NCBI RefSeq assembly: GCF_000315625.1
Contig: NW_005434601.1
Coordinates: forward strand, 155,988 to 200,886
Reading direction: 5' to 3'
From: Guillardia theta CCMP2712
Lineage: Eukaryota > Protista > Cryptophyta
Length of the DNA: 44,899 nucleotides
Below the pieces are notes generated by a model. That model worked only from the letters and a program-made list of their open reading frames with translations, ran no database searches and was not told the DNA's origin. Positions 1 to 44,899 of the stretch are shown piece by piece; positions within the stretch are counted from its first letter, which is position 1, and every line of letters starts with the position of its first letter. The position numbers and the translations under genes are program-made.

Positions 1-64
1 CTCCTTAACCATCATAGTCTTCCTCCAGCACTTTTCTTTGTTGTATTGTCTAATGATGTTGCAG

Positions 65-1916
65 GCGAGCGTTTGAAGGAGGCGACTAAGATCAACTTGT
101 CCCTTTCTGCCCTCGGTTCTCCTCCTCCTTCCTCCCTCCTCCCTCCTCCCCTTATCCCCTGTATTGCTCATCGCAACTCATTTTTGTTGCAGGCAATGTG
201 ATCTCAGCGTTAGTTGACTCCAAGACAAGTCACGGTAAGAGGGAGACTTGACACGTCACTCCTTCTGACCAGTCTGTTGCTGCCACCAGTGCCGTATCGC
301 GACTCCAAACTCACGCGCCTCCTCCAAGTCTCTCCCTCTCCCTCTCCTTCCCTCTTCTCACACCACGTCGAAGGATTCTCTAGGAGGAAACACCAAGACT
401 GTCATGGTGGCAAACTTGGGCCCTGCAGGTGCGTAGAAGTTTTTTCTCCCAGCATTTTTGATGTTCCTGTTGCAGACTACAACTACGATGAGACTCTTAG
501 CACGTTGAGGTACTTCTCTCCTCTCCTCTCCTCTCCTCTGCTCTGCTCTGCTCTCCCCTTCCCTCCACTCTCTTCCCCCTTCTCCCTCCTCTCCTACACG
601 CTCATCTCCTCCAACTTCCCTCCTCTCCCCTCCTCCGTCCAGTGCTTACTGTTAACCCCGTCACCTCCTACTACTGCCCCTCTCATCCATCCCCTCCTCT
701 CTCAAACTTGGCAAGGTACGCGAACCGAGCCAAGAACATCAAGAACAAGCCGAGGATCAACGAAGACCCCAAGGACGCGATGCTGAGGGAGTTCCAGGTG
801 AAGCAGCCCCGTTCGCCTCCTCCCCCTCCAATCCCCCTCCCTCGCTCGTTCATCTCCTTCGCGATCTCTGAGACTTCGAGGCTGCAGGAAGAGATCTTGC
901 GTCTCAAGTCCTTGCTGGAGGCCCAGCAGTCAGGTGAAGCTCCTGCAGCCCCGCAAAGTTCGCACGGGTCCAGCGCAGTCCGGCAGATGTCAAACCATCA
1001 GCTGGACGAGGTGAGAAGACAGCGGGAGGGGAGGTGATGCGGTGCTGAAGAGATGCCAAGGTCAAGTCCAAGCTGCAGCAGCAGAAGGACGAGCTTGCAA
1101 GGGCAGAGAACATGCGACAAGAAGTGCGGGGAAGGAACGAGATGCGGGTAGAACGGCTGACTGGTCGTGACGTGGCAGGAGAGGGACAAGGCGGAGGCAG
1201 AGATTAGGCGCAAGGAGGAGGCACTTGCCAAGGAGAAGAGGTAGGAACTTGCTTGTCAACTTTGCTAGTTGCATTCTCAAGGAGGGGAACGCCAGAGAGC
1301 GAGAGCGACTGGCTACCCAGCTGAAGGCGATGGAGGAGAAGCTAGTGAGCGGACACGGTGAGCAGGGAGGCAGGAGACCTGGACCTCCTCCCCTCCTCCA
1401 TCCTGCGCGATGTTGACTGGATGAGCAGCCGACGAGGAGATGGCAAAGAAGAAGGAGCAGGAGCTCGCTCAGGCGCAAGTGAGCGAAGAGGAGAGGAGGA
1501 AGGAAGGAGAGGCGCTCAAGGTCGTTGCAGGTGGAGCTGGAGGAGAGGAGGCGAGAGCAGGAGCGTCTGAACAAGCAGCTCCGGTGACAGCCTGCACTCC
1601 AAACTTCCCGCTCCTCTCCTCTCCTCTCCTCTCCTTTCCTCTCCTCTCCTCTCCTCTCCTCTCCTCTCCTCTCCTCTCCTCTCCTCTCCCCATTGCCCCC
1701 CCCCCCCCCCCCCTGACGTCCGGGTGCAAAAAGAAAGAAAAAATATCCCCTGCTGCGGAGGAAAAATTTTCTTCCCTTCCAGAGGAGTGCGCGGTGAGCT
1801 GGGCTGATAGCTGGGGGGCTCACCCCTGAAGGATCGGGTGGGAGGGGAAAACCAAAAAACTGAAAAAATTGTGGACTCCATTTGAACAGGCGAAACACGG
1901 GAGGAGGGGTAAAAAA

Positions 1917-1981
<65 letters not shown>

Positions 1982-3892
1982 TCTTCTGGGGGGACTTCGG
2001 GGGGNNNNNNNNNNNNNNNNNNNNNNNNNNNNNNNNNNNNNNNNNNNNNNNNNNNNNNNNNNNNNNNNNNNNNNNNNNNNNNNNNNNNNNNNNNNNNNNN
2101 NNNNAAACAAAAAAAAAAAAAAAAACACAAAAAAAAAAAAAAAAAATATTGAATTCACAACACAGAAAAAAAAAAAAATGAAAAACAAAAAAAAAAAATG
2201 AGGAGGGGTAAAGAGGGGGGGGGGGGGGGGGGGAGGGAGGAGGAAGAAGTAGGTGGGAGAACGGGAGGGAAGGGAGGAGGAGGTAGGAGAGAGAGCGAGA
2301 GAGAAAGGAGGAGGTAGGAGGGAGAGCGAGAGAGAAGGGAGGAGGTAGGAGGGAGAGGGCCCAGAAACGAGTCGTTGTTTGGCGTAACATGGACGAGCAG
2401 GAAGTTAAAGACATCGAGAGAGAATTTCTACAGGTAGACTCCAATAACCCTCCTCCTTACCCCCTGACTCCCTCTTCCCTCTCCTCTTTCCTTTCCTCCT
2501 CCCCTTCCTCTACCCTCTCCTCTACCCTCTCCTCTACCCTCTCCTCTACCTTACTCTCTTCGTCTACCTCGTCCTCTCCTTGTTTCCTCGTCTCATCTCT
2601 CCTCCTTCTCACTCTTTCGACAGGAGAAGGAAGAGCTCTTGGAAACTATTCGCGAGCAGGCAGGGGAAACTCCGGCCGTCTGTGTCGCTGAAGCTGCTCT
2701 AGGACCGTCAACTGAAGCTCCTCAACCTCATCGTGAATAATTTCGTTCCGCCAGAGGAACGGCAGAAGGTACTCAGCGAGGAAAAGAGGAAGAGGAGCGG
2801 GGAAGGGGAATGTCAAGGAGACGAAGGGGGCGGGGGGGGAGGGCGAAAGAGAAGGAGGAGAGGAGAGGAGAGGAGAGGAGAGGAGAGGAGAGGAGAGGAG
2901 CGAGTGTGTGAGTTACTTTCCAGGTGGAGAGACGCGCAGCCTGGGATGAGGAAGGGAAGGAGTACAGGGCAAGCACAACGAGCCTCCTCCCCTGCTGGTC
3001 AGTTGATGGCAAGAGCAGGTGGAGGCGCCGAGCTCGGCGGGAGCGAGCGCGAAGCGTCCTGTCTCTGCTGTCACAGGCGCAAAGAGGTGAGGGAGGACTC
3101 TCCTGACCTCGTGCTGGGATGAAGAATCACTTGCAGGCCAAGCTCGGCTGTAGCTCGAGCAGCCAACCGGTGGGACGCATCCCATCCCATCCCAACCCAT
3201 CCTTTCCCCTTCACTGCTATCCTCTCTCCTCTCCCCTCCCCTTCGCTCCTCCCTTCCTCTCCCTACCTCACTGCTCCGTCCTTTCTCTCCTCTCCTTCTC
3301 TCCTCCCCTGTCCTCTCCCCCTTCCTTATCTTCACTCCTCCTCCTCCTGCCATCCTCTTCTTGTCTCGCATGTGACGAGGCGTCTAGGCTGGGAAGTGAG
3401 AACCCGCGCTTCAAGGGGGAGAACATCATCCAACTCGAGCTGGACATGCCGGAGAGGACGACGAGAGACTACGAGGAGAGGGACCTGCTGGGGGACGGTC
3501 TGCTCTTGCTTCCCCTCCTGCTGGCGTGACGCTGGGGAGCAGGAGACTTTCTTGGAGCCTCCGTCCCCACGAGACCCAACGTGTACCTGGGTCTTCCTGG
3601 TAGTGCGAGGAGGAAAGGAGACTGAATCGTCTTGACATGCTGTCCGTCAGACTCGGGAAGCGATGGGAGCAGCAGCTCCTCTTCCTCCAGGCCCAAGTCG
3701 CGCGGCGTCTCGTCAAGGTGGAGGAGGAGGAGGAGGAGGAGTGGCAGGCTGGACTCTGACTGCCCCGCGCATGGCAGGCCCCGGCCGCAGAGCGCTCGCC
3801 GTGGGAAGGCAGAGGGATCCAAGGGAGGAAGCGAGCAGGTTGAGCCGGTGGAAGACTATCCCGAGGCCCGAGGGCTGGTGCGAAAACGGTAG
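65..3892 (+). CDS. KIF3B: Kinesin-2 motor subunit (KIF3B/FLA8-like), 5'-truncated, many introns, spans the N gap
   Basis: Spliced exons give the kinesin motor C-terminus: [18 protein letters not shown] / [13 protein letters not shown] / [13 protein letters not shown] / [18 protein letters not shown] / [12 protein letters not shown] / [27 protein letters not shown] / EEILRLK. A coiled-coil stalk follows. The tail motifs [23 protein letters not shown] and terminal [11 protein letters not shown] match the KIF3B-type tail. Orthology to KIF3B/FLA8 rather than KIF3A is inferred from the tail. Confidence 0.9.
2005..2104. other. Assembly gap (100 N) flanked by low-quality poly-G/poly-A sequence (~1690-2240)
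   Basis: Run of N, with homopolymer-degraded flanks typical of read ends. Confidence 0.95.
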
Positions 3893-4300
3893 GAGGAGGA
3901 GGCTGGGATGCGCTGTTGAAACATCTGCCCCGCTGCCTCTGTCACATGAGCTTCTTTTCAAACGTATTGCTGAAGTACAAGATGAGAGGAGCCTGAGGCT
4001 CCGAGTGCCTGCCATGACGCCACTGCCATGAGCCGTCGGACCGTTCCGACTCTGTGAGCCGCCGGACTCGGAGAGTCCGGGCCGACGGCCGGGCCAGAGT
4101 CCGGCGGGCTACTGGTGACCTGCTAGTATCGAGTCATGCCGGTGCACCGTCAGTGTTTGTCTGATCCGCCGACACGGTCACCAGTCGACCTGCCGCACTC
4201 AGCCGAAGTAGCCGAAGTCACCCAGTAGTACTTCCGAGTGACCGACCGTACCATCCGGGACTGATTGGACCCGGTGACCGGGTGCCGACTCACGGTAGTA

Positions 4301-4353
4301 GTAGTCTTTACTCAAAGTTAAGTATCAGTATTAGTCTTTACTCAAAGTTAAGT
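4301..4353. repeat. Short direct repeat tagtctttactcaaagttaagt x2
   Basis: Two copies visible, separated by about 9 nt. Confidence 0.8.
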
Positions 4354-5488
4354 TAAGTTACTCTTAAAAGTTGTAGTAATGGCCTAACTCAGACCGATAT
4401 GGCCGGCCCGGTGAGTGAGCTTCTCCGTGCAGTTGGGGCCGTCCCCCTTATATACAAGTATTATAATATTTTGTACCGCTTTGGAAGGTTATATATTACT
4501 TATTACAATTATATCCCCATTAGATCATAGTAGCGAACGGATGTGCAAGAGAGTTTACTTATATGAAGTTACATCAATACATCACCTCAAATTAACACAG
4601 AGGGAACTTGGTATTAAGCGGGAAAAAATCAGATTAATGGCCTGAAGAGTACGATTAAGATTCATTGAAGGAGAAATCAAGGCCCATTTCTTTTTAACGC
4701 CGATATGTAACCCCACCCTTTACGAAATAGCAAAATGAAATGATAATGAGGGGTATGTGGCTTTTTTGTTTAGAGGGATTGGGGAATAAAAAGAACGATC
4801 GACCGAAATCCCTGCATAGCATTGAGATTCAAGAGTTGGCGTGTATTTTAAAAAGAAATAGCCTTGCACAAATGGTACAGATACACCTGAATGAAGTATT
4901 TAAAATTCTATAATTTTGTTTTATCCTCTATATATCTACTTGTTTTTAAAGCTTGATAGACATCCCTTATGTTCAGAGCTGAAAACGTACTGAAAACGTA
5001 CAGCATCTGGTACTTAATTAAAATTAGTTTTACATAATAAATAAAGTTATTAAAAAAGCCAACTTTGTTTTCCCCCAACTACGACGACTCCCCAAACCAT
5101 ACAGTCTGACCCCACCCACCCCAGTCTTTTCAGCGCATCGTAGGCTTCGACCACCCCTGCATTTCCCACCCTCCACCCTTCTAGGACCAGGAACTATGAA
5201 CGAGTACCGCCTATAAAGTTCCCAATGTGTTTCTTGGAGGACCCTACCCCCCTTGATACCCACCCACATAGGGATTCACCACCCTTGATCACTTGTACCC
5301 CTTTGTAGCTCCATCTGTACCATGGATAACCCGGTCCTTTTGCCGGATTTTCTCCGAATCTTATATTAATACAGGTCACCCCACCCTATTGGTTCCGATA
5401 GGAAATTGACCCCTACCCCCTTTATTGTAGCCATACCCCACCTGAGCTAAACATACTAAACCCGTTCCCCCTGTTTAGCCGGTCCTGC

Positions 5489-6781
5489 ATGCGCAAGGCG
5501 CTGGGCAAGAGGAGGATCAATAACCGCGCTCTTGATCGTGTTTCCTTCCCCTCGCCCTCTGCTTCTTCTCTTTTTCCTCCTTCCTCTGAACCTTTTCTGG
5601 GCTTCAATCTCCCCCGTCCCCACCAATTTGACCTACAAACGCCTTGCGCTCGTTCCCACGTACCTTGTTTTCGTGTACCTGTTTCTTCGAACATTGTTAG
5701 CACATCCTCTTCTCTATCTCAGGGTCGGAACTATTCCGTGAGCAGAAGATATATCTCTGACAAGTCCCACGCGAACTCAAGCCATCTGACATCTCGACCC
5801 ATCCGTTCGGAACCTTGGACGATTGAGACTGCCAAGCGTATCTTTCCTGTTCTCCTCCTTTGTCTTTTCTCTGGGAACTGTGTGTCCGCAAGTGGTTTCG
5901 TGATGAGCTCTTCGAATTTACAGAAGCCCCTCCCGCTCCCCAATATCATCGGGCATCGTGGTGCGAAATCAGTTGCACCAGAGAACACGCTTGCCTCGAT
6001 TCGGGCCGCCAAGAGACTGGGCTGTACCTTCGTGGAAGTGGACGTGATGCTTTCGAACGATAAGGTAGCCTGCATCCATCATGATAACACGTTGGATCGA
6101 TGCACCAATGGACGAGGCTTCCTGTGGGACCAGAACATCGATGCTCTCCGCTCCTTGGACGCTGGCTCTTGGTTTGACAAGGAGTTCGCTGGCGAGAAGC
6201 TGCCGCTCTTGTCCGAGGTGATCCAGACCTGCAGGGATCTCAACCTCGGACTGAACCTGGAGATCAAACACGCGACTGACAAGGCCACGGACGTTCCCAC
6301 TCCTGAGGAGAGGGAGAGGGAGATCGAGCTCGCCGAGAAGGTGTGCGTTGACATCGTAGACCTGGAGGCCGATCCCTCCAGCATCGTGTTCTCGAGCTTC
6401 AGCAGGGATGCCATCAGGGTCCTTTACGAGAAGCTGCCGCACTTCAAGCGGAGCTTCCTGGTCGAGGGCCTGCCGGAGGACTGGGAGGATTTCGTGGCTC
6501 GTTACGAGTGTGTCAGTCTCAACTTCAACCATAAGGAGGTCCCCAACCAGAAGATCGCCGAGATCAGCTCACTCGTCCCCACCTACTGCTATACCGTCAA
6601 CGAGCCGGGGAGAGCTCGAGAGCTCTTTGCCCTAGGTGTGAAGGGCGTGTTCAGCGACTGGCCGCACGTCATCCAGGAAGGCCTTATTATCATCGACAGC
6701 CCACAAGAGAAGGTCGACACAACGGGAACCTCCTTGCCGAGCTCCAATCTTCCTCCCCTGCGCGTTGCTGGCTTTGCGTGA
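5489..6781 (+). CDS. Glycerophosphodiester phosphodiesterase (GDPD, UgpQ-like); true start uncertain (ATG 5489 or 5903)
   Basis: Motifs IIGHRGAKSVAPENTLAS, VEVDVMLSND, HHDNTLDRCTNGRG, LDAGSWF, LNLEIK, FSSF, YTVNE, GVKGVFSDWP cover the complete GDPD TIM barrel with catalytic His residues. No intron in the catalytic domain. Confidence 0.93.
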   Translation: MRKALGKRRINNRALDRVSFPSPSASSLFPPSSEPFLGFNLPRPHQFDLQTPCARSHVPCFRVPVSSNIVSTSSSLSQGRNYSVSRRYISDKSHANSSHLTSRPIRSEPWTIETAKRIFPVLLLCLFSGNCVSASGFVMSSSNLQKPLPLPNIIGHRGAKSVAPENTLASIRAAKRLGCTFVEVDVMLSNDKVACIHHDNTLDRCTNGRGFLWDQNIDALRSLDAGSWFDKEFAGEKLPLLSEVIQTCRDLNLGLNLEIKHATDKATDVPTPEEREREIELAEKVCVDIVDLEADPSSIVFSSFSRDAIRVLYEKLPHFKRSFLVEGLPEDWEDFVARYECVSLNFNHKEVPNQKIAEISSLVPTYCYTVNEPGRARELFALGVKGVFSDWPHVIQEGLIIIDSPQEKVDTTGTSLPSSNLPPLRVAGFA

Positions 6782-7285
6782 ACTTCGGTCACCTCGGCCA
6801 ATCCTGTAACCGAAGGTTTATTGTTTGTACGAGCATAACTCCGGCCGGACTCGCTCACCCCGGCTCGTAACTCTGACTCTCTCCTCCTCACTGCCATTGA
6901 ATGAAGTGAATCGTGAATGTTATTAAGAGATTCGGCCCCCCGGCGACTCATGATCATTCCTCCTGCGGGCATCCTGCGAGCCTGTGACTCAGGTCGAGAC
7001 GAGTCACAGTACTACGGTAAAACTTAGGTCTAACTTACCGGCGCCGGCAGGGGCAGTCGGAATAACGTTTGTTGCGAAGTTCTCTCAGTCTGTCCCAGAC
7101 GGTCTCAGCCGGGCCGGGCCGCAGTAAATCACTTGTGACAGTTTCCCAGTCACTGAGTCACGCCGTGACGGCCGCGGCAACACGGAGTCCGGGCCGGCCC
7201 GCCCTGAAAGGCCCGGCGGCGCCGGGCTCATGTTTCAATTAAAAAATTAGTAAACTTTGGGTGGCGGTGGTTTCAAACAGGCGTG

Positions 7286-8529
7286 ATGGCGGCTGTGACG
7301 GCTGTGGTGAAGCAGCAGCAGGACGTGAAGGAGGGGGGAGAGGAAGAGAGGTACAGGCATGTAGATTCATCCTCTGCTCTTCATCCTCACTTGAACAACG
7401 AGCTTGCATGCTTGTTGACATCTTTTCTCTCCAGACTTTGGCTTCTTCTGGGCCTAGGTACTGAAGGTGAATGGGAAGACATACAGAACCGACAGTCTGA
7501 GGACGAAGTGAGAGAAATGCTAGATGACTTGAGAGACTTTGTAAAACATGTAACTCAATCTTTGAATGTCTTCAATGTACTGACGCCTTTGTTCAAAAGC
7601 AGACAATCGACGAAAGCAGGACGAAGGCGGAGCAGCTGAATGCGGATCCCCTCCTGGACCTTGCATCGAAGCATGCAAGCTTAGGAAACAAGCTGGAAGG
7701 AGGAATGTTCTCACACAATGTAGATTCTCTGCAGAGGTGCCTGCAGAGCATCAGCGCACATGCGATCGGCGGTGAAATATCCTTGTTCCTCTACCTTCCT
7801 GCTTCGACCCGATTAATTGTCATGCTCTCAGATGGATTTGTGCACGACCGTGTCTCAGACTTCGAAGGAGAGCTGGCAGAGAAAGAGAACATCATGAGCG
7901 AGAGACTGAACAATGTACAACAAAATGACAACTGCCAAAGGGCAAAGCAGGGAAGCGACAGCGAGACAGGTTCATATTACTGTCCCCACACACAAACCGA
8001 TTGCCATCTCATCTGCTTCAACAGCATGTGAGGAGGACATCCAGAAATTGACGACAGTCATGGAAGAGTTGCGACACTCGGTATGACATTCATTTCTTGT
8101 GATGCTGTGACCACTGACTGGAACCAATTCCAGGTTAACAACTTCAACGACATCTACAACTCCCAGGTCAAGAGTTTGCTGCAGAGGTTGCAGCGACCAA
8201 CCGTCCGGCAAGAACTTGGTAACGCATGCTCTTGTCCTCCCTGACTCTGTCCTCCTCACCTGACTGACTTGACAAGGTGATGCCGTATCCCGAACCGCAT
8301 GCTTGAGCAGCAAGAGTCGTCAGTTCATCCAAGATCTGAAGGAGCTTCGAAACCTTCTCCAGGTGGAGACTGCGAGTAGTCAAGAAAGCAAGAACGCTGG
8401 TGCAAAATGATCATCGACGGTCAAACAGATGCTGGACTGATTACAAATGGGGCAGGTGATGCGGAGTTTGCGGATCTCAACAGAAGTATGGAGATTGTGC
8501 AACGTCTGCTTCAAAAACTTCAAGGATGA
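7286..8529 (+). CDS. Hypothetical multi-exon coiled-coil protein
   Basis: Coding-like, E/K/L-rich exons (EGEWEDIQNRQSEDEVREMLDDLRDFVKHVTQSL; DFEGELAEKENIMSERLNNVQQ; terminal ...VQRLLQKLQG*) separated by ~50-nt GT-AG introns. No recognisable domain; boundaries approximate. Confidence 0.5.
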
Positions 8530-8782
8530 ATTTCGCACGGGGCACTCGAAGTAGTAATCCTTAAAGTATTATTCACATACAACAGTCACAAGTTCTTGAG
8601 GAGCAAAATTCCTCAAAATCGAAGGCACACTAATGTTGAAGCATCTAGGCTGCAGAAATCTGATCGAAATATATCAGAAATGTGCCAAGGAACGAAGAGA
8701 TAGAAAAATAACAATCAGTCCAACACCATCACCAAGAACGATAAACCCAACAGAACATGCTCAGAAGGAATCCGCCATACAC

Positions 8783-11626
8783 TCAACAACGCTGACCTTG
8801 CCAGATTCTCTTGATGTTTCTTCCCACTGATGCATAAACTGTCGCATGGCAACCTGGAGTTCTCAGTGTGAGGCCGCGATACAGGTGAATGAAACAAGTC
8901 AGATGAATGAAACAAGTAATGGACTGACTTGATATAAAGTCTTGAGAGTCAATACGACCATGTACCAATAACCTGATGATCACAAAAGTGTCAATGGAAA
9001 GCCGAGCTACATTGAACGAAATCACCGAAAGGAGCAAGAGTGCTATGACGGGTAATGCTTGTGTAAGCAATCCTTCCAGCCACAATGTACCTGAAGCACG
9101 TCTCAGAATGTCCAAGCTGTTCAGTCTTCAGTACCAGAAAAATAGGATCAAGAGCTTCTTTCTGTCTCCCATTATCATCGGGCAGAACATCTGAAATTCA
9201 TGAAGATTACGAAGGAAACGATTATCATGCAGGGATTGTATACCTTGCTAACCTTCGTCATGTTCGTGTCGACAGTGTTGCATTTGTTCTTTGTGCAGGC
9301 CGCTTTTTCTCCAAATAGCACAAAAGTTCCAACATATTTGCCGACAATCAGCGCAGGCTTCAGAAGATAAATCATGGTTGCAATATGCAGGAACATCTCG
9401 AAGCAGCCGTGCAGAAGGCCATCAAACGATCCATTCCAGCCAAAATGTTGAGACACTCCCAAGAAAAAGCAAGTAAGCGCAACATTGATAATTGTGTCTG
9501 TTAGCAAATCGTCGAAGACTTCTTTGCATGATCGTATTCTTTCTGCTGATATTGATTCAGGACGAGCCGGGGTTGATCGTTTAGGCTTGACTTTTTCTTC
9601 AGTTACCGTCAACGACAAAAGTCCACAAAAGCACGTCCAAAGATATTTCCTCCTTTGATATTTTCCATCGTCTTCTCGAATGTCACGCACTTCGGCCTCT
9701 AATCCTCCGATTCGTTTCTGCAATCCAGACACGTCGGATTCCACTCTCTCTACAGCTTCAATGGCTGTGCTTGCTGCAAGCTACAGAAACGCATAAGTGA
9801 TATGAGACTGCTTTGTCATCGGGAAGGATACCTGTGCCTGCTTTACTTCTTTCCTTGCTTGGGCAACGGTCGCGCTCGCAACATCCAATTTTTTCAACAA
9901 GCTATCCAACGAGCTTGCTTCCTCGCTCCTTGGGACTTGAAGTTTAGACAGCGCATTCAGACCGATGGAAACCATAGCCTTGACAACAGCAACATTCTCG
10001 TCCTAAGATACGAAAATCGGTCAGGTGAAACTATTCTTTGGAGAGAAATTACTTGTTTCGATTCGAGAGCCATAGCAACAACTGGATGTCGACCAGGTTT
10101 CACGACATGTACAAAGCCAGATCCATCTCCAATGGGTCCCAGATACTCACCAGCATTCACCTTTCCCTTAACTTTCAAGGGAACCTACACAGATAGTCAT
10201 AACCTTGGAGTGCAGGGGAGAGGAGGATAACAAACCTGTCCGAGGTATGCACACCAATGACCAAGTTTTTCTTGTTCTTTAGTCGGATGGGGTTCACCTT
10301 TCCAAAGAGCGTTCTTATCCGACACCACGAGGAACATCTCGGCATCCAAATCATCCGCAGGGACGAGAAAGCCCTCCTTGAGCGCCACCACAGCGCCATT
10401 GAAGAAGGGAGACAGACCCTCTTTGCGCGTGAAGAAATAGGCTTGATCACCCTTACTCGTCTCGCTCCAAATGTTGCCATGCGGATCGAAGGTATCCGAC
10501 AGCTCACGACTTGCCAGAGGCGATGGGAGATGCCAGAACCAAGCCATGTTGTCGCCGCTTTCCGTTCCCGTCATCTTAGATGCATCATTGTGTTGTGCGG
10601 GCGGCTCCATAAAATTGCTCTGCGGGGGCACTTGACAGTCAGGTGGGCTGTGAAGATCTCCATTCATCGATGGAGAAGATTCGTCTGTCATAGAGTCTTC
10701 AGGGCTCAGCGACCCTCCATTAGTGGTAGAGCCTTGTGTCTTCACAGACTGTGAATTGAAGTACTGCCCTCCTGCATCAATTGCATCCAGGAATGCCTAA
10801 CAAACAAATCAGACACACACACACACACACGGCTTCACATATATTGCAGTAAGGCAAAACAATCAATCAATACCTGCAAAGACACCTCGAAGGTCTCGCC
10901 GACGTAAGGCATTTTTGAACGAAGTTTGATCTTGACGTTCTCTCCATCGATAATTGCCGGTGTGACTGGCTGTTGATGCGCGGGATACACCACATGATTC
11001 TGCATAGAAGAAGAGATCCTCGTCCCTGCCTCGTCCTGGCGCTGACGTTTGTTTCCGCTCAAATTTTCTTGAGCCTCAGTCGCGTCCAAGAAACTATAAG
11101 GATTGTTGCCGAGACAAGGTTCCTGCGTAGGCACAGCAGACGGAACCGTTGGGATATTGTCGAGAACGCGGTCCATGTCGGGCGCTTGATAGGCATCCAA
11201 CAGAGTATGCTCTAAGAACTGGCTTGTCCCTGAGATTCCAGGTTGGTTATGGGGAATCGAATGTGCGGGGGCAGAGAGATGTGCAGCCTGCAGGTTCCGA
11301 AGAAGGAGGGGATTCTTCGGAGTGAATCTTGCGCCTGTCTTGGCCCACCTTTCACCAGACTCAAGTTTGTAATACTTGTGCATTCTACTAAATGGCCTCC
11401 CATTAGATCCGTCGTCCCTGTCCCTCTTCCTCCTGAGCTCATCGAACCTCTGAGAGAAGAGCTCGCCATCGATAACCTCATAGCAACCGTGAACCTGGTC
11501 CCATCTCAAAGCTTGTCCTTCCTCGCATATCCTCTGCACAGCATCGGGGAGGAGCAATCCCGTCGACAGCGGCGACACCTCTGCCATGCCCTTCTCTGCG
11601 CTGACAACCCCACCCCCAATTTCCAT
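8783..11626 (-). CDS. Winged-helix (HSF/ETS-like) DNA-binding domain + Peptidase_G2-like intramolecular chaperone domain + coiled coil + hydrophobic/TM C-terminus; 3' end approximate
   Basis: Exons 11626-10874, 10796-10236, 10184-10053, 10002-9832 and 9780-onward join in frame through canonical phase-0 GT-AG introns of 77, 51, 50 and 51 nt. Domain calls are by motif resemblance (see findings). Confidence 0.75.
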
Positions 11627-13747
11627 TCCGGACCCCTCCCTGCACCGCCTTGCATTCCACCCCACCCTCCATTCTCGAAAAATTTACTACACATTCTTCT
11701 ACCACTACCACTACCACTAAACTCACCACCCCTTCTACTCCACCCCACGGCAAATTCAGATTGTTGAAGGTCACTACTACCCCTGTCACCTCTACCACCC
11801 ATGGATCATGACAAACCCTACCCCAGAACGGAAAGTTGATCACCCCACCACAACAGACGAAGCACACCACCCACCTTCTTACGATGAGGAGTAGGACCCC
11901 ACCTCATATTTTCTCACACCTGCCACCGTGCTTGGACCAATCCTTTCATCTGTCCTACCCCCTGAGTAAGACCAAGGACCTTCCCACCTACACCACCCCC
12001 CGTGTCGTGTCAACAAGAGATCGAGCTGGGACCTGGACCCAGTCCACCCTACCCCCATCAGATCTTCCTACCCCACCCATGAGAATGTGGAGACCCACCC
12101 TGTTCAAAGGCTAGTTTGCTTCGATTTGATTGCCCTACCCCACAATTTACCTACCCTACCACCCTCACAGTTCTTCAAAAATATGATCTATTATGAATTT
12201 TTGTATGTGGTCCCTTCCATCGAACATATAAAATCTTTGGTTGATCCCCTGTACCCTTGCCTCTAGTACCCTACCCCTGACAAGGCAATATAGAACCCAC
12301 CCCTCTCGAGGCTACTACCCCTTGCAAAGGAAACAGTGCACCAATCACCCCCTCTCCAACAATGATAACACCCACCCACAGTTGAGGTAGCACAAGGCGA
12401 CCTAGTACCCCTATTTGATGTCCTTTTATCTTGTCCAAGAGGAGTAGGGCATGCGACAAGGTGGTAGGGTGAGGGTATGTAGTGGGTGGGGTATAGGGGT
12501 GATGGGACTTAATTGGGGGTGGGGGGGTGGGGAGGGACTGCCATGGTGGCAGAGCAGTGGGTTGCAACGATCAGAGCGAAAAAAAGTTAAAAGTGCGAAT
12601 ACTACCCCTTGTACAACAGAGAGGGTACCCCCTACCCTGACAAATCAACAGGTATCCCACCTCTTTCAGCTCGATTCACGGTCACCATGACGGGTTCTAC
12701 GATACACAACCCGAGGTAAAATCACCCAATTCTTCGATAGGTGGGTGGGTAGTCGGGTGGGATTGCATCGGCAGAGTGATGAGGTATTGCCGTGACCAAA
12801 TAAAAGATAAAATTGTATAAATGTTTTATGTGAATACCAAAGACGTAAAACGAAACGTTGTGATTTAAATATTTAAAAGTCTATCTTCGGCACAAGCGCT
12901 GCGTTCTGTCATCGTAAAACATTTATAACACGGAGAACTGTCATGTTCCCCGCCTTTACAGACTTGAAAATATTTTCGGATATTTCAAATCTGACTGAAT
13001 AGTTTGAATAATACATGGTAAATCTAAAAAAAGTGCTCATTTCTGCTAAAACGAACTAGGGTCCCACCACCCCTGTCTACAAGCAAATTAATCACCCACC
13101 CCCCCTTTAAGTGCATCGTTTGCCTGCAGGGGTGCTGGGGAAGCACAGGTCCGCCTCGGGAACTGTAACCAAAGGAAAAAAATAAAAGACGAGGGGAATG
13201 GTGGCGGGAAAACAGATTTCTCATGAGCGAAGGCAATGCAAGAGCATGCGCAGGGGAAGGCAAAGTTGGGAAGGAGAAGCGATTTGGACTGGGGAGGGGG
13301 TGAGATGCGAGGAGGAGGGTGAGGGGTGTGTGGATGTTCTGCGGGGGATGGGTGGGATGGGAGGGATGTAAAAGAGTTGATCAGAGGGAATGTTAGTACG
13401 CAACCTCTTGCGGTAGTAAGAGAGGCTACTAGAATCATCAGGGCACGCAGAATAGCCTGTGGATATCGTTCCATCATGTGCGGGTGAAGGGTGTGTGCGC
13501 AGCTCGCTATAGATGTGATGGCAGCCAAAAAAAGTATCACAGCCAGGCTAGTGGATCAGAACACAAGGAAGTATGAAAGAGGCGCTGAGGTAACTGTCAT
13601 AACATCGATATCCAAGTTGAGAAAGATTTCGATGTGTAAATAGCTAATGCCCACAAAGCACTGTCGAGAAGTGACTGGAAGACAAGTATTTACATACATA
13701 TCAGTTGTGCTCCGGTTCAGTGTTCTCGTGTCGTCTGAAACATCCTT

Positions 13748-16700
13748 TCACCCCACGAAGTTGACGGTTCTCTTCATTTCCACCACATCCTGTCCGTTCT
13801 TGTCAACAGCCCAGACATGCAGCTGTAGGAGACCCAGGCCTGATTTGGGGGATAGTCAGCACGGGCGATGTTCTTCATCGTCCTTCACCTGCTGCAATGC
13901 TAAGCTCCTGCCGCAGCCTCCTAACTTCCAGCACGCCCTCGTGCAGGCGGTTCCCAGAGATCTCAAGCACGATCCCCTTGATGTCCTTCAAGAGCGAAGG
14001 AGAGACGAGTAAGATTGAGGAGCTGTGGAGGACTGGAGGCTTACCTCTGGGATCCAAAACCCTCTCACGACAACCTCCAGCAACAGCATGCCGTCCTGGA
14101 CGCGGCTTCCTTCCTGTGGACTGAGGCAGCATCAACGTGTCTTCATGCTCAGTTGACAGAGGACTTCACCTCAAGATTTCAATCTCCTTCCTGTCGCAGA
14201 GGCCAGCGACGTGACCCCAGCTAAGGGTAGACGAGCTACGCTCGCAAGCCCTCGCTCTGAGGGAGGGGCGCATCCGTCCGAGGATCTGGGAGCGAGCAGG
14301 AGGAATGTCCGAGAAGAAGGCACCTAGCGCCGTTCGGATCTCCCTGCTCAGTGCGGCAAAGACCCGACGAGACGCGAATTCTGAGTGGACTAGCGGGTCG
14401 CTCTTGGCGATGCACTGCCTTTCACCCGCGATCTCCTGTAGCCTCACTGTGTACGGTGCGAAGTCCCAGTCCTGCAAGATGCTGCCGTGGCTTGTCACGT
14501 AACTGGACAAGCTCTCGTCGAAGGCGGTCTTGAGCATGCGCCGAGATGCTGCGAACGCGGGGAGAGGAACAGATCCTTGCAAGATCCTGTGGCCGATGAT
14601 CTTCCTGAACTGGTTGAGCAGGATACTTTCGCGCTCCTCTTCCTCCGTCAGCCTTGCTGTCGGGTCCTCGACCGGCAGAGGGAAGCGCTTCCAGCCTGCC
14701 AGCATCACCTCGCACCCGTCCTGCAAGAAAAGTTACCGTGCTACTCTAACAGCTCAACCTCTCTGACCTCCTGGGCGAGCTGGAGGCTGTGGAACAAATT
14801 TCTGTCGGCCATCCAGTCCCTCGCATCGATCCACAGGACCCACTGGAAGGTTGAACCTTCATCGGCGATCGACACCGACTCCTCAAGGGCTCGAGCGGTT
14901 TGATAATCGTGGGGCACAACGGAGGGGAAGAGGTCAAAACCAAACGAGGAGTTGATGAACACAAGTTGTAGAGACTGATAGAACAACTCAGATCCGTGCT
15001 GGTCGAATTGAGCCTGAGTATGAGACAAGACAATCTTGACTCGGCCACAAAAATTTTGACTGGCGATGCTCTCCAAGCATCTCAGCAAGTCTTCTTTCCC
15101 TGCTCAAGGATCATCTCCAAATCAACACCGAGCTCCTCTCCTCCACCGGCTTTCGTGGCCACCACTCGAACTTCAATGACCGCCTCCTCTTCCTCCGGTC
15201 GAGAGCAGAGCCGGTCCGTCTGCTGTGGTAGCTCCTCGTCTTCTCTTCCCGGCCGTAGGTCTTGAACTTCAGACCTCTCTGACTGATTCTCAGATAGCAA
15301 ACTCGATGGAGCAGTAGTGCTACCTGATCGCCTCCTTCCCACCACCTCCTCCAGTCCATTCTTCCAGATCCATCCGAGAGGATCGAGATATTTCTTCGCA
15401 AGTTCGAAGTTGGCGGAGACGCCCTCCTTCATCTGCAACAGCCTCAGGCTCCCCCTCCTCGCCCTTGGGACTTACTTCATCGTAGAGCTCTGCCGACAGA
15501 CTGGCTAGCACAAGTTCGGCTTTTTCTATGTCCTCAATGTAAATGACCCCCCTCGAATCGAACATCTCCAGCACAGTCTGTTGTGTGTTAACGATGAGGA
15601 GTTGAAAGATGGTGGGATATGTGGGTAGTGATGGTGGCTATGATAGAGGAAGGGATGAGGAACAGCAAGGGAGAAGACATTGGAGGAAAAAGAGGTCCTC
15701 ATAAACCTTTGGTCCCCAATAAATTGGAATCGTCCCAGTGATGAAGCAATCGATGAGTTTTTCAGTGAAGTACGAATCATATCTCAACAACGAAGAGTTT
15801 CAGGCCGGACGGTGAACAGGTTGGAAACAGAAAACCTGCTGTTCTCGATTGCAAATGAGAACATGTAAGGTACTAGGGTGACTTGCTTGTCGGTGATAAA
15901 TTGCCCGTCGTATGCCTGTTACAACTTACACTTGAATATGAAAGCAATAGGAACGAAGGTTGTACCTGCCCAAAACACTCTAACGTATCCAACCCCTCCT
16001 TTCTTCCGATCTTCTGTCCACAATGTCTCTCGACGATCTTGTGCCTGACTTGGTGACCTGACATTGACATCAACGCTTTCCTACCTTGCCGCACCCGGGC
16101 CCGCAATCGCACCAGGAGCATGTGATTTTGCACTTGCCAACATCGAAGCAAGACGAGACTTGTTGTGTATCTTCCTTGCATCCGCATGGATCAAAGATGT
16201 TGCGATGGGTGCATATCGCCCCATCCCGTTGGGAAGTTTCGCAATCAGCTCCTGAGAAAGGTTTGAGAATCTAACTGCGACATCTATGACGTACTTGCTT
16301 GTGTGTGAAGACAAGGTCGAACTTGGAATAGTTGTTCTCGATGAAGGTGTAGGGCCCTGCATGAATCACTGGAGGCTCTAAGATCCATGCTGCATGCAAC
16401 TGCACGTTTACAAGCTCCATCAGCTCAACCATCATCCTCCTGCTCTCTCTCTCACCGCATTCTCAAGCCGTATGCTCGGCAACGAGGAGCTCCACTGCCC
16501 AAAGAAGGAGGAGGAGGAGTCGAACCGGCGAAGATTTCTTTGCAGCTCTCTATCCGTGTACAAGATTACATCCACAACCACGTCTCCAGATCTGTTCTGC
16601 ACGCCCTGAGACTTGCTCGCGAGGAATGGACAACTTGAATGGCGGATCTCGAACTCCGGCCGATCCACAAGACCGAAAACAATCCAGTCATGAGGGCGGA

Positions 16701-16992
16701 GGTCGTCGGTGTAGGCTGCCGCAGAGTCTTGAGTCGTGCACGTACCGAAGCCCTCTCTCATCGAGCATCCGCACAGGCCATGGAGGTCCCCGAAGGTGCT
16801 ATCAAGGAGCAGCATGACTGGCCTGCCTGGTCGCGTGCAGACCTCGTGGGAAAACTTGGTTGCCTCGGGCCCAGAGCAGTGAGCTGATCCCCACAGAGCT
16901 CCTTCGCATGCATCCTGGGGTGGTGGTGCCACAGCAGTGCAGAGCAGGAGAGACAAGGAGAGCATGCGATAAACATGTTTGACATGGGACAT
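13748..16992 (-). CDS. Secretory-pathway glycosyltransferase: GT10 (alpha-1,3/4-fucosyltransferase-like) domain plus a second GT-A-like domain; multi-exon
   Basis: Hydrophobic leader MLSLSLLLCTAVA. Spliced GT10 motifs KSRLASMLASAKSHAPG..HQVRHKIV, YMFSFAIENS (~15840-15868), YFTEKLIDCFITGTIPIYWGPK (~15707-15772), EMFDSRGVIYIEDIE, ANFELAKKY. Downstream VKIVLSH...FQWVLWIDARDWM...CEVMLAG resembles a GT-A DxD region. Joining all exons into one gene is inferred. Confidence 0.7.
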
Positions 16993-17038
16993 TGGACGAG
17001 ACTGCGATCAGACAGCCGACTTCGCACAGGATCAGTCG

Positions 17039-17112
17039 GGAGATGCTGTAGGTGTGGTTAAGCGAGGAGAGGAGGGAGATGCTGTAGGTGTGGTTAAGCG
17101 AGGAGAGGAGGG
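17039..17112. repeat. 36-bp tandem duplication (ggagatgctgtaggtgtggttaagcgaggagaggag x2)
   Basis: Two adjacent identical copies upstream of the GT gene. Confidence 0.85.
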
Positions 17113-17292
17113 AGAGGAGAGGCAGAGGCAGAGGCAAAGGAGAGGGAGAGGAGGAAGGAGCCCGCGAACTTCAGTCTCCAAGCACCATTTTGTCAGGATC
17201 TCTTTCTCAACTATCAAGTCTGCCTCAGGAAGTTCTCTAATGAGGATCAGAGGGCAGCAACATGAGAGGTTTTCGCAGGAGTGAGGCCGCCA

Positions 17293-18116
17293 TTATGGCG
17301 TGATGCTGCTTGCAACGGTGACAGGAGTAGATGCCGGTGATGCGACGGGAGGAGGAGAAGGTACAAGAGCTACAGGAACATCAGAAGCATCAGGAGGAGG
17401 AGAAGCACGGGAAGATACAGGAACTACAGGAGCTACAGGGGGAGCAGGAGCAGGAGGGGCAGGGGAAGCAGGAACAGATCTGAGTGTGTCCGGGGGATCC
17501 CGAGACTGCAGCATGGGCATGGCGGAGCAAGGAGCGATGGGAACTTCTCCGGCTCCTGGAGAGCAGCTGAATCTCACCGCACCTGTCATCTTGCGCACGG
17601 TCAGTAAGCCTCCTGCTTGTTGCTGAGCTCAACAGGGTGAGCAGATAGCTGTGTTCTTGCTATCAGGGCTGTGCGAGATCGGAGGAGGGTGGCTGGTGTG
17701 GAACAGCATCAGGTGGAGAGGTCGGCCTGGCTGAAAGTTTCCTCTGACATGGCGCGCAAGGGAGGGCAAGCCTGTATGGCACGGCATCCTTGGTGGAGTG
17801 GTGTGAACAGAGCGATCCTTGGTTTGTGGTTGACTGAGAGACTTGTTTAGATCCTGGCGATTTATGGAGTGGTCGCTACCCTACAGCCAGAGGGGCTGGA
17901 CTTCGGTAGAGTCTACGCCGCCTACGGGTCTCGTACGATTGACACGATGTGATGAGCGACTGATGTGCTTGAAGAGGATATTTCATCCTGCTCTCCCTCC
18001 TCTGGGGCGTCTACGTCGACAGAAGCTGGTCCCTTGACATCTTCTGACCTTCCTGGCTGCTGCTGAACATGCCGGGCAGGTGATGGACGCCGGGGACTTC
18101 GTGGGAAGTGCCATGG
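17293..18116 (-). CDS. Hypothetical Pro/Ala/Ser-rich protein
   Basis: Terminal exon ...QQAGGLLTVRKMTGAVRF...PASPAPPAPAPPVAPVVP...SSITP*. Possible first exon MALPTKSPASITCPACSAAARK. Exon structure unresolved. Confidence 0.35.
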
Positions 18117-18216
18117 CTATCGCTGGAGCACTTATCATAGTGTTCTGGAAGAGATGAGAGGATCAAGTGGCTGTGGGGCAGGGGGGAGGGGAGACTGCTG
18201 CAGCATCCCGGGAGCC

Positions 18217-19790
18217 TCAAGGCCACTCGGAGATAACAGGAGAAGGCCACTGGAGTTGCGCCTTGCTCTGCAGCGGGCTCAGGTCGCTTTGAGCAGGAGA
18301 AGCAGCACACACCCATAGGCTGACGGAGTCCTTGCCCCAGTCCTGGTGCTCTCCCAAGAGGGCGAGCCCAGCTGCCTGCCAGCACACAGTCAGCTCAGAC
18401 CGAGCAGGAGGGCAGGAGCTGACCTTGAGGACGTGGTGGTCGATGAGGGAAGGGACCTGGAGGGCAGCGGTCATTCTTAGAGAAGGCTGGACAGGACACG
18501 ACAGACCGGGAGCTGGTCGAACTTGATGGGGGCAACAATCACGATCGCTCGATCCACGAGCTTCTGCTGGAGGAATCGCTTCACCGTCGCCTGCGTGCAG
18601 ACATGCTGAGGTTGCGACCGCATGCTCCCGTCACTCACCGGCCCGCCCTCGAGCATGAGCTCCTTGACGCCCAGGTTGCTCAGCTCGCCGAGGATGCTGC
18701 AAGGGCATGGAGGAAATGTAACAGTAGCAAGCGCGGTGGAAGACGCATACCTTGTGAGGTCCAACGATCTATGTTGATTCGTTGGTGTTGGAATGAAAGA
18801 AACTTGATTGGTAGCTGGAGGACGTCGATCATGTCCGCATTCTAGCAAAAAGCAGTCATACCTTCCAGCTCAGAGATCAGCTGTATCCTCCTCTTGTCGA
18901 CCTCGTCGGAATCGCTATGGAAAATGACTGTCTTATACCCGTCCCTCATCACTTTACACTGCGCAACTTTCTCAGGCACGCATGAACATCAAAAGACCAT
19001 GATGGCACATGCGCTTCGATCTTCAAGGAAGGATCGATCACGGCTCTTAACGGTTGTTCTCTCCCTTCCAGCAATGGAACTCTCCTCACTGTCAAGGAGC
19101 TTGCAGCGATAGGCATCAAACAAACACAGCATTGATTTGTTCACGGGACGTACGGGTCGTCTCGGACAACCGTGCCGATCCCAACGAGGACAGCATCTGA
19201 ACACCTCCGCAGCCTAGCACCATCATCTATCACATGCAGACTGATGCTGATATCAAACACCTGTGCACCGCATCCAGGGATTGCTCGCTCGTAAATCTTT
19301 TGGAAGTGATTCCAAGATCCTGAGACGAAAGTTGTCACCGCGATCCGCGGGGTAAGGGTTGTAGGATGTAGGATGAAGATCTGCTGTACAGGAGGCTCTT
19401 GACTTACATCTACAGCGCCGTTCTCGTCCAGAGCGATCTTGAGGGTAACGATAGGAAGCTGTTCGTTTACCATGTTGATTCGCGTCCTGGGATCGAGACC
19501 TTGATGGGTTCGCAGTGAAGAATGAAAAATTCAAACCTCAGCTCCGAACATCTTCTATGGCATGCAACGGTGCTGAGAGGGCGAGGGGAACAGCATGGCT
19601 GAGAGGAAAGGGATGAGATGTAGGACATGCTGGTCGAGGAGTGGGGTACCCCACGGATGGATGGAGATACATGGCGGCAGTGAAGGGGTAGAAAAGCCTG
19701 AAGGGGTTCAACCGAGGCAAAGAGCACGGCGATGCTGAGGATGGAACAGCTGCTAGATCTAGTCGGACTTCTGTTCGATTGCAAAGTCAT
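18217..19790 (-). CDS. RibD C-terminal (pyrimidine reductase, DHFR-like fold) domain protein with probable bipartite plastid-targeting leader; multi-exon
   Basis: Motifs LPIVTLKIALDENGAVD, RLRRCSDAVLVGIGTVVRDDP, PLRVVIDPSLKI-like, ILGELSNLGVKELMLEGGP, TVKRFLQQKLVDRAIVIVAP. N-terminus MTLQ...SILSIAVLFASVEPLQA-FLP looks like signal peptide + Phe motif. Confidence 0.85.
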
Positions 19791-19910
19791 ACTCGAATCT
19801 GACAAGTTCCCTTCTCCTCCTCCCCTTCAGCGCATCGTGATCCGAAAGCTGTCTTGGCCTATCTCTTGCCTTGAGTATAGATTTTCATCCCCCAAAAGTC
19901 CCTCAGAAAC

Positions 19911-20092
19911 TCTCTCTCCTCCTCTAGTTCTCTCTCCTCCTCTAGTTCTCTCTCCTCCTCTAGTTCTCAATCCTCCTCTAGTTCTCTCTCCTCCTCTAGT
20001 TCTCTCTCCTCCTCTAGTTCTCTCTCCTCCTCTAGTTCTCTCTCCTCCTCTAGCTCCCTCTCCTCCTCTAGCTCCCTCTCCTCCTCTAGTTC
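19911..20092. repeat. 18-bp minisatellite (tctctcctcctctagttc)n, ~10 copies
   Basis: Directly visible tandem array between the divergent RibD-like and racemase-like genes. Confidence 0.9.
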
Positions 20093-20422
20093 TCTTCTTC
20101 ATGACGTCTCTCCCCTTCTCCCTTACCTCCATCCTTGCTTCCCCGCCATCGCCAATGAAAATCCGCCCGACGGTTTTACTGCCCCTGACGCAGTCCTCGA
20201 CAATTCCTAGGAAGAACTTGCTGTCTTCGGCGGCTTCGGGCGCAATGGCCTAGACCCTCCCCCTCCCTCTCTCCTCCCCTTCCTCCTCTCTCCTCCCCCT
20301 CGTCAATCGCATCCTCCACCTTCTCTCCTCTCTCCTCTCTTCCTTTCCGCCCTCTGCCTCTCCCACCTTGCGAGGACAACCTTGGTTCCTTTCATCTTCA
20401 GACCTCGGTCGAGGTCAAGACA

Positions 20423-21328
20423 ATGTTGTCGTCACTTGATGCACAGAGATCTTCCCTCCTCCCCTTTCTCCTCTCCGTCATCCTCCTCTCCTCCCTCCCC
20501 AGCGTGTCCTGCTCAGCAGACCCAGCCGGCGAAGAAGCGCTCGTGCTCGCAGCTCACCACCTCTCGGTCGACGGCTGGTGTTCCCATCAGATTCTCGTGG
20601 GACCTTCCGGCTTCTCCGTGCCATCCAAGTCGTTCTGGTACACGTGAGTTGAACAAGCTCTCTTCCTCCTCCACCGCTCTGGACCATCTGACGTGTCCCC
20701 CTTCTCAGAGGCCTCGCCAACGTCCTGGACGAGCGGGGGAGAAGGGCGAACAACGTGTCGTCGGCGGTAGGAGCTGCGGATCGATTTCTTGCTGCTGACC
20801 GCCTGCTGGTCAAGGTTCTTCCCTTCGCTCGGCCAAAGGAGCTCGCAGAGGTGAGTGCTCGAGAGCCGAGCTGCTCAAGTTGCTGATGCCGTCCAGCTGA
20901 ACGCAGGGACTTGCGTGTTCATCGGGGAAGCCTTCCAAGGGTGAGCTGAACGTCCTGACTGGCTCTGACCAAGTTGACGCGCCATGTAGCGTCAGCTGCA
21001 AAGACTTTGTGTCTGCCATTGTCTCTGCAAAGTCCGGAAGCATCAAACGAGTCATCGTCTCGGGAACTCCCGGTGAGACCCTCCGATTGTTTCCCGTGGA
21101 GAATCTCGTGAGGGAGGGAGTGCAGGAAAATCCAAGAAGGAGAGAATGAAAGCCTCCCGATGTCTGGGGACTTTGATGCACAACAACATGTTCCAGATGA
21201 AATTCAACCTGACGCTCTCAGCTGTGGAGGACCTGGAGGCTGTCAGGATTTTCTCAGTGCTGGCATGTGGATACTGATGATCCCGCCTCTCCTGATGTGT
21301 TGTACAGGACTACAGAGGAGGAGCAGGG

Positions 21329-21365
<37 letters not shown>

Positions 21366-23417
21366 ATGATACATCAAGGCTCCATGTGGACGAGGATGAG
21401 AAAGCTTCTCTCCTCCAAGATCAGTGCGGAAGGGTATGTTTGACGCTCCTGCACAAGAATCACAACAACACTCTCCTCAGCCAGTGCGAGGCCTCTTGCC
21501 GCTTCTCTCCCCTGGACCGTGTGGAGGGTGACAGGGAGCAGCGGGGTGAAGCTCGCCATGCCCGTCGGACACCGAGCGGCAAGGTCGGGTTGACGACTCT
21601 AGGAGGAGGGGGGAGAAAGCTGCTGTCCTGGGTCGAGGTGGAGAGCAAAGCGCTGAAGTCAAGTGCGGCTGCCATGAAGAATGCGCTACAACCTGGGGTT
21701 CTGCTCTGTGCTGTGATCAAGGGGAACGCATATGGACATGACCTGGTGGGAGCAGCACTGGAGCTGGAGGAGGCAGGAGTGGACTACCTTGCTGTGGACT
21801 CGCTGGAAGAAGCACTCCTCCTCAGGAGCTCCAACGTCTCTGTTCCCATCATGCTCCTGTACTGGTCCAGCCCCTGGCTCGCTCCTCTCATGGCGAGCAA
21901 GGCGATCGAGCCGAGCTTCTGGGACCTCGGATGGCTCGCAGCCGCTGCCATCGCGCTGGATGCTCGCAAGCAAGAGGAGGGGCAGCAGCGAGCAGGAGAC
22001 CTCTCGTTGCATCTCAGCGTGGACAGCGGGCTAGGAAGGGAAGGCTGCCTGATGGAGGAGGCGATGGAGCTGGTGAATGGCATACACAGCCTCGTCCTAG
22101 CAGGAGTGAACATGAGGCTCAAGGGCATCTCGACGCACTTCTGCTGTCCCAAGGACGGCAAACTGACTCGAAATCAGTTCAGCACCATGGCGGCGCTGCA
22201 CCGGGAGGTCAGTCGCCGCTATGGCAAGCAGGGCATTCGTCCTCTCCTCCACACCTCTAGCGGCGGGCCTGCGATCATGCTACCCGAGACCCAGGTGACG
22301 AGCGAGCGAGGAAGAGAGGCGGAGGAGGAAGGAACCAGGAGGAGGAGGAGGAGGAGGAGGAGGCTGTGGTGTGGAGCTACCTGACTCGTCCTGTTGGCAG
22401 GCGGACATGGTGAGGATAGGAGGGCTCTTGTTCGGCATCCTTCCCAACATTCCTGATATCACCAGAGCGCTCATGCAGGTGCAAGGGCCCCTCCTCTCCT
22501 GGACCTCTGCTACTCTCCTTCCCCTTCCCCTCCTGGACGTCTACTAATCCCCTTCCTGCAGGCTCGCGCGGTGCCAACCCGGTCGCTGCGCTGGGTGACA
22601 ACCGTCGTGCAGGTACGAGGATGAGGAGGAGGAGGACTGGAGGAGTAAGACATAGGAGATGTCGTGATGCTGGAGGGGCAGGTCAAGTCTCTTCCTCCCG
22701 GCTGGTGCTTGGGGTATGGGTGCAAGAAGCGGAGCGACCGTGAAGGCTTCAGAGTGAGTCTCCACCACCACCACCACCACCACCACCACCACCACCTCCT
22801 CCTCCTCCTCCTCCTCCTCCTCCTCCTCCTCCTCCTCCTCCTCCTCCCCTCCTCCCCCCCACCCCCCCCCGGCATTCTGAGAATCACATCAGGTCGCGCT
22901 CCTGCCGCTGGGGTCCCATGACGGTTTTTTGGAGCGAGAGCATGGATTCGACGCCGTTGTACGTCCCTCCCCTCTCCTACCGCTGCTCCGTTTGCTATCC
23001 GCTGCACCACTTCCTACTGTTCTTCTTGCTGCTGATACGCTAAAGAGCTGATACTGCTCTCTCCTTGTTCCCCATCACCTTCATCAACCTGCTCTCGATT
23101 CCCACACTGCTCAGATTGTCCTTGCCGTCTATTTCTCATTGCAATTCGTCTTGTTGCTGAAGACACTCTCAGATCATCCTTGGAGAGAAATGCCCGGTGA
23201 TTGCTGTGGATGCTAATCTTGTCACAGTCGACATCTCGCATATCAGTGCGGTAAAACAGTGATCTTGTACTTGTAGCAAGGAACTCAAAGTGGTTTGCAG
23301 ATATCGCCGGGAGAAGAAGCAATCATACTTGGATGTGATGAGGCAAACAGAAGCGTTTGTGTCCTCCCTACCCTCTCCACTAGAATTCCAACCCACCTTC
23401 CAAGGTTTTATGTATGA
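20423..23417 (+). CDS. Alanine racemase-family (fold-type III PLP) protein with N-terminal extension; multi-exon
   Basis: SWVEVESKAL...CAVIKGNAYGH (PLP Lys), YLAVDSLEEALLLR, HLSVDSGLGREG, LKGISTHF, HTSSGG, DMVRIGGLLFG, VKSLPPGWCLGYG (catalytic Tyr position), VALLPLGSHDG, IILGEKCPVIAVDANLVTVDIS, ISPGEEAIILG, RIPTHLPRFYV* (stop 23415-23417). The racemase domain spans ~21620-23417; attachment of exons from 20423 is inferred. Confidence 0.85.
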
Positions 23418-23509
23418 TGTTGATACTGTAAATGCAAACTGGAACATGCTGATAGCAAAGCAAGACTTCTCTGTGGATATGTTTGATGCAATACACAAGC
23501 AAGGAGACC

Positions 23510-26046
23510 GTGCTTGATTCGACAGAGAACTGATTGTTCCAGCTTGCGAGCGTTGAGTTATGTTGCACATACAACACAGCAAAATGAGAAAGACCAAGTC
23601 AACAAAGGCTGTTATGATCGGAATCAAGATATGTACCAAGTTGACGTGATGGGGGGGAAACGTACAATTGAGCAATAACATTTATGAGTGTATACAACAA
23701 GAATAATCATGAATATAACAACTTGATCGCATCGTCCCTTGAAAGAACGTCCTCCAAGATTCGTTGACGATCCTGTCAGCAGAGTTACATGATGCATCGT
23801 TTTTGACGACATGCTCACTTCCTGACTGATCGGCTCTTTGTCGTGTCGGCTGGTAGTGTTGGAAATCTTCAAACAGAGGATCAGACGAACTTCAAAAAAG
23901 CGAAGTTTGAAATAACAAGGTGACAAAAGGATGCAGGAAGATATGAGTAAAAACATTCTAGGAGGAATACAAAGAAGAAGAAGAAGATGATGATGATGAT
24001 GAAGAAGAAGAAGAAGAAGAAGATGTTGACGATGACGACGACAACAACAACGACGACGACGACGACGATGACGATAATGAGTCCTTGAGTAACATGGTGG
24101 CGGTATTTAACCTCAAGGGAGGGAAGGGGGAACGAGGAAGACTTGAACGAGGAAACATAAAAGAGCGGGAAGGGCGGAGGAGGGACGAATCGGTTGACCA
24201 ACCCTCCGGAAGTTTTCACCTTGTCATAACTTTCTCGGAGAATTTTCTCCAACTCAGTCTTGCACTCCATCATAGACAAGTGCATTTCCCTCACCTGCAA
24301 GAAAACCTTCTTCAGCTCTTTTCAAAGAGTTTGCATCAAGTCACATGATTCAGCTGTCTCCTATCGTTGTCCAGGACATGTCTCAGTCTCTTCGACACCT
24401 CGTAGTACCTGCGCAGGATGCGATCATCATCGTAAGGGCAGCAACGCAGGAAGAAGCTCTGAGACCTCTGCAGCTCTCTGCTCAACTCCTTGGACTTGCT
24501 CGCAGGAGGTTCGAGGGTTTCAAGATCTGACGCCTTGATCCCCTCACTGTGAGCAAGTGAGAGGAGGAGGAGAAGGGAAGACAGGAGCTGACGTGGACGA
24601 GGATCTCAAACTCTTGACCTGCAACTTGTGCGATCAAGACGAGACAACGGAGAAGAGCGCAGGATACCATCTCCATCTTTGAGCTCGGCAGTGAAGGAGA
24701 CACGAACTTCTCGAGGTGTTGGAGGGAGGCTGGCGATGAGATGTAAAGAAGAAGGAGCTAAGGGAGGTTACCTGGCATTTTCTCAATCTCTTCCTTCAGC
24801 CTTGCGTTCTCTTTCTTGATGGCGACCTGCTTGTTCGATCAAGGTTTGTCTCATTTCATCTCTTCTCCTATCACCGCCTTTCTGATCGCCACCTCCCTCT
24901 CTTGCTTTAAAACGCCCTGATGCGCCTCCTGCACGCTACGATCAACAAACTCCGCTTCTCGAAGCATCAACGGCTCACGAATTTCTTGATATTCGCTGCA
25001 AGAGTCATGTTGGCCTGACCACAAACACGGTTAGACAGTCAAGTCTGCACAAGAAGCAAGAAAACCTTCGTGAGTCTCTCCGCTTGCTCTTTGAATCTGT
25101 CTAGCTCCTGCGAGGAAACAAGTCAACGGCTGCATCAGGGACTCGAAGTTTTCACCTTGGCGAGGTTGGTAGTCTTCTCTAGCCATGCTCTAGCAATCCA
25201 ACGGTCAAATTTCAATTCACCGAGACTGACACTTCATCACTGAGGGACGCCAGAGGTGCTTTCTTGGTTATCCTCCTGCATGTTTACCATCACAAAAGAA
25301 GGCAGACTTCATGAATCATCTCACAGTCTTCATCTTTGACGCAGCATCGTACAACTTGGCCCTTGTGGCTTCAGTCATGCTCCCTCTCCCTCACTCGAAG
25401 TTTCACCTGAAATGTCGGAGCAAGTCTTGTTCGTGCTCGTTCTTTACTTGCTGTCATTCGGGTAAGAGCAGCTTCGGCGTGATCGTTTGAGAGACCAGGT
25501 GGGTGAGGTTGAGATCTTCAATCCTCTCTTGAATTCTGTTGTACAGGTTGTCGACACGGTGCTACATACTGGGTTAATCACTGCAGATGTCAACGACAAG
25601 AACACAAAGGTGTACAATGCTGTCTCCTCCCGTCTGATCTTCTAGAACCTGAATCAGGAAAATCACCTCAACAATGGTCACTGTCTGCCTTACTCTGTTC
25701 TCCAACTCTCGTTTCAGGTTTTCGATCTCCTCTCGATATCTTGAGGCAATGGCTTAGCAACATATCAGCGATATCGAGATGGCCGCACTTGTTCTCTCGA
25801 CGAGCATAGCTGTCACTCTTCCTGTTCAGGTCCTTCAGAAGGTCCTGCCAGGACGTTGAGGACCGACGTGGGGAGCAAGCGAGTCAAACCTCGTGGTTCT
25901 CTGACAGCTCCTTGTACTCCATGTACAGATTCTGCTTCTCATGTCAGCCCAGCATGCGGCATGCTCTGGTGACGTCGTTGGTCTCGGTTCACCGTGTACT
26001 GATCTTGCAGCGATCGCCGCAATCTGAAGGTTGCGTCGTCTCCCAT
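23510..26046 (-). CDS. Hypothetical long coiled-coil protein, many small exons, possible C-terminal TM helix
   Basis: E/K/R/Q-rich exon fragments (MQVREMHLSMMECKTELEKILRESYDK; ...EQAGRHQERERKAEGRD) alternate with ~50-nt introns. Hydrophobic LVHILIPIITAFVDLVFLILLCC lies near the 3' end. Boundaries approximate. Confidence 0.45.
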
Positions 26047-26295
26047 GATGGACTCAGAGCTCTGAGTTCGTCGACTGGTCGGAAGAAGTCAGTCAGGAGG
26101 GGAGGCAGCAAAGTGACAACATGGTTGATCTTCGGTGTGGAGAGGAAGACCGCGTCCTTTCAGTCCTGAACTTCGATGATCAGTTGTAGATGAAGGAAAA
26201 CGATTCAGTGACCCCGGAGAGAGCATGATCTGTAGATCTTCGAGAGGCCTATAGCGACAAGAGATGTCAGTTGAAATCATCATCTTCAGCTGCAT

Positions 26296-26505
<210 letters not shown>

Positions 26506-26728
26506 ACATACCGCGGACTTCCTGTTCGCTCCATCACGGCGGCAGTTGACAAGTTTAGACCTCATCCCCGCGCAGATACAGGACGGGCCCTGATGCAGTT
26601 AAGTGAAGTTATCAGCTAATTTTGGGGCCAGTCAGAGTACGGATTTTTACTTATTTAGAAAGACTAATTCTCAGAGCGAGAAGTCGACGTGACGTACTGG
26701 AAGTGATGAGATCATCGAGACTCTTCGC

Positions 26729-29700
26729 TCAGATCAGCTTGAGATTGCCTCCCATGTCCCTGCATCGAATCTCATCAGTGCATTGCCGTTGAACTCCATG
26801 ACAAGTGACTCACCATGGAACAAACAGCTTCCTCTGCTCGTCATAGATGTAGCAGAAAGCGTCTCCGGGCGTCGCGCAAGCGTCAGCGTAGCTGCACACC
26901 CAGACCTCCATGACGCGTCGGATCATGAGCTGACCAAGTCCTCCCATCTTGTACGTCTCGTTGCCAGTGCTGAGGCCTTGGATGATTTCCTTCCAGCTGT
27001 GCTGGATCTGACAGTGAAGGAACTGCTGCTTCGCGAACCAGTACCGCGAGAGCGTGCTGTTAGACACGTTTGCGGTCCACATCATCGTGAACCCTTGGTA
27101 AGCCACGCTATCATCGGTCTGAAACAGAACTTCAACGATCCCGTAAGAGGAGGCGTAGGACAGACTGCCGGGCATGTGCGACCCGGTCAGCTTCGCAACT
27201 TCCGTCCTCCCAATGCACTCAAGCGTCGTTCCAGCAAGGCCGATACACTGGTTGATCGTGAGAAAGTCGTATCCAGCTTCGAGCGCGAAGGAGGTGAAGT
27301 TGATGCTGATCGAGGAGGCGCCAGGCGGCTGGATGATCCACCGGCAGTTGCTCCTGTCCTCGTAGAGGCTTGACAGCGACGATCCGTCCGTCAGAAACCC
27401 ATTCGTCTCCTCATACAGCTTACATCGGCACTTGCCCGTGCAGGGCTTAATGGCGGAGCTGCAGATGCTATCCTGCAGCTCCGAGCAGGGAAGGGCATGC
27501 TGTCCGCTGCCACAGACGGGGCTCGAGCAGGGGCGGCATGATGAAGCAGAGACGAACTGTCCAGGAGCGCAGCGAATCTTCTTGATCAAGATGCGCGTGT
27601 TCTGACAGTACTGACCTGGTGCAAGAGCGTACAGCTCGGCATCTGTCCGGATTGACTTGGTCAAGCCGTCGAGCTGCACGACCGTCCCAGCAGGCGTGTA
27701 GTCTTGGTTGGAAGTTGAGTACACGGTGCCGTCCGCCACCACCAGCCGGTCGAGGCCCCAGGGGTAGCGAGCGATCACTCCAACTGCGTCCTTGTCATTG
27801 GGCGCTACTTGCCAGCCCGCCGGCAGCTGGACCATGCCGCACTGAAGCCTCTGATTGGAGGATGTGACGGGCCCTTGCAGGGGGTCCCATGGATCTGTCA
27901 TGTTGTCCATCAGCACCGCATATTCGTCGCCGCTGCTGGAGGAGACGGCAGGGATCCAACTGCACTGATACCGCATGCTCTCAACGGAATCGCCGCTGCA
28001 GCTCGCAGTCACGTCGCACAGCACCGCAGCTGGCCTCACAAGCACACCGCTGTCGGTCAGAGGCGGGCTCGTGCAGGGAAGGCACAGCAAGCCCATCTTG
28101 AAGTATCCCGGCAGGCAGCGCCAGGAACACTCGCTGCTGGGGCTGTCGATGTACGTGGCGAAGTTGGGGGTGCTGGAGCATGGCAGACAAGCCCCTTGGC
28201 TCCGGTAGTGGCCTGTGCTGCATCGCCATGGACAGATGGAGCGACTGGATCCGTCATCTGCCACGTAGACAGCGTTGTTGGGCTTCGGGTATCTCGAGTC
28301 GCATAACGAGCATCCCTCATGCAACTTGTAGTAGCCCTCTCGACAGGCCCAGGCGCATCCGCTGGGCCCGGAGGAGGCGACGGCGTTTGCTGGCAGGCTA
28401 AGCGAGCATGGCTGGCACTCCTGGTCGCCCCGGCCCTGGTAGCCGTCATCGCATTCGAGGCGCACTAGTAGCATGCGGAACGCATTGTAGCCATCGTCGC
28501 AATACTGCAGAGCGTAGGAGTCGCCGCTGCGGTACAGGTTGCTCATGATGATCATGGTGCCGGGAGTTTCGAAGCCCTTGTAGTCCTGGTAAGGCTTTGC
28601 GGTCTGATAACCATAACCGTCTGCCAGCACCATCCCACGAGCCCCCCACGGGTACGAGGCGATGACCTTGACTGCCTCCTGGCTCCAAGACGCCAACGTC
28701 CAACCAACCGGAGGCTGCTGGTACAGGGAGCCGTCCCGCTGACACGTTCGGTCCAACGACGTCGGAGAAACATCATCGAAGGCTGCATAGACTTTGCCGC
28801 TATACCTGACCACGTGCTGTAAGTCAACGCTGACGTTGCAAGCTTGACCGTCACGGCCGTCGATAGCGCATGACCACTGGCACGAGTCAGGCTGATCTAG
28901 CAGACCAGCAGAGGAGTAGTAGGCGAACTTGGGAATGGGGTTGGTACAGGGGAAGCACACCATCCATTCGGAGCTCCGGTAAAAGCCGGCGTTGCACTCC
29001 CAGGGACACTTGCTGTCTGCATACTGGCTGGGACTTGTCGCTAAGGCGTAGCTGGCGTTGGCGGGGATGGGGTTGGAGCAGGCGTAGCAGTAAGAGCCGG
29101 AGAGGTAGAACCCGGGAGCACAGTAGAGCGAAGCAAGGAGAATGTCTGAGCAGGAATCATACGCCCGATACTGCCCGTTGAAGGACGACACTTGCGACCA
29201 AGTCCATGCCCAAGGCCAGTTACAGCAGTAACAGTTGGAGGTGTAGTAGAGGTTGCCGTCTGAGAGCTGCATGTAACAGACCCCCCAACGCTGACTAGCG
29301 ATGGCCATCTGACTTTCCCAAGTGTTGGACGCGACCGCCCAGCCTGCCGGGATGCTGTGAAAGCTCATCGGTGTGTTACAGCTGTAGTAATCTTGAGCGC
29401 GATGACCGTTGAGAGAAGCGTAGTAGCGATTCCCGTACTCGAACAGCTCACAGCTGCTGCTGTTGCCCCTCACGTGACTCGAGGTGAGAAAACGACCAAA
29501 GTCGCAAGCCCAGCCGCATGTCGTGCCGTTGTCTCCCTCCGGCAGCCACCGAGCCCATCGCGGCTTCTTGTCCTCGCATGCGACGCACTGGCCGTCCTTG
29601 AGGAAGTAGCCGCCTTCGCACCTCCACCCGCACACCGTCCATGACCCGTTGACTCCTCCCGGCCCGTACGCTACGTACTCCGCGTGCTCCGGCGCCGTCT

Positions 29701-32592
29701 TGCAAGGCTCGCAAGCCTCGCCTTGCCGCACGTACCCGGGCTCGCACTCCCAAGCGCAGACGCTGTCGTCGTAGCGGCGGGGGTCAGGCTGCCGGGCGTA
29801 GAGGGCGTGAGGGGGTATGGGGTTGGAGCAGTTGCCGCAGCTCGAGTCGTTACGGAGGTAGTAGCCCGCCGCGCAGTAGTGCGACACGAGCAGGACGGAC
29901 GTGCAAGAGTCTGTCGACCTGTACATGCCGTCGTAGGATACGAGCGACGAGCAGCAGTCCTGCGGAGTCCACGACGAGCAGCACCCTGCTGTGCACCATG
30001 TTTGACCGTTTGCCACCATAAGCCCACACCTCCCCCAGCTGTACCTCCATGCCGTCAGCTGGCTGTCTCTAGAGTCCGGGGCTATCTCCCAGCCAGCCGG
30101 CATCGGGTAGAGCTCATGGTTGTAGTTGCATCCGTAGTACGGCTTGTACGGCGACGAGCCGTCGAGGGCCGCGTAGTACCTGCCCTGGACCTCCAGCGGG
30201 AGGCAGTCTCCCTCCGCCGACACGAAGTAGCCGAAGTCGCAAGCCCAGCCGCATGTCATGCCGTTGTCTCCCTCCGGCAGCCACCGAGCCCATCGCGGCT
30301 TCTTGTCCTCGCATGCGACGCACTGGCCGTCCTTGAGGAAGTAGCCGTTAAGGCATCGCCATTGACATTCATACATGGGGTCATTGCGCTGGTTTACTTG
30401 TATGTACTCGCTGTTCAGAGGCTTCATTGCGTTGTCGCAAGGCTGGCAAATTCCGTCTCGCTGTTTGTAGCCAGCGTTGCACACAAACGCGCATGACGCA
30501 TCAAGGAGTTGGTTGTTGTTTGCTACTACAAGGCCGTATGAAGACTCAGCTGGAATCTTGTTGCTGCATGGCTCGCAGTTTGAACCACTTTTCGTGTATC
30601 CAGGAGCGCAATCTATAGACCTGAGGAGTACAGAGTCCCAACAACTATCAGGCTGGTACAATCCGTTGTAGGAGTACAAGGCGTGCCAGCAACAAAACTC
30701 GAAGGTGTTTGAGCTTGTACACCAAGCCGTGTGCCACTCAGATCCGTCTGACAACACCATGCCGCAAGAGCCCCAAGGATACATCCAGGTCACTCTCTTG
30801 CTGTTGTCATCGTTTGGAGCGAGCTCCCAACCTGACGGTACCGGCAGATACTCTTGACTGGTGCATATCTGTGAGTCGTGAGGGCCTCGCCCTGCAAGAG
30901 TTGTGTAGAACCTTCCCGCAAACTCCACTCCGATGCATCTTTGACCTCGCCTGATGTACCCGAAACGACATGCCCACTCGCAATTCTTCGAACCGTCTGG
31001 ACTCCCCAGGAAGTAGGCAAAGTCAGGAAGGTTGACCTGGCAAGTCACACAGCTAGCGCCTTGGCGATAGTAGCCAACTAGGCATGTCCAGCTGCAGCTG
31101 TCTCCTGGGCTGCTGGAGTAGACTGCATGTGGAGGGGCGAGAGAGCAGGAGACACACGAGGTGGCAGAGGCTGACGGGTAGAAGCCGTCGTCACACTCCC
31201 AGTCGCAGTTGTTCTTGTACACGGGAGACCCGCTGCTGTTGTATGTCGTATGCTCAGGTTTCCAGTTGGTGCATGGGACGCACAGCGTCATGTTGTTCGC
31301 GTCTCTGTGATGTCCGGGCAGACATTCTTGAGCCACCACAAGAACTGTCCCACAGAAGTCTCGTGTCCTATAGAAGCCATCGTAGCTGTACAGTTGCGAT
31401 CCACAGCACATGCTTCCGTACCCTGCGTTCCATGCCGTTCCATCTTCAAGCACGACGATGTTCGACCCCCACGGGAATTCGGCAGCTACAGCGATGCTAT
31501 CGAGTGTGTTAGGGGCCAACATCCAGCCCTCAGGCAGCCTCCTCGCTCCCTCCCAGATGCACATCGACGAGTCGTACGGGCCTCTCCCTTCCAAGCTCGC
31601 ATAGCGCTGACCCATGTACTTGATCGAGATGTCCTCGCACGTGCCGCCCTGGCTGAGGCGGAACCCGAAGTCACAAGCCCACGAGCACCCAGAGCCCTCC
31701 CAGTGAGCGTTGAGAGGAGCAGGAGAGGAACAAGCCTCACACTTCCACCCCTCTACCTCGTGATAGCCCGGCAGGCAGCTCCAGTCACAGCTGTCCGGCT
31801 TGCCCATCAGTCCGGTTGCAACATAGACGGCAGCCGAGGGCTTGCCCACACACTTGGAGCATGAAGATCCTGTCGGGTAGAAGCCAACCTGACAGCTCCA
31901 CCCGCAGCTAGTCGCCTCCTGCGGGTAGGGCGAGATCACGTAGTGGGCGTCTGTGGGGATGGTGTTGGTACAGGGAATGCAGCGGGAGGAGTTGGAGGGG
32001 CCTGACCCGGAGACTGCAGGAGGACTGAGCATGTAGCCAGCTGCGCACATGGGCGCCATGAGCAGAACTCGAGACTCGCAGTCTGTCGAACGATAGTAGA
32101 CGTTGTCATACGAGGACAGATAGCCGTTGCTGTAGTAGGAGCCCGGAAAGTAATTCCAGTAATACCAGTAATACCAGTAATAATACCATTCATACCTGTG
32201 GTCTGCCGAAATGAGGCTGTTTGTAAAGTAGCTCGAGCCAGTGTCGAGCACGAGTCGAAGGGCTCCCCAGTCGTACTTGGCGGTGACGTTGACGCTGATC
32301 TCGTTCTGAGGTGCCACCGCCCAGCCTGCTGGAAGCGGCAGGTACTCCTCCCACTCAGATACGCAGGTCGATATCGAGTACTGCGAGTGAGGTCCGTATC
32401 CCCCGAGCGTCGAGAACACGTATCCTTCCTCCTCCACAACTTCCTGCCAGGCACAAGAATCAGACCCATCCTGTCGTCCTGCCGATACAAACACAGCGTT
32501 GCTCGGCCTCTTAGTGCATCGCTCAGAGCTGCCGATAAGCAGAGGGTACTAGACAAGGTGAGGATGACCAAGAGTGCAGATCGCAAAGGCAT
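26729..32592 (-). CDS. Large secreted/surface protein: signal peptide, 7 copies of a ~100-aa module alternating with Cys-rich CxWxCxxG(Y/F) repeats, C-terminal CUB domain
   Basis: 1894-aa uninterrupted ORF 26810-32494. The signal peptide MPLRSALLVILTLS at 32592 is in another frame, implying a short intron. CUB motifs YEDRSNCRWII, ISINFTSFALEAGYDFLTI, VEVLFQTDDSVAYQGFTMMW (~27075-27445). A short terminal exon WDMGGNLKLI* ending at 26729 is inferred. Confidence 0.85.
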
Positions 32593-33431
32593 CTTGCGAT
32601 TCCTTTGAACTGCAGTACCTAACGAAAATTTAGTCCGTTGTTTCTTGAATGAGATTCATGCATGTTTTGAAATGACATGATAGCAAACAAATGGAAGTAG
32701 AGACAGAGAAGAGAAAATGTGAATACAAAGGCAAAGCAAGGAGAAGCGAGAAGGAAGGAACGGAAACCAAGAATGTCAACGAGAAGATGGGGTCATGTGG
32801 GTCATGTGGGGAAAGCCATCGAGGAGAGTTGAGGAAAAAGAGGGAGAAGGGAAGCGAGGCTGAGAGGAATGTGGTGGCCTTGGGGGTAGGGGTGAATACA
32901 AGTAGGGGTCCTTTACACTATTTCCGCACTGTCGTAGAGGGGGTAGGTGAACACTGTTGAGGAATGTCGGAAGTAGTTGGTGCATGTGGCTTGACTTGTT
33001 CGACGGTTTGAAAATGAAAATTGAAGGGGTAGGGTGGTCAGTACTGAAGGGAAGGACCGGTGGTGGACTGACCCCAGCTGTACTTATGACAACTCGTGAA
33101 TAACCCCACCCCCGTTGTTGTTCAAGTTGTCAACATTCATCTTCACCCCTGCAGGGTTTCCAAGGTAAAATAGACCCCTGCATTCTCACCCACCCTGTGA
33201 TGAAAGAGGGACCCCAACAAGGAAACGATCCACCCCCACCCGGGTATGGTACCAAAAACAACCCCCCCCCCGGGGTCGGAAAATTTTCAAGTGTTGGGAG
33301 GAGATTGGGGGAGGGGTGATAGCACAGTCATTTCCGTGGGTATCTGTGGGATAACGGCTAGTGAAAGTATGGAAGTGGGTAGTGAAAATTATGGAAGTTT
33401 TTTTAAATTTTGGGTTTTATTTTTAAAAAAG

Positions 33432-33825
33432 TCATTGACGTTTTTGGTTCTTAAGCTGTTGATATTGACATTTCCAACACAAATCTGTATTTGTTGAAGT
33501 TTTTGCAGTGTTTGAATCTGAATCGTGTAAATCATCGGAATCTGAGTCAGAATTTGAATGTGAATCTGAATCGGAATCTGAATTTGAATCTGAATCGGAA
33601 TCTGAATTTGAATCTGAATCATCTTGTGAATTATCTTGTGAATCATCTTGTGAATCATCATGTGAATCATCTGAGTTATCTTTTGAGAAATGAGGCCACC
33701 ACCGGTCCTCAGCGGAAGGATAGCAACGGCCCGCACCTGACGCGCTAGGAAGTTTGCATGTGTAAATAATGTACTTTTAAGCACGACCTGGTACTAGGTT
33801 TGTACTGGGTTGTGCCATATAACAT
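33432..33825 (-). CDS. Putative small Ser-Asp repeat protein (not in ORF track)
   Basis: The minus frame 33743-33432 is open and reads ...DNSDDSHDDSQDDSQDNSQDDSDSNSDSDSDSNSDSDSDSHSNSDSDSDD...LCWKCQYQQLKNQKRQ*. It can be joined to ATG 33825 through a 43-nt GT-AG intron (33787-33745). Confidence 0.35.
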
Positions 33826-34155
33826 TTTTAAAGACCATACAACGGGGCACTAGCAAGCGTCCGCGAACACGCGCTGCCAACGGGCCGGGCCCCCCTCGGA
33901 ATTAAAAATTATTATCCGAGGACTCTTATTGAACTGAGTAAGGGCAGAGTCACAAGGACGAGACTGACGGACTTGACATTCAAATTGAAAACAACCTCAG
34001 ATATATACTACATTACATGCATGATGAAAGGAGAATTGCTCACTCAAAGTACGACGCTGAGTGATGCAACGCAACGCTCATGAGAGAACTTCGGCGGAAG
34101 AGTCTAGCAGCCCTTTTGCTTCCTGTAGCTGGACCGGTCGTGTTTTGCCGTTACT

Positions 34156-36835
34156 TCACGTAGGAACCTCGTCTTGTTTCCGGTACTTGACGGGAATAAG
34201 AACGTTGAGGTCTTCGTCATTGTCGGCTTCCACTCCGAGCTATCAACAGATTCATCACACCACGTCAATGATGCACAGACTGCCTGACCTGCTTGGCGAG
34301 GATGTGGAGAGCTTTGAAGAACTCGCCCTTGTCCATCTCCCTTGAATCACCATCAGCTTCAGGGCCCTGGTTGGCCTTCTTGAAGATGCTGGTGGCCTCC
34401 GTCTTGGTGACTTTCCCTTTGCTCTCCTTCCCCTTAGGCAGGATCTCCAAGAAGTCGAGGGCCTTGAACCACTGCAGAGACGGGCTGTCAGGGTCGATCG
34501 GAGGTAGCTCAGGCAACGTGACCTCGTTCATGTCCATACTCTTCGTCCGCTTCCCGACCTGGGTGCCGTCTCCAGCAGAGAACTTGATGAAGACTTGCAG
34601 CATGTTCTCAGGAGGCTGCGGCTTCTTGATCTCTCGCTTCGGCTTCGAGACGAGGTACTGCAGCTCAAGGTCAGCAGGGGCTGAGCTGGAGGAGGGCCGA
34701 CCTTTCTCTGCTTGACGACGGGCGAGGCGGGCTCGGGAGGGATGCTGGTCGCGGGCTCGAGGAAGAGGAGTTGCGTTCTGCTGTCCCTTCCCAGCTCCTT
34801 GGCGATCAGGTCCATGGCCTCCTGTTCAACACAACCTGGTCAAAGGAGCCTGAAAGCTTCGCCGGGCCCTCTTACTCTGAACTCGTCCAGGTTCATCTCA
34901 CTCGTGTCGTCGTCCTTGGCGCTCGATTTGTTCGCCTTCTTGAAGACGTTCGCCTGCCCCGCGTCAACCGACTTTGACAACCACGTTCCTCCAAAACAAC
35001 CGCCACAGTCTTGCTGAGGTGTCCGACTCCGCCTTTCTCGCGTGGAACGATCCGCATATCGGCCAGCATGTTGGTGAATTCCTGCCGAACATGCTCTTAC
35101 AAGGAGAACAGTCTCCTTGCTGCACGCTCTTACCAAGAAGTCCATGGAAGTTGATCTTTTGCCCTGCCCAGAGAAGCCGGTTCCAGAAGAGCAGAACTGG
35201 ATAAACAGCTACGAAAGGCACTCAGTCATGAGGAGCGATCTAGGTTGGATATCGTACGTTGTCGAGCTCTTGGAGAGCTCTCTCTAGGCTGAAGGACTCT
35301 GGCAGGTTCAGAGCACTCTCCCGCGCCTCCTTCTCCTCCGCTTCCCTCTTCCTCCTCTCCGCGTCCTCCTTCTCCTGGAGCGCTACTCTCCTCTGCTCGA
35401 GAATCCTGCACGACCTTAGCGAGGCTTCTGCTGTCAGCCCGCAACATGAGCACTCACCTCTCTCCGAACTCCCTAGTCTTCTTCTCCTGCTCCTGCCTCC
35501 ACGTCGGGATCCGCAGGTTGATGCCTACCGCGTGCGCGTTGATGAGCAGGGAGTATAAAGTCTTGTTCTGCTGGAAGACGACTTCCAGAAGCTTCTCTTG
35601 TCCTTCCTTGTCGATGGTGTTCTTGTCGAGGTCCAGCACTTGTAACGAGGTGTTGCTCTGCAGTGCCTCGGCCAGGCTGATGGCGCCGGAGGAGGTGATG
35701 CCGTTGGAGCTGAGCCGGAGCTCTTTCAAGAAAGCGTTCCTCTTCAAGGCGTTAGCAAACGCCGAGGCTCCCCTGGACCACAACATCAGTCATCGGGCCC
35801 GGGCGCCAGCGCAAGGCTGAAAACTCACCCGTCCTCTATCCAGTTGACACTGAGATCAAGACGAGCAAGGGACTGGTTGAGGATGACGGCTGAGGCGAGC
35901 ATCTTCGCGCCTTGCTCGCCAATCATGTTGCTGGAGAGGTCAAGGTGCTTGAGCGACTTGTTGAAGGTCCGCAGAGACGTGCCGAGCTGTGTGGCAGCAG
36001 CGTCGCCCAGAAGGTTGTCAGCAAGGGAAAGGCTTGTGATGTAGTTGAGTTTGGCGTTGAGGCCTCGCTGACAAAACTGGACCACAGGTTCATCTTTCAG
36101 CGAGTTGGAGTTGAGATTCAATCGTGTCAGGGTAGAGTGTCCGACGAAGAGGCGAGTCAAAGTCTCCGTGGTGCTGCCCTTCACCATGGATGGAGTGAAG
36201 CAAGACTTCAACGTGACTCCTTCGACCTGCTTTGCTGAAGATACAGTGGAAGCGAGGAGGTCGCAGAGGTATTCTTCCATGAGGGTATATTCTAGCGAAA
36301 CGTTCTTCCCCAGGCCTGACTGGACTGCTTCGCAGATCGAGCCCCAGATCTTCCTCCCGAACTTTGCTCGGACGATCTTAATAGACCGCAGGCTCGTCTG
36401 CTGCAGCAGCCGAATATTCTCCTTCACCTCTTTCTCATCCAGAGTGATACCGATGAGAACCAGGTTGAACGCTTGCTGCTCAAGTCCCGCCAGCGCAATA
36501 GCAAGTTCCTTCACCTGCACCTCGCAGTCCTGCGCGAAGACGCAGCAGAAGTTCACCTCCTCCACCGCTCTCCTCCTCACCCTCAGCCCAACTTGGATCT
36601 CGCTAGGACTCAACGGAAAATCCTCAAGCGGCACTCGCTGGGCCTCGACGTCCTCCAGCTGTTGCCTCCGCTGTTCGGCAGCTCGTCCCTTGAACTTCTT
36701 GATGGGTCCCACGTACTGGAGGAGGAGAGACGCTGCTGAGGCTCGAGGAGGAGGATGAGAAGTCTCCGATAGGCTATGAAAGGCATTGGATCTCGCCTCT
36801 CGCGGAGCAGAACTCTCCTCCACGAACTTCAACAT
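34156..36835 (-). CDS. RNI-like leucine-rich-repeat protein with two C-terminal p25alpha/TPPP-like (EF-hand-like) helical domains
   Basis: LRRs: LTRLNLNSNSL, ITSLSLADNLLGD, LKHLDLSSNMIGEQGA, LARLDLSVNWI, LKELRLSSNGITSSGA, LQVLDLDKNTI. C-terminal LQVFIKFSAGDG..KSMDMNE..WFKALDFLEI..KVTKTEATSIFKKAN..REMDKGEFFKALHILAKQ, with a similar upstream copy (VDAGQANVFKKANK..EMNLDEF). Last exon ends ...KQDEVPT* at 34156. Confidence 0.75.
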
Positions 36836-37293
36836 GCGAGGGGAGCACGAGACAGACCAGGAGGGAGGGAAGGCTGGACGGAAACTAGGTGGAGGACGAC
36901 AAGGGTGAGCAGGATGGTGAAGAAAAGAAAAGGAGAAGCAGGACGAGGGGGAGAAAGAGAAGTTGGGTCAGAAGGAAAGATGAATGTCAGATGATGAAGG
37001 GAAGGAATGGGGAGGAGCAGGAGGAGCAGGAGAAGCAGGAGGGAAAGGATAGCAGGAGGAGAAGAGAAGAACGACTGAGCAAGAACCAGCACAAGAGGAG
37101 GAAGACGAGGAGTTGGAACGGGAAGGAGAAGCGAGAGCAGGAGAAAGGTATAGATCGGAGTGCTTGACAAGCCTTCAACGGCTGGTTCTGTTGACCCTCA
37201 CCCCCACCCCCTGTTTATGCGAATTACTCCCCTTCTATTTACAATGATTGAATAATAAAGCGGGTCATAGCAAGGAGGGTCAACGGTGCAGGT

Positions 37294-38852
37294 CTACTCT
37301 TCAATGTCTTCTTCTGCATATTGCCGGATGGATCGCGGGAGCTTCTTGATGTCTTTGATCTTCCCGTCGATCGCCTTGTCGATCAGTTTGGCTTTCAGCC
37401 TCTCCTTCGCCTCCTCGTCGAAGATCCTCGCTCTGATCTCCTCCTGTCTCCCGCGTCAGGAAGTCCGCAAGGGTGCAACCTAGCTGCTGGGGTACCTTGA
37501 GCTTGTAGCAGTTCTTGTCATTTGTCAGCTGCATCCAGTGCAATGGAGGAATGCCTTGAGACCGAGTCAGCTTCTACATGGCAGCCTCCCTCCCTCCTAC
37601 CTCCGTATTCCTCGAAGATCTTCGTCGGCGGTTTCTCACGCTTTTGGTTCTTCACAGTTTCAGCAGCATCTTGGCAAGCAATCAGCATCCAACATAAACT
37701 TTGTCAATCATCACCCAGGTCCGGAGCGAAGTCATATCCCCCATATCTCCTGATCATATTTGCAGCCTGAGCAACTTTAGCGATCCGACAGCAGCACGAC
37801 AGACTGCAACACCTCGATGCATCCTGGGTTGCCCTCATGGTTCAGCTCAGCCGTCTGGATAGCAGAGTATCCTTCCTTGTTACTCGCCTTGAAGTCAACG
37901 CCGAGTAAAATCAGCTTCTCCACGAGCCGCGGGAACCTGCGCACTGTAGCATCACCATCTTCACTCCACCGCCGCTGCACTTGCCCTCGAACAGCAGCAT
38001 AGTGCACGGGTGTTTCTTCGAAGACATCTCGCACGTCGAGACGAGCTCCATGAGATACAAGGCAATCTACAAGTTTCATCTTCTTGTCTTCGATGTCTGC
38101 CGCGGTATCGTTGGTGAGGAAGTTTGGATAAGCTGTACAGGACGATCAGTGGGAGCTTCGAACCAAGAAGTATCACCTGAAGCTGGCATGCCAGCGCAGC
38201 AATGGAATATCGCCGTTGCCGCCATCCCATCATCAAGGTCCACGGCATTCACTTGAGCTCCCTTTACAAGCACATCGTTGGCTCTATCTACATCATGCTC
38301 TTCGCACGCGTCCCAAAACTCCCTGTTCAACGCCTGGATCTCGGGGTCATCCTTCTCGAGCTCCATGTCATCGGTGATGTGTAACGGTTCAGAGTAGTGC
38401 TTGATGGGATAGTGTGCCGAATACCCTGGATGCAGCAGCGGCCATTCATCGTCTTCCACCATGCAGGCGAGATCCCGGTCCATCTCGAGCTGCCGTTGTT
38501 TCTCCATCTCTCTGAGCGTGTGCTCGCGATCCGGAGCATCTCTATCGTCAAAGTCCTTTGCTCCTGTTGCTGTTCCGTTGGGGTAAAAAAAATCGATGAC
38601 CTCCTCGCCTCCTCGCACGCGCAGCAAGGAGGAGCTCGGTGAAGGAGCTTTCAGGCCGAGAAGAATCGATTGGTGGGGATGGAAAGGTAACTGCCGTTGT
38701 ACTGAGGAGGAAGTCTGAGCAAGGATCAGAAGGAAGAGTGCGGTGAGAAGAGGAGGAGGAAGAGGAGCCCGGGGAGGAGAGGTATGAGAAACGCGGGTAG
38801 CGCGACGTGGTTTGGTCCTGCCCATTGCGACTAATGCGGGCCAAAGGAACAT
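37294..38852 (-). CDS. Ankyrin-repeat protein with N-terminal signal-like hydrophobic stretch
   Basis: LVKGAQVNAVD..ATAIFHCCAG, LVSHGARLDVRDVFEETPVHYAAVRG, LILLGVDFKASNKEGYSAIQTAE. Leader LLTALFLLILAQTSS...LLRVRGG. Last exon ...IRQYAEEDIEE* (stop 37294). Confidence 0.85.
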
Positions 38853-39274
38853 GTTTTACAAAAGCGAGCCAACCCCTCATCAATAAGTTATCAGCGAGGC
38901 AGGCTTGCTGAAAAGTTGATTCAGGGGGTGGGGGTGATATGAGTAGGGGGTTATCTTCAGTGATTTAAGCTAATAATTGAGGTGGTAGGGTGAATGATGA
39001 GTCCGGGGTAGGGTCAGGCGTTGGCGAGAGAAAATGCCCGACCGTTGCCCGGCATGTTGGAGGGGAGGAGGCTAGCAGCCGCTCTTCCTCCCCCCTCCTC
39101 TCCCTCCTCCTCCCTCCCTCTCTCCCTCTCTTTTCTCGTTGAACACTTCCAGCTCCACCAACCTCTCTCTGCCTCTGCTCCTCCACTCCACCCTCCTGCC
39201 CTTCTTCTGTCTTGCAATTTCCAACCACACCAGTCTTTCCTCTAAGATCAATTTCTTCTTCCGTTGGCAACATC

Positions 39275-42200
39275 ATGGATTCAGACAAGATAGACCAGAT
39301 CGAATGGGATCCAGAATGGGAGGAAGATGGTGACTTTCTTCTAGCGAATCTCCCTTGCTGATGAATTTTCTATCAGATGCCTCGAATGCTGCAGCATATC
39401 AGGTTTGCTCGCTGCATGGCTGCTCACAATATACATGAGTTAACATCAAAATACACAGCAAGAAGAAGCCTTGGACTCAAGCACACGATACTTTGTCAAT
39501 CTAGGAACGACGTCCTCTCTGCTCCAACTCAAGGTGAGCTGAAGGGTATGGGAAGGGGGAAAGGGTGACGTGGGGACAGGGCTCGCTTGCCTCCATCCTT
39601 GCTGCTCCTCCATCGACCGACCTTTATGCTGCTCTGATCAACAAGCTCGAGAAGGCCGTGCCTGAGGTTGATGCGGACCTGGATGGGCTGAGATGAACAT
39701 GCTAGCAGGAGGACAGGGAAGACTTCGCTGCGCTGCTCATTCAGAAGGCATGGAGGAATGTGCGAGCAAGGCGGAAGGTGGGACAGAGTTCTACTCCTCC
39801 TCCTCCTCTGCTGACCTTGCTCCTGCAGGCCAAGGCAGACAGGCTCGCAAGGAGGCTGGCGAGCATCATGTTACTGCAGTCGACGTACAGGTAACATGTT
39901 TGGTGTGTGGCGGTGAAAGGCTGACATGGGACAGGGGTCATCTAGCTCGACGATTCGTCCTGCACCTCAACAAGGTAGGAAACATTTCCCGCAGGAGAGG
40001 AAGTGACGCCTGCTGGGCAGGCGGCAGCTCGGATACAGGGACTGGCACGGGGACACTCGACGAGGAAGCGATTGAAAGCTGAGAAGCGGAAGAACTGCGC
40101 GGTGTGGCCTCCCTTCTGCAACGAAGATAGAGAGAGTAGAAGAGGAGGGAGCAAGAGGATAGCAGGGAGAGGGAGGAATTGGGAGGAGCCTGATATTTCT
40201 GCCTGATATTTCTGTGCAGAGGAAGATTCAGCGATGGTTTCGAGCCTGCATCACTCGCGACATCATGTTCCGCATGAAGAGGGAGCAGGGAGCTACTTGT
40301 CTCCAGCGCGTGTACCGCGGGCATCTGGGCAGGAAGAGCTGGAGGTTCCGACAGCAGACGCTAGCGGCCAACGCCGTCCAGCGGTGCGTCAGAGGGCACG
40401 AAGGGCGCAAGTCAGCGCGGGCTGAGATGCAGAGGTTGGCGATAGCGCGGCAGAAGAGGATGGAGAGGGCGGCTCTCAAGTTCCAGGCGATCTATCGGGG
40501 GTTCACATGCAGGAAGTGGATCAGGAGGAGGATGCCTGCGCTGGTCCTTGCTCGGAGGATCCGCATGGTGCTGCGGCTGCAGAGGGCGTTCCGAGGGTAC
40601 AGGGGGCGGCTGGCGTACAGGATGGCCCTGCAGCTGCAGCAGATGGACGTGAAGAGTGCTGCGCTGATTCCGTTGCAAGCTCTTGCTAGGGGGCACATCA
40701 TCAGACAGAGGCTGAGGGATGAGGCGGAGCGCGTCATGGCGGAGGAGGCAGCAAGCCTTGCCTCCTCCCTCCTCCTCTTTCGGCAGAACAGAAGCGCTCG
40801 CATCATTCAGTTGGGATGGCGAGCATGGACGGCCTTCAAGTACGAGTGGGCAATGAACAGGTTTGCCAGCAGGATACAGATCTGGTTCAGGGTGAGGAGG
40901 ATGAGCTCGTTAGGAAGGATGCAGAGGAGGAAGATATTCCAGTCAGCCACGAAGATCCAGAGCGTGTGCATGGGTCACAGAGGAAGGAATATCTTCAGGG
41001 AATTCAAGAGGACCAAGTTCGCCACCCGCATCCAGGCGACTTTCCGCGGGCATCGGGAGAGGGTTGTGGCATTCCAACTGCTGCGGGAGGCGAGAGAGCA
41101 GGCGAGGAGGGAGAGGGAGAGGCGGCAGAGGGAGCTGGAGGAAGAGCGGCGGCAGTTGGCGATCATCGCACAGTCTAATCGAGGACAGATTGAAGTTTTC
41201 GTGCAGGAGCCAACTCAGAGTGGTCTGTCCTCCCTCTACTCCACTTGTCTTTCTCCTCCCTTCCTCTTCCCTTCCTTTGATTCCTTTACCCATCCCTTCC
41301 CATCCCATCCCATCCCATCCCATCCCATCCCATCCCATCCCTTCCCTTCCTTCCCTTCCCTTCCCTTCTACTCTACTCTGATTCCATCCCCCCTCTCTCC
41401 CTCCCAGCTCAGCTCACCTTTCTTCAGATGCGTCCTACCGACCAGCGCAGATAGTCCCTGGGTACATGAAAGTCATAGCCGAGCAGGAGGAGCGGGTCAG
41501 GAGACCAACAGTGAGCAACGCCGTGCTGCGAGGGGTAACGGTAAAGTCAAACCTTTCTGAGGTCAGGGCAGCGGGCAAGCTACAGGTAAAGGAGAACCTC
41601 CTCCTCCCCCTCCCCCTTTCACCTTCTTTTCCCTCCTCCCTCTCCTAACTCCTCACTGCAACTTCCATCCTTTCCTCTCCTTTGCTTGTATGCAACTCCT
41701 CTTCCTTCATTTCCATGTATCAACTCTCCTCCTGCCCCTTCGCTCCCCTCTCCTCCCTCCTCTTCCCCTCTCCTCCCTCCTCTTGCCCTCTCCTCCCTTT
41801 TTCTTCCTCTCTCCTCCCTCCTCTTCCCCTCTCCTCCCTCCTCTTCCCCTCTCCTCCCCTCTTCTCTCCTCCCCTCTTCTCTCTTGCTGTCCTACATGTT
41901 CATCCTCGTGCTTGCAGGCGAAGAGCGACGATTTCGGGTGGCAGTCCGTGGATCCTTCGGTTGATCCTTACGAGGGTCTCGACCTACACGACCAGGTTCT
42001 CCTCCTCCTCTCCTCCTGCCCTCCCGTACCTCCTGCCCTTTCTCATATTTCTCCTCTCCCCTCTCCTTCTCCCTTGCTCTCTTGTCCCTGTCCCTCCCTC
42101 TTCCTCTTCCTCTTTCTCCTCTTCCTCTTCCTCCTCAACTCACTTCCTTTCCCCCTTCAGTATTCTAGCGAGGACGAGGCAGACGCTCAATCGCGGGAGT

Positions 42201-43398
42201 GACTCTGATGAGGAAGACGGTCGGGCGAACAGACGCCTTCACCCTTGGCAGCATCAAGGCTTCCGCATCCACCGAGAACTTGCCGCAGATCGCTCCCTCC
42301 TACCTCAAGAGATATCTGGAGGCGACAGAGGAGATGCGGGGGAGGCTGAGCAGTACGGTGCCGAAAGGTCAGCCTCCGAACCTGTCCCCCCTCTCTATCC
42401 CTGACCTCGCTCCTGTCCTTTCATACCTTCCCTCCGTCTCTCCTCTCCTCTTCTCCCTTCCTCCCCCCTCCCTCAACTCTTCTCCTCTCTCCTGTCCTTT
42501 TTTCCGATTCCGTTGAGCCCAAAACGCCTGCAGAGTTCAAGCTGGCCTACTCGGAGGAGAACGAGGAGGAAGAAGAGCCAAGGAGGAAGGACCGCTCGCT
42601 GTCTCCGAGGCAGGTTGCAGGGATCTTGACCAGCAGCTGACGTGGCGAGCAGGGACCAACAGCTCACCCCAGCTGAGGTCGTGCACAGGCAGCGGGTCCG
42701 CAGACTGGACGAGAAGATGAAGAGCTTCCGGAGGGCTGCTGGGAATCTGCAGGGGACGGCGAAGGGGAGAGAGCAACCAGATGTCAAGACTTCCACTCCT
42801 TTCTATGAGGTCTATAGCCAGGTGAACCGAAAGCTCCTCCTACTGCCTTCCCTGACCCTCCCCCTCCCTCTGCCTGCTTAACCGGCCCCTTCCTCTCCCT
42901 GTAGTGACCCTTCCTCTCCCTATACTGCCCCCTGCCTCTGCTCTATTCCTACCCCTGTTGTTTCATGTATTAGCCCCTTGCCGTGACAAGTTGGTTGAAC
43001 TTGCGTACTGACATCTTGCTTTCTTTCTTCTTGACTTTCTCTCTCCTCTTCTGTCCTCCTTTCCCTTCTCTCTCCTCTTCTGTCCTCCTTTCCCTTCTCT
43101 CTCCTCTTCTGTCCTCCTTTCCCTTCTCTCTCCTCTCCTGTCCTCCTTTCCCTTCTCTCTCCTCTTCTGTCCTCCTTTCCCTTCTCTCTCCTCTTCTGTC
43201 CTCCTTTCCCTTCTCTCTCCTCTCCTGTCCTCCTTTCCCTTCTCTCTCCTCTCCTGTCCTCCTTTCCCTTCTCTCTCCTCTCCTGTCCTCCTTTCCCTTA
43301 CCCTCCAGGAGCTGGTGGCCAACAAGCAAATCCGTCAGCGCTTCAAGCTCGACAAACTTTCTCTGTCTCGACGAGGAGCTGGCGAGACGAACACTTAG
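39275..43398 (+). CDS. Multi-IQ-motif (calmodulin-binding) protein; multi-exon
   Basis: At least 8 IQ motifs in exon 40214-41200 (IQRWFRAC, LQRVYRGHLGRK, VQRCVRGHEGRK, FQAIYRGFTCRK, LQRAFRGYRGR, LQALARGHIIRQ, IQSVCMGHRGR, IQATFRGHRER). First exon MDSDKIDQIEW; last exon ELVANKQIRQRFKLDKL...TNT*. Outer boundaries inferred. Confidence 0.8.
43035..43295. repeat. 29-bp intronic minisatellite (ttcccttctctctcctcttctgtcctcct)n, ~9 copies
   Basis: Period of 29 nt visible directly; lies in the last intron of the IQ gene. Confidence 0.9.
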
Positions 43399-43644
43399 GG
43401 ATGTATATATGTCATGAGGAGCAGGAGCTGGAACGGGGATGATGGAAAGAGAGGAGGAGAACGAGCTGGCGCCGGGAGCGCTCAAGGAGCAGGAGGAGCA
43501 GGATCAGGGGTGTAAAAATGTACATGAAGCTGTTAAATTAAAGGTTTGAGGCTCTTCCTCCTCCTCTTCTTCCTCCTCCTATGCCTCTGGGACGTATCCC
43601 TTTCCTAGTCATCCCATCCATTGACCCGAACCTCCTCCTCCCTC

Positions 43645-44700
43645 CTACAGCGGCGTCTGAGCATCCCATCCATCGGGAGAGCTTCGTCCTCCTCTAACCT
43701 GCCCTCTCACCCCAGCACCAGCCCCAGCTCCTGTTTCCCCTTCTCCTGTTCTCCCTTTAGGCCCTGCACTCGCTCCTCTTTGCTTGCCCACGCGCGTCTC
43801 TTTGCGGGATGTCGTCACTCCGTGCACGAACTTGTCCTCTCCCCTGCTCTCTCCCCTGCTCGCGGGCTGCCTGCCATGCTCCTCCTGTTGGGCAAGCGGC
43901 GACTCGACCTACGAGTTGGTGAGGGAAGCAATACAAGAGGGAGGAGGAAAGGAGAGAACAATTTGAACATAAGGACGAAGAGAGCAAGGTAGGCAACGGA
44001 GAGAACCACAGTAAGCAAGATAAAGTCGAGGAGGAACGAGAGGAGGACGAGGAGGATACCTGGTTCAATGCCAGCTCAGCTTCAGATTTCGTGGATCTGT
44101 TGAGAAACGGTCAAAGTTTTGACAACTACAGCTGGGAAGCATGGCAGACCCGATATGCACGTGTTTCCTTCCTCGGTAGGGGGGGATCGGGTTAGAGAGT
44201 TTGAGCAAGGCAACCCTCTGTAGCGCAATGAGATTCAGAAACACACGTGGGAGGAGGAAGTGATGGAAATGGAGATGGAGATGGAACAAAGAGGAGGAGG
44301 AGGAGGAGGAGGAGGAGGAGGAGGAGGAGGAGGAGGAGGAGGAGGAGGAGGAGAGATGTTGGAGGAGGACCAAGGAGCAAAAGAGAGAAGAAGAAGAAGG
44401 AAGCAGGAGTGAGGCGGAGGGGAATCATGTAGGAGCAGTAGGAGGGAGCAGTAACAGAGTGGAGGGGAGGGAGCTCAGGGAGGTGGGAGAAAGAGGCTCA
44501 CCCGCTGAGCGAGCAACTTCTTCTTGAGGTTGATCCTCTCGAGCTCGACCTTCTCCATGTGGGAGGAGACGAGATTCATGGAGGAGGCGAACGACAGGGA
44601 GAAGACTCGGTTCTCCTCCACCCTCCCTCCCTCCCTCGCTGACCTCAGCCGCTGCCTCTTCTTCTCTATCTCACCAGCCTGAGCCGCCTGCGGTCAAGTG
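43645..44700 (-). CDS. 3' part of a hypothetical multi-exon gene, continuing beyond the window
   Basis: Exon-like fragments (ENRVFSLSFASSMNLVSSHMEKVELERINLKKKLLAQR; RVALLKLSNPIP; LVGRVAACPTGGAWQAAREQ) flanked by GT/AG and CCT-repeat introns. Confidence 0.4.
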
Positions 44701-44791
44701 AGGAAGATGCAGAAAGAAGGCAGAGGAAGAGCAGGAGGAGACGGAGAACACAGCACGCATAGGAGAAGGCGCATGGAGAAAAGTGGAAGGA

Positions 44792-44899
44792 TGGAGGAGG
44801 AGGAGGAGGAGGAGGAGGAGGAGGAGGAGGAGGAGGAGGAGGAGGAGGAGGAGGAGGAGGAGGAGGAGGAGGAGGAGGAGGAGGAGGAGGAGGAGGAGG
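44792..44899. repeat. (GGA)n microsatellite; a second tract lies at 44291-44351
   Basis: Directly visible. Confidence 0.95.

Follow-up and report, generated by a model that had tools for sequence, protein, structure and literature searches.

Has a phage tail chaperone been built more than once into a eukaryotic membrane-bound transcription factor? MYRF and MrfA are the one well-known case, and a gene of the cryptophyte alga Guillardia theta CCMP2712 raises the question again. The gene lies on the minus strand of contig NW_005434601.1, within a stretch of 44,899 nucleotides (the window, to which all unlabeled positions refer). A first-pass annotation had joined five open reading frames there into one protein and read it as an analog of MYRF, with a winged-helix domain, a disordered linker, a chaperone domain of the kind found on phage tail appendages, a coiled coil, and membrane helices. 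The gene is real and conserved, and its architecture is, as far as we found, undescribed; the activation step of its product is unproven. A literature search of incomplete coverage returned no description of this architecture, nor of Peptidase G2 in eukaryotes.

Gene structure and transcripts

The gene has 10 exons and 9 introns and encodes 783 residues, running from 11587 to 8645 on the minus strand, as do all of its features given below. The four introns proposed earlier, at 10797..10873 (intron 1, 77 nt), 10185..10235 (intron 2, 51 nt), 10003..10052 (intron 3, 50 nt), and 9781..9831 (intron 4, 51 nt), are all of the GT..AG type and in phase 0, and their boundaries hold, with 0 stops in the five exons. 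That these exons form one protein is borne out by RNA-type contigs from two studies, which skip all four introns; a single 2270-nt RNA contig runs from 11575 across all four splice joints into the membrane exons, and none of the introns is skipped in a DNA-like contig. Exon 1 (10874..11587, aa 1-238) is followed by exon 2 (10236..10796, aa 239-425), with the low-complexity linker and the first half of the phage-type domain, exon 3 (10053..10184, aa 426-469), exon 4 (9832..10002, aa 470-526), in which the phage-type domain ends and the coiled coil starts, and exon 5 (9244..9780, aa 527-705), which holds the coiled coil, an RRxYLWxCFCGL motif, and hydrophobic helices 1 and 2.

The ends of the gene differ from those first drawn. 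RNA contigs define five additional introns (9243-9191, 9134-9091, 9025-8973, 8928-8854, and 8796-8660), and the gene does not end at 9175. Exon 6 (9135..9190, aa 706-723), where hydrophobic helix 3 begins, exon 7 (9026..9090, aa 724-745), and exon 8 (8929..8972, aa 746-760), with hydrophobic helix 4, are placed by RNA contigs together with homologs, and exon 9 (8797..8853, aa 761-779) by RNA contigs. Exon 10 (8552..8659) supplies the last 4 codons, the stop at 8647-8645, and the 3' UTR, with poly(A) at ~8552. Raw 2026 RNA reads back the 3' splice joints, and homologs from other cryptophytes match the additional 3' exons. The left edge of 8783 in the first-pass annotation had been set by the open reading frame at 8783-9115, which we rejected as coding, the transcript-based exons being in another frame. 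At the right edge, 11626 gives way to the ATG at 11587 as the more likely start codon: contigs begin at 11575-11586, and the Rhodomonas homolog starts there. At position 8851, adjoining a splice joint, 3/20 RNA reads have G for A, probably an alignment effect. The window also holds an intronless glycerophosphodiester phosphodiesterase gene (GDPD, E 9e-41) with an N-terminal extension at 5489-6781 on the plus strand; it lies 1.8 kb from the 3' end of the phage-domain gene, with no sign of a connection between the two.

Searches with the window gene used its exons one at a time, and the chained exons were used for residue count, frame, and hydropathy. For whole-domain searches we used transcript-derived homologs and an intronless paralog from the same assembly (GUITHDRAFT_110963 / EKX42913; one 681-aa open reading frame), which is 55% identical over the exon 2 part.

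The N-terminal domain

The first-pass annotation had read the N terminus as a winged helix of the HSF or Ets type. A model built from the window's own exon 1 (pLDDT 76) has a predicted winged-helix topology, with three helices and four strands in the order helix-strand-strand-helix-loop-short helix-strand-strand (11315..11557) and a short recognition helix; a conserved RPFSRMH motif lies at 11398-11378. When the model was compared with 48,161 chains, only 14 reached a Z of at least 5 (Z 5.2-6.5), and all were ETS/IRF/HSF/IBP39 DNA-binding domains. The top ten fold rows were ETS domains (Z 5.9-6.5) and HSF1 gave Z 5.5, modest scores of which even 6.5 is within the range that the fold-comparison tool labels possibly a common arrangement. 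Foldseek placed the same winged-helix class on top, but with E above 0.08, and the best row for the Atlas model was HSF_DNA-bind at TM 0.55. The fold assignment thus stood, at modest scores, but no sequence profile matched: a Pfam search of exon 1 and 22 members assigned no family, the HSF_DNA-bind profile PF00447 matched 0/22 members, and the Ets profile PF00178 matched none. Canonical HSF genes are present separately in G. theta, and hhalign of the N-domain against their domains gave 1.9%; we therefore rejected a canonical HSF. Likewise, neither exon 1 nor the paralog had a Pfam match to an Ndt80/PhoG domain, and the modeled fold is a winged helix; a search of the G. theta genome for Ndt80 also returned no match, as did its positive control.

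The domain carries a net positive charge in 20/22 members and has conserved Arg residues. ETS domains have two Arg in the recognition helix; here one recognition-helix Arg is conserved in 20/22 members, and the position four residues on is variable.

There are six N-domain loci in G. theta and two loci of the middle, phage-type domain; the remaining four have the N-domain with no phage-type domain nearby. In one of these (L014:4117-4899, at ~756,100-756,900 of G000:C2, minus strand) an RWP-RK domain (E 5e-17) directly precedes the N-domain in the same open frame, and no phage-type domain is present within the 6 kb examined. The other three (L013:2086-2570, L015:4150-4830, and L016:3500-4180) are probably soluble family members. 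That the N-domain occurs without the phage part, and once fused to RWP-RK, supports a role as a transcription factor. Predicted folds thus support a winged helix of the ETS/HSF/IRF type, and the N-domain very probably represents an unannotated winged-helix family that binds DNA. A winged-helix family not annotated before is thereby defined in cryptophytes.

The phage-type domain

The middle domain (9949..10478, exons 2-4) is Peptidase_G2-like and is predicted to adopt the beta-tulip fold of the phage gp12-type C-terminal chaperone domain. Its model, a monomer prediction made from the 55% identical paralog (pLDDT 85), had as its best PDB fold 3GQH, the phi29 gp12 C-terminal fragment (Z 12.0, rmsd 2.7, 115 residues), in a register that sets model residue 19 against chain residue 692. 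The 15 rows that followed were capsid-decoration or fibre-base proteins of phages, and the beta-tulip class to which these belong is trimeric (PMC7602432). In sequence comparisons, hhalign against a profile of ten phage domains gave 94.6% (E 7e-8), the top BFVD matches were preneck appendage proteins (E 4e-8), and the Atlas linked the domain to Peptidase_G2-bearing and related bacterial and phage clusters by features (0.94) and by structure (TM 0.72-0.78). The algal and phi29 domains have GxxVxL, VVS, and LGQV motifs in common, and alignment with the ten phage domains showed that the long phage insertion is absent from the algal domain. Other profile evidence is fainter: the best PDB profile match was again 3GQH (E 0.12), Pfam PF11962 (Peptidase_G2) weakly matched 5/30 members, below the cut-off (best E 0.0048), and a genome-wide profile search of G. 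theta with PF11962 found no match. We conclude that homology of the middle domain to the gp12-type chaperone, the earlier assignment of this segment, is well supported, and a eukaryotic use of this chaperone fold is thereby defined.

Searches of Pfam and PHROGs with single exons and the paralog returned no significant family. Matches to Vexin, NPV_P10, tropomyosin, and fibritin were rejected as generic helix or coiled-coil matches, and PDB sequence matches to a two-component sensor, a MAX effector, and a designed protein as short chance matches. Searches of viral contigs, genome contigs, and annotated phages found no close viral or prokaryotic donor; the single genome match fell within a flippase-like open reading frame region and was rejected as chance. 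We use the term phage-derived because of the distribution of fold relatives and not because of a tree.

The domain's fold relatives make it likely that it trimerizes the algal protein. In phi29, the gp12 C-terminal domain is required for trimer assembly and is afterwards cut off (PMC3357383). The site of that cut can be followed in PDB entries, where the N-fragment of mature gp12 ends at Ser691 and the C-fragment begins at Asp692; the uncleaved precursor 3SUC has Gln in place of Glu695. From these chain boundaries and the E695Q precursor, we take Glu695 to be the catalytic residue. The algal equivalent of S691|D692-F-A-E695 is G354-D355-Q-A-Y358 (10437..10451). The motif D-x-x-E is present in 10/10 diverse phage domains, whereas the algal family has G-D-[QL]-[AG]-Y, with Gly, Asp, and Tyr invariant in 37/37 distinct motifs and Glu in 0/37; the Asp directly after the cut site is thus always kept. 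The cleavage near G|DQAYFF suggested in the first-pass annotation therefore has the correct structural position but lacks the catalytic Glu, which is replaced by Tyr throughout. It follows that release by the phage mechanism is unsupported, and, judged from these motifs, phage-type self-cleavage is not supported. Several polar residues of the domain are also invariant across the 37 motifs.

Linker, coiled coil, and membrane region

Upstream of the phage-type domain is a low-complexity linker of 60-130 residues, and no trimeric beta-helix or beta-prism client was found directly upstream of the domain in family members. The NLS-like basic motif KRQRQ, noted in the first-pass annotation as part of a disordered linker, is present at 11036..11050 and is a candidate nuclear localization signal; 16/17 cryptophyte-type members checked have a comparable motif on the N-terminal side of the phage domain. 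That description overlooked a small conserved module inside the linker (~10758..10939), a strand-like segment with an LQxFL[DN] helix that is split by intron 1 and is a candidate oligomerization stalk.

Heptad counts place a coiled-coil region at 9670..9909 (exons 4-5). Between it and the membrane helices lies the conserved RRxYLWxCFCGL motif (9654-9619), a basic-aromatic-Cys motif of the multi-pass clade that could be an acylation or membrane-contact site. The several hydrophobic helices expected after the coiled coil are present, though moderately hydrophobic: hydropathy gives about four in the window protein, with Kyte-Doolittle values of only 1.2-1.7, the first two at ~9507-9451 and ~9417-9340. 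The multi-pass domain matched no Pfam family and no solved structure. In single-pass members of the family the TM helix is strong, basic residues usually flank it on the N-side, and a Cys-rich tail is often present, an arrangement like that of type II proteins. No host-protease cleavage site or motif was identified in the protein.

All of these parts are encoded, in a conserved order, by one spliced mRNA: the N-domain, basic motif, small module, phage-type domain, coiled coil, and hydrophobic helices.

Distribution of the family

In the paralog, the N-domain, the small module, the middle domain, and the coiled coil follow one another and lead into a single strong TM helix, after which comes a short tail that contains Cys. 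Homologs were found in Hanusia, Geminigera, Rhodomonas, Chroomonas, and Cryptomonas and at aquatic metagenome loci. At least six cryptophyte genera keep the layout, some members with one membrane pass and others with several, and the proposed order of DNA-binding domain, chaperone, coiled coil, and membrane segment is accordingly conserved across cryptophytes; the N-domain precedes the middle domain at most loci with sufficient upstream DNA. In the family tree, which contains no prokaryotic rows and carries long-branch warnings, a multi-pass clade that shares RRxYLWxCFCGL and includes the window gene forms a 9-row set with support 97/97.

Distant members with other N termini include a Telonema subtile protein and an unassigned transcript with a C-terminal anchor. 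The former (P0070, EukProt EP00656) has a Cys/His-rich zinc-finger-like N terminus, a Tyr-type phage domain, a coiled coil, and a TIR_2 domain (E 3e-4) and has no TM helix; it is possibly a signaling protein that reuses the phage-type domain, and it may come from a prey organism of Telonema. In P0067 (L022:259-1536) the phage-type domain stands behind an unrecognized N-terminal domain, with a tail anchor at the end, and in P0061 it stands behind a likewise unrecognized, Cys-rich N terminus and the small conserved module. G. theta also has two Peptidase_S74 (PF13884) matches, L069 (G000:C94:203438-203605) and L070 (G000:C38:529548-529640), one of them within a 1000-aa open frame and both away from the window gene.

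Possible modes of action

The reading we favor, tentatively and at somewhat less than an even chance, is that in cryptophytes these proteins form a family of transcription factor precursors tethered to a membrane, with a trimer scaffold and release by a host protease. The protein would sit in the ER or nuclear envelope in a type II-like orientation, the first two thirds of its chain facing the cytosol. A homotrimer would form through the coiled coil and the phage-type domain, and its three winged helices may bind repeated DNA sites. With Tyr for the catalytic Glu, the phage-type domain would hold the trimer together without cutting in the manner of a G2-type protease. Release of the N-part to the nucleus would fall to a host protease, in response to a signal that the membrane or luminal part senses; the NLS-like motif argues for such a release. 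Counting against this reading are the modest fold scores of the N-domain, which matches no HSF or ETS profile, the only moderate hydrophobicity of the window protein's helices, and the failure to identify a host-protease site. The G-D that is invariant precisely where the phage protein is cut also counts against it, since a purely structural role leaves this pair unexplained.

That same G-D, which is also kept in the distant Telonema-type members, is the starting point for a full MYRF analog, a rather unlikely alternative in which the trimeric phage-type domain still cuts itself at G354|D355 by an altered catalytic mechanism, setting an N-terminal trimer free. The segment before the site bears a Trp, like that of cyanophage members; invariant polar residues (D63, N65, K69, H83, C85, R26, and Y22, in model numbering) could form a new active site; the NLS-like motif is always on the N-side; and the long phage insertion is missing, as in MYRF (PMC3742443). 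The residue at the Glu695 position speaks against it, being Tyr in 37/37 members and Glu in 10/10 phages, with E695Q as the uncleaved PDB precursor. So do the lack of Ser, Thr, or Cys at the position after the cut, the upstream linker in place of a beta-helix or beta-prism client, and the Telonema protein, which has the domain and no TM helix and hence nothing to be freed from. That the MYRF principle was invented a second time, independently and in this full sense, with a new winged-helix family and another phage chaperone that trimerizes and cuts at the ancestral site without the phage Glu, is by the same token rather unlikely.

The absent Glu would suit a protein that is never released but stays in the inner nuclear membrane and binds DNA from there, either as a regulator integral to the membrane or to tether chromatin, an idea to which we give distinctly lower weight. 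The window gene's clade has a conserved multi-pass domain, and NLS-like motifs with long flexible linkers are compatible with inner-nuclear-membrane targeting as well. The existence of soluble N-domain relatives points the other way, as does the single-pass clade, whose variable Cys-rich luminal tails are typical of sensor precursors.

We consider it improbable that the winged helix of the N-domain binds RNA or protein, and is not the DNA-binding domain of a transcription factor, and that the whole molecule serves as a trimeric scaffold or receptor in the membrane. The modest fold match, the short recognition helix in the model, the want of a sequence profile, and the pairing of the phage-type domain with a TIR domain in the Telonema homolog would fit such a role, but every top fold match is a DNA-binding domain, and the RWP-RK fusion and the conserved basic residues with the NLS-like motif also oppose it. 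An artifact, contamination, or a recently inserted viral gene, suggested by the phage and bacterial fold relatives of the domain, is very remote and largely refuted by the RNA and ortholog data, given nine spliceosomal introns, poly(A), two paralogs, orthologs from six genera, and searches of viral and prokaryotic collections that found nothing closely related.

Comparison with known systems

SREBP, ATF6, and plant bZIP28/NTL are membrane-bound transcription factors activated by RIP. Like them, the algal protein would be a cytosolic factor tethered by TM helices, and release by a host protease is possible; unlike them, it has no bHLH, bZIP, or NAC domain and no identified cleavage motif, and it carries a phage-derived, putative trimer module. 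With HSF and ETS/IRF factors it would share the predicted winged-helix topology, matched at modest scores, but it shows no sequence-profile match. HSFs are coiled-coil trimers and so a precedent for trimeric factors (PMC3742443), whereas the algal coiled coil does not directly follow the DNA-binding domain and the algal protein is membrane anchored.

Domain D4 of phi29 gp12 (PF11962; 3GQH, 3SUC) shares the fold (Z 12.0) and an N-terminal register that begins at Asp. The algal domain differs in having Tyr for Glu695, in scoring below the Pfam cut-off, in lacking the long insertion, and in its setting, mid-protein before a coiled coil and membrane anchor with no beta-helical spike upstream.

The closest parallel is with MYRF, MYRFL, PQN-47, and Dictyostelium MrfA (PMC3742443, PMC8326128), which have the same order of DNA-binding domain, NLS, phage chaperone, coiled coil, TM segment, and variable luminal part. 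The trimer logic is alike, the coiled coil and TM region after the chaperone domain are present by hydropathy and heptad counts, and the long phage loop is missing in both the algal domain and MYRF (PMC3742443). The parts themselves are non-homologous: a winged helix replaces the Ndt80 Ig-fold, and a gp12-type beta-tulip domain with no Ser-Lys dyad replaces S74/ICA, to which none of 30 members matched. The algal domain is also without its donor family's catalytic residue, and one algal clade is multi-pass. The algal protein is thus MYRF-like in layout and not a member of the MYRF family. Since the same layout has been assembled from unrelated parts, the design appears to have arisen twice, and, with the catalytic Glu replaced, the algal system poses the question of whether eukaryotes keep such domains for trimerization or for self-cleavage.
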